Shown: piece by piece, positions 1-64,000 of the stretch
How positions within the stretch are numbered: the stretch's first letter is position 1
How the letters are laid out: every line of letters starts with the position of its first letter
The notes under the pieces: model-generated
The model's input: only the letters and a program-made list of their open reading frames with translations
Told to the model about the DNA's origin: nothing
The model's database searches: none
Program-made: the position numbers and the translations under genes
Assembly (NCBI GenBank): GCA_963707635.1
Contig: OY970173.1
Location: 2,848,001-2,912,000, forward strand
Direction: 5' to 3'
DNA from: Candidatus Latescibacterota bacterium
GTDB lineage: Bacteria; Krumholzibacteriota; Krumholzibacteriia; WVZY01; JAKEHA01
Length of the DNA stretch: 64,000 nucleotides

Positions 1-2
1 CC

Positions 3-170
3 GGCAGGCGGATCCGGGACGAACGGACCGCGGCGCTCGGGGCGGGTTGGCGAGAGGTTCCCTTCGAGGCGCGGAGCACAAACGGGAGTGTGCTCCCGAG
101 CGGAGTCTATTTCTATCGCGTGACGGCAGCGGGACAGTCCGTCAGGGGCAAGATGGTGATCGCCAGGTAG
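3..170 (+). CDS. 3' end (partial) of a secreted protein with a FlgD-Ig / T9SS type A-like C-terminal sorting domain
   Basis: Frame from nt 3 reads GRRIRDERTAALGAGWREVPFEARSTNGSVLPSGVYFYRVTAAGQSVRGKMVIAR*. The 'LPSGVYFYRV...KMVI' tail is typical of these domains. Not in the ORF track. Confidence 0.8.
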   Translation, partial: GRRIRDERTAALGAGWREVPFEARSTNGSVLPSGVYFYRVTAAGQSVRGKMVIAR

Positions 171-218
171 CGCCGCGCCGCCTCAAATGCTGCCGGGTCG
201 AAAAGTGCCACAAGAGTG

Positions 219-250
219 ACGGGCCACGCCTGTGTCGACGTGGCCCGTTT
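219..250. terminator. Hairpin next to the tRNA-Lys 3' fragment
   Basis: ACGGGCCACG-loop-CGTGGCCCGT followed by TT. Confidence 0.5.
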
Positions 251-254
251 CAGT

Positions 255-295
255 TGGTGCGCCGCGAAGGACTCGAACCTTTAGCCACCTGATTA
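255..295 (-). repeat. Duplicated 3' half of tRNA-Lys (attR-like direct repeat)
   Basis: 39/41 identity to 943-983. Begins in the anticodon loop and ends in CCA. Confidence 0.85.
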
Positions 296-426
296 TGCGT
301 GTGTCCGGCTGACACCCCTCAACTTGATAAATCGTGCGGGGCACGCTATGCTGAACTCCGGATGCCAGACGGCCCCGGGCACGTTGGCGCATAATCCATC
401 ACGCAGGTCACCGGAGGAATCCCGTT

Positions 427-879
427 ATGAAGACAATGCTTCGCCTGTTTCTCATGCTTGCAAGCGTCGTGACGCTTGTCGTCCATCTCGGTTGTTCCAA
501 CTCCGGTGGCACTAGCGCCGTCGGCAAGACCCTCTATGAGCAGTTGGGGGGCGAAGACGGCGTAACCCGACTCGCCAACCAGTTCGGCACCAGCCTCCAG
601 GCCGACCCCGATCTGTCCCAGCTCTTGAGCGCAGAGGTGATTGAAAACGCCAAGGCCGGCCTGACCAACGACATCAAGAAGGCGAGCAACATGAGCGCTG
701 GCGACATGTCACTCGACAGCGCACTCAAAGACCAGAAGCTCGATGCCAACACCCTCGCCGGCGTCAACAATGCAATCGTCCAGGCCGCGAAGGGCATGAA
801 CCTCAGCCAGGCGACGACCGATGGCCTCACGAACCTGATCAAGCCGCTCGCCCACAGTGTGCTGGAGCCGAAATTGTAG
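427..879 (+). CDS. Truncated-globin-like lipoprotein
   Basis: GGAGG RBS, lipobox LGC, and TLYEQLGGEDGV resembling the group I trHb N-terminus. No His at the expected proximal position. Confidence 0.65.
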   Translation: MKTMLRLFLMLASVVTLVVHLGCSNSGGTSAVGKTLYEQLGGEDGVTRLANQFGTSLQADPDLSQLLSAEVIENAKAGLTNDIKKASNMSAGDMSLDSALKDQKLDANTLAGVNNAIVQAAKGMNLSQATTDGLTNLIKPLAHSVLEPKL

Positions 880-902
880 GAGGCTCGCCAGGACAGGAGA
901 AG

Positions 903-937
903 AAACGGCCCGCATCTTTCGATGCGGGCCGTTCTTG
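903..937. terminator. Probable bidirectional intrinsic terminator between the globin-like gene and tRNA-Lys
   Basis: AACGGCCCGCATC-TTTC-GATGCGGGCCGTT perfect stem with A/T flanks. Confidence 0.75.
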
Positions 938-942
938 TTAGT

Positions 943-1017
943 TGGTGCGCCGCGAAGGACTCGAACCTTCAACCACCTGATTAAGAGTCAGATGCTCTAC
1001 CATTGAGCTAGCAGCGC
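943..1017 (-). tRNA. tRNA-Lys(CTT)
   Basis: GCGCTGCTAGCTCAATGGTAGAGCATCTGACT-CTT-AATCAGGTGGTTGAAGGTTCGAGTCCTTCGCGGCGCACCA cloverleaf. Confidence 0.97.
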
Positions 1018-1033
1018 ATTATTTTCGAACCGA

Positions 1034-1468
1034 CTAGAAAGGAAGGTCGTCGTCGGTGCTCGCCGCCGCCTGCGGAGCCGGTTCCGCCGCGAAGTCCTGC
1101 GGCACAAAGTCACTGCTGCCGCCGCCACCTTCGCCCGCCCGGCCCAGCATGGTCATGTTGTTGGCGACCACTTCGGTCGTGGATCGCTTTTGACCCTGCT
1201 GGTCCTCCCACTGGCGTGTCTGCAACCGGCCCTCGATGTAGACCTGCTTCCCCTTCTTCAAGTACTGCTGGCAGATCTCCGCGAGCTTGCCCCACGCGAC
1301 GATGCGATGCCATTCGGTCCGCTCCTCTTTCTCGCCGCTCTTGTTGGTGAAGCGTTCCGACGTCGCAATGTTGAAGTTCGCAACCGCCGTCCCCTGCGGT
1401 GTATACCGCACGGTCGGGTCGCTGCCGAGATTGCCGATCAGAATAACCTTGTTCACCCCACTCATCAC
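1034..1468 (-). CDS. ssb: Single-stranded DNA-binding protein
   Basis: [19 protein letters not shown]-terminal DDDLPF. Confidence 0.98.
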
Positions 1469-1599
1469 AAACCTCCCATTCTTTCAGTAGCTTGTCCGGG
1501 CGGGCCAATCCCCGCCCCGGACTTCATTTATACCGGATGGGGGCCGCGGGGTCAAGGGCCGCCCCGGCGCGCCGTGCCTCTGGACTGAAGGGGGAGGAA

Positions 1600-1677
1600 T
1601 GGGGTGGATGATGGGACTCGAACCCACGACAACCGGATCCACAATCCGGGGCTCTAACCAGCTGAGCTACACCCACC
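1600..1677 (-). tRNA. tRNA-His(GTG)
   Basis: Cloverleaf with G-1 (8-bp acceptor stem), anticodon arm CCGGATT-GTG-GATCCGG, CCA end. Confidence 0.97.
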
Positions 1678-1755
1678 ACCGTGTGACGCCGAATCCTAAG
1701 GCCCGCGACCGCGTGTGTCAAGGCAGCCCCGGCACCGGGAATAAGCAGCGGGTCG

Positions 1756-1766
1756 TGTGGTACAAT
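1756..1766 (+). promoter_or_regulatory. Extended -10 element for the NmrA-like gene
   Basis: TGTGG-TACAAT ~37 nt upstream of the ATG, which has an AGGAGG RBS. Confidence 0.5.
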
Positions 1767-1802
1767 CCGACCTCGAAATTCTACTAATCAGGAGGCGTCA
1801 TC

Positions 1803-2753
1803 ATGGCAGCGAAAAAGATTCTGGCGGTGGTGGGTGCGACCGGGGCCCAGGGCGGTTCTCTAGCGCGCGCGATCCTGGGCGACAAGGCGGGTGATTTCAG
1901 CCTGCGCGCGATCACGCGCAAGGTCGATTCCGACAAGGCGAAGGAGCTCAAGAAGTCGGGAGCGGAGGTAGTCGCCGCCGACCTCGACGACGTCGAGAGC
2001 CTCAAGCGCGCGTTCGACGGCGCCTACGGTGCGTTCTGCATCACGAATTTCTGGGAGCACTTTTCCGCCGAGAAGGAATTCACGCAGGCAAACCACATGG
2101 CGAAAGCCGCGAAGCACGCGAACGTGAAGCACGTCATCTGGTCGACGCTCGAAGACACGCGCCGGTGGGTGCCCTTAAGCGACGACCGCATGCCGACGCT
2201 GGGGGGCAAGTACAAGGTGCCGCACTTCGACGGCAAGGGCGAGGCGGATCACCTGTTCACCGAGGTCGGCGTCCCGACGACGTTTCTGCTGACATCCTTC
2301 TACTGGGAGAACCTCATCTATTTCGGCGCGGGCCCGAAACCCGGGCCGGACGGCAAGCTCGCCCTTACCTATCCGATGGGCGACAAGAAGCTCCCCGGCA
2401 TCGCGGTCGAAGACATCGGCAAGTGCGCGTACGCGGTGTTCAAGAAGGGGAACCAGTTCGTGAACAAGACGATCGGGATCGCCGGCGAGCACCTGACCGG
2501 CGCGCAGATGGCGGCAGCGTTGACGAAGGCGCTGGGCCAGGAAGTCCGCTACAACTCCGTGACGCCGGAAGTGTACCGGAGCTTCGGCTTCCCGGGCGCG
2601 GACGACATGGGCAACATGTTCCAGTTCAAGCGCGACTTCGAGTCGGTGTTCTGCGGGGCGCGGAGTCTGGAGTTTTCGCGGTCGCTCAATCCCGCGATGC
2701 TGACCTTCGACGCGTGGCTCGCGCGCAACAAGGACCGCATCCCGCTCACGTAA
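1803..2753 (+). CDS. NmrA/HSCARG family NAD(P)-binding protein
   Basis: GATGAQGG Rossmann motif, VPHFDGK. Confidence 0.92.
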   Translation: MAAKKILAVVGATGAQGGSLARAILGDKAGDFSLRAITRKVDSDKAKELKKSGAEVVAADLDDVESLKRAFDGAYGAFCITNFWEHFSAEKEFTQANHMAKAAKHANVKHVIWSTLEDTRRWVPLSDDRMPTLGGKYKVPHFDGKGEADHLFTEVGVPTTFLLTSFYWENLIYFGAGPKPGPDGKLALTYPMGDKKLPGIAVEDIGKCAYAVFKKGNQFVNKTIGIAGEHLTGAQMAAALTKALGQEVRYNSVTPEVYRSFGFPGADDMGNMFQFKRDFESVFCGARSLEFSRSLNPAMLTFDAWLARNKDRIPLT

Positions 2754-2801
2754 GCCCGAACGAACGATTGGCGCGGGTGGCGAGGCGACAGGACCCGCGC
2801 G

Positions 2802-3947
2802 CTACAAGCCAAGTAGCGGGCCGATGATGGTGCGCTGGATTTCCGACGTGCCCGAGTACAGGGTGCTGGCGAGGGCGTCGCGCAGCTCGCGCTCGATGCC
2901 GTATTCCACCATGTAGCCGTAGCCGCCGTGGATCTGGAGCGCGTGGCGGGCGCACTCGACCCACGACTCGCTGATGTAGAGCTTGGCCAGCGCGGCCTCG
3001 AGGTACACGCTCCGGCCCCGGGACTTTTGCCAGGCCGACTGGTACAGGAGGCCGCGGGCAGTCTCGAGGCGGATCTTCATGTCGACGATCTTTGACGAGA
3101 TCAGCTGGAACTTGCCGATCGGCTGCCCGAACTGCTCGCGCTCGTTGGCGTAGCGGATCGACGTTTCCAGCAGCCGCCGCATCGCTCCCACCGCGCCGGC
3201 CAGGATGCAGCCGCGCTCCCACGACATCGAGTCGGCGAAGAGCATCTTGCCGGCGCCCTCGCGGCCGAGCCGGTTCGCCTCCGGCACCACGCAGTCTTCG
3301 AAAAACACCTCGCACATGGGCGAGGTCCGGATGCCCATCTTGTGCGTGTGCTTGCCCAGCGAAAGGCCCGGCGAGTTCCGTTCCACCAGGAAGCCGGTGA
3401 CACCGTTGGGGCCGAGCGACGGGTCAATAGTAGCAAACGCGAGGTAGATATCCGCCACCGGGCCGTTGGACACGAACACCTTGCCGCCATTGAGCACATA
3501 GGCGTCGCCCTTCTTCTTCGCCGTGGTGGCGATCGAATAGGCGTCGGAGCCCGAATTCGGCTCCGACATCGCGTTGGCGCCGATCAGCTCCCCGCTGCAC
3601 AGCCTCGGCAGGAATTTCTTCTTCTGCTCCTCGGTTCCGAATCCCATCAGCGGCGTCTCGAGCGTCCACATGTGCGCGTTGATGGAGAACACGAGTCCGT
3701 TGTCCTGGCACCCGTAGCCGAGACTCTCGAGCACGCCGACGGTGGTGAGCGCGTCCATGCCCATGCCGCCGTATTCGACCGGAACCGGGAGCCCGTGCAC
3801 ACCCATGGCCGCGCACTTCTTCCAGCCCTCGCGGTTGAACTCGCCCTTCTGATCGCGCTCGATGATGCCGTCGTTGAGTTCCTCGCGCGCGAATTTCGCG
3901 ATGCTCTCGCGCAGCTGGGTTTGCTCTTCGGACCAGGAGAAATCCAT
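2802..3947 (-). CDS. Acyl-CoA dehydrogenase family, probable L-prolyl-PCP dehydrogenase (PltE/RedW/CloN3-like)
   Basis: Start MDFSWSEEQ, SEPNSGSD, LNGGKVFVSNG, QIHGGYGY, YSGTSEIQR; follows the A domain and carrier protein genes. Confidence 0.88.
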   Translation of the reverse strand: MDFSWSEEQTQLRESIAKFAREELNDGIIERDQKGEFNREGWKKCAAMGVHGLPVPVEYGGMGMDALTTVGVLESLGYGCQDNGLVFSINAHMWTLETPLMGFGTEEQKKKFLPRLCSGELIGANAMSEPNSGSDAYSIATTAKKKGDAYVLNGGKVFVSNGPVADIYLAFATIDPSLGPNGVTGFLVERNSPGLSLGKHTHKMGIRTSPMCEVFFEDCVVPEANRLGREGAGKMLFADSMSWERGCILAGAVGAMRRLLETSIRYANEREQFGQPIGKFQLISSKIVDMKIRLETARGLLYQSAWQKSRGRSVYLEAALAKLYISESWVECARHALQIHGGYGYMVEYGIERELRDALASTLYSGTSEIQRTIIGPLLGL

Positions 3948-3952
3948 GTTCG

Positions 3953-5518
3953 CTACTCCATCTTCATGAGGGTCTGATAGTCGGTCTTCTCGGTGGATGT
4001 CTTGGGCAGCTCGGCGTGAAAGCTGAACACGTCCGGGATCATGTACACCGGCAGGTGCTCGGCGCAAAACGCCTTGAGCTTGATCAGCGAGAGCCGGGCA
4101 CCGTCGCGGGTGGCGAGGTGGGCGCGCACCTTCATCCCGAGCTCCTCGTCGGGCAGCGCCACCACCGCAGCCTCGCGAATGTCCGGGTGCCGGTACAGAC
4201 ACGACTCGATCTCGCCCAGCTCGACCCGGTAGCCGCGTTTCTTGACCATGCGATCCTTGCGGCCGGCGTAGGTGTAGTTGCCGCCACCGGCTTCGGTCAC
4301 GATGTCGCCCGTCTTGTACCAGCGTACCGCCGCCGCGCGCGGGCCGGTGTCGAGGTAGGCCTTGGCGGTCTGCTCGGGCAAACTCCAGTAGCCCGAGGTC
4401 ACCGACGGACCGCTGATGCACAGCTCGCCGCGCTCGCCCCGGGGCACATCGTTTCCCCCCTCGTCGACGACCACGGCTTCCAAATGCGAGCACACGACAC
4501 CGATGGGAAACGGGTCGACCCGATCGGCGGGAATCTCCGGGGGCAGCTCGTAGAATGTGCACACGTTCGTCTCGGTGGGCCCGTACAGGTTGAAGTACCG
4601 CGGCTTCGGCATGATCTTGTGCAGCGCCTTCAGGTGGACGATCGGAAACACCTCGCCGGCGAAGAGCACGGTGCGAATGTGGGAGAGATCGTAGGTCTCG
4701 AGCTTCCCATACTGCACGAGCAGGCTCAAGATGGACGGAGTCGAGTACCACACCGTGATCCGGGCATCGTGGATCAACTGCGCGAGCTTCTGCGGCTCCT
4801 TGCCCACGTCCTCGGGGATCAGGGCGAGCGTGGCGCCGTGCTTGAGCGGGGTGTAGATGTCGAGGATCGACAGGTCGAAATGAAACGGCGCGTGCGACGA
4901 AAACACGTCCGCCGGCACGGGCGAAAACGTCTCGCTGCACCAGTCCACGAAGCTGGTTGCGTTGCGGTGGGACAGCATTACGCCCTTGGGTCTCCCGGTG
5001 GACCCCGACGTGTAGAGGATGTACGCCAGCGCGTCGGCGTCGGGATACACGCTCGACGTCGCCGGGGCCGGCGTCTTCGCATCGCCGGCGTCCAATGCGT
5101 CGCGCAGCCCGCCTCCCCCACCGACATGGCCCAGCACGATCAGCGCGGGGCTCGAACCCTCGCGCGCGAGCTCGCTGCGCAGGGTCGCTTCGAAGCGCTT
5201 CTCGGTGACCGCCACCTTCACCGAACAGTTGTTCAGGATGTACGCGTTGCGTGTCGCCGGCGCGGTCGGGTCGACGGGCACGTAGGCCGCGCCGGCCTTG
5301 AGCGTCCCGAAGATCGCGGCCACCGTGTCGATCGACTTGCCGAGATAGATACCCACGCGATCGCCCGGCCGGACGCCGAGGTGGACGAGGCGGTCGCGCA
5401 GGCGGTCGGACAATCCGCCGAGCTCGCCGTACGTGATCGCCGCGTCGCCCGGCTCGCGGATCGCCGTCTTTGTGGCGAAGCGGGTCACCGAATGGTCCAG
5501 ATATTCGTGCAACGTCAT
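3953..5518 (-). CDS. Stand-alone amino acid adenylation enzyme, probable L-proline--PCP ligase (PltF/RedM/CloN4-like)
   Basis: YTSGSTGRPKG, FDLS, YGPTETNVC, YKTGD; specificity positions read by eye as DLLYLALVCK. Confidence 0.85.
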   Translation of the reverse strand: MTLHEYLDHSVTRFATKTAIREPGDAAITYGELGGLSDRLRDRLVHLGVRPGDRVGIYLGKSIDTVAAIFGTLKAGAAYVPVDPTAPATRNAYILNNCSVKVAVTEKRFEATLRSELAREGSSPALIVLGHVGGGGGLRDALDAGDAKTPAPATSSVYPDADALAYILYTSGSTGRPKGVMLSHRNATSFVDWCSETFSPVPADVFSSHAPFHFDLSILDIYTPLKHGATLALIPEDVGKEPQKLAQLIHDARITVWYSTPSILSLLVQYGKLETYDLSHIRTVLFAGEVFPIVHLKALHKIMPKPRYFNLYGPTETNVCTFYELPPEIPADRVDPFPIGVVCSHLEAVVVDEGGNDVPRGERGELCISGPSVTSGYWSLPEQTAKAYLDTGPRAAAVRWYKTGDIVTEAGGGNYTYAGRKDRMVKKRGYRVELGEIESCLYRHPDIREAAVVALPDEELGMKVRAHLATRDGARLSLIKLKAFCAEHLPVYMIPDVFSFHAELPKTSTEKTDYQTLMKME

Positions 5519-5534
5519 GGGCGCGACTTTAGGA

Positions 5535-5786
5535 TCAAAGCTTGCCGTGAACGAGTTTGGAAATGAGCGCCAGCGTGTTCAGGTTCTCGATATCGGCCTC
5601 GTGAGCCTCCACCGTGATGTTGAACTTCTGCTCGAGGAACGTCACCAGCTTGAGTGTCGCCAGCGAATCCAGGATCCCCGTGGTCACCAGCGGGGTGTCG
5701 TCGGTGAGCTCGTCCGGGTCCTCGCCCGGAAGGAACTCCGTCAGTATGTACTTCTTCACTACATCGTGAATTGCCTGTTGCTCCAC
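5535..5786 (-). CDS. Acyl/peptidyl carrier protein
   Basis: GTG start after AAAGGAAG, 83 aa, GILDSL phosphopantetheine Ser motif. Confidence 0.88.
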   Translation of the reverse strand: MEQQAIHDVVKKYILTEFLPGEDPDELTDDTPLVTTGILDSLATLKLVTFLEQKFNITVEAHEADIENLNTLALISKLVHGKL

Positions 5787-5903
5787 GCCACTTCCTTTCG
5801 TTGGCAGTCCGTTCATCCGGCGGGCTGCTGCCCGAGCGAGGCCAGCATCCGTCCCCGCAAGTTTGTCGTGCAGCTGGTCGGCCAGCAACCGGCCGGGGCA
5901 GGG

Positions 5904-6395
5904 CTAATCCTGGTATCCCTCGCAGAAGTCGACTTCCAGGATTTCGAACGTCTTCACGCCGACCGGAAGCCGCACGTCGACCACCTCGCCCCTGGCGTGG
6001 CCGATCAGCGCGCTCGCCAGCGGTGAGTTGTAGGCGATGACGCCGTTTTCGGGGTCGGTCTCGCCGTCGCCGAGAATCGTGCACTCGCGCTGGGCGCCGG
6101 TCTTGACGTCGCGAATCTTGATCTTCTTTCCGAACGTGACCGACTCCGCGGGAAGCAGCTCTTCCCTGCGCACGACGTTCGCGCCCGTGAATCGTTCCTG
6201 GAGTTGGCGCAATTTGGCGGCCGTGAGCACCTGCTTCTCCTTCGCCGCGTGGTACTCGCCGTTCTCCTTCAGGTCCCCGTGGGCGGCCGCCGTCGCGATC
6301 TCCTTCGCGATGTCGTTTTTCAGAAGCTTCTCGAGGCGGGCAATCTCGTCCCCGAGCTTGCGATACCCGTTTTCCGTAAAGAAATACTGAGCCAT
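5904..6395 (-). CDS. greA: Transcription elongation factor GreA
   Basis: AHGDLKENGEYHAAKE, YNSPLASALIG; start MAQYFFT. Confidence 0.92.
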   Translation of the reverse strand: MAQYFFTENGYRKLGDEIARLEKLLKNDIAKEIATAAAHGDLKENGEYHAAKEKQVLTAAKLRQLQERFTGANVVRREELLPAESVTFGKKIKIRDVKTGAQRECTILGDGETDPENGVIAYNSPLASALIGHARGEVVDVRLPVGVKTFEILEVDFCEGYQD

Positions 6396-6532
6396 ATCAC
6401 CTTTCGTATTCCCGCGCTGACGTACCTCGACCGGGGGGATCACGACAAGCCCGTCGTTGGCAGGACCTCTATTGTAAACGGTCCCCATGGCCCCCGTCCA
6501 CATGCAGCCAACGCGCCACCCCGGGCCGGAGC

Positions 6533-6548
6533 TGGTGCGCCTCTTGCA
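6533..6548 (+). promoter_or_regulatory. Candidate sigma-54 promoter
   Basis: TGGTGCGCCTCTTGCA, GG-N10-GC spacing, upstream of the OMP gene. Confidence 0.45.
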
Positions 6549-6612
6549 CAAGTGGAGCGCACACGGCAACTGAGACCCGGCACGAATCCGCTCCCGACAT
6601 GGAGGCTTTGAA

Positions 6613-7189
6613 ATGAAACGAGTTAGTGTGGCCCTGGTGGCGATGGCAATTTGCACGTTGCTCGCCAGTCAGGCATCGGCCGCGGCAAATCTTGCCCTGC
6701 GCGGCATCGGACTCAAGGCAGGCGTCGTCAATCCAGAGGAAGTGGACATGACGCTCGGCCTGGGGCTCATTGTCGACCTCGGCACCGTGCATCCCAATAT
6801 CGCCCTGGAAAGCTACGCGGGGTTCTGGTCGCAGACCGAAGACTTCTACGGATCGGAATTCCGGGTGCGCGACATCGCCATCGGCGCGAAGGGCAAGTAC
6901 TTGTTCAAGATCTCCAATCCCTCCGTGCAGCCCTTTGCCGGAGCCGGGCTCGGGACTTCACTTCCTCAACGCGAATGCGGAAACCCCACCGTTCTCATTC
7001 GGCGGGGTTACCATTCCGGGAACATCCGTGGGCGACACCGACACCGAGCTCGGGCTGGATCTCGGCGGCGGGCTTCGCATCGACACCGGCAGCCAGTTCT
7101 CGTTCGTCGCGGAGAGCTGGTTCACACTCGTGAGCGACGTGAATCATTTCTCGCTGATGGCCGGCGCCGTCTACATGTTCGGCCGCTAG
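6613..7189 (+). CDS. Small outer-membrane beta-barrel (OmpA-like/porin family); +1 frameshift near 6952
   Basis: Signal peptide; PFAGAGLG joins LHFLNA...GAVYMF if one G of CTCGGGACTT is removed. Confidence 0.8.
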
Positions 7190-7210
7190 CATCCGGGAGC
7201 GAGCACGCGC

Positions 7211-7250
7211 AAGAAGGCGCCCCGCGATGATTCGCGGGGCGCTTTTTCTT
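7211..7250. terminator. Bidirectional intrinsic terminator
   Basis: AAGAAGGCGCCCCGCGA-TGAT-TCGCGGGGCGCTTTTTCTT between convergent genes. Confidence 0.85.
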
Positions 7251-8416
7251 CAGCGTTCCGTCAGTTTCCGGAGATCCTTGATGCTCGTCTGCCCCTCCGG
7301 AACCGCCCGGGCCGGGACGTTGGACGCCGAGCTTCGGTAGCCCTCGAGAAATGTGAGCGCCTGTCTGGCGACCTCCGACTTCGGGGCCTGGCGGATCGAT
7401 TTCTCGAGCAGGTAGTCGGTCTCCGAGATCCAGAACGAGTGGGAAACATACGACTCTGCCACCCCGAGAAGATAGTAGGCCTCCGCGAGGATCACATCGT
7501 CCTGCGGATTGGACCGCAGATACCGGTGCACGATCGTGATTGCGCCGATGAACTCGACCATGCGCGAGTGGTCCGACGCCGAGGCTGTCTTCTCCCTCGC
7601 GTCCGCCACCATGCGCCGCGCCGCACTCATCTCCTCACCCTTGGGGGGTTCGAGGTTCAGCGTCTCCAGCGACTTGATCCAGATTCGCGCTTGCGCCTTG
7701 ACGTCTTCCGGCATGTCCGGACGGTTGACAAACTGCGTGAGCGTCGACACCGGACGCTTGGTATCGTACATGGCCCCGATGGAGACCCTGAGGTAGTTTT
7801 CGAACGTGTTGAACGTCGCCAGGTCCTCCGCGCTCACATTGGGAGAGAGAAAGGTCTCCTCGTATGTCTTCATGGCGTCGGAAAACTGGCGGCTGGCAAC
7901 CTGGAGTTTGGCGCGAACGGCCGGGGGGAAGCTCTTCGCGTTGATGGCGTCGAGAAACTCCTTGCCGGGATCGAACGGTCTCTCGGCCGGCCGCTTGGTG
8001 TGGCACGTCACGCAGTTCTCGGTGATCTGGCCCACGATGAACCTCGACCCCATGTAGTTGGCGTCCCGAAAGCTATCGAGCGCTTCTTGCGAGTCTCTCG
8101 CAATGGACCGGCGCACAAAGTCGAAGCTCGGGTCGAGCCCACCGCCGTGCTCTTTCAGTTGGCCGGCACCCTCGCCGAGCGCTACCAGCAGGCGCCCGAT
8201 TTCCTCGTGATTCTGTGGGTCTTCAAAGGCATCGGCATTGAGGGCGTACCGGTAGAGGTTGGAAACGACCACGAACAGGCCGCGCATCGCCGCCCAGGTG
8301 GCCGTCTGCCCGGATTCCTGTGACGATCCGACTCCTGCGCCAAGTGCGATCGTCACCGCCACGACACCGAACAACAGCACACCCCCTAGACGCCGCCTGG
8401 TTTTCATTTTACTCAC
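7250..8416 (-). CDS. Secreted monoheme c-type cytochrome (cytochrome c'-like helical domain) with TPR-like C-terminus
   Basis: Signal peptide, single CVTCH at the end of a helical N-terminal region, AEAYYLLGVAE TPR-like helix. Confidence 0.6.
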   Translation of the reverse strand: MSKMKTRRRLGGVLLFGVVAVTIALGAGVGSSQESGQTATWAAMRGLFVVVSNLYRYALNADAFEDPQNHEEIGRLLVALGEGAGQLKEHGGGLDPSFDFVRRSIARDSQEALDSFRDANYMGSRFIVGQITENCVTCHTKRPAERPFDPGKEFLDAINAKSFPPAVRAKLQVASRQFSDAMKTYEETFLSPNVSAEDLATFNTFENYLRVSIGAMYDTKRPVSTLTQFVNRPDMPEDVKAQARIWIKSLETLNLEPPKGEEMSAARRMVADAREKTASASDHSRMVEFIGAITIVHRYLRSNPQDDVILAEAYYLLGVAESYVSHSFWISETDYLLEKSIRQAPKSEVARQALTFLEGYRSSASNVPARAVPEGQTSIKDLRKLTER

Positions 8417-8475
8417 CTCGCTGAGTTCAAGTAGTTCCGTCCATGCGACCAGGATTTCGCGGCCGTTGCAAGCTA

Positions 8476-8552
8476 TGGCGACCCCGCCAGGGATTGAACC
8501 TGGAACATCCAGCTTAGAAGGCTGGTGCTCTATCCAATTGAGCTACGGGGTC
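8476..8552 (-). tRNA. tRNA-Arg(TCT)
   Basis: GACCCCGTAGCTCAATTGGATAGAGCACCAGCCT-TCT-AAGCTGG...GGGGTCGCCA. Confidence 0.96.
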
Positions 8553-8658
8553 GCTTCTCGAATAATAGCACGCGGAATACCGCGAGTGCGTCCCCGGAAA
8601 CGAGAAGCGGCCGGTCGTCGTTCGGCCGGCCGCTCCGTCGCAACTGTACGAAGGCCGT

Positions 8659-10596
8659 CTAGGCCTGCTTCCCGCCCATCGCCTTGCGGTAGAGCGTCCA
8701 CGCCATGAACCCGAGGCCGGCCAGCGATACCAGCAGCATCACGCCATTCGACGCCCACGGCGCCACCAGCGGCATGTTCAACTTTGCCACCACCAGCCCG
8801 GCGATGACGATTCCCATGATCGCCTCCCCGGCCACCAGGCCCGACGAGAACAGGAACCCGCGGTGAATTACCGCCATGTGGGCGTCGCCGGTGAGCCCCT
8901 TGCGGCGCGCGCGCGTGTCGATTATTCGGTACACGACGCCGCCCACCAAAAGCGGTGTCGTCACCGTGAGCGGCAGATACATGCCGACCGCGAGCGGCAT
9001 CACGTGCAGGCGAAACGCGGTGTTCCGCGGCGCCAGAAACATCCGGTCGATCACGATGGCCGCGATCCCGACCGACGCCCCCGCAAACAGGAGTCCCCAC
9101 GGCATCGGCTGGTGGGTGAAGATGGTGCCGACGAGCTGACGGAACATCATCGCCTGCGGCGCCGCGAGTTCGTTCGCGCCCTCGAACGCCGGCCTGCCGA
9201 TTCCGTATGCCCGGTGCAGCAAGGTCAGCACCGGCGCGATCATGAACGACGCCAGCACGGTCCCCCAGATTGCCGACCACTGCTGCCGGCGGGGCGTCCC
9301 GCCGACGATGTAGCTGATCTTCAAGTCCTGGCATATATCGCCGGATAACGACGCCGCGCAACACACCACCCCGGCCACGCCGAGGGTGGCCAGCATCCCT
9401 CGCTCCCCGGTGAAGCCGAAGAGCAGGATGACTCCCGCCGCGATCAGCACGGTGCAGATGGTCATGCCCGAGGTCGGGCTGTTGGAGGACCCCACCAGCC
9501 CGACGATGTACGCCGCCACCGCGACAAAGAAAAACGCGAGAAAGAACATCAGGACCGTGGTGACGATCGTCACCGGCGTGCTGCCGGTCATCCGGATGTA
9601 CACGGCCGCCATCAGCACCATGCACAGGGCGGTCAGCCCGATGAGCCACTTGCCCCGTATGTCCTGCTCGGTGCGAAGCATCGAGCCGGTGTCGCCGTGG
9701 CGAAAACTGTGCAGCGCGCTCGCGATTCCGGCGCGAATGCTCCCGGCCACTTTGATGATCGAATACACGCCTCCGACCACCATGGCGCCGATCCCGAAGA
9801 AACGAATCTTCTGGTCCCAGATGTTGTTCACGAAGGCGGTCACGTCGCCGCCGAAATCGCCGCCCATCGCCAGAATCGGGACGGCGACCCAGAAGCTGAT
9901 CAGGCCCCCCAGGACGATGAGCATGCTCACTTCGAACCCGCAGATGAAGCCCACCGCCATCAGCATCGGCGAATTGTCGATGCCCCCGTAGATCGCGGTC
10001 TTTCCGACCCGGAACGCCTTCTCGAGGTGCGGGATCATCAGGCCGGCGACGTCGACGACGATCTTGTAGATCGCACCCACGCCCAGGGCGCCGAAGATGC
10101 CCTTCATCTCCTCGCCGCCGCGGTCGCCCGCCTTGAGCACCTCCGCGCACGCCACCCCCTCCGGGAAACGCAGCTCCTTCTGCTCGATCACCATCGCCTT
10201 CCGCAGCGGCACCATCATGGTGACGCCGATCACCCCGCCGGCGAGCGCGATCATCGTCGTCTCCAGATAGTTGAAATGGGTCCACAGCCCGAGCAGGACG
10301 ATGGCCGGAACGGTGAAGATTACCCCCGCCGCGAGCGACTCGCCGGCGCTGGCGATCGCGTGCACGATGTTGTTTTCCAGGATGGTGCCGCGGCGGAACA
10401 TGCCGCGCAGCACCCCCATCGAGATCACCGACGCCGGGATGGCGGCGCTCACCGTCATGCCGGCGTAGAGTCCGACGTAGACGTTCGCGCCGCACATGAG
10501 CAGGCACAGGATGCTCCCGAGCACGAGCGCGCGCAGACTCGTCTCCGCCATCGTCGTCGTTTCGGCGGGCACATAGGGTCGGAATTCGTTGGCCAT
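8659..10596 (-). CDS. OPT family oligopeptide transporter
   Basis: ANVYVGLYAG, ILENNIV, FPEGVACAEVL, SNSPTSG, QDLK, APQA motifs; many TM helices. Confidence 0.93.
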   Translation of the reverse strand: MANEFRPYVPAETTTMAETSLRALVLGSILCLLMCGANVYVGLYAGMTVSAAIPASVISMGVLRGMFRRGTILENNIVHAIASAGESLAAGVIFTVPAIVLLGLWTHFNYLETTMIALAGGVIGVTMMVPLRKAMVIEQKELRFPEGVACAEVLKAGDRGGEEMKGIFGALGVGAIYKIVVDVAGLMIPHLEKAFRVGKTAIYGGIDNSPMLMAVGFICGFEVSMLIVLGGLISFWVAVPILAMGGDFGGDVTAFVNNIWDQKIRFFGIGAMVVGGVYSIIKVAGSIRAGIASALHSFRHGDTGSMLRTEQDIRGKWLIGLTALCMVLMAAVYIRMTGSTPVTIVTTVLMFFLAFFFVAVAAYIVGLVGSSNSPTSGMTICTVLIAAGVILLFGFTGERGMLATLGVAGVVCCAASLSGDICQDLKISYIVGGTPRRQQWSAIWGTVLASFMIAPVLTLLHRAYGIGRPAFEGANELAAPQAMMFRQLVGTIFTHQPMPWGLLFAGASVGIAAIVIDRMFLAPRNTAFRLHVMPLAVGMYLPLTVTTPLLVGGVVYRIIDTRARRKGLTGDAHMAVIHRGFLFSSGLVAGEAIMGIVIAGLVVAKLNMPLVAPWASNGVMLLVSLAGLGFMAWTLYRKAMGGKQA

Positions 10597-10645
10597 CGCT
10601 TCCTCCCAGGGTTCCGGGCATTATCTCCGGGACGGCACCCGGCCA

Positions 10646-10680
10646 CAAACAAAAACGGCTCCCGAATTCGAGAGCCGTTC
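10646..10680 (-). terminator. Intrinsic terminator after the cupredoxin gene
   Basis: AACGGCTC...GAGCCGTT stem followed by TTTGTTT on the minus strand. Confidence 0.6.
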
Positions 10681-10707
10681 CTGTCAGCAATTGCCGGGAA
10701 ACGTCCG

Positions 10708-11142
10708 TTATTCGGTCGCCGCGTACAGCGCCTTGATGGCACCCCACGTTGACGACTGGACCGCCACCGGGTTGGCATTCACCCTGATGCTGCCGGTCAT
10801 GCCGCTGAAGCAGTGAATAACGCAATAGTACGGATAGAGTCCGGCGACGTTGAACGTGACGAACGACGAAAAGGCCGCGGCGTTCAAGTACCCCGTGTCC
10901 CACAGACCGTCCGGCGTGTCGCAGTCGGGACCGCTGGTCGAGGTGTGCTGCAACGTGGTTTGATTCCGCCAGCGCACGCGGTCTCCCGCAACAATGACGA
11001 GATCCTTCGGCGAGAAACTGCCTCCGGCCGTATTCGTCATGTTCACGGTGTAGTCGGTCGACGACGACGGAACCGCGGCGAGGGTCACGGCCAAGGCTGC
11101 CATAATACCGAACAGGACAACTGCCCGATCACTGAGGCGCAT
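10708..11142 (-). CDS. Plastocyanin/azurin-family blue copper protein with C-terminal TWGxIK motif
   Basis: Signal peptide, QHTST His, YYCVIHCFSGM (C-x2-H-x4-M), tail VQSSTWGAIKALY. Confidence 0.85.
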   Translation of the reverse strand: MRLSDRAVVLFGIMAALAVTLAAVPSSSTDYTVNMTNTAGGSFSPKDLVIVAGDRVRWRNQTTLQHTSTSGPDCDTPDGLWDTGYLNAAAFSSFVTFNVAGLYPYYCVIHCFSGMTGSIRVNANPVAVQSSTWGAIKALYAATE

Positions 11143-11278
11143 AAGAGCCCTCCGACGGTGAATAGCCAACTGCAACGTTGGGATTCTATCACGCCCGGAT
11201 CGGGAATCATAGCAAAGATATGCAAACGGCGAGGCAACCGGCTGCTGCGAATAGTGTTCGGTGGCTCGGCGGAAGGAG

Positions 11279-11355
<77 letters not shown>

Positions 11356-11402
11356 ACCCGAACCGGAGTCTATCACATGCCGGTGTTACCGGCGCATCGG
11401 CA

Positions 11403-12665
11403 TCAGCGCGCCTGCCGGTACCAGTGCACGAGTTCGCGCAAGGACGGCGGCTTTCCGTACATGAGCGCCCCCACTCGAAACACGCGCGCGGCGAAGTTGA
11501 TCGTGAAGTAGATCGAGACCGCCAGGAGGGCCATGCTCAACGCCACCTGCCAGGCGGGCGGCTGAATCAGGATGATCCGGGCGAGCATCACCATGGGGCT
11601 GAACAGCGGCAGGAGCGAGAGCGTGACGGCGAGCGGGCTGTTCGGGTTCTGAATCAGGAGCATCAGCGTGAGCAGCGGCACGATCAGGGGGAGCGTGATC
11701 AGCCCCTGGAGTTGCTGCGCGTCCTGATCGGTGCTGCACATCGCCCCGACCGTCATGAACAGGGCGGAAAACAGCAGGAACCCGAGGACGAAGAAGCCCA
11801 GGAAATAGACGAACACGATCGGCGCGATGTGGACGGACGACAGGATCGCCACCACGCCGGTGGCGGCGTAGCGTGCTGACCGCGGCGCCGATCAGCGCCC
11901 AGATGGTGAGCTGCGTCAACCCGGCCAGCCCCACCCCGATCAGCTTCCCGGCCATGAAATCGCGCGGGGTCACCGAGCTCAGGATCACTTCCATGATGCG
12001 CGTGCCCTTCTCCTCGATGATGCTCTTGGAGATGGTGACGCCCCAGGAGAGGAGCGCCATGTAGAGGATCAACGTGAACGCGAACACGACCCCATAATCG
12101 CCCATCACGTTCTTCTTCTCCACGCCGCCCGCGGCGGTCACCTGGCTCATCTCGAGACTGACGGCGGTCGTGAGCGACTTCACGCGCCCGTAGTCCAGCC
12201 CCTCCGCGGCGAGGCGCTGCTTGATCACGATGTCGTTGAGCGCGTCCTCGATGCGCGTGAGCACGTTGAAATTCCGCTCGTCGCGCGTGATGTACCCGGC
12301 CTTGCCGTCGTCCAGCACGGACGCCGGAATGGTGATGACGATATCGAACACTCCGTTCTGCACATCGCCGACCCGGGCCGTGCGTTCGGCCTCGAACCGG
12401 TCGCCCGGCGCCACCCCGACCGTCGACGCGTATTTCGGGCTCCCGTCGTCGAGCGTATCGGTGAGCGCCGCCGCCAGCTCCGCGCCCATGGCACCGGTCT
12501 GGTCCAGGATCGCCACCCGGTAGCTCTTGGCCGGCTCCAGCACCGAAAACAACACCGGCACGACGACGAAGACCAGCATCAGCACCGGCACCAGCAGCGT
12601 GCTGATGATGAAGCTCTTACGCCGGACGATCTCGGTGTACTCGCGGCGGATGATCCGGGTGGTTT

Positions 12666-12669
<4 letters not shown>
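11403..12669 (-). CDS. ABC-2 type permease (NatB/YhaP-like); +1 frameshift near 11870
   Basis: [22 protein letters not shown]; the C-terminal TM part continues in ORF 11403..11855. Confidence 0.88.
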
Positions 12670-13571
<902 letters not shown>

Positions 13572-13573
13572 CG

Positions 13574-14251
13574 CTATCGCTCGCGCGCCAGCTCGAAGCG
13601 AAGCAGCATCTCGCGCATTTCGACCAGCGCGCGATAGCGATGGCTGGTCCGGTTCTTCTCCGCGGCGGTCATCTCGGCCAGGGTCTTGCGGGAGGCGGCA
13701 TCCACGAACACGGGGTCGTAGCCGAACCCGTGGGTGCCGCGGGGTGCGAGTGCGATCTCGCCCGGCAGGACGCCGTCGGCGAGCAGGCAATCGGCGCCGC
13801 CGGGCGGCACCTCGGAGCCGCGCGCCGCCACCGCGGCCATGCGCTCCGCATCCGCAGGGACGAGTGCCAGCGCCATCACGGTGCGAAAGCGTGCGCCGCG
13901 CCGGCCCTCGGCCACGCCGTTCATTTCGCGCAGCAGCCTGGTGCAGTTGTCCGCGTACGATGCCTTCTCCCCCGCGTAGCGGGCCGCGAGCACGCCCGGG
14001 GCACCCCCCAGCGCGTCGACCTCGAGCCCGGTGTCGTCGGCCAGCGCGGAGCAGCCGGTGTGCCCCCGCGCCTCGCGTGCCTTCTTGAGCGCGTTTGCTT
14101 CGAGCGTGGCGCCGTCTTCGACCGTCGCGGGGGCAGTTGGAAACGCATCCAGAGTCGTGACCTCGACGTCGATATCCGACAGCAGGTCGAGGATTTCGCG
14201 CGCCTTGTCCCGATTGTGCGTGGCCAGCACCAGCCTCACGTCCGCCCTCAT
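13574..14251 (-). CDS. rdgB: Non-canonical purine NTP pyrophosphatase (RdgB/HAM1)
   Basis: LATHNRDK, ADDTGL, GFGYDPVF, KNRTSHR; follows rph. Confidence 0.93.
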   Translation of the reverse strand: MRADVRLVLATHNRDKAREILDLLSDIDVEVTTLDAFPTAPATVEDGATLEANALKKAREARGHTGCSALADDTGLEVDALGGAPGVLAARYAGEKASYADNCTRLLREMNGVAEGRRGARFRTVMALALVPADAERMAAVAARGSEVPPGGADCLLADGVLPGEIALAPRGTHGFGYDPVFVDAASRKTLAEMTAAEKNRTSHRYRALVEMREMLLRFELARER

Positions 14252-14958
14252 TTGATCCCGAGCGCCGTGCGCTGCGCTTGGAACAGCGCCGTGCACCCGT
14301 TGTGCGCGAGCCGCAGCATCTCGTCGAACTGCACCCGGGTGAACGGCATTCGCTCCGCGGTGCCCTGCACTTCGATGTAGGCACCGCTTTCCGCCATGAC
14401 CACGTTCAGATCGACGTCGGCGGTCGAGTCCTCATGGTAGGCGAGGTCGAGCGCCGGGCGTCCGTCCAGCATGCCCACGCTCACCGCCGAGACCAGGAAG
14501 TTGATGGGACTCTGCTTGAGCTCGAGCGTGCGAATCGCGTCGTAGAGCGCCACGCAGGCGCCGGTGACGGACGCGGTCCGCGTGCCGCCGTCGGCCTCGA
14601 TGACGTCGCAGTCGACGATGATCGTGTTCTCGCCCAGCATCTCCATCGCCACCGCCGCCCGGCAGCTGCGCCCGATGAGGCGCTGAATCTCGTGCGTGCG
14701 CCCGCTGCGCCCGCGCTCCGCCTCGCGCTTGATGCGGTCGCGCGAGCTGCGCGGGAGCATGCCGTATTCGGCCGTGATCCAGCCGCGCCTCTCGCCCATC
14801 ATCCAGCGCGGGACGCCCGGCTCCAGCGTGGCGCTGCAAATCACCCGCGTCTCGCCGATTTCGATCAGCGCCGAGCCTTCGGCGTGGCGCAGGTACCCGC
14901 GCTCGATGCGCACGGGGCGAAGTTGTTCGAGCGAGCGTCCGTCTTTTCGCATTAGCAC
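14248..14958 (-). CDS. rph: Ribonuclease PH
   Basis: TAEYGMLP, EIQRLIGRS, ADGGTRTAS, EVQGTAE. Confidence 0.97.
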   Translation of the reverse strand: MLMRKDGRSLEQLRPVRIERGYLRHAEGSALIEIGETRVICSATLEPGVPRWMMGERRGWITAEYGMLPRSSRDRIKREAERGRSGRTHEIQRLIGRSCRAAVAMEMLGENTIIVDCDVIEADGGTRTASVTGACVALYDAIRTLELKQSPINFLVSAVSVGMLDGRPALDLAYHEDSTADVDLNVVMAESGAYIEVQGTAERMPFTRVQFDEMLRLAHNGCTALFQAQRTALGIK

Positions 14959-14973
14959 CTCTTCATGCCATTA

Positions 14974-15075
14974 CGCGGGTCCTGGCGCCGACAGCCCGGG
15001 GCGGCTCGTTTCGTCCGCGCCTGCGCACTAGACTCACTCGCCGCCCGGGCACCCGTCGGCGCCACCCGCTCGTGC
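14974..15075 (+). repeat. Structured intergenic repeat, copy 1
   Basis: 14986-15017 is the exact reverse complement of 18112-18143; the flanks share motifs and form an imperfect hairpin. Confidence 0.85.
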
Positions 15076-15083
15076 AGGAGATC

Positions 15084-15881
15084 CTATAGCACGGAGACCA
15101 GTTCGATGTCCGCCACGCGGCGTCCCAGGAATCGCGTGGCGATGTCGCCGAAACTCGGGCTGGTATCGCTCAACACGATGTGGAATTCCCCCGTGCCGGA
15201 GGGCGCGGCGATCCCGCGCGCCGCGAGCACGCGCGCCACCTCGCGCGCCGTTTCCACCGCCGAGTCCACCAGCGTGACACCCGCGCCCAACACCCCGGTG
15301 ATCACCGGCTTGAGAAGCGGATAGTGCGTGCACCCCAGCACGAGCGCGTCGATGTTCGTGCCTTCGTACGGCCGCAGGTACTCCTGGGCGACCAGCCGCG
15401 TCACCGGCGTGTCGATCCAGCCTTCCTCGACCAGCGGGACGAACAGCGGGCAGGCCTGCGGAATTACCACCGCGTCGGGCAGCGCGGCGAGGATCTTCGC
15501 CTGGTACGCCCCCGACCGGATGGTGCCCGGGGTGCCGATGACGCCGATGCGGCGGCGCCGGGTGGCCGCGACGGCGGCGCGCACGCCGGGTTCGATCACG
15601 CCCACGATCGGGACCGGAAACTCGTGCTCGAGCTCGGGAAGCGCCTCCGACGACGCGGTGTTGCACGCGATCACGACCATCTTCACACCCCGGTCGAGGA
15701 GGAAGCTGACGTTCTCGCGCGAGAAGCGGCGCACGGTGTCGGCGCTCTTGGTGCCGTAGGGCACGCGCGCCGTGTCGCCAAAATAGACGTACGACTCCGA
15801 GGGCAGGTGCCCGAGCAGCTCCTTGAGCACGGTCAGCCCGCCGATCCCGGAATCGAACACGCCGATGGGTTGTTTCGACAT
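15084..15881 (-). CDS. murI: Glutamate racemase
   Basis: FDSGIGGLTV, IACNTAS, LGCTHYP. Confidence 0.97.
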   Translation of the reverse strand: MSKQPIGVFDSGIGGLTVLKELLGHLPSESYVYFGDTARVPYGTKSADTVRRFSRENVSFLLDRGVKMVVIACNTASSEALPELEHEFPVPIVGVIEPGVRAAVAATRRRRIGVIGTPGTIRSGAYQAKILAALPDAVVIPQACPLFVPLVEEGWIDTPVTRLVAQEYLRPYEGTNIDALVLGCTHYPLLKPVITGVLGAGVTLVDSAVETAREVARVLAARGIAAPSGTGEFHIVLSDTSPSFGDIATRFLGRRVADIELVSVL

Positions 15882-15887
15882 GGCTTC

Positions 15888-16496
15888 CTAACGCCAGTCG
15901 CGGACGTAGAACGGCTCGTCCGCGCGAATGTGTCCCGCGATGGTTTCGATCTGCGAGCCGTCGACCAGGATCTGCACCTTCTGCACCTCGGGGAAGTTCT
16001 CTCCCACGGTGCGGACGATCGAGGCAACGGTGCAGTACTCGGCCGCGCTGCCCCCGGGGTGCGACGCGACCAACTCGCTCGAGAAATCGAGATACACCGT
16101 TCCGCTGTCGGTGTCCACCATCACCGCCAGCAATCGCGTATCGGCAGGGATGGCGCTCAGCGCCTTCGGGTCTTCCGGTCCGGTCAAGAGCGCGTCGACG
16201 ACCTGGCGGAGCTGCTCGTCGATCCGGTGCCCCACCGCCACCTCCCGGGGCTCGCTCACCAGCACGGGCTCGTCCGCGCCGGCGAAGTACAGCGTCACCG
16301 TGCGGCTCCCTTCCGGGACCCGCTCCACCCGCGTCGGCGCCGGCGCCTCCGGCTCCTTCGGGCCCCGGGCCGTGAACCACAGCACCACCCCCAGCACCAC
16401 CGCCGCCACCACGGCGATCGCGATCAGATGACGGGCGCGCAGTCCGTCATGCCGATCCGGGTGTTCCTCCATCATCGGGTCGAAGGGATCCGACAC
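15888..16496 (-). CDS. GerMN domain membrane-anchored protein
   Basis: N-terminal TM, TLYF, VYLDFS, SIVRT...VQILVDG; located between amidase and murI. Confidence 0.85.
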   Translation of the reverse strand: MSDPFDPMMEEHPDRHDGLRARHLIAIAVVAAVVLGVVLWFTARGPKEPEAPAPTRVERVPEGSRTVTLYFAGADEPVLVSEPREVAVGHRIDEQLRQVVDALLTGPEDPKALSAIPADTRLLAVMVDTDSGTVYLDFSSELVASHPGGSAAEYCTVASIVRTVGENFPEVQKVQILVDGSQIETIAGHIRADEPFYVRDWR

Positions 16497-16497
16497 G

Positions 16498-17985
16498 CTA
16501 CCGGTACCTTTCCTGCATGCGGCGAATCGCCTCCACGATCCCCTCCGCCACCCGGCGGTGGAAATCCGGGTCCACCAGCATCCGTTCCTCGGCCGGGTTG
16601 GACAGGAAGGCGGTTTCGATCAGCACCGCCGGCATCTTCGCCCCCTGGAGCACGACGAAGTTGGCCTGCTTCACACCGCGGCTCGCCAGCTGCACGCGCG
16701 ACATCATCTCGCGCTGGATGTACTCCGCGAACGTGCTGCTCTGCGCGATGTACTCGTTTTGAACCAGGTCCCACAGGATGAACTCGACGTCGCCGCGCGG
16801 TCCGCCCTCGTCCCCGTTGCCGGCCGCGTTCTCGAACCGCGCCAGCGCGCGGTCGGACTCGCTGCGCGCCGGCGAGAGAAAGTAGGACTCGAACCCGCCG
16901 GTGTGGTCGTTGAACCAGCTGTTGCAATGGATGCTGACGAAGAGGTCGGCGCCCGAGGTGTTCGCGATCTCGGTGCGCTCGCGCAACTCCACCAGCCGGT
17001 CGTCGTCGCGGGTCATGACCACCTCGAGCTGCAGCTCCTCCTGGATGCGGTCCCGCACCGCGCGGGCGATGGCGAGCGTCACGTCCTTCTCGAACACCCC
17101 GCTCGCGCTTTCCTTGCCGACCTCGCGCCCGCCGTGACCGGCGTCGATGCAGATCTTGTCGATCACCAGGCCCGCGCGCTCGCCCGCGGCCTCGTCGACC
17201 ACTTCGACCCCGCCGGCTTCCGGCTGGCCGCTGCGCTCGAGCACGATGACGAGCTGGGGCGGGGTGTCCACGCGGTCGACCCGCATGCGCCGGACGTCGC
17301 GCGAGATGTCGATGGTCACGAACGCGTCGCGCTCGCTCTGCTCGGCGCGCACGCCGGATACCAGGCCGCGTTTTTCGCTCACGCTGAACGCGCGCAGGTC
17401 GACGCGGCCGCCGTAGAGCTTCAGGCGGATCAGCCCGGGCGTCCCGCTGTCGACGTGGTAGACCAGCGGCTCGGTGAGGTGGAGCGTGGCGGTGGTGCGG
17501 TCGCGCGCGGCGTCGAAGGTGATGCGCGTCACGTTGAACCCGATTCCGCGCACCGTGAGTCGCTTCTCGTCCTCGTTCCACTCGAAGCCGCGGGGGGTGT
17601 GCTGCGAGGCGATCTCGAGGATGAACTCGAGCGGGACGAGCACGAGCCCGGCGTCGTAGCGGGCCGCCGCGCGCATCATGACCGGCTCGCCGTCGACCAC
17701 CACCACCCGGGTGTCGACCGTCAGCACGAAGCGGGCGTGCCCGACGCCGAGCACGATCTTCCGGCTCGACGCGTTCCAGAACTGGGTGGCGCGCAACAGC
17801 CGGGCGACGTCGTTGGCGCGCAGGAAGAGGACGCCGTCGTCCCCGGAGAGCTCGGTCGCCGCCACCCGCTCCGAGGGGCGGCCGTCGTCGTATGCCACCT
17901 CGATCGTGGTGTCGGCCGCGATGGCGATCGGATGCAGGAGTGCCATGAAGGCTCCCAGCACAATGATGAGGATGGACCGTTTCAT
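16498..17985 (-). CDS. N-acetylmuramoyl-L-alanine amidase (Amidase_3 with N-terminal accessory domains)
   Basis: IDAGHGG, EKDVTL, FVSIHCNS, LIETAFLSNP; signal peptide MKRSIL. Confidence 0.93.
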   Translation of the reverse strand: MKRSILIIVLGAFMALLHPIAIAADTTIEVAYDDGRPSERVAATELSGDDGVLFLRANDVARLLRATQFWNASSRKIVLGVGHARFVLTVDTRVVVVDGEPVMMRAAARYDAGLVLVPLEFILEIASQHTPRGFEWNEDEKRLTVRGIGFNVTRITFDAARDRTTATLHLTEPLVYHVDSGTPGLIRLKLYGGRVDLRAFSVSEKRGLVSGVRAEQSERDAFVTIDISRDVRRMRVDRVDTPPQLVIVLERSGQPEAGGVEVVDEAAGERAGLVIDKICIDAGHGGREVGKESASGVFEKDVTLAIARAVRDRIQEELQLEVVMTRDDDRLVELRERTEIANTSGADLFVSIHCNSWFNDHTGGFESYFLSPARSESDRALARFENAAGNGDEGGPRGDVEFILWDLVQNEYIAQSSTFAEYIQREMMSRVQLASRGVKQANFVVLQGAKMPAVLIETAFLSNPAEERMLVDPDFHRRVAEGIVEAIRRMQERYR

Positions 17986-18040
17986 GCGTCGAATTCGGAC
18001 GATAGCAGACGCTTTCCGGCCCCGGAACACTTTGTTTGCG

Positions 18041-18157
18041 GCACGCGAGCGGGTGTGCGACCGACGGGACGCCGCGGGCGTCGGCGCAGCCGAGGGCTAG
18101 TTCGTCCGGCACGGACGAAACGAGCCGCCCCGGGCTGTCGGCGACACCCGCTCGTGC
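18041..18157 (-). repeat. Structured intergenic repeat, copy 2
   Basis: Outer stem CGAGCGGGTGT/ACACCCGCTCG, internal TTCGTCCG/CGGACGAA hairpin; homologous to 14974-15075. Confidence 0.85.
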
Positions 18158-18159
18158 TC

Positions 18160-18609
18160 TCAGCGGGAGCGCTTCAGCGCGCGGTCGACGTCGCGTTTCG
18201 CCTCGCGCTCGGCGATGGTTGCCCGCTTGTCGTAGAGCTTCTTGCCTTTGGCGAGCCCGAGTTCCACCTTCGCGATCCCGCGCTCCGTGAAATAGAGCTT
18301 CAGCGCCACAAGTGTCATGCCCTTCTCGTTCACCTTGCCGATGAGCTTGCGGATCTCTGCGCGGTTCATGAGGAGCTTCCGGTCCCGATCGGGGTCGAGC
18401 GTGCGGTCGGAGGTATGCGAATAGGGGCTGATGTGGAGGCCCCGCAGGACCACCTCACCCTGAAGAATCAGCGCGAACGAATCCCGCAGGTTCGCCCTCC
18501 CCTCGCGCAGCGATTTCACCTCCGTGCCGCGGAGCGCGATCCCCGCTTCGACGGTTTCCTCGATCGCGAAATCGTGGCGCGCCTTCTTGTTCTGGACGAT
18601 GATTTTCAT
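18160..18609 (-). CDS. smpB: SsrA-binding protein
   Basis: NKKARHDF, EAGIALRGTEVKSLR, GKKLYDKR. Confidence 0.98.
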   Translation of the reverse strand: MKIIVQNKKARHDFAIEETVEAGIALRGTEVKSLREGRANLRDSFALILQGEVVLRGLHISPYSHTSDRTLDPDRDRKLLMNRAEIRKLIGKVNEKGMTLVALKLYFTERGIAKVELGLAKGKKLYDKRATIAEREAKRDVDRALKRSR

Positions 18610-18802
18610 TGGGTCCGCAGAAGCCTACGTGCCGGCGGCGACGGATGCAACCATCATCTAAGTAACAAGTTATGATTTACCTAATCTTGTGCGACATACC
18701 AGTATCAGAGCGGGGCGCCAGGACGGGCATATCCATGTAACGTAAAGTAATACATTATGTTAACAGAGCGTTGTTCGCGCTGTACGAGGGACCGGTCTTT
18801 CG

Positions 18803-18831
18803 TTGACTTTTCCCCTGTCATCGACTAGTGT
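18803..18831 (+). promoter_or_regulatory. sigma-70 promoter for tRNA-Leu
   Basis: TTGACT-N17-TAGTGT. Confidence 0.6.
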
Positions 18832-18913
18832 GCCCTCCGAGGCGTCGATGAGGGAATGGCTATCCTTGGTCGCCGTCCTCTTACTGCCAAGCCTGCTGGA
18901 GTTTTTTCAACGG

Positions 18914-19000
18914 GCCGAAGTGGTGGAACTGGTAGACGCGCTGCGTTCAGGGCGCAGTGAGGGTAACCTCGTGGGGGTTCGACTCCCCCCTTCGGCACCA
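18914..19000 (+). tRNA. tRNA-Leu(CAG)
   Basis: GCCGAAGTGGTGGAACTGGTAGACGCGCTGCGTT-CAG-GGCGCAG, long variable arm, CCA end. Confidence 0.97.
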
Positions 19001-19020
19001 TGAAATCGCGATAGTAGGTC

Positions 19021-19065
19021 GACCCTTCGGTCCTGCACCAACCGGGACCGAAGGGTCTTTCTTTT
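19021..19065 (+). terminator. Intrinsic terminator after tRNA-Leu
   Basis: GACCCTTCGGTCC...GGACCGAAGGGTC then TTTCTTTT. Confidence 0.85.
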
Positions 19066-19086
19066 CCTCCGGCGATCGCACATGAC

Positions 19087-20229
19087 ATGACGCGCGTGTT
19101 GATGGCGGAAGCAACCGACTACCGCAGCACGGCCCGCGTGGGGTCGCACGCGATCGCGCGCGCGTTCCTCGCCGAGGGCGCCGAGGTGTGCTGGATCGGG
19201 ACGCCGCTCTATCCCACCACGCTCGCGCGCTCGCACCCGGATACCCAGACCCGGCGTCGCGTCGAGATCTGGAAGCGCGGCGGCGAAATCACCGACGAGC
19301 GTGTCACCGAGTACTATCCCCTCACCGTGCTGCCGGTGGTGAACCGGCCGTTTTTCCGATCCCGGTTCGCGGCCGTGAACACCCTGCGCGCGACGATTCC
19401 CCCGGTCGGACACGTGATCCGGCGGCACGGATTCGCCGCTCCCGACCTGCTCTGGCTTTCCGCGAGCCGATTCTCGTACCCGATGATGTCACTGGTGAGG
19501 GCGCGCCGGCGCGCATACCGGATGTCCGACGACTGGGCCTCCTTCCCGGACGTTCCGCGCGCGCTGATCGATCTCGAAGCACGCATCATCGATTCCGTCG
19601 ACGCCGTGTTCGTCACTGCCCACGTCCTCGCCGAACGGGTGCGGGCGCGGCGCCCGGACGTCGTGTACCTGCCCAACGGGGTCGACGAGGCTTTCTTCTC
19701 CACTCCCGCGGCAGAGGACGAGATCGTGCGGCGGTTTCCGAGGCCCCGGATCGTCTTTGTCGGGACCCTCGGGAACTGGGTCGACCTCGACGCGGTGGCG
19801 GCGACCGCGCGGCGCCTGCCGCACGCGTCGGTGGTGCTCGTCGGCCCCGGCGAGCGGGCCGGCGGCGATCGCCTCCCCGCGAACGTTCACCGCACCGGCC
19901 CGGTCGAATACGAACGCCTGCCCGCGGTCCTGCACGCCTGCGACGTCGGCATCATCCCGTTCCGGCGCGTGCCCCGCACCGAGGCCGCCAGCTCGAACAA
20001 GCTCTTCCAGTACCTGGCGGCCGGAATCCCGGTGGTCGCCTCGCGCACCCACGAGTTCGAGCGCACCGGCGCTCCCGCGACGCTGTGCGACACCGCCGAC
20101 GCCTTCGCGGAGGCGGTGGCGGATGCGCTCGAGCATCCCGACGCGGGGCGTTCGGAGCGCATCGCGTTCGCGCGAGCGCACACCTGGGAGACGCGCTTCG
20201 AGCTGGTGAAGCGCGCGCTGGGGCTTTGA
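19087..20229 (+). CDS. GT-B (GT4, TuaH-like) glycosyltransferase, paralog 1
   Basis: YLPNGVD, DVGIIPF, NKLFQYLAAGIPVV, HTW. Confidence 0.88.
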   Translation: MTRVLMAEATDYRSTARVGSHAIARAFLAEGAEVCWIGTPLYPTTLARSHPDTQTRRRVEIWKRGGEITDERVTEYYPLTVLPVVNRPFFRSRFAAVNTLRATIPPVGHVIRRHGFAAPDLLWLSASRFSYPMMSLVRARRRAYRMSDDWASFPDVPRALIDLEARIIDSVDAVFVTAHVLAERVRARRPDVVYLPNGVDEAFFSTPAAEDEIVRRFPRPRIVFVGTLGNWVDLDAVAATARRLPHASVVLVGPGERAGGDRLPANVHRTGPVEYERLPAVLHACDVGIIPFRRVPRTEAASSNKLFQYLAAGIPVVASRTHEFERTGAPATLCDTADAFAEAVADALEHPDAGRSERIAFARAHTWETRFELVKRALGL

Positions 20230-20234
20230 AAGCG

Positions 20235-21389
20235 ATGCCGGCGGCCACGCGCGTGCTGATCGGCGACGCCGCCACCTACGGCGATCCCGCCCGCGTCGCC
20301 TCGCACGCGTTCGCGCGCGCGTTCCTCGACGACGGCGCCCGCCTGTGCTGGATCGGATCGCCGCTCGATGCCGCCACCCTGATGCGGCCGCGAGACGAGC
20401 AGACGCGCCATCGTATCCGCGTGTGGCAGCGCGGCGGTGACCACCCCGACGAGCGCGCGACGGAGTACTATCCGCTCACGCTGCTTCCGATCGCCGACCG
20501 TCCCGGGTTCCGCACACACTTTGTGGTCCGCCACACGCTCCGGGCCACGCTGCCGCGCATGGACACCGTGATCCGCCGGCTGGGTTTTGACGAGCCCGAG
20601 GTGCTGTGGCTCTCGACCAGCCGCTTCGCGCATGCGCTCTTTCCCATGCGGGCGCGGGTTCGCGCCTGCCGCGTCTCCGACGACTGGGCGCACCACGGCC
20701 AGGTGCCGCCCGCGCTCGTCGCCGCCCACGATGAGATGGTGGACGCCGCGGACCTCGTGTTCGTAACCTCGCGGGGCTTGAAAACGAAACTGCGAGCGCG
20801 ACGGCCCGATGCGATCTACCTGCCCAACGGGGTCGCCGAGCGCTTCTTTGCGAGCCCCGGCCCCGAGCCGGACCTGCTCTCGCGCTTTCCGCACCCGCGC
20901 GTCGTCGTCGTGGGCAGGCTCGACGCGTGGGTCGATTTCGACACCATCGCGCGCGTGGGCGAACGAATCCCGGGCGCGTCGGTGCTGGTCGTCGGCCCGG
21001 GGCGGCCGGCCGCGCGTTCGTACCCCGCCAATGTCTATTTTACCGGTCCGTTTCCGTACGATGATCTGCCCGCGCTGCTCGGCGCGTGCGATGTCGGCCT
21101 CGTTCCCTTCGTGCCGAGCGAGCTCACGCATGGGGTGAGTCCACTCAAGCTCTTCGAGTACCTGGCGAGCGGACTGCCGGTGGTGGCCACCCGCCTCGAC
21201 GAGATCGAAGCGTCGTCGCCGCCCGCGCTCCTGTGCGACGCGCCCGGCGCCTTCGCGGACGCGGTGGCGTCGGTGCTCGACGGTGACCCGGCGGGCCGGA
21301 CCGCCCGCGTCGCCTTCGCGCGCGAGCACACCTGGGCGAAACGGTTCGGCGTGGTCAAAGAAGCGCTCGCCGCGCGGGGGGTGGCATGA
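20235..21389 (+). CDS. GT-B (GT4, TuaH-like) glycosyltransferase, paralog 2
   Basis: YLPNGV, DVGLVPF, PLKLFEYLASGLPVV; start MPAATR. Confidence 0.88.
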   Translation: MPAATRVLIGDAATYGDPARVASHAFARAFLDDGARLCWIGSPLDAATLMRPRDEQTRHRIRVWQRGGDHPDERATEYYPLTLLPIADRPGFRTHFVVRHTLRATLPRMDTVIRRLGFDEPEVLWLSTSRFAHALFPMRARVRACRVSDDWAHHGQVPPALVAAHDEMVDAADLVFVTSRGLKTKLRARRPDAIYLPNGVAERFFASPGPEPDLLSRFPHPRVVVVGRLDAWVDFDTIARVGERIPGASVLVVGPGRPAARSYPANVYFTGPFPYDDLPALLGACDVGLVPFVPSELTHGVSPLKLFEYLASGLPVVATRLDEIEASSPPALLCDAPGAFADAVASVLDGDPAGRTARVAFAREHTWAKRFGVVKEALAARGVA

Positions 21390-22495
21390 CGACGGCGCGC
21401 CGGTTCGAGGTCGCGTTTCCACTGGCGGGGTTCAACCCGTCGGGCGGCGTGCGCATGCTGATCCACGTGGCGAACGCGCTCGCCGCGCGCGGGGTGGCCG
21501 TCGCCGTGTCGGTTCCCCGGCGCGCTGCGTCCCCCCCCATTCCCCTGCACCGCGGCGTCACCCTGCTCGTGCGCCGCTCGGGCGGCGGCATCGGCGCCCG
21601 TCTCGCGTTCCTGACCGGGCTGCCACGCGCCGACGTGCAGGTGGCGAGCGGGTACCAGACGCCGGTACTGATCGGCCTCGGGACGCGCTTGCAACGCGAA
21701 AAGCCGCGCCTCGTCTATCTCATCCAGGGGGATGAACCGACGTCCCACATCCGCTATGGCGCGCGACCCGCGTGGGTCAAGGCGGTCCTGCGCGCGGTGG
21801 CGCGGGCGGGCTACCGCGTGCCGGCCACTCGGATCGCGGTCAGCCGATTCGTGGCGCAGCGCGTGGGGGAACGCCGGATTCACCGCGTGATCGTGCCGGG
21901 CATCGAGCCCGCGTTGCTTCGCCCGCTCGAACGCCGGCCGCCAGCGGACGCCCTCATCCGCGTCGGTGTGCTCTCGCACCCCGCGCCCGTCAAGGCAACG
22001 GACGTCGCGCTGGATGCGTTTGCGCGGCTGCGCGACGACGCCCGCCTGCGCTTCGTGGTGTTCGACGGCGCGCACGCGAGCGCGAGCCCGCCGTTCGTGG
22101 AGCGCTTCTCGGAACTCGTCGCCGTGCCGGAGCTGGCGCGCGACGTCGACGCGTTCTACTCACTCTGCGACATCTTCGTGTATCCATCCCGGGTCGAGGG
22201 GTTCGGCCTGCCGCCGCTCGAGGCCATGGCCCGCGGCGCGGCGGTCGTTGTGAGCGACTGCGGCGGGGTGCGCGAGTACGCGGACCCGGAACGAAACTGC
22301 CTCGTGGTTCCTCCCGGCGACGCGGCGGCGATCGCGGCGGCGATACGACGGCTGGCGGATCCGGAGCTGCGAGCGCGCCTGGCGCGCGCCGGGCGGGAGA
22401 CCGCCGAGCGCTTCCCGGTCGAGACCTTCGCCCGCGCGTGCGCGGACGAGATCCAGCGCGTCCTTGCGGACGCCACGGGCCGAAATCCTGATTGA
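21386..22495 (+). CDS. Glycosyltransferase family 4
   Basis: SGGVRML, PSRVEGFGLPPLEAMARG (EX7E). Confidence 0.9.
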   Translation: MTTARRFEVAFPLAGFNPSGGVRMLIHVANALAARGVAVAVSVPRRAASPPIPLHRGVTLLVRRSGGGIGARLAFLTGLPRADVQVASGYQTPVLIGLGTRLQREKPRLVYLIQGDEPTSHIRYGARPAWVKAVLRAVARAGYRVPATRIAVSRFVAQRVGERRIHRVIVPGIEPALLRPLERRPPADALIRVGVLSHPAPVKATDVALDAFARLRDDARLRFVVFDGAHASASPPFVERFSELVAVPELARDVDAFYSLCDIFVYPSRVEGFGLPPLEAMARGAAVVVSDCGGVREYADPERNCLVVPPGDAAAIAAAIRRLADPELRARLARAGRETAERFPVETFARACADEIQRVLADATGRNPD

Positions 22496-22528
22496 ACGCA
22501 ACGCGGGTTCTGGTCGATGATCCGCCCC

Positions 22529-23418
22529 ATGCAACGCCGACCATCACTCTATCGACGCACCCGCGTGTCGCTGTGCGCCCTCGGCGTGCTGGCGTGTGGC
22601 TGCTCGCCGGCGAAGTTCTCGGTCGGCCACGTGATGGTCCCGGTGCTGGACAACGCGCGCGACGCCGCCATGGCCTCGGACGACCTGCGCACGTTTCAGG
22701 ACGGCGCCGCCGCCAACCTCTTTCTGCTCGAAGGCCTGATCGAGACCGACCCCGGCAACGACGCGCTGCGGCTCAACGCCGCGATGCTCTACTTCAGTTA
22801 CGCGTTCTCGACCCAGGAGGCAACCGACCCGGGGTACGCGTCGATTCTCTACCTGAAGGGCGTGTCGCACGGACGCGCGGTACTCAAGAAGAACAAGAAG
22901 TTCGAGAGCGACTTCGGCGTGCCCTTCGAGGCGTTCGAGAAGACGCTGCCGGCGCTGCGCAAGCGGGACGTCCCCGCCGCGGTGTGGACGGCGGCCAACT
23001 GGGCGCAGTTCATCAGCCTGCACCTCGACTCCACCGCCGTGCTTGCGCGACATTCCGAAGGTCACCGCACTCCTGGAGCGTGCCGCGGAGCTCGACGGTT
23101 CCTTCTTCGAAGGACTCCCCTACGTGATGATCGGGAGCCTGCACGCGTTCCGGCCGCCGATGTTCGGGGGCAGCCCGGAGAAGTCGCTCGTCGAACTTCG
23201 AAGCGGCGTTCGCGGTCGGGGGCGATTCGTTCCTTTTGTCGAAGTATTTCTACGCCCGTTACTATCTCTATCGCATCCAGGACGGCGACGAGTTTCGGCG
23301 TGTGCTGCAGGGAATCCTCGACGCGCCGGACGCGTCGGATAATCCGTTCCGCCTGCTCAACCTGATCGCCCGCAAGCGATCCGCAACCCTGCTGGGAGAA
23401 GCCGATGACCTGTTTTAG
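22529..23418 (+). CDS. TRAP transporter TatT component (TPR-like lipoprotein); two +1 frameshifts (~23045, ~23192)
   Basis: Lipobox LACGC, LLEGL...P, YAF, RPPMFGGSPEKS, LNLIARKRS; three consecutive frames join up; directly upstream of dctP. Confidence 0.8.
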
Positions 23419-24433
23419 AGCAATCGCGGTCACGCTCGCGTTGGCGGCGCTGATCCCGTCGACCGCAGTCGCGCAGAAGCAGCCGAAGGCGCTGGTCGAG
23501 ATCAAGTTCGCCACCCTCGCCCCCGACGGCAGCACCTGGATGAAGACCATGCGCGCGCTCGACCAGGACGTTCGCGCGCGCACCGACAACCGCGTCGGGT
23601 TCAAGTTCTTTCCGGGCGGCGTGCAGGGCGACGAGAAGGACGTCATCCGCAAGATGCGCAACGGCCAGATCCACGGCGCCGGGTTCACCGGCTTCGGGCT
23701 CGGCGCCATCGTCCCGGAGACCCGCGTGCTCGAGCTCCCCTTCATGTTCGAGACGCTCGACGAGCTCGACTACGTGCGCTCGCAGACCACCGACTACTAC
23801 CAGAAGTCGTTCGCGGAGAAGGGCTACGACCTCCTCGGGTGGACCGACGTGGGCTTCGTCTACCTGTTCACCCGGATGCCGGTACGCGCGCCGGCCGACA
23901 TGCCGCAGGCGAAGTGGTGGATCTGGTCCGGGGATCAGCTCGCCGAGATATTCTACCGCGCATTCCGGATCACCCCGATCCCCCTCGCCGCTCCCGACGT
24001 GCTGACGTCGCTCCAGACGGGCGTCGTGGACGCGGTGTACGCCTCGCCGCTGGCGTGCGTGGCGCTCCAGTGGGTGACGCGCGTCAAGTTCATGTCCGAC
24101 GCGCCGGTGACGCACGGAATCAGCGCGGTGGTGGTCACCGACAAGTCGCTGGCCGGCGTGAGCGCCGCCGACCTTGCCGTGCTCAATGAGCTCACCCGGA
24201 AGCACCTGGCCGACCTCACCTCCAAGACGAGGACCCAGAACGTCGAGGCGATGGCGGAAATCAAGAAGGAGGGGGTGCAGCTCGTCACTGTCGACGCGGC
24301 GGCGCGCAAGGAATTCACGGAACGCGGTCGCGCCGCGTGGAGCGACGGGGTGGGAACCCTGTACTCGAAGGAGCTTCTCGACCGCGTGACCACCCTCCTC
24401 GCCGACTACCGGGCGACCCACGGTTCCCACTGA
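23405..24433 (+). CDS. dctP: TRAP substrate-binding protein DctP (TatP type)
   Basis: IKFATLAPDGSTW, GGVQGDE, LTSLQTGVVD. Confidence 0.92.
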   Translation: MTCFRAIAVTLALAALIPSTAVAQKQPKALVEIKFATLAPDGSTWMKTMRALDQDVRARTDNRVGFKFFPGGVQGDEKDVIRKMRNGQIHGAGFTGFGLGAIVPETRVLELPFMFETLDELDYVRSQTTDYYQKSFAEKGYDLLGWTDVGFVYLFTRMPVRAPADMPQAKWWIWSGDQLAEIFYRAFRITPIPLAAPDVLTSLQTGVVDAVYASPLACVALQWVTRVKFMSDAPVTHGISAVVVTDKSLAGVSAADLAVLNELTRKHLADLTSKTRTQNVEAMAEIKKEGVQLVTVDAAARKEFTERGRAAWSDGVGTLYSKELLDRVTTLLADYRATHGSH

Positions 24434-25024
24434 TGGTGCGTTCGTCTGTGAACGCCCCCCTTCTTTTCGCCGTCGCGGGATTCGTATTCATCGCCGTGGC
24501 CGCCGCTGCGCGCGCGGCCCTCGAGCGGCAGCGAACAGGCGCGAAAGCTGTTTCAACTCGCCGGCCGGCTGGAAGTCGGAACCGTGGCGCTCTTGCTCGG
24601 GACACTCGTCGTGCTCGGCGCCCTCCAGATTCTGCTCCGCAACGCGTTCCACTCGGGCCTCCTGTGGGCCGACCCCCTGATGCGTCACATCGTGCTGTGG
24701 CTGGGCGCGATGGGCGCCGCACTCGCGTCCGCGCACATGCGTCACATCACGGTCGACGCGCTCTCGCGCCTCCTGCCCGCGTGGTGGAGGCCCGCGCGCC
24801 GCGTGGTCGTATACGGCAGTACCGCCGTCGTCGCGTACCTGCTCGCCGTCGCGGCCGTGCGCCTGGTGGTCGACGAGCGCGGCTTCGGCGACGTGGCGTT
24901 TCTCGGCATCGAGACCTGGGTGATGCAGTTGATCCTGCCGGGGTGTTTCGCGCTGATCGCGTACCGTTCGTTGCTCGCGATCTTCCTCCGGTGGGAACCG
25001 GCCGAAGCCGGCGCGGAGGCCTGA
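24433..25024 (+). CDS. dctQ: TRAP small permease DctQ; +1 frameshift near 24545
   Basis: TGATG-coupled start, QILLRN, WADPLMRHIVLW, RHITVD. Confidence 0.82.
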
Positions 25025-25025
25025 C

Positions 25026-26288
25026 GTGCTCGCCCTCTTCGGGCTCCTGCTGGCGGTGCTGGCGTTGTGCGGCCTACCGCTGTTCGCGGTGTTCGGCGCG
25101 CTGGCGCTGGCACTCTTCTACACCGCCCAGATCGACATCTCGTCGGTCGCGGTGTCCATGTACTCGATCGCCGGTTCGCCGCTCCTGGTCGCGATCCCGC
25201 TGTTCACATTCGCCGGCTACCTCTTCGCCCACAGCAAGACGCCGGACCGGCTCGTGCGCCTCTCGCGCGCGTTCTTTCCCGGGGGCCTCGCGGTGGTCGC
25301 GCTGGTCGCGTGCGCGGTATTCACCGCGTTCACCGGCGCGTCGGGGATCACCATCGTCGCCATGGGTGGACTGCTCCTGCCCGCGCTCCTCGCCGACGGC
25401 TACGACCGGCGCTTCAGCCTGGGGCTGGTGACGTCGTCCGGGAGCCTGGGGCTCCTGTTCCCGCCCAGCCTGCCGCTGATCATCTACGGCTACGTGGCCG
25501 AGGTGCAGATCGACAAGCTGTTCGTGGCCGGCATCCTCCCGGGAGTTCTGCTGGTCGCGCTGCTCGCGGGATACGGAATCTACCGCGGCCGTCGTGACGG
25601 GGTTCGCGGGCAGAAACTTTCCGCACGCGAGGCGCGCTCCGCGCTCAGGGCCGCCGCGTGGGAAGTCCCGCTTCCGTTCATCATTCTGGGCGGAATCTAC
25701 GGCGGTGTCATCACGGTCATGGAAGCGGCGGCGATCACCGCTCTCTATGCACTGGTAGTCGAGGTGTTTGTGTACCGGGATATTCCGGTGCGCCGGCTGC
25801 CCGCCATCGTCGCCGAGAGCACCATGCTCGTGGGAGGCATCCTGGCCATCATCATGTGCTCGTTCGGCTTCGTCAATTATCTGATCGACGCCGAAGTGCC
25901 AATGAAGATTCTGGAGTGGATGCAGCAATATATCACCAGCAAGTACACGTTTCTCCTTATTCTCAATGTGTTCCTGCTGATCGTGGGCTGTCTCATGGAC
26001 ATCTTCTCGGCGCTGATCGTCGTGGTGCCGCTCATCGCCCCGGTCGCGCACGGCTTCGGCGTCGACCCAGTGCATCTCGGCATCGTCTTTCTCACCAACC
26101 TCGAGATCGGCTACCTCACCCCGCCCGTGGGTTTGAATTTGTTCATATCGTCGTTTCGGTTCCGGGAGCCCGTGCTCACACTCTACGGGGCGAGCGTTCC
26201 GTTTCTGCTCCTGATGCTGCTGGCGCTCGTCGTCATCACCTACGCGCCGGCGTTGAGTCTCGCGCTGGTGAACCTCATCGCCACCTGA
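25026..26288 (+). CDS. dctM: TRAP large permease DctM
   Basis: AIPLFTFAG, GLLFPPSLP, IGYLTPPVGLNLF. Confidence 0.95.
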   Translation: MLALFGLLLAVLALCGLPLFAVFGALALALFYTAQIDISSVAVSMYSIAGSPLLVAIPLFTFAGYLFAHSKTPDRLVRLSRAFFPGGLAVVALVACAVFTAFTGASGITIVAMGGLLLPALLADGYDRRFSLGLVTSSGSLGLLFPPSLPLIIYGYVAEVQIDKLFVAGILPGVLLVALLAGYGIYRGRRDGVRGQKLSAREARSALRAAAWEVPLPFIILGGIYGGVITVMEAAAITALYALVVEVFVYRDIPVRRLPAIVAESTMLVGGILAIIMCSFGFVNYLIDAEVPMKILEWMQQYITSKYTFLLILNVFLLIVGCLMDIFSALIVVVPLIAPVAHGFGVDPVHLGIVFLTNLEIGYLTPPVGLNLFISSFRFREPVLTLYGASVPFLLLMLLALVVITYAPALSLALVNLIAT

Positions 26289-26316
26289 CCGCGGCCCCGG
26301 GACGCGGACCCGGACG

Positions 26317-26354
26317 AAAAAAACGGGCGCGAAGCTCGCCGCCTCGCGCCCGTT
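26317..26354 (-). terminator. Intrinsic terminator after the aquaporin gene
   Basis: AACGGGCGCGA...TCGCGCCCG followed by T7 on the minus strand. Confidence 0.75.
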
Positions 26355-26380
26355 CCCTGCACTATGACGAGATCAATTCC

Positions 26381-27043
26381 TTACGCCTTCGGTTCAAGCG
26401 CTCCCTTGTAGATCAGCGCCGCCAGCACCGAGCCGGCAATCGGCCCCACCCAGTACACCCACGCGTTGGCGAGTCCGCCGCCCATCAGAGCCGGACCGAG
26501 GTACCGGGCGGGATTGATCGCGCCGCCGGAGATCGGGCCACCCGCGAGAATACCCATGCAAATCGTGAGCCCGATGAACAGGCCGCCGACCTTCGGCGCG
26601 CGCGCGTCGATTGCAGTCCCGTAGACCACGAACATGAGGAAGAAGGTGAGCACGGCCTCCATCACCAGCGCCTGCATGACGGTGACGCCAGCCCCGGGAC
26701 CGGGCGTTCCCATGTTGACCGCGTCGAGCGTCACGGCGGGCACCGCCATCTTGATCAGCCCGGCGGCCACGATCGCGCCCAGGCACTGGGAGACGATATA
26801 GCCCAGTGCACTTGCCGGCTTGATCTTCCCCGCCGCCAGCGCGCCGCAGGTGACCGCGGGGTTGAGGTGGCCCCCGCTGGTCGCCGCGGTGGCGCTGACC
26901 ATCACCGCGATGGCCAGACCGTGCGCGAGCGCAATACCCGTCAACCCCAGCGCGCCGCCGGTCGCCTGGTTGGCGGCGATGGAGCCGACGCCAATGAAAA
27001 TCAGCGTGAACGTGCCGACGAACTCAGCCACATACTTGTTCAT
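26381..27043 (-). CDS. MIP family channel (aquaporin)
   Basis: Two NPA motifs: GHLNPAVT and AINPAR. Confidence 0.95.
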   Translation of the reverse strand: MNKYVAEFVGTFTLIFIGVGSIAANQATGGALGLTGIALAHGLAIAVMVSATAATSGGHLNPAVTCGALAAGKIKPASALGYIVSQCLGAIVAAGLIKMAVPAVTLDAVNMGTPGPGAGVTVMQALVMEAVLTFFLMFVVYGTAIDARAPKVGGLFIGLTICMGILAGGPISGGAINPARYLGPALMGGGLANAWVYWVGPIAGSVLAALIYKGALEPKA

Positions 27044-27124
27044 GGCAACCTCCTCGTGAACGTGGAGAATAGACGCGCACGCCCCGATTGCGTCAAGAAA
27101 ATCCGCACGACTGAAAATGGCATG

Positions 27125-28258
27125 CTAGGCCGGGAAGAAAACGCGCTCGACGTCGTCGAGCATGCGCACGAGGGCGAACTTCTCGCGGGCGACCCGCGCA
27201 CCTGCGTCTCCCATCGCGCGCGCCGCCTCCGGATTCGCCAGGACGAAGCGAATCGCGTTGGCGATCGCGCCGGAGTCGCCCACCGGGTGAAGGATTCCGG
27301 TGACGCCGTCTTCGACGATCTCGGGAATGCTGCTCACGTTGGAGGCGATGGTCGGAATTCCGACCGCCATCGCTTCGACCAGCACGTAGCCGAAGCCCTC
27401 CACCCGCGAGGGCAGGATCAACGCGTCGGCGCCCGCCAGGATCTCCGGCACGTCGGCGCGAAATCCGAGCATGAGGATGGACGAATCGAGTCCGCGCTCG
27501 TGGATCGCCTTCTCCAGCGCGGCGCGATCCTCGCCGTCACCGACGAAGAGAATGCGCGCGGCCGGAAACTCCTGGAGCACGTGCGGAGCCGCTTCGATGA
27601 CGACGCGCTGCTGCTTGCGCTCGTCGAGCTCGCCGACCAGGGCGATGATCGGCGCGTCGGCAGGGGCTCCGACCGCCGTGCGCAGCTTGCGCCGCAACTC
27701 GTCGCGGCGGGCAGCCAGCGCCGCATACGCGTCGGCGTCGATACCGTTGTAGACGACGACGGCCCGGTCGGGCGTAAACCAGGGGGCGTCGCGAAGCATG
27801 GAGCGCTTGGTCGCCTCCGAGTTCACGATCACCCGATCGACGTCGAACAGGTAGACCAGGCGGTAGCGGCGCTTGTCCTTCAGGGGAAAGCCGCTCCCCC
27901 GGCGCGGAATCAGGCGCGGGCGCGCCGGCCGGGGAGGCAGCGCGCGCGACGCGCGAATGGCCGCCGCTGCCAGGCGAATCTCACGGTCGCGGTTGGGGCA
28001 GACCACGTGGGGTTGAAAACGGCGCACGACCGTGGCAAGCTGGGCGATGGCGAGCGGGTCGACGTCGCCGCGCATCTCCACCGAGATGAGCGGGATGCGC
28101 CGCACCGGGGCCCTCGCAGCCAGGACACTCCCGGGTCGCGCCACCAGGCGCACGTCGTGACCGCGCTCGCGAAGGCCGGCGGCGGTGTCCAGCATCCAGC
28201 GCTCTCCCCCGCCGTAACGGCGGAGCGAGGAGACGAACAGGATCCGCTTCGGTTCCAT
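27125..28258 (-). CDS. Glycosyltransferase family 4
   Basis: GGGER, VYNGID, PSRVEGFGYVLVEAMA. Confidence 0.92.
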   Translation of the reverse strand: MEPKRILFVSSLRRYGGGERWMLDTAAGLRERGHDVRLVARPGSVLAARAPVRRIPLISVEMRGDVDPLAIAQLATVVRRFQPHVVCPNRDREIRLAAAAIRASRALPPRPARPRLIPRRGSGFPLKDKRRYRLVYLFDVDRVIVNSEATKRSMLRDAPWFTPDRAVVVYNGIDADAYAALAARRDELRRKLRTAVGAPADAPIIALVGELDERKQQRVVIEAAPHVLQEFPAARILFVGDGEDRAALEKAIHERGLDSSILMLGFRADVPEILAGADALILPSRVEGFGYVLVEAMAVGIPTIASNVSSIPEIVEDGVTGILHPVGDSGAIANAIRFVLANPEAARAMGDAGARVAREKFALVRMLDDVERVFFPA

Positions 28259-28444
28259 CGACAGGGTGTTTCCAGCGCGCGCGGCACCTTGCGATAGCAG
28301 AACGCAGGGTCGCCTCGCACAAGCCGGTAGTGTAGCCCCGCCCCGGCGCCGCGGCCAGCGATATTGTGCCCCCACCGCCCCCGACGGGGAAGCATGCGCC
28401 GCGTTGCGCCCCGACGCGCGCATGCCGCCGCGCCCGCCCCGGCG

Positions 28445-28460
28445 CGGCACATCGGTTGCA
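28445..28460 (+). promoter_or_regulatory. Candidate sigma-54 promoter
   Basis: CGGCACATCGGTTGCA, GG-N10-GC spacing, 20 nt upstream of the ATG at 28480. Confidence 0.55.
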
Positions 28461-28479
28461 CGAACCGTGGAGATTCACC

Positions 28480-30081
28480 ATGCGGATTCGTTCAACAACG
28501 GTGCTGTGGATGGCCCTCGTGGCCGCGCTGGGCGCGTGCTCGCAGTCGGCGGGCCCGGAGCCCGGTCCCTCGGGCGGTTGCGTGACCGACCTCTCGTGCG
28601 CGTTCAGCCAGGAGTGCGACGGCACGGGGTGCGGTCCGATGGAGCCGGGGCTGTATCCGCACATCCAGACCGCGTCGGCGCTGTTTCGCCCCTACGTCGA
28701 CAACAGTGAGCTCGCGTGGCGCGCGAGCCACTACGACCTGTTGATCGGCCAGGCGAGGGCGGACGAGATTCGCGCCTTCAACCCCCGCGCGCGAATATTC
28801 GACTACATTAACACGCGCTACCTGGTGATGGACGTCGCCGCCTACGTGTGGGCGCAGGCACACGGGTACGACAACGAGGACTTCTATCTCCATTACAAGG
28901 AAGACACCGCGGTGCCCACCTGGGAGAGTACGGTGCTCGTGCCGGGATTCCCGCCCGGCATCGTGCCCGGCTACAACCCCGGCGGCGGCGGCAACCCCGC
29001 GTCTGCGACCACGCGCCCCCAGTCCCGCGTTCCCGGGTTCGCATCCGCTTCCGGCACATCGACGCCGTGGTACCTCGCGAACGTCGACCACCCCGGCTAC
29101 CGGCGGTTCCTGCGCGACCACGTCGAAGGCCTGATCGACGGGACCTACTGGTTCACCGGATTCGCGACCGGGCCGATCGACGGAGTTCTCTGCGACAACG
29201 CGATTTTCTACTCGGCGTTCAACGAAGGCGTCATCGAGCACTCGACCGAGTACTACGGCACGCCGATGACCGACAACCACCCCTACCCGGTGGCCTACGA
29301 GACGCTGTACCCGGAGCTGGCCCAGGGTGTGCTCGACCAGACCGGGCGCACGGCCGACCTCATGCCCAACTACGGGCACGTGTTCTTCCTGAATTATCCC
29401 AACCGGTCCGCCATCGGCGTGCAGGCGACGACGCCGTGGATCTGGGGCGAGGTGTGGGTGACGTACACCGGCGTGTGGTCGCCGACGACCGGGGGCAACC
29501 GCTGCATCACCTACGAGTACGACTACGTGAACGCCGTGAGCAAGATCGTCGAGCAGACGCGGGCGGGCGGGCGCCGCATCCTGGGCGCGCGCGACCTCGC
29601 GAGCGGCACGGCGGGAACCGACCGCGGCAAGCTGTTCACGCTCGGGCTCTACTACCTGGTCCACAACTCGCACACGTACTACATGTACGAAACCGTCGGC
29701 GGCCACCAGTACGCCACCCCGATCGCGAACTGGGCGTGGAATTCCGCCGTGACCTACGACGTCGGTCAGCCCGACGTGATTCCCAACGGCGCGGTGGACT
29801 TCCAGGGACACGCGAACACGAAGGAGCACTACGTCTTCGCAACCGGAAGCGACCCGTACAACTCAGCGCTGACCTACCGCGTGCTCGCCCGGCGCTTCAC
29901 CAACGCGCTGGTGCTGGTCAAGATGCTGCCCAACGGTTCCGTCACCGACGACCGCAGCCTCACGACGCACGCGCTGGGCGGCTCTTACGCGGTGCTCAAC
30001 GCGGACGGATCCCTCGGCGCCGTCGTCACGCACGCGCAAATTCGCAACAACGAAGCGCTGATCCTGATTTCCCTCGACTGA
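28480..30081 (+). CDS. Lipoprotein, putative glycoside hydrolase (GHL15-like) with Cys-rich N-terminal module
   Basis: Lipobox LGAC, 4-Cys segment, IDGVLCDN, aromatic-rich core, C-terminal RRFTNALVLV. Confidence 0.6.
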   Translation: MRIRSTTVLWMALVAALGACSQSAGPEPGPSGGCVTDLSCAFSQECDGTGCGPMEPGLYPHIQTASALFRPYVDNSELAWRASHYDLLIGQARADEIRAFNPRARIFDYINTRYLVMDVAAYVWAQAHGYDNEDFYLHYKEDTAVPTWESTVLVPGFPPGIVPGYNPGGGGNPASATTRPQSRVPGFASASGTSTPWYLANVDHPGYRRFLRDHVEGLIDGTYWFTGFATGPIDGVLCDNAIFYSAFNEGVIEHSTEYYGTPMTDNHPYPVAYETLYPELAQGVLDQTGRTADLMPNYGHVFFLNYPNRSAIGVQATTPWIWGEVWVTYTGVWSPTTGGNRCITYEYDYVNAVSKIVEQTRAGGRRILGARDLASGTAGTDRGKLFTLGLYYLVHNSHTYYMYETVGGHQYATPIANWAWNSAVTYDVGQPDVIPNGAVDFQGHANTKEHYVFATGSDPYNSALTYRVLARRFTNALVLVKMLPNGSVTDDRSLTTHALGGSYAVLNADGSLGAVVTHAQIRNNEALILISLD

Positions 30082-30192
30082 TCCACGAGAGAGGCCCGAC
30101 GGTCATCGTTCGCCCCCTTTGACGTTGACCGCGGCGCCGGACCGCGCGTACACTTCGCGTGCCGCTCCGTCAGGTCGACCACTTATTTCCGT

Positions 30193-31761
30193 ATGGAAAA
30201 CCTCATCCGGTGGTCCCGGCTTCGCCTGCTCCGAACAACGCTTCTGGTCGCCTGTCTTTCGTGCGCCCACCTCGAAACGGTCGAGCGAAAGAACTACGAG
30301 CCCGGCGAATTCTACATGGTTCCGCAGCTGGATACGGCCAACCTGTCCCACTCGTCGCCGTTTCTGAAGGTCCACATGCGCAACGGGGACGTCTACATTC
30401 TCGAGCGCTGGTCGGTGGCCGAACTCATCGTGACCGGATACGGCTGCCGGCTCGACGCGGTGCGCGACACGGTGGCAATGGGCGATTTCGTGGTGGGCGT
30501 CGATTCCGTCGCCATCATTGAGACCAACGTCGTGTCGGGAGCGTCCGCCGTCGCCCCGCTTGCATTCATGACCGGTGTCACGGCCGGGGTGGGGGCGTTA
30601 TGCCTTACCAATCCCAAGGCCTGCTTCGGCTCGTGCCCGACATTCTATCTTCCCGACGAGGATCGGGACCGACCGCGTGCCGAAGGCTTCTCGTCCAGCA
30701 TCACTCCGTCGCTGGAGGCCGCCGACGTCGATGACCTGCGCCGCGTCGCCGGCTCGGGGGAGCGGGTCGACCTCGAGATGCGCAACGAAGCGCTCGAAAC
30801 CCACGTGGTCCGCCACGCCGACGTGATCGCGGTGCCCCGGGCGCCGGGCCACCGCACGCTGGCGGACGCGGCCGGGCGGTTTTGGAACGCGGCGGCCTTC
30901 GCAACCCCCACCGCCGCTCGCGGTCCGGAAGGCGATTGCCTCGAACTGGTCGCGCGTCTGGACGGACGCGAACGGCGAAGCGACACCGACTCGACCAACC
31001 TCGGCGCGCACGAACTCGTGGTGCTCGAGTTCGCCGGCCTCGAACCGGGCCGCTACGGAGCGGTGATCGGCTGCCGTCAGAGTCTCCTGACGACATTCCT
31101 GCTCTATCAGACCTACGCATACATGGGACGCGCCGCGGGGTACTGGATCGCCGAGATCGAACGAGGGCACATCCAGATGTCGGCAGAACTCATCGCGCGT
31201 CTCGCCGGGTGCATCGAGGTTCGCGTGGAGGACGGGCACGGTGTCTCGACCGACGCCGGCGAGGTCTGCGAGTTCGGCCCGATCGCCACCGACGTGCACG
31301 TGGTCCCCATCGCAGGGGAGATCGGCGAATCGGTGCGGGTCACACTCGACATGACGCGCGGCAACTGGCGCCTCGACTGGGTCGGCCTCGCTCGCCTGGA
31401 AGAGAGCGCAGCCCCCGTTCGCATCCGCCCCGAGGCGGTATGGAACGCGGGCGAAAAGGATTCCGACGCGCTGGACGCGCTCCTCGACCCCGCGCGCGCG
31501 TTCACGACGCTGCCGGGAGACCGCGTCTCGCTGACCTACCGGATGCCGGGCGGCAACGACGAGTTCGACCTGTTCCTGGAAACCCGGGGTTACTACCTCG
31601 AATGGATCCGCGAGGAATGGGTGGCCGATGAGAGTCCCACGCTCTTGATGGAGATGTTCATGATGCCCGACCAGGCGCTGGTGCGGCTTGCGCCCGCTTT
31701 CAAACGCGTCGAGGGGCGCATGGAGGAGCAGTTCTGGAGCAGTCGCTATGCGAAGCCGTAG
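30193..31761 (+). CDS. Hypothetical lipoprotein with KACFGSCP motif
   Basis: Lipobox-like CLSC, 522-aa ORF, upstream TTGACC-N18-TACACT. Confidence 0.75.
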   Translation: MENLIRWSRLRLLRTTLLVACLSCAHLETVERKNYEPGEFYMVPQLDTANLSHSSPFLKVHMRNGDVYILERWSVAELIVTGYGCRLDAVRDTVAMGDFVVGVDSVAIIETNVVSGASAVAPLAFMTGVTAGVGALCLTNPKACFGSCPTFYLPDEDRDRPRAEGFSSSITPSLEAADVDDLRRVAGSGERVDLEMRNEALETHVVRHADVIAVPRAPGHRTLADAAGRFWNAAAFATPTAARGPEGDCLELVARLDGRERRSDTDSTNLGAHELVVLEFAGLEPGRYGAVIGCRQSLLTTFLLYQTYAYMGRAAGYWIAEIERGHIQMSAELIARLAGCIEVRVEDGHGVSTDAGEVCEFGPIATDVHVVPIAGEIGESVRVTLDMTRGNWRLDWVGLARLEESAAPVRIRPEAVWNAGEKDSDALDALLDPARAFTTLPGDRVSLTYRMPGGNDEFDLFLETRGYYLEWIREEWVADESPTLLMEMFMMPDQALVRLAPAFKRVEGRMEEQFWSSRYAKP

Positions 31762-32827
31762 CGCGCGCGCGACGCGCGACGCCGTCCTCCTGGCACTCGC
31801 GGTCACACTCGGCGCATGCGCGAGCACGCCGGCGCCGCGGGGGTGGCTGCCGGATGCGCGCCAGTCTCAGCGGGACGCGCACGGCGCGTGGGTGAATGTC
31901 GAGTACAGCGACTGGACCCAAAACGTCCACGCGGTGTGGGGCGAGCTGATCGCGTCGCACGACGACTCGCTGTTTGTGGCCACGCTGCAGGGTCTTCGCG
32001 GGGTTGCGTGGACGGATGTCACGCGCGGCGTCATCGTGACCTACGACCCCAGGGCAGATGCTGCCACGGGCTGGGCCATGATGGGTGTACTCGGCAGCCT
32101 GACCAACGGCTGGTTTTTCGTCTTCACTGGACCGGCGTGGATGATCATCGGCGCGTCGACCACTCACTCTCTCGTTCGCGACGCGACGATCAAGGTGCCA
32201 CAAAAAGAACCGGACATGGACTCTATCGCCATGTACGCCCGCTTCCCCCAGGGGCTTCCCGAGGGCGTCGACAGGTCCAGACTCAAGCTCGCAGCACCGC
32301 CGGAAGAGGAGCCCAAGCGCCCGCCCTCCGGCTATCCCACCCGGCCCACGGCCCAGACTCGCGCCGACGTGCGCTCGTTCGAGTACGAGCCGGTTCGAAG
32401 GGTCGGGGGCGGGGTCACGGCGTGGACCGGGCTGCAAACCGACGGCACTCTGTGGGCCGTCGGCGTCTGCCCGCGCGTCCTCGGGAGTCTGTTCGTGACC
32501 GGTACCTATGGCCGAACCCACGGCGATTTCGCGACCCTCACGGACTGGACAACGGGCTTGCGCCTCGGTCGCAAGTACTTCTTCGGCGCAAAGTACATAC
32601 ACAGTTCGAGCGACGCGGGTGGCGCAAAAGGATGGGGTGCCTACGGCGGTATCTTGAGCGATCCCCACAAGGGATTGTCCGTCGGCGCCACGTTTGGCTA
32701 CGACATCCGGGAATTCGAGTTGACGCCTGCCCGCCAGGTCCCGACGCGGGACCTCGCGTGGCTCGCGCTGATGCTGCAGCTCACCCCCTCCGCGCTGAAG
32801 GGGCGCAGCAGCGACGAGAAGCGATGA
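31748..32827 (+). CDS. Hypothetical lipoprotein with beta-strand-rich C-terminal half
   Basis: Lipobox LGAC, overlaps the previous stop, central hydrophobic hairpin, Pro-rich linker. Confidence 0.65.
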   Translation: MRSRSARATRDAVLLALAVTLGACASTPAPRGWLPDARQSQRDAHGAWVNVEYSDWTQNVHAVWGELIASHDDSLFVATLQGLRGVAWTDVTRGVIVTYDPRADAATGWAMMGVLGSLTNGWFFVFTGPAWMIIGASTTHSLVRDATIKVPQKEPDMDSIAMYARFPQGLPEGVDRSRLKLAAPPEEEPKRPPSGYPTRPTAQTRADVRSFEYEPVRRVGGGVTAWTGLQTDGTLWAVGVCPRVLGSLFVTGTYGRTHGDFATLTDWTTGLRLGRKYFFGAKYIHSSSDAGGAKGWGAYGGILSDPHKGLSVGATFGYDIREFELTPARQVPTRDLAWLALMLQLTPSALKGRSSDEKR

Positions 32828-32830
32828 CTA

Positions 32831-34639
32831 TCAGCTGTCCGGCGAGCCCTTGTCGAAGCGCCGCATCACGAGGTAGGTGGTGTCGTCGATCTGGTTCGCG
32901 GCGCCGACAAACGCGCGCGCCGACGCGTAGAGCGCGGTGCACAGGCGGTAGGGCTTCAGGTCCAGATTCGCGCGCACGGACTCGATGAAGCGCTCCTCGC
33001 CGTACTCCTCCTCGGCCGCGTTCTGCGCCTCGGTCGCGCCGTCGGTGTAGCAGACGAGCACTTCGTCGGTGATGCGCAAACGCCCTTCGGTCCACTCGCC
33101 GTCGGGAAGAATGCCGAGCACGGTCCCGCCCGATTCGAGCCGGCGGAACGACCCGTCGGGCGACATCAGGATCGGCGAGTTGTGCCCCGCGTTGCAGTAG
33201 CTCAATTCGCCGCTGTCGGGGTCGAGCACGCCGATGAACGCGGTCACGAAGTCCTGCGGGCGCACGGTTTCGAGCAGAATCTGATTCGCGCGCAGCACGA
33301 TCTGCCGTGCGCTGGTCATGTACGGGGCGACCGTTCGCAGCGTGGCGCGGAAGCCGGCCATGATGAGCGAGGCCGGCACGCCCTTGCCCGCGACGTCCGC
33401 GATCGCGAACGCGACCAGGCGGTTCATGGACGGAAAGAAGTCGTAGTAGTCGCCGCTCACCTCGAACGACGGATAGTTGGCGCCCGCGATTCGGAACGCT
33501 CCCGAAATCAGCGATTTCTTGGGCGTGAAGAACTCCTGCACGGTGCGCGCAATGCGCAGCTCCTCTTCGAGCTCGAGCTTCACCTTGCGCTCCTCGATCA
33601 GATAGGCGCGGTCGATCGCAACCGCCGCCTGCGCGGCGAAGGCCTCCAGGAGGCGCAGGTCGTTCTCGGAGTAGGCGTCGAGTCGGTCGTTCTCGAGGTT
33701 GAAGAGCCCCAGCAGGCGGCCGCGCAGCATCATCGGCGCCACCATCTCGGAGCGCGTGCGGGCACGAACGTTGGCGTAGTGGGAATCGGCACGCACGTCG
33801 GGCACGATCACGCCCTGCTTCGTCCTGGCCACCACGCCCACGATTCCCTCGTCGGACTTGACCCGGATCCTGTCCTGCGCCCCCTGCGGATAACCGGTGT
33901 GGGCCACGCTGGCGATGGTGTCGGTCTTGCGCTCGTAGAGAAAGATGGACGCCGCGTCGTAGGGAACGAGCTTCTTGAGGTTGTCCAGAATCCGGTCCAG
34001 AGCCTCGGCGCGGGTCATGGACTTGCCCACGTCGGCGCTCACTTCGGCCAGGAGCTGGTACTCGAGCCGGCGCCGCTGCGCCTGGTCGCGCAGGCGCGCG
34101 TTCGCCACCGCCACCGCCACGTGCTCGCCCAGCGGCGTCAAGAGCGCCAGGTCGTCCTCGGTGAAGGGCTCCTCGTTCTTGCGATTGACGACTTCGAGGA
34201 TCCCGCGCACCAGCCCGCGCCGGGTCAGCGGGATCGCGATCAGCGAGGTCACCTTGAGGCCGAGCTTCCTGGCGATGACCGGGGCCACCTCGGAGTGGCG
34301 CACGTCGTTCAATATGATCGGCTCGCGCCGTTCCCACGTGCGGCCCATAACGCCCGCCCCGCGCGCGATCACAGCGCCGCGCACCTCGTCGTCGGCCACG
34401 CCGATCGCGCGCTCGAATACCATGCGCTCGCGGTCGTCAAGGACGGCGAGCAGCACGGCCTCTGCGCGCAGCGCCGTCTTGACGATCTTCAGCAGGCTCT
34501 TCAGGAGCTCGCCGAATTCGACGTTGGCGTTGAGCGTACGGCTCGCGGCGGAGAGAAGCTCGATCTCTCTCGCCTTCGCGATCAAGAGCTGACGTTCGGT
34601 GGTCAATTCAGGCTCCGGGACGAGGTGTAGAAGTTCCAT
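32831..34639 (-). CDS. Double-GAF SpoIIE/PP2C phosphatase (RsbU-like)
   Basis: Two GAF domains, VSGDYYD, IADVAGKG, NAGH, YTDGATE, DDTT. Confidence 0.93.
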   Translation of the reverse strand: MELLHLVPEPELTTERQLLIAKAREIELLSAASRTLNANVEFGELLKSLLKIVKTALRAEAVLLAVLDDRERMVFERAIGVADDEVRGAVIARGAGVMGRTWERREPIILNDVRHSEVAPVIARKLGLKVTSLIAIPLTRRGLVRGILEVVNRKNEEPFTEDDLALLTPLGEHVAVAVANARLRDQAQRRRLEYQLLAEVSADVGKSMTRAEALDRILDNLKKLVPYDAASIFLYERKTDTIASVAHTGYPQGAQDRIRVKSDEGIVGVVARTKQGVIVPDVRADSHYANVRARTRSEMVAPMMLRGRLLGLFNLENDRLDAYSENDLRLLEAFAAQAAVAIDRAYLIEERKVKLELEEELRIARTVQEFFTPKKSLISGAFRIAGANYPSFEVSGDYYDFFPSMNRLVAFAIADVAGKGVPASLIMAGFRATLRTVAPYMTSARQIVLRANQILLETVRPQDFVTAFIGVLDPDSGELSYCNAGHNSPILMSPDGSFRRLESGGTVLGILPDGEWTEGRLRITDEVLVCYTDGATEAQNAAEEEYGEERFIESVRANLDLKPYRLCTALYASARAFVGAANQIDDTTYLVMRRFDKGSPDS

Positions 34640-34769
34640 GGTTCTATGACTAATGCCGATGTGTCAAGACGAGAGTAAGGCCAGGGAAAGGGACGGAGAG
34701 GAAAAGCAGGGAGCATGCCAGAGCGAACGTGGCGGCGGATGCGGACCACGCGCGCCTCGGAGGGTGGGG

Positions 34770-35870
34770 TTACGCCACTGGAGAAATGGAGCGAATGCGT
34801 TCCGCGATTGCAAAAAACGCCTTCGCAACCGGAGCGTCGGGGTCGTGTTTCACGATCGGGTCGCCTTCGTCGCCGACGCGGCGCACGTTGGCGTCGAGCG
34901 GAATCTCGCCGAGGAACTCCACGCCCAGGCGCTTGCTGATCTCGCGCCCGCCGCCGTGGCTGAAGATTTCCGTGCGCTCCCCGCAGTGGGGACAGACGAA
35001 GTAGCTCATGTTCTCGATGATTCCGAGTACGGGCGCGTGGACCGTGCGATACATCTCGAGGCCCTTCTCGGCATCGACCAGCGAGAGCTCGGAGGGGGTG
35101 GTGACGATGATCGCCCCCGAGAGCGGGACCGTCTGCACCAGGGTGAGCTGGGCGTCACCCGTCCCGGGGGGCATGTCGATCATGAGATAGTCCAGCGTGC
35201 CCCAATCAACGTCGTTTAGGAACTTCTTCACCACGCCCATCACGATCGGCCCCCGCCAGATCACCGGCTGGCCGCGGTCGGTGAGGAATCCCAGCGACAT
35301 GAGCTTGAGCCCGTCTTTCTCGACCGGGGCGATCTCCTTGTTTTTCCCTGCCTGCGGGCGATCGGTGGCCCCCATCAACACGTGGACGCTCGGGCCATAG
35401 ACATCGGCGTCCATCAGACCGACGCGGCTGCCGAGCTTCGAGAGCGCGAGGGCGAGATTCACGCACACGGTCGACTTTCCGACGCCGCCTTTGGCCGACG
35501 AGACCGCAATGATGTGCTTGACCCCCGCGATCGGCGCCTGACCCTCGAACGGGCTCGCGCCGGGGCCTCCGCGGACGGGGCCGGGCCCGGTGTTCGGCTG
35601 GGCGGGGCCGGTCGCGGCGAGCTTTGGCTTCGCCCCCCTGGTCATGATGATGACCTCGCGCACGCCGGCGAGCCGCTTGACGGCGGTGCGGCTCTCGTCC
35701 TCGACGCGCGCCTTGACCTTCGCGTCGTCGACGGGAAGATTCAGCGAGAGAGTCACGATGTCGCCCTGGACGCCGATCTTCTCGACCCGCTTCTGGGTGA
35801 CGATGCTCCCGACCCCGTAGACGTCGACGACGGCTTCGAGGGCGGACTGGATCGCGGATGAATCGATCAT
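34770..35870 (-). CDS. mrp: Mrp/NBP35 (ApbC) Fe-S cluster carrier ATPase
   Basis: KGGVGKST, DADVYGPS, DMPPGTGD, ENMSYFVCPHC. Confidence 0.95.
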   Translation of the reverse strand: MIDSSAIQSALEAVVDVYGVGSIVTQKRVEKIGVQGDIVTLSLNLPVDDAKVKARVEDESRTAVKRLAGVREVIIMTRGAKPKLAATGPAQPNTGPGPVRGGPGASPFEGQAPIAGVKHIIAVSSAKGGVGKSTVCVNLALALSKLGSRVGLMDADVYGPSVHVLMGATDRPQAGKNKEIAPVEKDGLKLMSLGFLTDRGQPVIWRGPIVMGVVKKFLNDVDWGTLDYLMIDMPPGTGDAQLTLVQTVPLSGAIIVTTPSELSLVDAEKGLEMYRTVHAPVLGIIENMSYFVCPHCGERTEIFSHGGGREISKRLGVEFLGEIPLDANVRRVGDEGDPIVKHDPDAPVAKAFFAIAERIRSISPVA

Positions 35871-35961
35871 GTTGAGACCGTGACGAATTGATTGACGCTA
35901 TTCGCCGACTCGACTAGCGTCACAGACGACTTCCGTCGCGTCGGACCAAAGGAGTTGCTTC

Positions 35962-36135
35962 ATGAATGCAAGGACCCAGCGCACCGTCGGCCTCGCCTGC
36001 CTCATCCTCTCCGCCGTGATCGGCATCCTCAATCTGAAGCGGACCATGAACCTGGGCATGACCTCGACCGGCGTCATCCTGCTGGTCGTTGGCGCGGTGC
36101 TCATGAGGAAGTCGCGGCAGAAGACCGCCGGGTAA
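35962..36135 (+). CDS. 57-aa two-TM small membrane protein
   Basis: AAGGAG RBS; MNARTQRTVGLACLILSAVIGILNLKRTMNLGMTSTGVILLVVGAVLMRKSRQKTAG*; not in the ORF track. Confidence 0.7.
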   Translation: MNARTQRTVGLACLILSAVIGILNLKRTMNLGMTSTGVILLVVGAVLMRKSRQKTAG

Positions 36136-36213
36136 GCGCGTCCGGACCCGGGCCTCGCGCCCGGGATGCGCACCACTATAGCTGCCCGTCGGGCCAACTG
36201 GCAACGACCGTTA

Positions 36214-37141
36214 ATGTCCAAGATCACCCCCATTGCTTCCACCCGTTCGTCCCTCACGCGCTACGCGTGGCTCTCGATCGGCGCGGCACTCGTCACCATC
36301 GCGCTCAAGGCGGCCGCGTACTTCCTGACCGGTTCGGTCGGGCTCCTCTCGGACGCGCTCGAATCGGTGGTCAACCTGGCGGGCGCCGTCATGGCGCTCG
36401 CGATGCTGACCATTGCCGCCCGCCCCGCCGACGAGACCCACGCGTACGGTCACAACAAGGCCGAGTACTTCTCGAGCGGCATGGAGGGCGCGCTGATCCT
36501 GGTCGCCGCCGCGAGCATCGGGTTTGCGGCGGTGCGACGGCTGCTCACCCCGCAACCGCTCGAGCAGGTTGGAATCGGCATCACCGTGTCGATGATGGCG
36601 GCGGTGGTCAACCTGGTGGTGGCGCTCGTCCTCCTCCGCGCCGGCCGCAAGCATCACTCGGTCACGCTCGAAGCCGACGCGCACCATCTGCTGACCGACG
36701 TGTGGACGTCCTCGGGCGTGCTGGCGGGCGTGGGACTGGTCGTGCTCACGGGCTGGCAGCGCCTCGACCCGATCGTCGCGCTCCTGGTGACACTCAACAT
36801 CGTGCTGACCGGGGTCAGGATCGTGCGCACGTCGGTGCTGGGCCTGATGGACACCGCGCTCCCGGCCGGCGAGCAGCTCGCGCTGCGCGCGATACTCGAT
36901 CGCCACACGGCCGCGAACGGGATCGAGTTCCACGCCTCTGCGCACCCGCCAGTCGGCGGCGCGGCGATTCGTGTCGGTGCACGTGCTGGTACCGGGCGAC
37001 TGGACCGTCCAACACGGCCACCGGGTGCTCGAGGCGATCGAGGCCGACATTCGCTCCGCGCTGCCCAACGCGAGCGTGCTCACGCACCTGGAATCGCTGG
37101 ATGATCCGGCGTCGTGGGACGACGAGACGCTGGACCGGTAA
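36214..37141 (+). CDS. Cation diffusion facilitator (FieF-like); +1 frameshift near 36936
   Basis: [28 protein letters not shown]; shifted tail [24 protein letters not shown]...LTHLE. Confidence 0.9.
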
Positions 37142-37171
37142 GCGCCACGCGCCGGCGCGAGGCGGGGAGAG

Positions 37172-38368
37172 TCAGGCGGGCGGACGGGCCTTCGGATCCT
37201 TCGCCTCGGGACGGATGAGCGCCAGGCTCGCCGTGTGGCCGTGCAGAAAGTTCTTTCCCCCCACCGGACCGATTTCGCCCGCGCAGAAAAACCCCGCCAC
37301 GTCGAGGCCGCGGAAGAAGCCCGTGATGGCCGAGATGTCGCCGTCGGGCTCCTGGTAGAGGTGCGTGCCGCGCCCGTTGCACGAAAACAGGAACGCGCCG
37401 CTGGGGTCGCCGAACAGCGAGTGCGGGCTCAGCATCATCTCCAGGTCCTCGCGCGCCGTGCGGGCGTCGCGCAGGTGGAACTGCACGCGCTCGCCGGTTT
37501 CGATCACGTCGCCGACGGCGATGGCGCCGCTCTTGTTGTCGGCTCCGATTACGCCGCGGATCAGGAAATCGCCGCGGCCCAGGTTCTCCTTGCTGGAATC
37601 GATCGCGCGGCCGATGAAGAGCCCGTTGTGCAGGAGCTGGCGGTCGTCTTCGTCGAGCTCGTCGAGGAGGTCCCCGATGCGCTCCAGCGGGGACTCTTCC
37701 CCCAGCGCATCGATTACGTTGTGGGTCGCCGCGGTCACTTCGAACACCGGTCCGATCGGGCGGCAGCCCTGCGACACGATGATGTCGACGCCGATGGGGC
37801 CCGAAAACGCGAGCCCCACCACGCCCTCGCGCACCACCCGGTCGTTCATGAACAGCACGGTCTCGCCGGGCTGCCGGGCGCCGCTCGCCATCCCGCCGAT
37901 GATGGGGACGCCCTCGCACCCGGTGTTGAACGCGGCGAGGATGCCTTCCATCGGCGTGCTGAACGGGTCCGCCAGCATGACGAAGAAGCGGGTGCCCGCC
38001 GGGGGGTCGTAGGCCTTGTGCAGCTGCATCGGATTGCGCGCGATTTGCATCGCGTCCTGCGCCGAAATGAAGAACGGCTCGACGCCGACGCCGGGGAGCT
38101 TCGCCGCCACCACCGCAATCGCGGGCTCGCCCTCGATCTCGTGCGTCGGACCGATCACGCCCTCGCCGCAGCAGCCGACCATGACGCGCGCGCCGATGGC
38201 CGCCTTCAGGTCGCGGGCGAAACCCTCGGCCCGCGTCGCGAAGTGCGTGCTCGGAAACACCAGCGCCACGTCCACGCTCTCGCCGAGGCGGTCGAGAATC
38301 GACTTCGACACCTCGGAGAGAATGACGTCCAGGTTCTGGTCGACGACGGAAATGGAAGCGAAACGCAT
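37172..38368 (-). CDS. FIST domain signal-transduction protein
   Basis: GCCGEGVIG, VSQGCRPIG, FSCNGRG, GFFCAGEIGP. Confidence 0.92.
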   Translation of the reverse strand: MRFASISVVDQNLDVILSEVSKSILDRLGESVDVALVFPSTHFATRAEGFARDLKAAIGARVMVGCCGEGVIGPTHEIEGEPAIAVVAAKLPGVGVEPFFISAQDAMQIARNPMQLHKAYDPPAGTRFFVMLADPFSTPMEGILAAFNTGCEGVPIIGGMASGARQPGETVLFMNDRVVREGVVGLAFSGPIGVDIIVSQGCRPIGPVFEVTAATHNVIDALGEESPLERIGDLLDELDEDDRQLLHNGLFIGRAIDSSKENLGRGDFLIRGVIGADNKSGAIAVGDVIETGERVQFHLRDARTAREDLEMMLSPHSLFGDPSGAFLFSCNGRGTHLYQEPDGDISAITGFFRGLDVAGFFCAGEIGPVGGKNFLHGHTASLALIRPEAKDPKARPPA

Positions 38369-38369
38369 A

Positions 38370-40229
38370 TCAGCGACTATAACGCGCAATGGTCCCGTTG
38401 TCTCCGACGATGAATACGTTGCCGGACGACGAGCCCCACACCCCGGTGACCAGGAACGGCAGGTTCGACAGGTCCTGGACCCGCTGCCACCGGGGGGTGG
38501 CGCCGGTATCGCCGACCAGAATCGAGGCGGCGTCCCCGCACGCGAATCCACGCTCTGTGCTCGCGCTCCATACCCCGAGGACGTCGTGCACCGGGTCCTG
38601 ATAGACCGGTGTCCATTGCAGTCCGTCCCAGTGGAAGATCAGACCGCCGGCGTGGAGCGGGCCCGCGTACGCGCCCTCCGTGTCGCCGGCCACCGCGGCC
38701 AGCCGCGGCTGCAGGTACTCGCTCGCCACATAGACGTCGGTGGGTCCGGTGCCGTGCACGTCGTGGAAGTTGTGCACGTTGAACAGGTCGATGTTGATCA
38801 GCTTGAACTGCACACCGTTCCAGCGAAACGCGGTCGAGTTGGCGCCGGTGACCCAGAAGTCATTGGCCGCCGGACCCCAGACACCGAGGAGCCGTTCGGT
38901 GACCCCGAGAATCGAGGCGTCCAGCCATTGTGCTCCGTCGAAGCGGAGAATCGCACCCTGCTCGCCCACCGCGTAGGCCGTGCCGGGTGCGTCCATCCAC
39001 ACTTCGTTCAAGTGAATCGGGAGCGTCGAGATGTCGTTCCAGGTCGTGCCGTCGAAGTGGAGCGCGGTTCCATACTCGCCCACCGCGATCACGTCGCTGG
39101 CCGAGGTGCCGGCGACACCGCGCAGATTCTCCAGGGTTCCGCTCGGCGATTCCTCCCAGACGCCGGCGCGAAAGCGCAGTACGGTGCCGAATCCACCGAC
39201 CGCGAATGCTTCCTGCCCATCCGACGTGGTCCACACGTCTCTCAAGTCGCGCGTCATGCCCCCCTTCGCGGCCTGCCAGCCGCCGCCGCTGTTCTCGTGG
39301 ATGGTCCCGCCCTCTCCCACCGCCCACACGGTTCCACCCACGCCGAAAATCCGATACACCGACTTGACGCTGTTCAGGACGATCGGCGACCACGAGAGCC
39401 CGTCCCAGTGATAGGCGCTGCCGGCCAGCCCCATCGCGTACACGTCGTCGCCCGCCGTGCCCCATACCGCTTCCAGAAACGCCGGCGCCCCGACGTCGAT
39501 CGGCGACCAGTCGGCGCCGTCGAAATGAATGGCCGCGCCGTTGCCGCCCACCGCGAAGACGTCGTTGGCAGACATCCCCCAGACATCGGTGAGCGCAAAG
39601 GTCGCCGGAGTCGCCAGCGCGCTCCAGAGCGCGCCGTCGTAGTGGAGAAGACTCGTTCCCATGCCGGTGCAATAGACGTCGCCGGGGCCGCTGCCCCACA
39701 CCGAGGTCAGCGATTCCAGCCCGGGCGGGACCGTCATCGGCGCCCAGGTGGAACCGTCGTAGTGGTAGATGCGATGGGCCACGGCGGACTCGATGCCGAC
39801 CGCGAAGATGTCGTCAGCGGCGGAGCCCCAGACATCGAGAAAGACCACCGCCGGGTTGGGCGACTCGTTCGTCCAGGTCGAGCCGTCGAAGCGCAGGACG
39901 GCGCCGGCCGTGCCGACGGCGACGACATTCGTCGCGGAGGCACCCCAGACGCCCCAGAGGTTCGCCGTCGTCGGTGTCTGCGTGACGCGCCACGCCGTGC
40001 CGTTGTAGCGAAGCACGACTCCCTGCTGCCCGGTGGCGAAGAGGTTGGTTGCGCTCGGGCCCCACACGTCGCTCAAGGTGACGCCCTGCGACGCCGGGTT
40101 CATCCAGCGCCACGCCGGGTCGTCGGGCGGGGGAGGTTCAACGACGGCGTCGTCGCCGGAGCACCCGAAAAGAGCCCCCGCGGCTGCGAACAACGAAAGA
40201 GCGAGGAGCAAACGGAAACGGCGACGCAC
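38370..40229 (-). CDS. Lipoprotein with 14 ~40-aa repeats (probable double 7-bladed beta-propeller)
   Basis: Lipobox LFGC; repeat LxxVWGxxxxDVxAVGxxGxxLxxDGxxW. Confidence 0.85.
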   Translation of the reverse strand: MRRRFRLLLALSLFAAAGALFGCSGDDAVVEPPPPDDPAWRWMNPASQGVTLSDVWGPSATNLFATGQQGVVLRYNGTAWRVTQTPTTANLWGVWGASATNVVAVGTAGAVLRFDGSTWTNESPNPAVVFLDVWGSAADDIFAVGIESAVAHRIYHYDGSTWAPMTVPPGLESLTSVWGSGPGDVYCTGMGTSLLHYDGALWSALATPATFALTDVWGMSANDVFAVGGNGAAIHFDGADWSPIDVGAPAFLEAVWGTAGDDVYAMGLAGSAYHWDGLSWSPIVLNSVKSVYRIFGVGGTVWAVGEGGTIHENSGGGWQAAKGGMTRDLRDVWTTSDGQEAFAVGGFGTVLRFRAGVWEESPSGTLENLRGVAGTSASDVIAVGEYGTALHFDGTTWNDISTLPIHLNEVWMDAPGTAYAVGEQGAILRFDGAQWLDASILGVTERLLGVWGPAANDFWVTGANSTAFRWNGVQFKLINIDLFNVHNFHDVHGTGPTDVYVASEYLQPRLAAVAGDTEGAYAGPLHAGGLIFHWDGLQWTPVYQDPVHDVLGVWSASTERGFACGDAASILVGDTGATPRWQRVQDLSNLPFLVTGVWGSSSGNVFIVGDNGTIARYSR

Positions 40230-40330
40230 GAATTCTCCGGTGACCGGGGGGATGACGCTACCTTGAATCTACTACGGAACCGGTTGGGCGCGCAACGCGG
40301 CCCGGCGCGATTCCGCGCCGGCGAGGCGCG

Positions 40331-43300
40331 CTACGCAGGGTCGGCCGCGGGCCGGGCGTCGCGGGTGCGGCGGCGGACCTTCGATCTTAGCCAGCCGGTC
40401 ATGCGCCGCAGCGACCAACTCAACCGGATGCAGCTCGAATAGATCGCGGGCGTCACAAACAGAAGCAGGATCGTACTCGACGTCAGCCCGCCGATCGAAG
40501 CCAGCGCCAGGTTCTCCCAGATATCCTTGTCGGCGGTGTCGTTCATATGCACCAGCAGCGGCGCGAGTCCGACAACGGTGGTCCCGCTGGTGAGTAGGAT
40601 GGAACGCATGCGCGCGCGGGTGCCGCGGGCCACCGCTCGCTTGAGCAATTCGACACGCTCTTCCTTCGGAAGTTCCCAGAGATCGATGCCGCCGAGCGAC
40701 TTGCGCAGAGGCGGAAACAGGGAGGCCGACAACTCGGGATCGTCGCCGCGCTTCGACTTCAGAATCAGTGTCGACTCGGTTCGATACCGGCTCACGAGCA
40801 GAATGGCGTTGTTCACCGCAACTCCGAACAACAGCACCAGCCCGATCCGCGCCGACGAATCGAAAACCGAATGGGTCAGCCAGAAGATCGCGACGACGCC
40901 CACCAGCGACATTGGCACCGCAAGCAATATCAGGAATGGGATTGAGACACTCTCCATCAGCGCGGCCAGCACAATGAAAATGAATGCGACCGCGAGCCAG
41001 ATCGCCAACCCGATCTCTTCTTCTTCCTCCTGGGTCAGAAACTCCTGCCGGGCCTCCTCGGCCTTGTACCCGTACGGCACCTCGATGCCGGCGAGGATGT
41101 CTTTGATGTACTTGGTTCGCATCTGGTCGGTGCCGAGATACTCCCAGTTGACGTGCGTGGTGTACTTTTGGTTCTCGCGCGTAATCGAGCGGGACACCTC
41201 GCGCTTTTCGATGTCGATCAGGTCACCGAGTCGAACCTGGCCGCCGGCGGGGCTGCGCAGCACCAGGGCCGCGATCTCCGCATATGAAATGTTGTCGGCA
41301 TCCGCGTAGGAAAGCTGCACGCGTTCCTGGTCACCGTCAATCAGCATCGTCCACGGGATGTCGACGCCGAGCATGCGCCGGACCTGCGCCGTCAGATCCG
41401 CCACCGTCAAGTCGTACGCGGCGAGTCGATCGCGCCTTATGCGGATGACCATTTCCTCCTGCCGGACGCGCTCCCACTGCGCCCCGGTAGTCACGCGAGC
41501 GTTACGCACACGGCGGTTCTTCTCGACGCGGGCCAGGGTGCGGTCCGCGATTTCGTTCAGCCGCTTGGAATTGTAGCCAGTGATCTTGATCAGCGAGTTG
41601 AGCGCCGATCCTCCAAAGGCACCCTTGAAGTACGGACGGTCGGAGAAACCCCGGATGTACACGCTCGACCCGCCGGTGACGTCCGCTTTGGCAATCAACA
41701 GCTCGCGCCAGTGGAACGGGAGCGGGGTCTTACGCAGCTCCTCCTCGAATTCGACGCGCATGATCCCCTGGTTCCCGAACGCCCGCGACGCCATGCGCAC
41801 TCCCTCGGGAGCAGGGAGCAGTGCCTCCTCAAAATCGCGCAGCGTCTCCGAGGTTACCTCCAAGTCCGTCCCCGACGGCATCTCCAGGTAGAGAAACAGT
41901 TCTTCCTCTTCCGGGAACCGCCAGAACCCGCCTTTGATGACCTTGTGGTCGTAGGCCCACCACGCGCCGGCAAACAACGCGAGCACCACTGGGATCGCCA
42001 GCCACCAACCGCGTTGCAGGGCCATGTAGCCGCGGTCCAGACGCGTGACGCGATCTTCGAGCGCGGACGGTTCGGCAACCAGCCGGTCCAATTCGTCGGA
42101 ATCGATCACATCCCGCGGCCCGTCAGCGAGCCTGTTCACCAGCGGCTTCGCCCACACACGGTGCAGCACCATCGGCACCCACCCGAACGCGACGAAGAGC
42201 GACGCGGCGAGCGCGGTCGTCACCGAGACGGCGAGCGGAATGTAGTAGAGCGCGAGTCGTCCGGACAAAAAAACGAATGAGCCGAACACAACCACCGTGG
42301 TCAACGTGGTCGCGAGCGCAGGATTCAGAATATCGTTGGTGCCCTGGAGGATGGCGTGATAGGCCACTTCGAGCTTGGCGCGGCGCGAAAGTCCGAGGTC
42401 GCCGGCGCGCTTGAGGGCATCGAGCCGGCGGTGGATCGCGTCGAGCACGAGGATGCTGTTGTCGACAATCATCCCAAAGCACACAGCCAGGCCACTGATC
42501 GTAATGAAGTTCACCGAAATGTGCAGAAAATAGAAGAGCGACAGCGAAATGAGGGTCGCGAAGATGATCGACGCCGTCACAATCGCGGTCAACTGGAGCT
42601 GACGCACAGAGATCGCCAGCATCACGAACAGGATGCCAAGGATCGCGAACGAGCGATAGATGAGGTTGCGAAGCTTGTCTTCCAGGTCCTTGCCCTGATC
42701 TTCGTCGACGTGAAAGCCGACCACGGCGGGCACATTGGCCTGGATCGCCGGGAGCGCCTTGCGCAAATCGCGGCTCACCCCGACCGCGTTGGCGCCGCTG
42801 CGTTTGTCGACCGTCACCTGCACAACGTTCTTGCCGTTGGCGCGCACGAAGTAGTTCGGGTCCTCAAAGTCCGCACGAACTTCGCCCAGCATGCCGAGGG
42901 TAAAGGTCTGCCCCCCGCGCCTCGCGACCACCCCATCCTGCAGGGAGCGCAGGCTCACCGGGCGGCGCAGGGCGACGAGGCGCTCGAGCCCCTGCTCGCG
43001 CACGACCCCCGCGCCTTCGAACTCGTCGAGGCGATTGACCGCGCGGAACACTTCGTCCGCGCGTACCCCGTAGAGGTCGAGAAGTCGGCGGTCGAGCACG
43101 ATCTTGACCAACGGGCGCGCGCCGCCCAGCACCTCGGCGTCGGCCACGCCCGGCACCGCGATCACCTGCGGGACGACCCACGTTTCTGCAAGCTCGCGCA
43201 GCTCGTTGGGCGTCAAATCCGATTCCAGACTGAAGGTGAAAAAATCCTCGGTGCGGAACTCCTCCGGAACAAATGGCAGAATCTGCGGCTGCTGCGCTCC

Positions 43301-43657
43301 CAGCGGGAGGTTGCGCCGAACATCTCCAAGCTGCTCGTTCAGTTCGAGCCGGGCGAATTCGATATTGGTTCCCCGCCGGAACGACAGCGTAACGGTGGAG
43401 TTTCCGGCACGGCTGGTGGATTCGATCTTCTCGATGCCGTGCACATCCTGCACCGCTTCCTCGATCGGGATTGAAATCGATCGTTGAATTGCCTGCGGCG
43501 AGGCGGCATTCCACCCGGTGGTGATCGTGAGCGTTGGAAGGTTCACGTCGGGAACGGCTTCGATCTTCAGGCGCGGAATCGAGTACGCACCCAGCACGAC
43601 GAAGGACACAAATATCATCCAGGTCGTCACCGGAAAGCGCACGAAGAACCTGGTCAT
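40331..43657 (-). CDS. RND efflux permease, subunit B
   Basis: AcrB-like layout, GMIVDNSI, VNNAILL, RMRSILLT. Confidence 0.93.
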   Translation of the reverse strand: MTRFFVRFPVTTWMIFVSFVVLGAYSIPRLKIEAVPDVNLPTLTITTGWNAASPQAIQRSISIPIEEAVQDVHGIEKIESTSRAGNSTVTLSFRRGTNIEFARLELNEQLGDVRRNLPLGAQQPQILPFVPEEFRTEDFFTFSLESDLTPNELRELAETWVVPQVIAVPGVADAEVLGGARPLVKIVLDRRLLDLYGVRADEVFRAVNRLDEFEGAGVVREQGLERLVALRRPVSLRSLQDGVVARRGGQTFTLGMLGEVRADFEDPNYFVRANGKNVVQVTVDKRSGANAVGVSRDLRKALPAIQANVPAVVGFHVDEDQGKDLEDKLRNLIYRSFAILGILFVMLAISVRQLQLTAIVTASIIFATLISLSLFYFLHISVNFITISGLAVCFGMIVDNSILVLDAIHRRLDALKRAGDLGLSRRAKLEVAYHAILQGTNDILNPALATTLTTVVVFGSFVFLSGRLALYYIPLAVSVTTALAASLFVAFGWVPMVLHRVWAKPLVNRLADGPRDVIDSDELDRLVAEPSALEDRVTRLDRGYMALQRGWWLAIPVVLALFAGAWWAYDHKVIKGGFWRFPEEEELFLYLEMPSGTDLEVTSETLRDFEEALLPAPEGVRMASRAFGNQGIMRVEFEEELRKTPLPFHWRELLIAKADVTGGSSVYIRGFSDRPYFKGAFGGSALNSLIKITGYNSKRLNEIADRTLARVEKNRRVRNARVTTGAQWERVRQEEMVIRIRRDRLAAYDLTVADLTAQVRRMLGVDIPWTMLIDGDQERVQLSYADADNISYAEIAALVLRSPAGGQVRLGDLIDIEKREVSRSITRENQKYTTHVNWEYLGTDQMRTKYIKDILAGIEVPYGYKAEEARQEFLTQEEEEEIGLAIWLAVAFIFIVLAALMESVSIPFLILLAVPMSLVGVVAIFWLTHSVFDSSARIGLVLLFGVAVNNAILLVSRYRTESTLILKSKRGDDPELSASLFPPLRKSLGGIDLWELPKEERVELLKRAVARGTRARMRSILLTSGTTVVGLAPLLVHMNDTADKDIWENLALASIGGLTSSTILLLFVTPAIYSSCIRLSWSLRRMTGWLRSKVRRRTRDARPAADPA

Positions 43658-46600
43658 GCCGCGGGCCTCCGGATGCGATGCGCCAGCAGGTAGAGGACAG
43701 GCGTGTAGAACATCGTGAGCACCGTCGTCACCGCAAGGCCGCCGATGATGGTCACGGCCAGGGGGCGCTGGAGCTGTGCTCCGCCGCCGAGGCCAATCGC
43801 CATCGGCAACAGCCCGAGAATGGTAGTAATACTTGTCATCAGAATCGGCCGCACCCGCAGTCTGCTTGCCTCCAGGATCGCCTGGTACCCGTCCATCCCG
43901 CTCGACCGGAGCTGCTTGATGGTGTCGGTCTTCAGAATGGCGTCATTGACCGCGATGCCAAGCAGCGCAATCATGCCGATCAGCGAGAGCAGATTGATGG
44001 TATTGCCCGTAACGGCCATCGCGACGAACGCGCCTGCCACACCCATCGGCAGAGTCGCCGAAATGAGTAACGGATCGACAAACGACTCGAACTGCGCGGC
44101 CAGAATCATGTAAACCAGTGCCACCGACAGCAGCATCGCCCACATCAGATCGTGGAAGCTGCTTTCCATCTCCGCTCGCTCACCGCCTTCGACTATCTTG
44201 ACGCTGGGTGGGAGATCGAGTCGGGCGACGGCCGCCGACGCCTCGATCCACGCGTCGGCGACGGTCCCGTTGGTAACCTCTCCGGCTACGGTGACCATGC
44301 GTCGTTGGTTGGAGCGCGTGAGCTCGCGCACCGGCCGCTCTTCGTCGATCGACACGAAGCGCTTGAGCGGAACCGCTTCCCCGCTGGCAATGCCCACCGG
44401 CGAGGCCAGTACCTCCGCAAGATCTTCCCGCTCTCCGCGCGGGAAGCGAACCGAGATGTCGATTCGCTTCTCGACTTCGTTGAACGTCGTCGCTTCGACG
44501 CCGGCGATGCGATTACGCACGTCGCGCGCAATCACGTCCGGGTCGAGTCCGGCGCGAAGGATTTCTTCGGTGTCGAGACGAACCACCACGTTCGGGGCGC
44601 CCAGTACGCGATCGACCTGCAGGCCGGACACGCGCTGCGCGCCCTGGAGCGCGCCCACCACCTGCTCGGCCGCGTCGACGGCCTCTTCGGGATCGTTGGC
44701 GATTACACCCAGGCTGAATTGCGCCTCGTCGGTGGACAGGATTTCCGCGAGGCCGACACCCTCGGGGCGAAATGAGTAGCGTACCCCGGAAAGCGAGTCG
44801 AGGCGCGCGCCGACGAATTCCATCACGCGTTCCGACTGCCTGTGCGCGTTGCGCCCGGGTTTCATGATGACGCGCATGCGTGCCGTGTTGGGCGCCGCAT
44901 AGTCCTTCATCGCCGCCAGCGTGTGTTCTGTCGTGCCGACCTGGGTGAACACCCGCGCGACCGCGGGGTCATCCGAGATTCTGCCGGCGAGGGCCGCGGC
45001 CATCGCCGAGGTCTCTTCGAGCGGGGTTCCGGTCGGCAGTTCCAGATCGACGCGCAGGTCTCCCGACGTGCGCTCCGGCATGAGTGTGCGCTTGAGGGTG
45101 AAACCCACGAATCCGGCAGCGAGGAGCCCGATCACGAGCGCAACGACCATGGACCGGGGGCGTCGAAGTGCGCGCAGCAGCAATTGGTGGTACCGGTTAT
45201 AGAACGACGTGAACCAACTGTCGAACAACCGGAAAGCCCCTCGCGGTCCGGCGACGCTGAACTTGAGAGCGCGCGCCGACATCATGGGCTGGAGCAACAA
45301 CGCGGTGGCGATCGATATCAAGAGCGAAAACGTCACGGTCAGCGCCTGGTCACGGAAAAAGGCACCCGCGATCCCCGGCACGTAGACCACCGGGAAGAAC
45401 ACCGCGACGGTGGTCAGCGTCGACGCCACGATCGCGTTGCCCATCTCGCGGGTGCCGCTCTCCGCCGCCGCCGCCACCACGCGACGGGTCTCGATAGAAT
45501 CAAAATCCACATTACGCCGGTCGCCGAACTTTTCCTGGAGGTGGCGGTTGATGTTTTCCATCACCACGATGCCGTTGTCGACCAGCATGCCTGCCGCCAG
45601 TGAGAGACCGCCCAAACTCATGAGGTTCAGCTTCACCTTGCCGAAATAGAGCAGCGCAAACGTCACCATCAGCGCGACGGGGATCGACAATCCCACCACG
45701 ATCGGGCTGCGAATGTCCTTGAGGAACAGAAACAGGACCGCGAACGCGAGAAAGGAACCGAGCAGGAGCGATTGCACAAGCCCCGAAAACGACGAACGCA
45801 CGTAATCCGCGTCGCGATACACGTAGGTGTAGGCGAAATCGGCGTAGTCCTTGGTGAGCACGCCGAGGGCCTTATCGACCTCGTCGGTCACACGAATGGT
45901 GTTGGCCTCCGGCTCCTTATAGATCAGGAGCGACACCACGCGCACGTCTCCGAGGAGCGTTTCACCCTCCGGCTCTTTGGTGGTGTCGATCACGCGGGCG
46001 ACATCGACGATGCGCACGGGCGATTGTCCCGGCCTCACCACATCGGTGGCGCCGATCTCGTCGATACCTCCGTACTCGCCGTCGATGCGCAGGCTCATCT
46101 GCAGGGGTCCCTGGCGGATCTTTCCACCCGGAAACGATACGTTGCTGCGCACCAGCGCCTGCTGGATCTGCTCGATGGTGATGCCGTAGATCGCCATCTT
46201 GTGCGCGTCGGGTTCGACCAGGATCTCGCGTTCGAGCCCTCCGACTACTTCGGCCTTGCTGATCCCGTCGACCTGCTGGAGTGCGGGCTTGGCCACCTCC
46301 TCGGCGAACTCGGTGAGATCCGAGATCGGCGCGTTGCCGCGCAGCGTCAGGATGCTAATCGGGCGCGACGTCGGGTCCCAGCGCAGGATTACTGGCCGGT
46401 CGGCCTGCTCGGGAAAGTCTTCGCGGAAAGCGACACGATCGACCGCTTCGCGCAGGTGGAGGTTCGCGAAGTCCATCTGCGTTCCCCACTCGTACTCCAC
46501 CGTGATCATCGACACGCCCTCCCGGGTTCGTGAAACCACCCGTCGGACGCCGGAAAGCGCGGTGACCACCTCTTCCAGCGGCTCGGTCACAAGCCGCTCG

Positions 46601-46770
46601 AGGTCGCCCGCGGGCATGTCTTCGTACGATGTGACTACGGTCAGCCGCGGGTAGGTAATGGAGGGAAGCAGGTCGACCGGGATCTTCTTGAGGCTCACCG
46701 CGCCGACCAGCATCAGCGCGAGAAACAGCATGGAGATCGCGACCGGGCGGTGAATCGCGAAGCGAATCAT
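43654..46770 (-). CDS. RND efflux permease, subunit A
   Basis: Start MIRFAIHRP, GMLVDNGIVVMENI, QFES, RVRPILMT. Confidence 0.95.
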   Translation of the reverse strand: MIRFAIHRPVAISMLFLALMLVGAVSLKKIPVDLLPSITYPRLTVVTSYEDMPAGDLERLVTEPLEEVVTALSGVRRVVSRTREGVSMITVEYEWGTQMDFANLHLREAVDRVAFREDFPEQADRPVILRWDPTSRPISILTLRGNAPISDLTEFAEEVAKPALQQVDGISKAEVVGGLEREILVEPDAHKMAIYGITIEQIQQALVRSNVSFPGGKIRQGPLQMSLRIDGEYGGIDEIGATDVVRPGQSPVRIVDVARVIDTTKEPEGETLLGDVRVVSLLIYKEPEANTIRVTDEVDKALGVLTKDYADFAYTYVYRDADYVRSSFSGLVQSLLLGSFLAFAVLFLFLKDIRSPIVVGLSIPVALMVTFALLYFGKVKLNLMSLGGLSLAAGMLVDNGIVVMENINRHLQEKFGDRRNVDFDSIETRRVVAAAAESGTREMGNAIVASTLTTVAVFFPVVYVPGIAGAFFRDQALTVTFSLLISIATALLLQPMMSARALKFSVAGPRGAFRLFDSWFTSFYNRYHQLLLRALRRPRSMVVALVIGLLAAGFVGFTLKRTLMPERTSGDLRVDLELPTGTPLEETSAMAAALAGRISDDPAVARVFTQVGTTEHTLAAMKDYAAPNTARMRVIMKPGRNAHRQSERVMEFVGARLDSLSGVRYSFRPEGVGLAEILSTDEAQFSLGVIANDPEEAVDAAEQVVGALQGAQRVSGLQVDRVLGAPNVVVRLDTEEILRAGLDPDVIARDVRNRIAGVEATTFNEVEKRIDISVRFPRGEREDLAEVLASPVGIASGEAVPLKRFVSIDEERPVRELTRSNQRRMVTVAGEVTNGTVADAWIEASAAVARLDLPPSVKIVEGGERAEMESSFHDLMWAMLLSVALVYMILAAQFESFVDPLLISATLPMGVAGAFVAMAVTGNTINLLSLIGMIALLGIAVNDAILKTDTIKQLRSSGMDGYQAILEASRLRVRPILMTSITTILGLLPMAIGLGGGAQLQRPLAVTIIGGLAVTTVLTMFYTPVLYLLAHRIRRPAA

Positions 46771-48134
46771 TCGCCACCTTGCGCGGACTGCAGCCACGGG
46801 TCGGCGGGCGGGAGCGTCTTGCGCACCTTGACCTTCGCGTCGTGCGCGAGTGTCAGATGGTCCGAGACGATGACCCGGTCGCCCGGCTCCAGCGTGCCGC
46901 CCTGGATGACGCTGGTGATCTCGACCATGTGGTCGTTGCTCTCGCCCAGCGCCACATAGAGCCACTTGGCGCGGCCGTCCTCGATCTTGAAGAGCAGGGG
47001 CCGGCCGTCGCGGGTGAGGATCGCTTCGCGCGGGACCAGCAGACGATCTTCGAAGCGTTCGCCGGCGATCAGCGCGCGCGCGAACATCCCCGGGCGCAGC
47101 CGTCCATCATTCTTGAGGCGTATCAGCACCTGGCAGGTGCGCGTCGCGGGATCGAACTGCGGGCTCACGACGTCGACCGCAACGCTCAAGGTCTCGCCGA
47201 GCGCCGGCACGGCGAGGATGGCGGCGCCCCCGGGCGCGATCTTGCCGACGTCCGCTTCGAGCACGCCGACCTCTGCCTCGATGTTGATGTTGTCGACCAG
47301 CGTGCACAGCGTCTGGTTGATCTTGAGCTGTTCGCCGACACTCAGCGTGAGGCCGCTCACGACCGCGTCGAAGGGCGCGCGAATCTCGGTCCTCTCCAGG
47401 TTGAGGCGGGTGCGCTCCAGGTCGGCGCGCGCGACGGACACGCCGCTGCGGGCCGCCGCGATTTCGCCGCGGAACTTGCCTTCTTTGAGCGCCTCGACGT
47501 CCATGCCGATCTCGCGCGCGAGGCGCTCCTCGCGCGTGATCTTCCCGCTCTTTTCGAGCTGCTCCAGGTTGGTCAGCTCGTCGCGCATGTCCTGCGCGCG
47601 GGAGGCCAGGGCCGTGTCGACGTCGGCGTCCTCGATGGTCAGCAGGCTCAACGCCTGCAGGTATCGGGCGCGCGCTTCCTCGGCGGCCATCTCGTATTCG
47701 CGATCGTCGATCTTGAGGATCAGCTGGCCGCGCTTGACCTTCTGACCCTCCTCCACCAGCACGCGCACGATCCGGCCGGTGATCTCGGAATGAATCTCGG
47801 CGGAGTGGCGGGCGCGGATGCGGCCCTCCGCCACCACCGGGCGCACGAGGTCCGCGCGCACCGCCCGGGACGCATTCACCGTCACCGAGCGTTCCTTGCG
47901 GGGCTTGCCGCCGGAGGTGTCCGACTCCGCCGACGCCGTGGCCGCGTCGCTGCCCCCGTAGTTCTCCCCTTCGCTTTCCATGGAGCCCTTCGCCTCGGCC
48001 AGCGAGGTCGAATCCGCCGCCGTCGAATCCGCGGCGTCCTTGGTGTTGCCCTTCTTCCCGCACGACGCGAGGCCGAAGGAAAGCGCGGCAACGACGATGA
48101 GTCGAAACACGAGTCTGGTGGCCGGTGAGATCAC
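46767..48134 (-). CDS. RND periplasmic adaptor (MFP) lipoprotein
   Basis: Lipobox LASC, VEEGQKVKRGQ, IRAPFD, LRPGMFA. Confidence 0.93.
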   Translation of the reverse strand: MISPATRLVFRLIVVAALSFGLASCGKKGNTKDAADSTAADSTSLAEAKGSMESEGENYGGSDAATASAESDTSGGKPRKERSVTVNASRAVRADLVRPVVAEGRIRARHSAEIHSEITGRIVRVLVEEGQKVKRGQLILKIDDREYEMAAEEARARYLQALSLLTIEDADVDTALASRAQDMRDELTNLEQLEKSGKITREERLAREIGMDVEALKEGKFRGEIAAARSGVSVARADLERTRLNLERTEIRAPFDAVVSGLTLSVGEQLKINQTLCTLVDNINIEAEVGVLEADVGKIAPGGAAILAVPALGETLSVAVDVVSPQFDPATRTCQVLIRLKNDGRLRPGMFARALIAGERFEDRLLVPREAILTRDGRPLLFKIEDGRAKWLYVALGESNDHMVEITSVIQGGTLEPGDRVIVSDHLTLAHDAKVKVRKTLPPADPWLQSAQGGE

Positions 48135-48245
48135 GGGGCGTCTCCCTGACTGGAGGAAAGTTAGCGGCGCCGGCGCCGGACGAGTTCGGTGCGAACCGTC
48201 CGGTCGCCGGCGCCAGACCGGAAAGTCTTGCGAACCGGGCGCCGC

Positions 48246-49547
48246 CTAGCGGGCCGCGATGACGTCGCCCTCGAGGCGGTAGCAGATGACCGCCATCGGC
48301 TCCGGTTCCTCGGTTTCATCGTAGAGTCCGTCGACGCCCTCCGCGGACATGGCCGCCTGCAGGAAGCTCGTCACCACGTACAGACGGTCCTTTTCGAACA
48401 CGTACAGGTCCTCGAGCGGGTCGCCCTCGCCCTGCAGAGTCACGGTCTTGACGAACTGACCCTGCGGGTTGAACACGTCGAAGGTGCCCAGCGTTCCCTT
48501 GGCCAGGTTGCGGGCGCCGGCGCTCGACAACACCCACATCGAGCCGTCGTCGCGCACGTAGATGTTCTCGATGTCCTTGGTCATGTCGTGGATGTTGACC
48601 TTGCAGTTCGGGATCATCTGCGCCCAGTGGCCCATCATCTTGTTCATGAAGTCTTTTTCCTTGGCGCTGCGGGCGATGTGCTTGTAGTCCCGCGTGATGA
48701 CCTTGTCGACCTTGCCACTCTTGTCCCACACCGTGATCTCGTAGTTGTCGTACGATTTGCATGCGTACACCTTGCCGTCCGGGCCCACTTCCCAGCGCCG
48801 TTCGAAGGTGTCCCAGGCCGCGTCGTCCATGAGGGCGGCGGCCATGTTGATCTCGTTGGTCTTCGACGCGTACTCGGCGACCTGTTTGCCGGCCGGGTCC
48901 ACGCTGGCGATGAAACTGGTGCGCGACCATTTCCCGGCCGCCTGGTCGAACTGCTGGCGGCCCATGAACAGCACGATGTTGCCGCCGCGCGAGTCGCCGC
49001 CCTGGATCAGCTGGAACCCGCCGTCCGGGGCCTGCGGGATGGGCTGGTCGCCCGCGGGAGTGCCCTCCTTGGTCAGCAGCACGATCTTGCCCGGCATCAT
49101 CTGGATGACCGCGGCCTTGTCGTCTTTGGTGAAGAACATCGAGACCGGGCGGCGGAACTCGCCCGGGCCCTCGCCTTCGCGTCCGATCGAGCGCAGCATC
49201 TCGCCGTCCTTGTTGTAGATCTTCACCGTCGAGAGCTGACTGTCGAGCAGGTACACGTTGCCCTGCGCGTCGATGTCGATGTCGCTGATGACGCCGAAGA
49301 ATTCGTCCTCGTTTTCGGAGTCGCCGCCGAGCCGCCACACTTCGGGCAGCTTGCTGGTCGCCGGCGCCACGAACCCCGTGGCAGGATTGGACACAGACTT
49401 GGCACCGGCGGCTCCCGGCGTCACTTTGCCCTGCCATTCACCCGCCTCTGCGCGGGCCGCGATCACGACCACCACCGCGACGAATACGGCAAGGCTGATG
49501 GCCGCAATACGCCACGCACGGAACCATTTTATCGAGTCGAGCTTCAT
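48246..49547 (-). CDS. Secreted 6-bladed beta-propeller (NHL/TolB-like) protein
   Basis: Signal peptide, DIDIDAQGNVYLLD, IGREGEGPGEF, FDVFNPQGQF. Confidence 0.85.
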   Translation of the reverse strand: MKLDSIKWFRAWRIAAISLAVFVAVVVVIAARAEAGEWQGKVTPGAAGAKSVSNPATGFVAPATSKLPEVWRLGGDSENEDEFFGVISDIDIDAQGNVYLLDSQLSTVKIYNKDGEMLRSIGREGEGPGEFRRPVSMFFTKDDKAAVIQMMPGKIVLLTKEGTPAGDQPIPQAPDGGFQLIQGGDSRGGNIVLFMGRQQFDQAAGKWSRTSFIASVDPAGKQVAEYASKTNEINMAAALMDDAAWDTFERRWEVGPDGKVYACKSYDNYEITVWDKSGKVDKVITRDYKHIARSAKEKDFMNKMMGHWAQMIPNCKVNIHDMTKDIENIYVRDDGSMWVLSSAGARNLAKGTLGTFDVFNPQGQFVKTVTLQGEGDPLEDLYVFEKDRLYVVTSFLQAAMSAEGVDGLYDETEEPEPMAVICYRLEGDVIAAR

Positions 49548-49773
49548 GGGAGTCCTCGCTCCTACGAGGTAGGAAATGCAAAAAGTGTATGCCCTGATTA
49601 CGGGTTCACCCGAACGGGGGTTTCGCGGAATGTCATCTATCCGCGCCGTGGCTCCAGTACCCGGGCCGGGGCCGTCTATTCGGCGGCCGGGATGGCTATT
49701 CTATACCCTATCGCCGGCGGTGGCAACCGCCTCCGAAGCGAAGGCCGCCTCCCGCAAGCACTTGAGTGCATCG

Positions 49774-51189
49774 CTATCGCTTCGGCCGGTACACGTGCGT
49801 GCTCTGGCCGAAGAATACCTCCGCCGCTTCCATGACCGTCTCCGACAATGTCGGGTGCGGATGGATGGTGAGTTTCACGTCGGAGGCCAGGGCACCCATC
49901 TCGATCGCGAGCACGCCTTCCGAGATCAGATCGCCCGCGCCGGCACCGACGATGCCGACGCCCAGCACGCGCTCGGACTTGGGATCGATCAGCAGTTTGG
50001 TGAGCCCGTCGGTGCGTTCGATCGACATGGCGCGGCCCGACGCGCCCCACGGGAACTTCGCGACCGCGATTTCCACGCCACGCTCCTTCGCCTGCGTCTC
50101 GGTCAGCCCGCACCACGCGATCTCCGGATCCGTGAACATGACGGCGGGGATCGCGGCGGGCTCGAACGCGACCTTGTGGCCGGCGATCACCTCCACCGCG
50201 GTGCGGCCTTCGTGGGACGCCTTGTGCGCGAGCATCGGGTCGCCGGTGACGTCGCCGATCGCGAAGATCGACGGCTCGGCGGTGCGCCGCTGCGCGTCGA
50301 CCTCGATGAAGCCGCGCGCGTTCACCTTCGCGCGCGTCTTCTCGAGACCGAAGCCGGCCGTGTTGGGCTTGCGCCCGACGGAGACGAGGACCTTCTCGAA
50401 CGTCGTCTCTTCCTTGGACGCACCGTCGAAGATGACTGCGACGCCGGCTGCGGTTTCCTTCGCGGCGACGACCTTCGTGTTCACCACGATGCGCTCGAAC
50501 GATTTCGCGAGGCGCTTCTCCAGCACGGCGACCAGGTCGCGGTCGGCGCCCGGGCACAGCCCCGGGAGCATCTCGACCACCGTCACCCGGCTCCCGAGTG
50601 CCGCGTACACGCTCCCCAGCTCCAGCCCGATGTAGCCGCCGCCGACCACCAGTAGAGTCTTCGGCACCGACTCCAGCTCGAGCGCGCTCGTCGAATCCAG
50701 CACTCGTTTCGAGGTTGCGTCGAACATCGGCAACGTCGCCGGGCGCGAGCCGGTCGCCACCACCGCGTGTTCGAAGGCCAAAGTCCGCGTCCCGCCGCCG
50801 GGGAGCGCCACCGCGAGCGTGTGCGCGTCGGCGAAGGTTCCCTGCCCGCGCACGTACGTCACCTTGCGAAACTTCGCCACCTGCCCGACGCCGCTGGTGA
50901 GCTTCTTGACGACGCCGTCCTTCCACGCGCGCAGTCCGTCGAGCGAGACGCGCGGGGCACCGAACTCCACGCCCATGGTCCTGGCCGCGTCCGCTTCGTG
51001 CAGGACACGCGCGACGTGGAGCAGGGCCTTCGAGGGGATGCAGCCGCGGTAGAGACACACGCCGCCAGGGTTCTCGTCCAGGTCGACCAGCGCCGTGCGC
51101 AGCCCGAGGTCCGCGCCGAGAAACGCCGCCGCGTAGCCGCCTGGACCGCCGCCGAGGACGACGAGCTGGAACGTCTCGGGCGCGGGCAT
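49774..51189 (-). CDS. lpdA: Dihydrolipoyl dehydrogenase (E3)
   Basis: GGGPGGY, GGVCLYRGCIPSK, HPHPTLSE. Confidence 0.97.
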   Translation of the reverse strand: MPAPETFQLVVLGGGPGGYAAAFLGADLGLRTALVDLDENPGGVCLYRGCIPSKALLHVARVLHEADAARTMGVEFGAPRVSLDGLRAWKDGVVKKLTSGVGQVAKFRKVTYVRGQGTFADAHTLAVALPGGGTRTLAFEHAVVATGSRPATLPMFDATSKRVLDSTSALELESVPKTLLVVGGGYIGLELGSVYAALGSRVTVVEMLPGLCPGADRDLVAVLEKRLAKSFERIVVNTKVVAAKETAAGVAVIFDGASKEETTFEKVLVSVGRKPNTAGFGLEKTRAKVNARGFIEVDAQRRTAEPSIFAIGDVTGDPMLAHKASHEGRTAVEVIAGHKVAFEPAAIPAVMFTDPEIAWCGLTETQAKERGVEIAVAKFPWGASGRAMSIERTDGLTKLLIDPKSERVLGVGIVGAGAGDLISEGVLAIEMGALASDVKLTIHPHPTLSETVMEAAEVFFGQSTHVYRPKR

Positions 51190-51195
51190 GGAGAG

Positions 51196-52563
51196 CTAAC
51201 CCTCGAGCGAGAGCAGAATGGGGTGCGCCAGCGCTTCGCACACCCAGCGCAGGAAACGCGCGGCGGCGGCGCCGTCGATCAGGCGATGGTCGTACGAGAG
51301 AGACAACGGGAGCACCAGGCGCGGCTGGAAGCCACCGTCGATGAACACCGGCTTCATGGTCGCGCGCGACACGCCGAGGATCGCGACCTCCGGCGCGTTG
51401 ACGATCGGCGAGAACGACGTCCCGCCGATGCCGCCCAGATTCGAGATGGTGAAGCTGCCGCCCTCGAGGTCGTCGGGCATGATCTTCTTCGCGCGCGCCT
51501 TTTCGGCGACCTGACCGATTTCGATCGAGAGCATGGCGATATTCTTCGTGTCGACGCCCCGAATCACCGGAACCAGGAGTCCCCGTTCCGTGTCCACTGC
51601 GACGCCGATATTCACGTACTTCTTGTAGACGATCTCGTTGCGCGCGAGGTCGATGCTGGCGTTGAAATCCGGGAAGCGCTTGAGCGCGGACGCGCACACC
51701 CGGGTGAGAATCGCGGTCATGGTGAGCTTGCCGCCCGCCGCTTCCACCCGCGGCGCGTACAGCTTGCGCGCGGCCTCGAGGTCGGTGACGTCGGCCTCGT
51801 CGTTCTGGGTCACGGCGGGCACCGTGGTCCACGCGTAGGAGAGATTCGACGCCGTCACCTGACGGATCTTCGACATCGGCACGCGCTCGATCGCGCCGAA
51901 ACGCGCGAAGTCCGGGAGCGCGCGCGCGAGTGTCGGACCGGCCGGCGCGTGCGCGGAAGCCGGCGCGGCGCCGGTGGCCGCCGCGATGATCGACTTCGCG
52001 TACCCCTGCACGTCCTCCGCGCTGATGCGTCCGCCGGGACCGGTGCCGAGCACCTGGTTGATGTCGACTCCCAGCTCGCGGGCGAGGCGGCGCACGGTGG
52101 GGGAAGCCGGCGCGGGCGTTCCCTGCTCGCTCGCCACCGCGACCACCGCGTCCGCGGTGGACGCCACCGCCGAGGCGACGGCTTCGCGCGCGGGTGGATC
52201 GGGAGGTGCGGGAGGTGCGGGTGTCGGGGCACGCGGCGTGCTCACCGGCGCGGCGCTGGCCGACGACGGCGGCGGCGAAGCGGCGCGAGGCGGCGCCGGA
52301 GCGCCGGTCGCGGCCGGCCGGTTGGACTCGGTGCCGACGCGCGCGATCACGTCGCCGACATTCACCGTGCCCCCCGGCTTGACCGTGATCTCGAGCAACG
52401 TTCCGGCGACCGTCGACGGCACTTCGAACACCGCCTTCTCCGTCTCCAGCTCGATCAAGGGCTGGTCGACGGCGACCGTGTCGCCGGGCTTGACGAGCAC
52501 CTTGATGACATCGCCCTCGTGGACGTTCTCGGAGATTTCGGGGAGGCGGATTTCGACGATCAT
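51196..52563 (-). CDS. aceF: Pyruvate dehydrogenase E2 (single lipoyl domain)
   Basis: ETEKA lipoyl Lys, PASPTVRRLARE, SYDHRLIDG. Confidence 0.93.
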   Translation of the reverse strand: MIVEIRLPEISENVHEGDVIKVLVKPGDTVAVDQPLIELETEKAVFEVPSTVAGTLLEITVKPGGTVNVGDVIARVGTESNRPAATGAPAPPRAASPPPSSASAAPVSTPRAPTPAPPAPPDPPAREAVASAVASTADAVVAVASEQGTPAPASPTVRRLARELGVDINQVLGTGPGGRISAEDVQGYAKSIIAAATGAAPASAHAPAGPTLARALPDFARFGAIERVPMSKIRQVTASNLSYAWTTVPAVTQNDEADVTDLEAARKLYAPRVEAAGGKLTMTAILTRVCASALKRFPDFNASIDLARNEIVYKKYVNIGVAVDTERGLLVPVIRGVDTKNIAMLSIEIGQVAEKARAKKIMPDDLEGGSFTISNLGGIGGTSFSPIVNAPEVAILGVSRATMKPVFIDGGFQPRLVLPLSLSYDHRLIDGAAAARFLRWVCEALAHPILLSLEG

Positions 52564-52569
52564 CCGGCC

Positions 52570-52598
52570 ATTATCGTACGGACGGGAAGCAAGTGCAA
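52570..52598 (-). promoter_or_regulatory. Candidate leaderless sigma-70 promoter of aceF
   Basis: TTGCAC-N17-GATAAT-N6-ATG with no Shine-Dalgarno. Confidence 0.5.
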
Positions 52599-52599
52599 G

Positions 52600-53100
52600 C
52601 TAGTCGAGATAGCCGGATTTCTCGCCGACATCGTCGTTCTCACGCTTGGCGCCGTGGGAGCCGAAGGTGGCGGCCAGTCCTGTCTCGAATTGCCGTTTCT
52701 CGGCGTCGGAGAGCCGCGCTTCGGGATGCGCCCACAGGTAGGTTCGCGGCGGCATGCGATTCGTGCGCACCATTTTCGCCGCCTCGTCGCCCTCGTTCTC
52801 GTCCATCCCCCAGCGCGACACGTTGAGCTCCGCGCGGGCTCTGTCCACGTCCCATCGCACAAGCCACGACGCCGGCGCCACGTGGCTGTACCACGGCCAG
52901 GTGGTTTCGTTGCTGTGACAGTTGGCGCATGCGGCGAAGAACAACTCGCGGGTCCGGGGAGTGTTCCAGGTCGGCTCCGCGACCACGGCCGGGTTGGAGT
53001 GGTCGCGGCCATAGGGAACCAGCTGAATGGCGACAACGAGTATCCCGATCGCGATCGAAATCTTCCGAAGCACGGCCCGAGTGCCCGTCGGGTCGATCAT
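52600..53100 (-). CDS. Heme-binding (Haem_bd) c-type cytochrome
   Basis: N-terminal TM, CANCHS, WPWYSHVAPASW, MPP..YLWAHP. Confidence 0.87.
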   Translation of the reverse strand: MIDPTGTRAVLRKISIAIGILVVAIQLVPYGRDHSNPAVVAEPTWNTPRTRELFFAACANCHSNETTWPWYSHVAPASWLVRWDVDRARAELNVSRWGMDENEGDEAAKMVRTNRMPPRTYLWAHPEARLSDAEKRQFETGLAATFGSHGAKRENDDVGEKSGYLD

Positions 53101-53101
53101 C

Positions 53102-55879
<2,778 letters not shown>

Positions 55880-55885
55880 TGGGTA

Positions 55886-55914
55886 ACGATACGTCACGAC
55901 GCCGGATGCGTCAA
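55886..55914 (-). promoter_or_regulatory. Candidate leaderless sigma-70 promoter of aceE
   Basis: TTGACG-N17-TATCGT-N6-ATG with no Shine-Dalgarno. Confidence 0.55.
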
Positions 55915-55928
55915 TCCGCGCACGCGCG

Positions 55929-56714
55929 TCAATCCGTCCAGTATTTCTCCAGGTGCAGGTTGCCGGCGCGCCGGGGCGTATGCTTGCGAAACCCCCGCGC
56001 CGCCAGCGCCACCTCCAACTCCTCGATCATCATCGGGTTGCCACACAGATAGACATGGCAGGTCTCGGGAGCGAGCGGGGCGCGCACCAGCGACAGGTAG
56101 CGGCCGGGCTCGAGCGCGTCGCCCACGCGGCCGCGCATTCCTCGCCAGCCGGAGTCGGGCGGCTCTCGTGTCGTCATCGGGAGATAGAGGAAATCGGGGT
56201 CACGCTGCGCCCGCGCTTCGAGCTCCTCCCGATATCCGAAGTCGGCGGCGTAACGCACCCCGTTGATCACCACGGCGCGCCGCCACGGCGGGTCGTCGCC
56301 GTGGGTTCGCAGCATGGAAGCGCAGGGTGCGATCCCGGTGCCGGTGGAGACCAGCACGAGATCCGCGCCGCGCGGGAAACCGTCGAGGGTGAAACCTCCG
56401 CTCGCCCGGGGCGAGAGCCACACGCGGTCACCCGCGCGTCGTTCGAACAGCCACGCCGTGAACTCACCGTCGTCCACACGCACGACGAACAACTCCACGT
56501 CCCGCCGCTGGTGTGCGGACGATCCGATCGAGTACGAGCGCTTGACCAGTTCACGCCGGCCGCCGGCTTGCGCAATCTGGCCTACGGATACGAACTGGCC
56601 GGGCTTGAAAACCGGAAACTCGCCGCTGTCGAGCGCTACCCACAGCCACATGAGTCCGTCGTGCACGTCCCGGCGGCGAACGATGGTGGCGTTGTACGCG
56701 AGTGGATATCGCAT
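55929..56714 (-). CDS. fpr: Ferredoxin--NADP+ reductase (bacterial Fpr type)
   Basis: FKPGQF, RSYSIGS, STGTGIAP, YLCGNPMMI, EKYW. Confidence 0.9.
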   Translation of the reverse strand: MRYPLAYNATIVRRRDVHDGLMWLWVALDSGEFPVFKPGQFVSVGQIAQAGGRRELVKRSYSIGSSAHQRRDVELFVVRVDDGEFTAWLFERRAGDRVWLSPRASGGFTLDGFPRGADLVLVSTGTGIAPCASMLRTHGDDPPWRRAVVINGVRYAADFGYREELEARAQRDPDFLYLPMTTREPPDSGWRGMRGRVGDALEPGRYLSLVRAPLAPETCHVYLCGNPMMIEELEVALAARGFRKHTPRRAGNLHLEKYWTD

Positions 56715-56942
56715 GGCGGGCTCTTGCAATCGACGCTACCACAGGCGGCGCTTTTCCGGCCACCCACGCGCTCGGAGAACGGCCTTGACTTTGACTCCGC
56801 GACGACTACACTAGGGCGATAATTTTTGCCGGCGCCCCTCGGACCCGCCGGCGGGCGGTGCCGCCGGGAGGAATCGCGCCGCCGACTCCGACTCTTCATC
56901 ACGCAGACACGTCGAAAGTTTGCCTTTTTTGGGAGCGAACGA

Positions 56943-57659
56943 ATGAAGCGCACCTATGCGTTCTGGGCGGCCGTGTCCCTGTGTCTGGTCGCATCGGCGG
57001 CCCCCGCGCTGGCGCAGGAACAGCCCCCAACCTCGAGCCCGACCCAGCCCCCGGTTTCGGCGGCAGAAGACACGCTCAAGACCACCGGCGAGGAGAAGCC
57101 GGCTGCGGCTCCGGCAGTGGCGCCGCCCGACACCATCACCACGGGGGCGCGCTCGCGACGCGCCAGCAAGGCGCAACGCACGATCCATCCCATCTTTTCC
57201 CTCGGCATCGGCTCCGCGGTCAACTACCAGCCCGATTCCTTCGCCGAAAACTACGATCCATCGTTCGGCATTCTCTTGAGCGGCGGCGCGCGTCGCGGAC
57301 CCTTCATCCTGGCCGCGTCGTTCGACTACAACTTCTTCTTCGCCAGCGGCACGACCCCCAACGATCTCAACGTGCTGATGGTGTTCGCCGATTTCAAGTT
57401 CTCTCCCCTGTCCGGCGCGGCGCAGCCGTACCTGCTGGTCTGCGGCGGATTGTATCGCACGTGGATCGTCGACGAGGATTACACCGAGATGGTGATGGGG
57501 TCCGGCGGTGGCGCGGGCGTCGAGATGAAGATCGGCGAGACCCGGCGGTTGTTTCTCGAAGGCCGCTACATCCAGGGGCAGACTCGCGAACGCACCGAGG
57601 ACGCGGCGAACACCGAGGTCATCCCCTTCCGCTTCGGTATGACCTGGGAAATACAGTAG
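56943..57659 (+). CDS. Outer-membrane beta-barrel protein with Pro/Ala-rich N-terminal linker
   Basis: Signal peptide, amphipathic strands, PYLLVCGG, FLEGRY, C-terminal FGMTW. Confidence 0.75.
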   Translation: MKRTYAFWAAVSLCLVASAAPALAQEQPPTSSPTQPPVSAAEDTLKTTGEEKPAAAPAVAPPDTITTGARSRRASKAQRTIHPIFSLGIGSAVNYQPDSFAENYDPSFGILLSGGARRGPFILAASFDYNFFFASGTTPNDLNVLMVFADFKFSPLSGAAQPYLLVCGGLYRTWIVDEDYTEMVMGSGGGAGVEMKIGETRRLFLEGRYIQGQTRERTEDAANTEVIPFRFGMTWEIQ

Positions 57660-57694
57660 TCCGCGACACGCCGCGGTGACCGCGGCTGACGGAC

Positions 57695-59296
57695 CTACTT
57701 CATTCCCGCCGCGCGCACTTCCGCCGGCACCGCCTGCGCAAACTGCTCGAAGTTCTTCTCGAACAACGCGACTAGCTCGCGCGCCTTCCGTTCGTACGCA
57801 GTCTTGTCGGTCCAGGTGTTGCGCGGGTTGAGGATCTCGGCCGGCACTGCCGGGCACTCGGTTGGAATGTCGAGGCCGAAGATCGGGTCTTTCGCGTACT
57901 TCACGTGGTCGAGCCTCCCCTCCAGCGCGGCGTGCACCATGGCGCGCGAGTACGCGATCTTGATGCGCGCGCCCACGCCGAAGCCGCCGCCGCTCCACCC
58001 CGTGTTGACCAGCCAGCACTTCGCATTGTGCTGGCGCATCTTCTTCGCGAGCAAGTCGGAGTAGACCGTAGGCGGCAGCGCCAGAAACGGCGCGCCGAAG
58101 CAGGTGGAAAACGTCGCCTGCGGCTCCTTGCCCATGCCGCGCTCCGTGCCCGCCACCTTCGCCGTGTACCCCGAGAGGAAATGGTAGCTCGCCTGCTCGG
58201 GGGTGAGCCGGGCGATGGGCGGCATCACGCCGAACGCGTCGCACGTCAACATCACGATGTTCCGCGGATGGTCGCCCGTACCCGCCAGCTTGGCGTTGGG
58301 AATCTGGGTAATCGGGTAGGACGCGCGCGTGTTCTCGGTGAGGCCGGCGTCGTTCAGGTCGATCTCGCGCGTGGTGTCGTCGACCACCACGTTTTCGAGC
58401 ACGGTGCCAAAGCGCCGGGTGGTGGCGTAGATCTCGGGCTCGGCTTCCGCGGATAGTCGGATGACTTTCGCGTAGCACCCGCCTTCGAAGTTGAAAATGC
58501 CGTGGTCGGTCCACCCATGCTCGTCGTCGCCGATCAAGCGGCGCTTCGGGTCCGCCGACAGCGTGGTCTTCCCGGTCCCCGAAAGGCCGAAGAACACGGC
58601 CGTGTCGCCGTTCGAGCCCTCGTTCGCGCTGCAGTGCATGGACAGCACGCCGCGCAGCGGCAGGAGATAGTTCATCACCGTGAAGATCGACTTCTTGATC
58701 TCACCCGCGTAGCAGGTGCCGCCGATCAGGATGATGCCGCGGCCGAAGTGGGCGAGTATGAACGCCTCGCTGCGCGTGCCGTCGATGGCGGGGTCGGCCT
58801 GGAACCCGGGCGCGCTGATGATGGTGAAGCTCGGCGTGTGGTTTCTGCGCTCGTCGGGGTCGGTGACGGGGATGAACATGTTGCGCGCGAACAGCGAGTG
58901 CCACGCGAACTGGGTGATGACGCGAACCGGAAGCCGCTGGTCCTGGTCGGCGCCGACCCAGCAATCCTGCACGTACACCATGCCGTCCTGGAGGTAGGCC
59001 TGCACGCGGTGGAGCAGGCGGTCGAACTTCTCCTCGCTGATCGGACGGTTGACCTTGCCCCACCAGATATTGCCTTTGCTGGAGACCTCTTCGACGACGA
59101 ACTTGTCCTCGGGACTGCGGCCGGTGTACTTGCCGGTCTCCGCGCACATGGGCCCGTGCGCGGCGATCAGCCCCTCGCCGTTCATGACGAATTCTTCGTA
59201 GAGGGTCGCAGGGGTGGGATTCCACACCACTCCGCCGAGGTTGGTGAGCCCGACCGCGTCGAGACCAACCTTCGGGGCAAACTCACTGTTCGACAC
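57695..59296 (-). CDS. pckA: Phosphoenolpyruvate carboxykinase (ATP)
   Basis: TGRSPEDK, YAGEIKK, FFGLSGTGKTTLS, LIGDDEHGW, FNFEGGCYAK; GTG start after GGAGG. Confidence 0.97.
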   Translation of the reverse strand: MSNSEFAPKVGLDAVGLTNLGGVVWNPTPATLYEEFVMNGEGLIAAHGPMCAETGKYTGRSPEDKFVVEEVSSKGNIWWGKVNRPISEEKFDRLLHRVQAYLQDGMVYVQDCWVGADQDQRLPVRVITQFAWHSLFARNMFIPVTDPDERRNHTPSFTIISAPGFQADPAIDGTRSEAFILAHFGRGIILIGGTCYAGEIKKSIFTVMNYLLPLRGVLSMHCSANEGSNGDTAVFFGLSGTGKTTLSADPKRRLIGDDEHGWTDHGIFNFEGGCYAKVIRLSAEAEPEIYATTRRFGTVLENVVVDDTTREIDLNDAGLTENTRASYPITQIPNAKLAGTGDHPRNIVMLTCDAFGVMPPIARLTPEQASYHFLSGYTAKVAGTERGMGKEPQATFSTCFGAPFLALPPTVYSDLLAKKMRQHNAKCWLVNTGWSGGGFGVGARIKIAYSRAMVHAALEGRLDHVKYAKDPIFGLDIPTECPAVPAEILNPRNTWTDKTAYERKARELVALFEKNFEQFAQAVPAEVRAAGMK

Positions 59297-59425
59297 GTAG
59301 ACCTCCGCAGAAACGAACGCTCGGCCAGCGCCGCGGTCTGGCCGAGCCAATCGGTGTTGAGGGAATGCGGAAATGGAGTTTAGCGAATCCGGTCGCGGCG
59401 CACCAGAGGGTTTTTCGCCGGTGCG

Positions 59426-62400
59426 CTAGCGCACGCGGACGCGATACGTTACGACGCCCGCCTGTCCCGGCGCGAGATAGAATGTCGCGTTGCGGGAAAG
59501 CACCACGCGCAGTGTGCGGTCGGCGCTGGTGTACTGGCACTCGTCCGCGTCCGACGGGTCGAAGGTGAACCACACCGGCGTCCCCGACGGCGGCTGCCAC
59601 TCCACGTCGAAGCCCGCGCCGAACGCGTTCGGCTCGACATCCACCCACGACGAGACCGGATCCACCAGCATCACATTGGCGAGACTGTCGGCGCCCGCGT
59701 TGAAGAGACGGACCGAATACGTGATCACGTCGCCCGGGCGGGCGTCGGTTCGATCGAGCGATTTCTGGACGGAAAGCTGTCCCGATCCCGCCGGCGCGAC
59801 CACGATGGCGTCGGCCGCGTTTGCGGTCAGCGTGATGGACGTCCCCGTTACCGTCTGCGTCGCGAGAATCGACACGGCGATCGTCGACCCCGGTGTCGCG
59901 CCGATCGGAACGAACACGCGCAGCAGCACGGTGAGGACACCGCCGCCCGGACCATCCGGGTCGAGGTCCCCGTCGGCCGCGACCAGCGGCCGGTCGGGGC
60001 CGTCGAGCAGGCCGTTTCCATTCGCGTCGAAATACCACGCCGTGGCCACGGCGGAGTCGGCGGTGGCGGTGAGGTCGACGTGACCGGCGGTACGGGCCTG
60101 GACACGGTGCCCGAAGTCGACGAACGCGCCCGGCGTCCCCGGTGACACCCCGCCCGCCGACAGGGTGAGAATGCCGATGTCGCCGAAGTCCGCGACGACG
60201 GAATCACCCGCGGCCACGACGCCGGTGTGAACCGTGTCCGGCGTGAGCGACACGAAGCCGATCGGGTTCTGCTCGATCACCACCAGGCTATCCGCCGGCA
60301 CCGCCAGCGCGTAGCTGCCGTCCCCGAGCGTGGTCGCGGAGAGACCGCTGCGCGCCTCGGTGACGAGCACGCCCCCCAACCCGATATCGCCGGCGCCGAA
60401 CACGCCGTCGTGATTGCGATCGTCGAACACCGTGCCGCGAACCAGCGCGCGGGTCTCGGTGACGAGGGCCACGCTCTCCGCCAGATTCGGCGGGAGACTC
60501 GACCACGCATTGATCAGCGTCGTGTGCGCCCCGTTGGCCGTGACCGGGACGCTGACCGCCACCGTGTAACGCTTGAGCTGCCCCGGGTTGAGAATCCGGG
60601 ACCAGAACGGAGCCGCGTGCACGACGAGAGAATCCTGAACCGTCACGCTGCCCGCCGGCCAGCCGCTGGGCACCGTCCACTGGACCCGGAAGGAATCCGG
60701 GAACGAGCCCGCGTTGCGCAGGTCGAGCTGCGAGACGTACGCGCTGCCCGGCGCCGCGCCACGCGTGGACGTGCCCCCCTGCCCGGAGCCGAGCAGTCCG
60801 AACACACCGGTGCCGTTGCCGTCGATGGCGAAGTCGGGGCGCGGGGGGCCAACGATGGCAACCCGCGCCGCGATACTCTCACGACTCGTCGGGTGGTTCT
60901 GCGACGTAATGTCGAGAATGTACTGGTAGGTGGCCGTCGCGGCCCCGGCCGGGACGGTCACGGTGAACGTGTACAGCCGCGAACCACCCGCGGGGACCAC
61001 CCCGGTGATAAACGGTGACGGCAACCCCGCGAGTCGAGCAGTCCAGGCGGAGATCGTGTTCCATTGCACGCGGTAGGTGTCCCCGCTCGGTCCCTGGTTC
61101 TGGAGCTCGACGGTGAAGTTCAACGTTCTGGGCGCAGGCGTGGTCTGCAGCGAACTCCCCCCCGCGCCGCTGCCGAGCGCGCCGAACACACCGTTGCCCT
61201 GGCCGTCGATCACCGCGTCGACGATGGCGGGCGGAATCACCACCACGCGGCCCGTGACACTGTCCATGAGGAACGGCTTGGTGGTCTTGCGTCCGTCCGC
61301 GATCACGTCGAACGTGCCGCCGGTCGAGCCGGGCGGGACGATGATGCGCAACGGATACGTCCCCGCCACGATGTTGGTGAGCGGCGCGACGCTCCCGTTG
61401 AAGGTCACGTTCCACCCGGGCGGAGTACTCCACGACACGTCGAAGCCGTTCACCCCCGACACATTTTGAACCTGCACCTGGAACACGACCGTGTCCCCGG
61501 GTGAGACGGTTTGGGTCGAGGTTCCGCCCAGCCCGGTGCCGACCGGTCCGTAGACGTCGGCCCCCTGCCCGTCGACGAGCATGTCGATTTCGCTGGGCGT
61601 CGCCACGCTCACGGTCGCGGAGACGCTTTCGGTGACGACCGCAGCCACCCGTGAGGCGGCGTTTAGCACCGAGAGGTACGTGCCGTACGCGGCTCCCGCG
61701 GGGATGTTGATGCGCAGCGTGTAGAACGCCTGGGCGTTGGGCGCGATGGTGGGCGTCACGGTCGGGAAGTTGCGCGCCACACCGCCGATGATGATCGCCG
61801 CCGTCCAGCCCGCGCCCGGCGCCGTCCACGACAGCGTAAAGGAGTCGGGCAATGCGCTCTCGTTCTGCACCGTGATCGGAAAGAGCACCTGCGCGCCGCG
61901 CTCGCCGGCGTTCGAGCTGCCGCCGCCTTTGCCCGTGCCGGTGGCGCCGTACACGTTGTCGCCGCTGGTCGCGATGATCATGTCCACGCGCGGCGCCAGC
62001 AGGCGCAGGATGGCGTGGACCGAGTCGCGCTTGTTGGCGTCGGCGCTCGAGGTGGCGCTGAGATTGACGTCGTAGTCGCCGCCTGGGTTGGGGGAAGCGA
62101 CCTGCATCCGCAGCGTGAGGAGCGCGGTCCCTCCGGCCGGGATGCTCGCGGTGGTAAACGGACCGGAATACGTGGTCGCGTTGTAGATCACCGAAGTGAC
62201 GAGACCCGCCTCGCTCGTGAACGCGATGGCGTAGGTGCTCGCCGCGTTGCCGGTGTTGTGCAGCTCGAGCGCGAAGTTGGCCGGCGTGCCCCAGGTCGAC
62301 GTCTTGAGCCCGAAGCCGCCGGCGCCGTTGTCTCCGATCACGCCCACGCCGTTGCCGTCGATGACGAGGTCGGCGCCGTGGGTGGCCGCCGTAATCAGCG

Positions 62401-63385
62401 CGCGCAGACGCGCGCTGTCGACGCGGCTGGCCTGGGTGGTGCTTTGCGCGTTTACGATCGCATCGTAGGTTCCGGCGCCGGCGGCCGCCGACGCGCGCAG
62501 CCGCACGCGGTACGTCGCCACGGCGCCGGGGGCGAGCGCCGGCATGACGTACGGAAACGCCTGCGTGGTCGCGCCGATTTCGAGCCACGCCGTCCACCCC
62601 GCCGGGAGCGTCGACGTGAGCCGGTAGGTGTCGGCGACGGTGCCCTCGTTCTCCACCCGCAGATCGTAGGACAGCGTGTCGCCGGCGAACGCGCTGTGCG
62701 ACGACACGCCGCCGTTTCCGCTCCCGAGCGCGCCGAACACGTCGTCGCCGTTGCCGTCCACCGCGAGGTCGGCCCACATCCGGTACACGAGCGACACGTC
62801 GTCGACGTAGGTCCACGTCTCGTAGAGGTTGTCGTAGAGGTTCGCCTGTTCGAAATAGAGGCGCACGGTCTGCCCGGCGAACGCGATCACGTCGTGCGAC
62901 ACCGGCAGCACGTTGTCGTCGCTCAACCATCCACTGTCCTTGTAGATGTCGTTCCACTCGCTGAACGCGTAGAGGAGCACGCGGCGCAGCAGCGTGTTGC
63001 CGGTGGATCGGATGTCCGCGTAGAAGGGGTCGTAGTAGTCGCTGTCGTAGCCCTGCATGCGGATCTTGAAATTGAGCGTCGCGCGCGAGACGCCGGCTGG
63101 AATCGAGACGGTCTGGTACATGTACGCGTGGGTGTTGGTCACCTGCGCCGTGTACTTGAAGCCGAGCAGCGCCGAATAGTTGCCCGCGTAGGGCAGGTCG
63201 AGTTTGACGGCATGATCGGCGTAGGTGGCGTTGTTCGTGGTGCCGCGGAATGCCCCGTGGACCCACGCCGTGCCGAACGAACCGGTCTCGAACCCGCCGT
63301 CGACCACCAGTTCGCCGGCGACGGAGGCACGCGCGGCCAGAACGGCCAGCGATGCGGCGAAAATCACGAACGCGAATCGTCTCAT
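59426..63385 (-). CDS. Large secreted adhesin-like protein: jelly-roll head, six Gly-loop Ig repeats, SdrD B-like domain, C-terminal DUF11
   Basis: Signal peptide MRRFAF, DGGFE...YVDDVSL head, 6x DxxxDGxGxxVxG repeats, GTVFDDRNHDG, VQKS..ARPGDVITYSVRLFNAG..VDP. Confidence 0.85.
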   Translation of the reverse strand: MRRFAFVIFAASLAVLAARASVAGELVVDGGFETGSFGTAWVHGAFRGTTNNATYADHAVKLDLPYAGNYSALLGFKYTAQVTNTHAYMYQTVSIPAGVSRATLNFKIRMQGYDSDYYDPFYADIRSTGNTLLRRVLLYAFSEWNDIYKDSGWLSDDNVLPVSHDVIAFAGQTVRLYFEQANLYDNLYETWTYVDDVSLVYRMWADLAVDGNGDDVFGALGSGNGGVSSHSAFAGDTLSYDLRVENEGTVADTYRLTSTLPAGWTAWLEIGATTQAFPYVMPALAPGAVATYRVRLRASAAAGAGTYDAIVNAQSTTQASRVDSARLRALITAATHGADLVIDGNGVGVIGDNGAGGFGLKTSTWGTPANFALELHNTGNAASTYAIAFTSEAGLVTSVIYNATTYSGPFTTASIPAGGTALLTLRMQVASPNPGGDYDVNLSATSSADANKRDSVHAILRLLAPRVDMIIATSGDNVYGATGTGKGGGSSNAGERGAQVLFPITVQNESALPDSFTLSWTAPGAGWTAAIIIGGVARNFPTVTPTIAPNAQAFYTLRINIPAGAAYGTYLSVLNAASRVAAVVTESVSATVSVATPSEIDMLVDGQGADVYGPVGTGLGGTSTQTVSPGDTVVFQVQVQNVSGVNGFDVSWSTPPGWNVTFNGSVAPLTNIVAGTYPLRIIVPPGSTGGTFDVIADGRKTTKPFLMDSVTGRVVVIPPAIVDAVIDGQGNGVFGALGSGAGGSSLQTTPAPRTLNFTVELQNQGPSGDTYRVQWNTISAWTARLAGLPSPFITGVVPAGGSRLYTFTVTVPAGAATATYQYILDITSQNHPTSRESIAARVAIVGPPRPDFAIDGNGTGVFGLLGSGQGGTSTRGAAPGSAYVSQLDLRNAGSFPDSFRVQWTVPSGWPAGSVTVQDSLVVHAAPFWSRILNPGQLKRYTVAVSVPVTANGAHTTLINAWSSLPPNLAESVALVTETRALVRGTVFDDRNHDGVFGAGDIGLGGVLVTEARSGLSATTLGDGSYALAVPADSLVVIEQNPIGFVSLTPDTVHTGVVAAGDSVVADFGDIGILTLSAGGVSPGTPGAFVDFGHRVQARTAGHVDLTATADSAVATAWYFDANGNGLLDGPDRPLVAADGDLDPDGPGGGVLTVLLRVFVPIGATPGSTIAVSILATQTVTGTSITLTANAADAIVVAPAGSGQLSVQKSLDRTDARPGDVITYSVRLFNAGADSLANVMLVDPVSSWVDVEPNAFGAGFDVEWQPPSGTPVWFTFDPSDADECQYTSADRTLRVVLSRNATFYLAPGQAGVVTYRVRVR

Positions 63386-64000
63386 CACTTCAACCTCTCG
63401 AAATCGGCCAGCAGCCAGTCGGATAGCAGCATCTGAATACGAATGCCGAAACCCGCGCTCCACGCGTCGGTCGCGGTCACGTCGGGGTCGTCGAATCCAT
63501 TGACGCTGTACCCCACCCCGATGCGCACCGAGCGGTAGACCAGGCGCCCGAGCTCGATGCCGGCGCCGGCCTGCGCCGTCCCGCCCCCGCGCGGTACCAC
63601 CGCGCGACCCCACGCGTCGACGTCCCACCCCCGGCCGAAGTGCCAGACATACTGCGCGAGCGCGAGATCCGTGTTGGTGGTCGCGGACACGCCGTAGCTC
63701 CAGTCCTCGACGTGCTTGTACGCATACTTGAAGCGCAGCTCGTGCGCGGGAGTCGGCATCACGTTCACGTCGGTGGTCGCCACCAGCCGCCACCGGATCG
63801 CGTCCGGGTCGATGGGAGCGTAGCGGTCGTAGTAGCTCTTCAGCATCAGCAGCGACTGGACCGGCGCGAACGGGGACCGGTACGCGCCCGCCAGCGTGGC
63901 GTAGAACTGCGTCTCGTCGTTCGCGCCGTCGCGTTCGCCGAGCCCCATGATATTCTTGGCCAGCCACGCAAACCCGCCACCCAGCTGCTGGGCCGCGCTC
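63385..64000 (-). CDS. C-terminus (partial) of an outer-membrane beta-barrel protein
   Basis: Alternating amphipathic strands, IGVGYSVNGFDDPD motif, TGATG overlap with the adhesin start; runs off the window edge. Confidence 0.75.
   Translation of the reverse strand, partial: SAAQQLGGGFAWLAKNIMGLGERDGANDETQFYATLAGAYRSPFAPVQSLLMLKSYYDRYAPIDPDAIRWRLVATTDVNVMPTPAHELRFKYAYKHVEDWSYGVSATTNTDLALAQYVWHFGRGWDVDAWGRAVVPRGGGTAQAGAGIELGRLVYRSVRIGVGYSVNGFDDPDVTATDAWSAGFGIRIQMLLSDWLLADFERLK

Follow-up and report, generated by a model that had tools for sequence, protein, structure and literature searches.

Gene content of the greA–ssb locus

The DNA analysed here, referred to below as the window, is a 64,000-nt stretch (positions 2,848,001–2,912,000 of contig OY970173.1) of the genome of Candidatus Latescibacterota bacterium (GCA_963707635.1), which consists of one 3.2-Mb contig and is 96.4% complete. 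Three tightly packed genes, all on the minus strand and flanked by greA and an NmrA-family gene, code for a carrier protein, an adenylation enzyme and a flavoenzyme of the acyl-CoA dehydrogenase (ACAD) family. The features of the locus, in window coordinates, are as follows.

1034–1468, minus strand: ssb (PF00436, 151.4 bits), downstream synteny anchor, outside the system
1803–2753, plus strand: NmrA-family gene (PF05368, 182.9 bits), convergent on the dehydrogenase gene, outside the system
2802–3947, minus strand: ACAD-family flavoenzyme, predicted prolyl-S-carrier-protein dehydrogenase; 381 aa, with all three ACAD domains
3953–5518, minus strand: stand-alone adenylation enzyme, predicted to be proline-specific; 521 aa
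5535–5786, minus strand: stand-alone carrier protein; 83 aa from a GTG start at 5786 (an alternative ATG at 5816 would give 93 aa)
5787–5903, no strand: proposed deletion junction, the 117 nt that separate the stop codon of greA from the start of the carrier gene
5904–6380, minus strand: greA (GreA_GreB_N, 65.7 bits; C-terminal domain, 77.6 bits), upstream synteny anchor, outside the system

The carrier and adenylation genes are separated by 16 nt and the adenylation and dehydrogenase genes by 5 nt, and none of the three contains a frameshift or a stop codon. These coordinates, domains and spacings agree with the arrangement that had been described from the letters alone (hereafter, the sequence-only reading). 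The carrier protein matches PF00550 with 27.3 bits (cut-off 20.8) and contains a DSL motif with the phosphopantetheine-attachment serine; its best NCBIfam match, NF052616, scores 116 bits, below the cut-off of 130, and with 32 and 24 bits it does not reach the cut-offs of the two DltC models (68 and 52). The adenylation enzyme matches PF00501 (309.7 bits) and exceeds the 317.4-bit cut-off of TIGR01733 with 380.8 bits.

Both anchors, greA and ssb, recur in the sister species. For the NmrA-family gene, no tblastn match of at least 45% identity was found in the 11 sister loci compared; a RibD_C gene often occupies its position there. A promoter and terminator scan of positions 2500–6700 gave nothing in the junction, with counts at the level of shuffled sequence.

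Predicted proline chemistry of the trio

The adenylation specificity code, read by a script from positions that we placed using what we take to be the GrsA numbering, is DLLYLALVCK. The best single-domain match of the enzyme in the PDB is PltF (6o6e, 343.9 bits), and other stand-alone adenylation enzymes score at most 229 bits. Within the printed alignment the code is identical to that of PltF at nine of nine positions, the tenth (Lys) lying outside that stretch, and the same code is found in 37 of the 58 aligned family members. The script and the PltF match bear out the earlier assignment of this code, made by eye, to the stand-alone proline type.

For the ACAD-family enzyme, the best PDB match is the prolyl-ACP dehydrogenase AnaB (4irn; 483.9 bits, E = 4e-144); the alignment covers the full length, with ∼54% identity over 380 residues by a hand count on the printed alignment; the next prolyl-type entries score 344 and 321 bits. 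Its nearest NCBIfam families, NF053553 (PigA; 449.1 bits, cut-off 500) and NF045652 (RedW; 414.8 bits, cut-off 650), both remain below threshold. In combination, the PltF-identical code and the similarity of the ACAD-family enzyme to a prolyl-ACP dehydrogenase support the prediction that the trio belongs to the proline thiotemplate type. In the anatoxin pathway, as described in one paper, proline is adenylated, loaded onto an ACP and oxidized; the AnaB reaction stops at 1-pyrroline-5-carboxyl-ACP (PMC6053186). With its closest solved relative halting, according to that account, at the pyrroline stage, the name 'pyrrolyl' that the sequence-only reading had given to this cassette is not secured.

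Searches for an acceptor enzyme

No polyketide synthase (PKS), halogenase, FabH-type or thioesterase domain was detected among the 46 window ORFs scanned with Pfam, as had been noted before, and the absence of an acceptor enzyme holds for the entire genome. We found no condensation domain in the genome, no thioesterase above the cut-off and no PF03062 (MBOAT) protein. There are four PF00109 ketosynthase matches, one of which is full-length and adjoins the housekeeping ACP; the other three span only ∼37 profile positions each. The sole halogenase match is partial and unconvincing (18 bits). A profile of the MBOAT part of the membrane protein found in relatives (see below), run against 32,003 six-frame ORFs with filters off, returned nothing, the best E-value being 6.6.

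Several candidates for a partner were considered and set aside. Five stand-alone SGNH paralogues are encoded elsewhere in the genome (22–71 bits against the C-terminal domain of the relatives' protein), and none lies at the trio locus; the best of the five is surrounded by genes for a DUF456 protein, a TPR protein and a 394-aa soluble protein, and no gene for a membrane acyltransferase is among them. Neither the syntenic glycan locus (128–138 kb) nor the surroundings of an AsnB homologue at 2.79 Mb contain partners for the trio. Pfam did not bear out the third PP-binding match (genome position 141918). The near-threshold NCBIfam match of the carrier to 'ACP_for_OlsHI' was dropped as a lead, as the available part of the OlsH/OlsI paper mentions no dedicated ACP and states that OlsH does not require one.

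A four-gene operon in related genomes

The three genes are orthologous to genes that in relatives belong to a longer operon at the same greA–ssb position. The carrier is 74–79% identical to carrier genes that lie 3' of a gene for a large membrane protein, the adenylation enzyme is 76–80% identical to its orthologues in the named relatives, and the ACAD-family enzyme is 82–88% identical to those of nine sister species (85–86% to the named relatives). In all six orthologous loci of the genus whose upstream flank can be seen, an ∼850-aa protein, combining a polytopic membrane domain with an SGNH domain, is encoded directly upstream of the carrier gene, and greA is found on its far side wherever the contig extends that far.

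Among 208 genomes of the phylum, an orthologous ACAD-family enzyme (at least 68% identity) is encoded in 14, including the host, and the membrane protein is present in exactly the other 13, as a neighbour on the same contig in nine. Across phyla, we found 602 loci encoding the membrane protein. Of the 80 loci that were kept, 49 contain the carrier, adenylation and ACAD genes, 35 of them in the order F-P-A-D; among the 46 loci flanked on either side by 5 kb or more, all three trio genes are present in 37, some of them in six and none in three. Full-operon loci include those of the cultured organisms Microvirga aerophila, M. zambiensis, M. brassicacearum and Aromatoleum anaerobium.

The MBOAT fold of the membrane protein was recognized via structure alone. 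Pfam and NCBIfam searches with one full-length copy gave no matches and a sequence profile run against the PDB gave just a weak SGNH match; JGI annotates the protein as 'DltB (MBOAT superfamily)'. With an AlphaFold model (pLDDT 80.8) as the query, the best Foldseek matches are DltB (6bug_C, E = 1.3e-6, target TM-score 0.54) and 8jem, followed by HHAT and PORCN, and the C-terminal domain matches SGNH esterases with TM-scores of 0.64–0.76. Residues H356, Y545/Y546, S629, D826 and H828 are invariant in 20 sequences of the protein, with Y545/Y546 located past the final membrane helices and ahead of the SGNH domain. In our literature searches, we found neither a description of the four-gene operon nor a paper connecting an MBOAT protein with a carrier system for prolyl or pyrrole groups.

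The junction and the proposed loss series in sister species

At the position of the 117-nt junction, the relatives hold the 2.5-kb MBOAT–SGNH gene, to which some add an epimerase gene. In blastn comparisons, the host DNA matches that of relatives through greA (6399–5903) and again from ∼5803, so that the two aligned blocks are separated by ∼100 nt in the host versus 2.6–3.6 kb in the relatives. A peptide encoded at 5888–5817 ('LADQLHDKL') was considered as a vestige of the last codons of the lost gene and rejected as not significant: 58 of 120 homologues align with it through their C-terminal 25 residues, with a mean of 11.4 in 50 shuffles, one of which reached 82, and its best DNA match (score 29) falls inside the shuffle range.

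Other states of the same interval are seen in sister species. In one genome (G012) it retains a carrier relic only (62% identity), in another (G001) all four genes are gone, and in a third (G013) greA adjoins ssb; seven of the 16 sister species have neither an ACAD orthologue nor the membrane protein.

The surviving host genes carry no sign of relaxed constraint, given their unraised dN/dS, their freedom from frameshifts and stops, and an ordinary ACAD branch. Between the host and its orthologues, dN/dS is 0.19 for the carrier, 0.17 for the adenylation enzyme and 0.11 for the ACAD-family enzyme, compared with 0.15, 0.17 and 0.14, respectively, in pairs that retain the membrane gene and 0.16 for greA, at dS values of 0.7–1.3 that would mask a recent deletion. 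In a quick tree, the host ACAD-family enzyme falls inside the genus clade (SH-aLRT 100) on a terminal branch of 0.054, which is ordinary for the genus.

A probable stranded remainder of a predicted surface-acylation system

We consider it probable that the trio is what is left, stranded, of a four-gene operon, and that the leading gene of this operon, coding for the fused MBOAT–SGNH acyltransferase, was deleted between greA and the carrier gene. The trio would then likely be a leftover of a predicted Dlt-like system of cell-surface acylation that has been partly lost in the host. Judging from homology, the adenylation enzyme of the relatives would activate L-proline and load it onto the carrier protein, and the flavoenzyme would oxidize the prolyl-S-carrier to the 1-pyrroline-5-carboxyl form (as AnaB) or to the pyrrole-2-carboxyl form (as PltE, PigA and RedW). 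The DltB-like MBOAT domain would accept the acyl group from the phosphopantetheine arm of the carrier and move it across the membrane, probably via an acyl-tyrosine, and the SGNH domain would transfer it to an envelope polymer. In the host, loading and oxidation may still run, whereas the membrane transfer is without an enzyme and the oxidized prolyl group would lack an exit of its own. The trio thus probably represents an intermediate of gene loss and not a working pathway. The supposition of the sequence-only reading that the pyrrole is passed in trans to an acceptor is not supported: the relatives have a dedicated partner in cis, the MBOAT–SGNH protein encoded directly upstream of the carrier, which appears to have been lost here.

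The alternative that the trio still works, giving its pyrrolyl- or pyrrolinyl-S-carrier in trans to an acceptor enzyme for a metabolite, a glycan precursor or a lipid, appears unlikely to us, although it has points in its favour: the ORFs are intact, the branch length is ordinary and dN/dS (0.11–0.19) is no higher than in genomes that keep the membrane gene. Moreover, trios without an MBOAT gene, whose ACAD-family enzymes are 54–65% identical, are found in four genomes (G004, G008, G015 and G037) next to genes for AsnB-type ligases, a hexapeptide transferase, a flippase and NDP-sugar enzymes. The occurrence of such MBOAT-free trios in glycan loci of sister species indicates that these trios can serve other acceptors and counts against the remnant reading. 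Selection might have retained the host trio for a second, MBOAT-free use of the oxidized prolyl-S-carrier, e.g. in the cytoplasmic decoration of envelope glycan precursors, an idea that the paralogous trios suggest and that we regard as doubtful. The host, however, offers no candidate acceptor, its genome being devoid of condensation domains, PKSs, thioesterases above the cut-off and MBOAT proteins, and its syntenic glycan locus lacks both the paralogous trio and the AsnB and hexapeptide genes that adjoin it in the sister species. The host trio falls in the MBOAT-linked clade (SH-aLRT 100) and not in the glycan-locus clade, its adenylation code differs from those of the glycan-locus trios, and the losses that sister species show at this site, partial in some and complete in others, are consistent with decay.

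The missing gene could in principle reflect a collapsed assembly or a minority strain, with the real organism having the full operon. Two genes within 12 kb look frameshifted, one for an outer-membrane protein (6613–7230/6770–7189) and one for an ABC-2 permease (11386–12669/11403–11855), so the consensus contains either indel errors or pseudogenes. Among the listed contigs from four public runs, none bridges positions 5805–5905 and one matches up to 5805 and then diverges; the best public read set shares 0.26 of the sampled words, and no RNA data set is among those listed. Nevertheless, we find an artefact very improbable: the genome is a single 3.2-Mb contig with a clean 117-nt junction between intact genes, the MBOAT–SGNH gene is nowhere else in the assembly, a loss of 2.5 kb is beyond what indel errors do, and other deletions have occurred at the same site in sister species. 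Still less probability, to the point of being negligible, attaches to the view that the trio supplies a starter unit for a canonical pyrrole or an anatoxin-like product made by a cluster elsewhere. The closest characterized relatives, PltF, AnaB, PigA and RedW, all serve such pathways, but the single full ketosynthase sits by the housekeeping ACP, and there is no condensation domain, no thioesterase above the cut-off and no halogenase beyond the partial 18-bit match. The whole-genome searches, which included the canonical pyrrole cluster that the sequence-only reading had named as a competing source and found none that accounts for the trio, bring this view close to refutation.

The host and its sister species present a natural series at one chromosomal site, from the full operon through the operon without its transferase and the carrier relic to the empty site, and a comparison of envelopes across this series could reveal the modification and its target. 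The operon predicts a pyrrole- or pyrroline-carboxyl ester on the cell surface, of which we found no description in the literature; since full-operon carriers such as Microvirga and Aromatoleum are in culture, the question is open to direct experiment. A caution for genome mining follows: a thiotemplate cassette that looks 'orphan' may be the product of a deletion rather than a pathway with a hidden acceptor. Should a second use of the trio prove true, proline-derived acyl groups would be in general use for decorating envelopes in the phylum, and the host genome would be a natural separation-of-function mutant.

Comparison with known systems

Trios of proline-activating and proline-oxidizing enzymes have so far been known from antibiotic, pigment and toxin pathways; in many diderm phyla such a trio appears to be joined to a Dlt-like acyltransferase. 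The trios of pyoluteorin (PltF/PltL/PltE) and prodiginine (PigI/PigG/PigA and RedM/RedO/RedW) biosynthesis likewise consist of a stand-alone adenylation enzyme, a carrier and an ACAD-family oxidase. They differ from the host trio, whose ACAD-family enzyme falls below the PigA and RedW equivalog cut-offs and in whose genome neither a downstream ketosynthase nor a condensation domain nor any convincing halogenase is encoded; in the host's relatives, the partner is the membrane MBOAT–SGNH protein and not a natural-product assembly line. The anatoxin-a module (AnaC/AnaD/AnaB) follows the same logic and includes the closest solved relative of the host ACAD-family enzyme, but its product is extended by the PKSs AnaE–G, and no PKS is encoded in the host genome.

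The operon of the relatives has the same plan as the Dlt pathway of teichoic acid D-alanylation (DltA, DltC, DltB, DltX and DltD), in which, as outlined in one paper, the adenylating enzyme loads the carrier and the MBOAT protein hands the acyl group to an SGNH protein outside the membrane (PMC12148441). In fold, the membrane protein of the relatives also matches DltB best. The DltA models reach 290 and 280 bits on the host adenylation enzyme; the architecture is shared, but with cut-offs of 476 and 560 for DltA, and DltC scores that likewise fall short, the proteins are not equivalogs. The systems are nevertheless distinct: the predicted substrate is proline instead of D-alanine; an extra flavoenzyme would oxidize it on the carrier; the MBOAT and SGNH parts are fused in one protein; and the hosts belong to diderm phyla. 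The locus in the window differs further in that the MBOAT–SGNH gene is wholly absent.

Among the O-acetyltransferases of Gram-negative bacteria, PatA/PatB, AlgI/AlgJ/AlgX and WssH/WssI also pair MBOAT and SGNH proteins acting on extracytoplasmic polymers and, in the same account, carry a motif for an acyl-tyrosine shuttle that follows the MBOAT core and use acetyl-CoA without a carrier protein (PMC12148441). The relatives' protein has its invariant Y545/Y546 ahead of the SGNH domain, whereas the predicted donor in the four-gene operon is an aminoacyl-derived thioester on a dedicated carrier.

The cassette and its predicted chemistry

The cassette consists of three tightly spaced genes (intergenic gaps of 16 nt and 5 nt), which lie among the following features of the window:

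1034–1468: ssb, past the NmrA gene
1803–2753: NmrA gene, convergent on the trio
2802–3947, minus: acyl-CoA-dehydrogenase-family (ACAD) gene, 381 aa, all three ACAD domains (Pfam)
3953–5518, minus: adenylation (A) enzyme, 521 aa, AMP-binding 309.7 and AMP-binding_C 49.8 bits (Pfam)
5535–5786, minus: carrier protein, GTG start, alternative ATG at 5816, PP-binding 27.3 bits (Pfam)
5904–6380: greA, flanking the trio

ORF positions and Pfam domains bear out the coordinates and gene calls of the sequence-only reading, which had described an orphan cassette that makes a pyrrolyl-2-carboxyl carrier thioester and hands it in trans to an acceptor. The orphan state itself is confirmed. A Pfam scan of 46 window ORFs revealed housekeeping, transport and glycosyltransferase genes and, as that reading had stated, no PKS, halogenase, FabH-type or thioesterase gene, nor any NRPS gene.

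The adenylation enzyme scores above the cut-off of the amino-acid-adenylation model TIGR01733 (380.8 versus 317.4 bits), and of the single-domain proteins with a solved structure it is most similar to PltF (6o6e, 343.9 bits), the ligase that is specific for proline in the pyoluteorin pathway; other stand-alone A enzymes reach at most 229 bits. Its ten specificity-code positions, placed by what we take to be the GrsA numbering, were read by script as DLLYLALVCK, the same proline-type code that had earlier been read by eye, and PltF is identical at all nine positions covered by the alignment. This exact code is found in 37 of the 58 aligned family members and the remaining ones are one or two positions off, except for two glycan-locus paralogues (DLFYIAFVIK). 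The best solved relative of the ACAD protein is the prolyl-ACP dehydrogenase AnaB (4irn; 483.9 bits over the full length, ∼ 54% identity by a hand count of 207/380 alignment columns). It is followed by 6cxt (343.9 bits), which was deposited as a butyryl-CoA dehydrogenase and which we take to be the pyrrole-forming oxidase Bmp3, and by 5zw0 (321.1 bits), deposited as an L-prolyl-PCP dehydrogenase. The predicted loading of proline onto the carrier protein and its oxidation there are well supported by these similarities.

The carrier protein (5535–5816 when read from the ATG) scores 116 bits, against a cut-off of 130, on the NCBIfam model NF052616, 'ornithine lipid biosynthesis acyl carrier protein (ACP_for_OlsHI)', far exceeding its DltC or AcpP scores, and the two families of carriers may be closely related. 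No dedicated ACP is described in the OlsH/OlsI paper.

Two other genes in the window show apparent frameshifts. In an outer-membrane beta-barrel gene (6613–7230 and 6770–7189, plus strand), the first ORF turns into arginine-rich nonsense past residue ∼ 125 and the other frame holds the likely true C-terminal half. In an ABC-2 permease gene (11386–12669 and 11403–11855, minus strand), the 427-aa ORF is arginine/proline-rich past residue ∼ 270, and a 150-aa ORF in the other frame corresponds to positions 235–345 of ABC2_membrane_3; the gene is a pseudogene unless the consensus has an indel error at this point.

A predicted membrane acyltransferase gene in the relatives

An orthologous ACAD (82–88% identity) is encoded in 9 of the 16 other species of the genus. 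In each of the six orthologous loci whose contig extends upstream of the trio, the carrier gene is directly preceded by a gene of ∼ 850 codons, with greA past it wherever the contig reaches. Its product combines a polytopic N-terminal part of ∼ 520 residues, recognized by neither Pfam nor NCBIfam, with a C-terminal SGNH/GDSL domain; a sequence-profile search of the PDB yielded only a weak SGNH match, and JGI annotates homologues as 'DltB (MBOAT superfamily)'. An AlphaFold model built on 20 homologues (mean pLDDT 80.8, pTM 0.73) has as its top Foldseek matches DltB (6bug_C, E = 1.3e-6, TM 0.54 on the target) and 8jem, followed by the MBOATs HHAT and PORCN, and its C-terminal domain matches SGNH esterases (TM 0.64–0.76). 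Residues that are invariant in the 20-sequence alignment include H356 of the membrane part, the stretch R543-G544-Y545-Y546-E547, which links the last helices to the SGNH domain, and in this domain S629, D826 and H828. In one sister species (G002), the ACAD gene of the four-gene operon formed by membrane gene and trio is directly followed by a thiolase-domain gene encoding 439 aa (L013:11056–12375), for which the window has no equivalent.

Probable loss of the transferase gene, and a decay series at the greA–ssb interval

The window DNA aligns with four relatives through greA (6399–5903) and resumes at ∼ 5803, running on into the carrier gene, so that ∼ 100 nt separate the two alignments here versus 2.6–3.6 kb in the relatives. 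The only match of the relatives' membrane protein in this genome is an SGNH match of 31.6 bits. A profile of the whole family detected five stand-alone SGNH paralogues (22–71 bits), an unfiltered profile of the MBOAT part found nothing better than E = 6.6 among 32,003 six-frame ORFs of the genome, and PF03062 (MBOAT) had no match genome-wide. A peptide just upstream of the carrier start, resembling the last helix of the lost protein, was rejected as a vestige, since peptide and DNA tests did not place it clearly above shuffled sequences.

Neither the orthologous ACAD nor the membrane gene is present in seven of the 16 sister species, and the greA–ssb interval was compared in five of these. In G012 the interval runs from greA through an epimerase gene, a relic of the carrier gene and RibD_C to ssb, and the membrane, A and ACAD genes are gone:

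L113:8190–8438: carrier-gene relic, 62% identical over 83 residues, between the epimerase gene and RibD_C

In G012 the four-gene operon has thus been partly lost in another way than in the window. G001 has the same gene order minus the relic, in G013 greA lies ∼ 290 nt from ssb, and G003 and G005 have other content. Because seven sister species lack the operon and the states of the interval differ, the genus can dispense with the operon, which it has lost on more than one occasion and by different routes. The genome studied here is one intermediate in this loss, and its deletion state and the greA–ssb decay series are what this analysis adds.

dN/dS of the trio and greA (this genome versus orthologues; pairs keeping the membrane gene)
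Carrier: 0.19; 0.15
A: 0.17; 0.17
ACAD: 0.11; 0.14
greA (comparison): 0.16; 0.15

Decay of the trio is not visible in these values; at a dS of 0.7–1.3, a deletion that happened recently would not register in them. A maximum-likelihood tree of 61 ACADs from a quick search (two rows were removed as duplicates of loci present) places the ACAD of this genome inside the genus clade (SH-aLRT 100) on a terminal branch of 0.054, with neighbours at 0.016–0.12.

Paralogous trios in glycan loci

Three other genomes (G004, G008 and G015) encode trios with 56–57% identical ACADs beside glycan genes, with no MBOAT nearby:

L016:7721–10829 (G004): A, carrier and ACAD
L017:1486–11587 (G015): A, carrier and ACAD
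L015:2932–5823 (G008): A, carrier and ACAD

The two copies read, in G004 and G015, are those with the code DLFYIAFVIK. These trios adjoin a Ser/Thr kinase-PD40 gene, and next come genes for AsnB-type ligases, a hexapeptide transferase and a Polysacc_synt_3 flippase; the arrangement suggests MBOAT-independent acylation of a glycan precursor. The syntenic glycan locus of this genome (128–138 kb) lacks both the paralogous trio and its immediate partners and was rejected as an alternative source of an acceptor.

Further ACADs were found in G011 (54% identical) and in G037, a genome of the same class, where a 65% identical ACAD, an A enzyme and a small ORF adjoin a second pair of A enzyme and small ORF (L014:1880–19241). 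The latter locus, again with no MBOAT nearby, resembles an NDP-amino-sugar locus in which two modules load carriers. Its other genes are those of an AsnB-type ligase, a class-III aminotransferase, a nucleotidyl transferase, an epimerase and a sugar C-methyltransferase, together with an NAD-synthase-like gene. A shortened ACAD of G012 (L018:9489–10562; 357 aa, 50% identical, reduced middle-domain match) adjoins TPM and LemA, none of the neighbouring ORFs that were scanned is an A gene, and the locus looks like a decayed copy of the paralogous trio.

Origin of the cassette

We consider it probable that the cassette was stranded when its transferase gene was deleted, and that it is what is left of an MBOAT–SGNH acylation operon of the Dlt-like, carrier-fed kind. 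In the relatives, to judge from homology and gene order, this operon would carry proline through to an envelope ester. The trio might instead be functional and have its acceptor elsewhere; the chief evidence for this is the lack of visible decay in dN/dS and branch length and the absence of frameshifts from the trio when two other genes within 12 kb appear frameshifted. However, no acceptor was found in the window or the genome and the syntenic glycan locus offers none, which makes this reading rather unlikely.

The assembly is a single contig of 3.2 Mb, rated 96.4% complete, and an assembly or strain artefact behind the absence of the membrane gene is very improbable. Genome-wide searches detected no canonical pyrrole cluster that could account for the cassette, no condensation domain and no thioesterase above cut-off; the halogenase family gave one partial match (18 bits). 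Without a condensation domain, and with the one full ketosynthase match adjoining the housekeeping ACP, it is scarcely credible that the trio supplies a starter unit to a distant natural-product cluster. The three PP-binding matches are the housekeeping ACP, the trio carrier and an ORF that was discarded as a carrier for want of Pfam confirmation.

Distribution and comparison with known systems

Among 208 genomes of the phylum, 14 including this one encode an orthologous ACAD (≥ 68% identity), and the membrane protein is found in exactly the other 13, which are kin (nine of one genus, four of two other families), so that these counts are not independent. The membrane gene is within 3 kb of the ACAD gene on the same contig in nine of the 13; in three others the ACAD contig ends inside the operon, and in G058 the two genes are on different contigs.

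When one genome per species was scanned, at least 602 loci were confirmed to encode the membrane protein, and 80 of them were taken for gene-content comparison. Their record titles include Krumholzibacteriia, Latescibacterota, Planctomycetota, Acidobacteriota, Verrucomicrobiota, Gemmatimonadota, Hydrogenedentota, Myxococcota or 'Deltaproteobacteria', Burkholderiales, Rhodocyclaceae, and cultured Microvirga and Aromatoleum. In tblastn searches with the window's three proteins, carrier, A and ACAD were all present in 49 of the 80 loci, and in 35 of these 49 they follow the membrane gene in that order. When the count is confined to the 46 loci flanked by ≥ 5 kb on either side, 37 had the complete set, six had one or two of the three genes (in some cases with split A hits) and three had none. 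In two well-flanked loci (L039 and L106), the MBOAT–SGNH gene is followed by a carrier gene with no proline-type A or ACAD gene within 6.6–8 kb, and the membrane protein there may be fed by other loading enzymes.

A full-text literature search, in which subscription journals are largely uncovered, found nothing that connects an MBOAT with a carrier system for prolyl or pyrrole groups. This analysis also adds that the nearest solved oxidase to the trio ACAD is the two-electron enzyme AnaB. The PigA (449.1, cut-off 500) and RedW (414.8, cut-off 650) models, its top NCBIfam families, are both missed at cut-off. AnaB is described as yielding 1-pyrroline-5-carboxyl-ACP and no pyrrole (PMC6053186), and the product of the trio may be either the pyrroline or the pyrrole. 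In the PatA/PatB and Dlt systems, as outlined in PMC12148441, the acyl group passes by way of a histidine of the MBOAT, a motif past the MBOAT core in which a tyrosine shuttles the acyl group, and the serine of the SGNH part, and the layout of the relatives' membrane protein would fit such a relay.

Follow-up and report, generated by a model that had tools for sequence, protein, structure and literature searches.

Introduction

The pili of diderm bacteria are classified by the machinery that assembles them. PapH and FimI are the terminators of chaperone-usher pili. Among other outer-membrane barrels, TonB-dependent receptors have 22 strands and an N-terminal plug, type V (autotransporter) translocators have 12 strands and SprA has 36. 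According to one account (PMC13721041), chaperone-usher pili consist of incomplete, Sec-exported Ig subunits completed by the N-terminus of the next subunit, and use a plugged 24-strand barrel. In Clostridium perfringens BsaA (TasA family), donor-strand exchange is locked by an autocatalytic intersubunit Asn-Lys isopeptide bond, with support from mutagenesis (PMC11580942). The archaeal thread (Saci_0406) is a donor-strand-complemented filament with proposed intermolecular isopeptide bonds from Asn to the N-terminal amine (PMC9715654). In the CLIPPER structure the Asn comes before the final strand, and the word 'donor' is absent from that paper's main text (PMC12617251).

The four-gene operon analysed here fits no diderm pilus class among those tested, and a literature search found no description of such a system. 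Our preferred reading, which we hold to be reasonably likely, is a tip-first, hairpin-complemented, isopeptide-locked adhesive surface fibre, exported via and anchored at its own predicted ~38-strand barrel.

Operon organisation

The gene order is A-B-C-D. The window (the whole stretch of 64,000 nucleotides that was analysed) holds D and the 3' end of C, while A, B and the rest of C lie just upstream (Table 1), where an earlier note on this DNA had predicted shaft subunits. The TGATG coupling of the barrel C-terminus of C (GVGYSVNGFDDPD) to D, described in the same note, was borne out by the overlapping stop and start codons. B is frameshifted in the source assembly and intact in relatives. 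In a genome-wide profile search, the donor and acceptor profiles matched nothing in the source genome besides this operon, and Rfam gave zero matches across 20 kb.

Table 1. Features of the operon. Positions are those of the window unless marked genome (genome coordinate = window position + 2848000).
Feature	Location	Strand	Basis or remark
Gene A, 161-aa acceptor-only protein	genome 2920433-2919948		outside window
Gene B, ~900-aa donor+acceptor subunit	genome 2919935-2917235		outside window
B donor hairpin, with Asn37	genome 2919857-2919729		
B frameshift	near genome 2919214-2919216		
Gene C, whole, up to 1936 aa, start uncertain	5' end genome 2917195		
C donor hairpin	genome 2916988-2916863		
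C OmpA domain	residues 665-763		
C barrel, ~38-strand, plugged (predicted)	genome 2913760-2911388		
Gene C 3' end, last barrel strands	63385..64000	-	gene continues beyond the window to genome 2917195
TGATG, C stop overlapping D start	63383..63387	-	TGA 63387-63385, ATG 63385-63383
Gene D, 1319-aa acceptor-only putative tip adhesin	59426..63385	-	ORF, Pfam domains
D N-terminal head, mature residues ~24-205, putative binding domain	62771..63316	-	
D acceptor domain, residues 1196-1319, DUF11/CLIPPER minus last two strands	59429..59800	-	AF2 pLDDT 94.4, 9IFR alignment, complex
Lys1208 and Asp1242 codons, D acceptor domain	59764-59762 and 59662-59660 respectively	-	

Protein D starts with a signal-peptide-like segment (judged by eye), followed by the head, six Ig repeats, SdrD_B-like and Ig domains and a terminal split DUF11. 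The head gave zero Pfam matches. In the Atlas search unnamed clusters ranked first, and clusters with CBM_4_9 (in 21% of members) or Cleaved_Adhesin are leads only, so that the jelly-roll of the earlier note is no more than plausible. In relatives the same slot carries differing heads, including CBM96 and laminin-G domains. The Ig-repeat stalk noted earlier consists of six ~130-aa repeats (starts at 206, 339, 468, 601, 723 and 851) that match NEW3/NPCBM_assoc (E=1.8e-10). The DxNxNG motif claimed with it is borne out by DxNxNG/DxxxDG motifs at 989, 1120 and 1140; the SdrD_B match itself is below the cut-off (E=0.0023). D has a single cysteine (Cys1283), and the Cys near the N-terminus expected of type V pilus lipoprotein precursors is absent from D and B.

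Protein A is a single acceptor-type DUF11 domain, mostly unable to form the isopeptide bond proposed below. FlgE, the top PDB match of the small-protein profile (E=1.7e-5), is probably spurious. TTHA1873 (7WRK) resembles the last domain of D in structure (Z 8.9, rmsd 2.8, 106 aligned), but was rejected as an orthologue of A, since the small-protein profile does not match it. A PapD-like two-domain chaperone was absent from the operon, and no SipW peptidase was seen among its four genes.

Truncated terminal domains

The last domain of D matches DUF11 (PF01345, E=1e-12), retains Lys1208 (VQKS) and Asp1242 (LVDP) and terminates at VTYRVRVR, as first described. Its proposed incompleteness was confirmed against CLIPPER, with the correction that two strands are absent, not one, the Asn belonging to the penultimate strand. 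The AF2 model of this domain alone has an incomplete set of strands compared to CLIPPER. In the VIA alignment, residues 4-124 of the model correspond to residues 18-109 of the 9IFR chain (with the offset deduced from the register of the Lys and from the sequence of 9IFR) and stop before the Asn strand. A complete Ig sandwich, the outcome that the earlier note had set against its own reading, is therefore not what the comparison with CLIPPER and 9IFR gave.

A, B and D all terminate in acceptor domains short of two strands. The end of the protein is the domain's last residue in 153 of 177 terminal acceptor matches and lies at most 7 residues away in 176 of them, and an Asn strand plus final strand in the same chain was absent from these terminal domains. 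Internal copies run on into N-x-[A/S] in 30/30 cases vs. 10/120 control windows (the motif was picked after viewing the windows). A, B and D have none of the C-terminal features of sortase pili (LPxTG, membrane helix, basic tail) and stop at the last strand of the domain, D exactly on the final residue of its DUF11/CLIPPER domain, in agreement with the early remark that it has neither membrane anchor nor sorting tail. The Foldseek top match of the last domain of D was the RrgA Jo-In pair (PDB 5MKC, E=1.4e-4), a pilin domain split by engineering whose parts are joined through an isopeptide bond. The acceptor profile matched AbpX weakly (E=0.044; AbpX matches span E=0.044-0.14).

Predicted complementation by an N-terminal hairpin

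Inspection of the upstream genes for DUF11 proteins with N-terminal extensions revealed that B and C start with a matching two-strand hairpin. B combines this donor with a C-terminal acceptor. An acceptor is missing from C, and a donor from both D and A. The predicted complex between the D acceptor and the B hairpin scored 0.77 (best of three controls, 0.00; the score mark is reached by 116/157 solved pairs vs. 2/215 mismatched pairs), the two pieces being halves of one solved fold that may score well through likeness alone. Contact agreement between runs was at least 93% and partner pLDDT at least 81. The predicted interface includes the Lys, the Asp and the donor Asn, at the level of residues and not of atomic geometry. 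The idea that D is completed by a strand of another subunit holds in the model, where the B hairpin fits the D groove, but with a two-strand hairpin as the donor. We hold hairpin complementation between subunits to be highly probable.

Lys and Asp are kept in 108/109 donor+acceptor subunits and 50/55 acceptor-only ORFs, and the donor Asn in 101/109 donor+acceptor subunits and 64/75 barrel proteins, these classes being defined by profiles iterated over those same sequences. Complete barrel ORFs carry a donor in 72/80 cases and a terminal acceptor in 0/80. We infer from the triad that a Lys-Asn isopeptide bond probably locks the joints. The base joint, at C, would often be non-covalent, because the donor Asn is present in only 7/17 Krumholzibacteria barrel proteins. 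After internal domains the donor profile exceeds 5 bits in only 4/30 cases and thus largely fails on internal hairpins. Against PDB sequences the donor profile gave 0 matches and pieces of B nothing relevant.

B could repeat, or it could be one segment of a fixed-length modular adhesin, a giant chain divided among D, C and at most one B, ligated by hairpins and with swappable tips. In Krumholzibacteria and Thermus B is a large protein (~900 aa), in many loci there are two different subunits of ~330-420 aa, each of which may be present once, and single-chain giants share the barrel and the domain order. However, B has both donor and acceptor with the full triad conserved, so that nothing visible blocks B-B joining; it stands ahead of C and D in the operon, and its identity across relatives is ~58-84% vs. 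40-73% for D. We consider the fixed-length adhesin improbable and lean towards a homopolymer of B.

The predicted outer-membrane barrel

Protein C consists of a signal peptide, the donor hairpin, Ig domains, a complete DUF11 without Lys, Asp or Asn, SdrD_B, OmpA, Big/invasin-like Ig domains and the barrel. The barrel model has 37 non-plug strands, ~38 counting one upstream (closure and count come from DSSP only), a beta insert (146-221) close to the N-terminal strands that is a candidate internal plug, and a predicted lumen of ~69 Å C-alpha diameter if circular. The family is unnamed and comprises 2209 clusters at 50% identity (E up to 0.001) and at least 560 GTDB loci; judging by the model, its barrel is possibly the largest made of a single chain in the outer membrane.

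The barrel profile gave one irrelevant match against PDB sequences. The structural neighbours (SprA, Deinococcus SlpA, LptD) were all poor (TM ≤0.31); no close likeness to a solved barrel was found among the neighbours listed, which does not in itself prove a new fold. TonB-receptor and autotransporter Pfam families did not match the barrel; the strand count differs from both as well, and the candidate plug is internal. Some plasmid matches are labelled 'TonB-dependent receptor', with only 25-34% of the query covered. The SprA profile TIGR04189 matched a different gene of the source genome, not C.

The earlier note had proposed a dedicated usher-like barrel. No known usher, TonB-receptor or autotransporter profile matched, and the barrel is usher-like by analogy only, through its candidate internal plug. 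If the system were instead a far-diverged chaperone-usher pilus, C would be its expanded usher and A its chaperone; this would account for a plug near the N-terminal strands, for the VIA match to PapC, which extends over plug and barrel (7lhg; Z 11.8, rmsd 7.2, 246 aligned), and for the same tip-shaft-terminator logic. We regard this reading as very improbable: PF00577 matched neither the barrel nor anything else in the source genome (the E. coli control was positive), hhalign against FimD gave a probability of 0.3%, there are 37 strands vs. 24, and the VIA scores of SlpA (Z 13.7, rmsd 6.8) and MtrB equal or exceed that of PapC. Moreover, the subunits are of the CnaA-type DUF11 kind with a hairpin donor, and A has the acceptor role, where a PapD-like chaperone would donate a strand.

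Distribution

The layout recurs in Krumholzibacteria, Proteobacteria, Desulfobacterota, Nitrospirota, cyanobacteria, Thermus and Deinococcus, and the proposed survey of operon conservation revealed that the barrel accompanies the subunits across phyla. Among the best 80 of 560 GTDB loci by barrel similarity, those with at least 3.5 kb upstream had a donor+acceptor gene in 46/49 cases and the small gene in 47/49, but a large acceptor-only gene in only 18/49 (10-kb flank). In relatives with a strong barrel match the small-protein profile also matched in 37/38; surveys ascertained through the small gene covered Krumholzibacteria and plasmids. One locus (L065) has the barrel with partners absent within 10 kb, and another (L040) has no D after C. 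In Thermus thermophilus HB8 the operon is on pTT27 (TTH_RS10905-10925). The same barrel also terminates single-chain giant adhesins of up to ~6800 aa (head, CLIPPER stalk, SdrD_B, OmpA, barrel).

A SprA homologue and a secretin, both of them other possible exits, are also present in the source genome, and the barrel might be an anchor only, with subunits leaving via T9SS or the secretin and polymerising outside, or with the chain serving as a periplasmic tether or spacer. The donor arm of C is N-terminal to the periplasmic OmpA and hence periplasmic by default, and arm and barrel are on separate genes in Thermus, Deinococcus and one further locus (L057). Against this, barrel and subunits occur together across phyla, the lumen is predicted to be very large and plugged, the heads include CBM96 and laminin-G domains, and a ~6800-aa chain lying mostly N-terminal to OmpA would exceed the periplasm. 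An anchor-only barrel is thus unlikely in our judgement, and the barrel is likely the export conduit.

Assembly model

In the preferred reading of a barrel-exported fibre, D would be the outermost tip, head foremost. B would repeat behind it, each N-terminal hairpin completing the last domain of the preceding subunit, and a Lys-Asn isopeptide bond would form autocatalytically at each joint, without an enzyme. C would come last, its hairpin terminating the chain in the manner of PapH/FimI, and the finished chain would reproduce the domain order of the single-chain giants. The arm of C would thread from its peptidoglycan anchor outward via the barrel lumen, because OmpA sits between arm and barrel. 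A may hold donor hairpins reversibly in the periplasm, a role to which we give even chances.

We slightly favour a separate, cross-phylum diderm pilus and secretion class with hairpin donation, a sortase-free covalent self-lock and a ~38-strand barrel (larger than SprA) with its own terminator and peptidoglycan anchor, which would also thread single-chain adhesins of up to ~6800 aa and so be a new translocon family. If true, Gram-negative bacteria would have a covalent pilus that needs no enzyme, many 'DUF11 / OmpA family / hypothetical' gene clusters would be accounted for, and nature would offer split-domain pairs for ligation, comparable to SpyTag or Jo-In.

Comparison with described systems

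Chaperone-usher pili share with this system Sec-exported Ig subunits, an acceptor-only tip, a donor-only terminator and, as predicted here, a plugged outer-membrane barrel and a fold completed in trans. They differ in that here the donor is a hairpin, the triad is split between chains, the barrel has ~38 strands vs. 24, usher homology and a PapD-like chaperone are missing, terminator and OmpA are fused to the barrel, and subunits are multi-domain.

The CLIPPER adhesins (Acinetobacter silvestris B9T28_05395, 9IFR; PMC12617251) have the same CnaA-like domain, Lys-Asp-Asn triad and head-stalk-OmpA layout, but their bond is intramolecular and their domains complete, whereas here the domain is split between proteins. 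BsaA resembles the present model in its isopeptide-locked exchange of donor strands between subunits, but it uses one donor strand and a Glu catalyst, has the TasA fold, is processed by SipW and comes from a monoderm host, with no outer-membrane barrel. The thread, AbpX and CryoSeek TLP-1 (PMC11494351) are likewise donor-strand-complemented, but have single-domain subunits and a single donor strand, and the available parts of their descriptions do not mention a barrel; TLP-1, with its single-domain protomer and one donor strand, was rejected as the same system.

RrgA Jo-In was engineered from one chain, whereas here a natural split lies on separate genes. In autotransporters the passenger is fused to its own barrel, as in the single-chain relatives, a resemblance in working only. 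SprA, SlpA and LptD are also large single-chain barrels; no sequence relation to the C barrel was found, and SprA is a separate gene in the source genome.

Gene D and its operon

Two minus-strand genes lay in the last 4.6 kb of the window: a barrel gene, of which the window includes the 3' end, and gene D (1319 aa). The stop codon of the first overlaps the start codon of the second (TGATG at 63387-63383). D showed an N-terminus resembling a signal peptide (judged by eye), a head domain without assignment and six repeats of ~130 aa; its terminal DUF11 domain kept Lys1208 and Asp1242 and ended in VTYRVRVR without a tail. The earlier note's account of D (coupling, repeats, Lys/Asp DUF11 and its end) was thus confirmed; the SdrD_B match it named was present but weak, and DxNxNG-type motifs were also found.

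G000, the genome holding the window (at G000:C1:2848001-2912000), is a single 3.2-Mb contig; judging by the source names of close homologues, Ca. Krumholzibacteria is the most probable host. The partner genes predicted beyond position 64000 were located there: A, B and C, in the same orientation and with small gaps between genes. A truncated DUF11 domain (acceptor) formed the C-terminal end of A, B and D, and the motif TPxGTxIxNxA...SNxV (donor) opened B and C directly after the signal peptide. Searched against all of G000, the donor profile matched B and C only, and the acceptor profile A, B and D only. B carried a frameshift near genome position 2919215. An assembly error is likelier here than a true pseudogene, because B is intact in relatives (about 894-905 aa) and contigs from 4/4 sequencing runs (related strains, not the same one) had one base fewer at this point.

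A divergent histidine kinase gene, followed by a receiver-like ORF, lay upstream of A; close homologues of the kinase (49-68%) were present in the fetched loci of five relatives, making the pair a candidate regulator. Elsewhere in the window, an ORF without Pfam match lay between the PEP carboxykinase and pyruvate dehydrogenase genes; it probably encodes a signal peptide, its C-terminus resembles a small outer-membrane barrel, and it is apparently unrelated to the operon.

Coordinates of the features discussed (L-numbers, fetched loci; G037, G050 and G047, genomes with a weak barrel match)
Feature	Location	Description
Gene C	genome 2917195-2911385	upstream of D, beyond window; up to 1936 aa
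Gene B	genome 2919935-2917235	upstream, beyond window; ~900 aa
Gene A	genome 2920433-2919948	upstream, beyond window; 161 aa
Histidine kinase	L001:13843-14961 (+)	upstream of A
Barrel-like ORF	window 56826-57659 (+)	
Barrel of C	L001:4388-6700	
SprA homologue	G000:C1:1296256-1300698	type IX translocon; 2098 aa
L065 barrel gene	L065:9677-15784	with donor hairpin
Thermus thermophilus HB8 pTT27 set	L136:15893-30249	complete five-gene version; donor arm (901 aa) apart from barrel (1795 aa)
Acinetobacter haemolyticus plasmid copy	L053:6984-20491	
Paracoccus alcaliphilus plasmid copy	L054:8488-16601	
G037 giant	L139:2678-19999 + L140:1-4990	6790-aa open frame, about 20 weak DUF11-like repeats, barrel at end
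G050 giant	L141:3553-15987	4144 aa, beta-helix + DUF11 stalk, barrel at end
G047 giant	L143:1-6969	open frame of at least 2322 aa, barrel at end
Ser/Thr-kinase-like gene runs	L140:5422-13503, L142:1558-4113	adjoin giant adhesin genes (by eye)

A domain and its catalytic triad divided between chains

In the CLIPPER domain, the isopeptide bond joins Lys715 to Asn806 and the final strand comes after the Asn, according to section 2.4 of PMC12617251. The AlphaFold2 model of D residues 1196-1319 was confident (pLDDT 94.4), so in silico the domain folds even without partners. Its alignment to the CLIPPER structure 9IFR (model 4-124 vs chain 18-109; Z 8.5, rmsd 2.2, 90 aligned) would stop about 31 residues before the chain end, before the Asn strand, by an offset derived from the chain sequence and the Lys register. 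Across loci, 153/177 terminal acceptor matches reached the last residue of the domain. The alignment and these C-terminal ends bear out the claim that the domain is strand-incomplete, with two strands missing rather than one. Internal acceptor copies were followed after 7-14 residues by N-x-[A/S] in 30/30 cases (10/120 in control windows), a motif picked after the windows were inspected; the donor profile exceeded 5 bits behind only 4/30.

As judged from sequence, the catalytic triad is conserved yet divided between chains. Of the 109 donor+acceptor subunits, 108 kept Lys and Asp, as did 50/55 acceptor-only ORFs (36/37 without fragments and ORFs <600 aa); the donor Asn was kept in 101/109 subunits and 64/75 barrel proteins (only 7/17 in Krumholzibacteria), the classes having been assigned with profiles iterated on the very sequences counted. 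On 2196 opposite-strand ORFs these profiles gave 0 donor and 8 acceptor matches. A donor was present in 72/80 complete barrel ORFs, and no terminal acceptor was found among the barrel ORFs of the surveyed loci. The small family of A shares homology with the acceptor (hhalign 99.2%); it kept Lys in 10/56 (a column uncertain owing to an insertion), Asp in 17/56 and Asn in 34/56, and both Lys and Asp in 7/71 in a second alignment. Both are apparently kept in A of G000.

Predicted docking of the donor hairpin

The D acceptor and the 43-residue N-terminus of B gave a complex score of 0.77 (best control 0.00), passing a mark reached by 116/157 solved complexes and 2/215 mismatched pairs; runs shared at least 93% of contacts, with partner pLDDT of at least 81. 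In the predicted complex, donor 13-18 ran antiparallel to the Asp-bearing acceptor strand 40-47, donor 27-39 and acceptor 6-15 were likewise interface residues, and Lys, Asp and donor Asn all lay at the interface. Acceptor Lys13 would be near donor Asn11 by register, because Val11 contacts donor 13 and 15. Acceptor and donor together make up a fold that is already solved, so likeness to complete domains may explain the pass, and the docking is a prediction only. The earlier proposal that another subunit completes D thus holds in the model, with a hairpin in place of a single strand.

Distribution

A strong barrel match was found in 38/61 Krumholzibacteria-class genomes; 37 of these 38 also matched the small-protein profile, the match being another acceptor in a few and related genomes not being independent. 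One further genome (65% complete) matched the small-protein profile only. Twenty loci of this class were fetched, 18 from strong-match genomes, and 17/18 showed the order A-B-C-D as far as contigs reach; L040 had A-B-C and no D behind C. The D slot was variable (423-aa CBM96-headed, 623-aa and 976-aa forms).

A GTDB barrel scan gave at least 560 loci. The best 80 of at least 560 came from Desulfobacterota-type deltaproteobacteria, Nitrospirota, Gamma- and Betaproteobacteria and others. Upstream sequence of 3.5 kb or more was available for 49 of these; within the flank, a donor+acceptor gene was present in 46 of the 49, the small gene in 47 and a large acceptor-only gene in 18. No subunit genes were found within 10 kb of the L065 barrel gene, the partners of which may sit elsewhere in that genome; divergent donors in L066 and L067 escaped the profile (seen by eye). 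These surveys establish the complementary halves, the gene grammar and the residue conservation.

The gene set also occurred on Acinetobacter, Synechococcus, Thermus thermophilus HB8 and Deinococcus ficus plasmids, some with C divided into donor arm and barrel. The Thermus barrel matched the profile weakly, and its five-gene version is complete in a tractable model organism. The A. haemolyticus and P. alcaliphilus copies are apparently fragmented or interrupted by insertion sequences.

Barrel, single-chain relatives and proposed mechanism

The C-terminal 771 residues of C were modelled (pLDDT 85.6, pTM 0.77) as six strands, a connecting strand plus beta insert (132-221) and 31 strands. A conserved amphipathic segment lies directly upstream; counted in, it would give a predicted barrel of 38 strands, with a computed C-alpha width of about 69 A vs 45 A for 24 strands (circular barrel, shear assumed). 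The insert (133-221) matched the phage DT57C neck protein 8hqo_R (Z 8.9, rmsd 1.6, 67 aligned). The barrel family had 2209 representatives at E <=0.001.

Six genomes with a weak barrel match and no small-protein match were surveyed for single-chain forms, and the barrel profile was nearly full-length in 6/6. The G037, G050 and G047 giants carry one or two OmpA domains between stalk and barrel, and a D-B-C chain would restore their domain order. This order also lends support to a less probable rival, a modular adhesin of fixed length, without polymer, in which a giant chain has been cut into D, one B (or none) and C. In the polymeric fibre proposed here, growth would be tip-first (D, then B(n), then C), an autocatalytic Lys-Asn bond would lock each joint, and the fibre would be exported and retained via the barrel, with OmpA as anchor. 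The giants' stalk is so long, and N-terminal to the peptidoglycan-binding domain, which argues that it leaves via the barrel lumen. Against a dedicated exit through the barrel, G000 also encodes a secretin and a SprA homologue (above family cut-off).

The earlier interpretation is supported overall, with refinements, and the operon probably encodes a diderm fibre and translocon of a new class; no earlier description was found in a literature search mostly without subscription papers. The barrel region had no Pfam match, no PDB sequence relative was found, and the nearest Atlas clusters were unnamed. No usher profile match was found in G000, and the barrel showed no similarity to FimD. The best Foldseek TM was 0.31, and VIA placed the barrel beside SlpA (Z 13.7, rmsd 6.8), MtrB (Z 12.0, rmsd 13.5) and PapC (Z 11.8, rmsd 7.2, 246 aligned). 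PapH and FimI serve as terminators in chaperone-usher pili. Protein A may hold donor hairpins reversibly.
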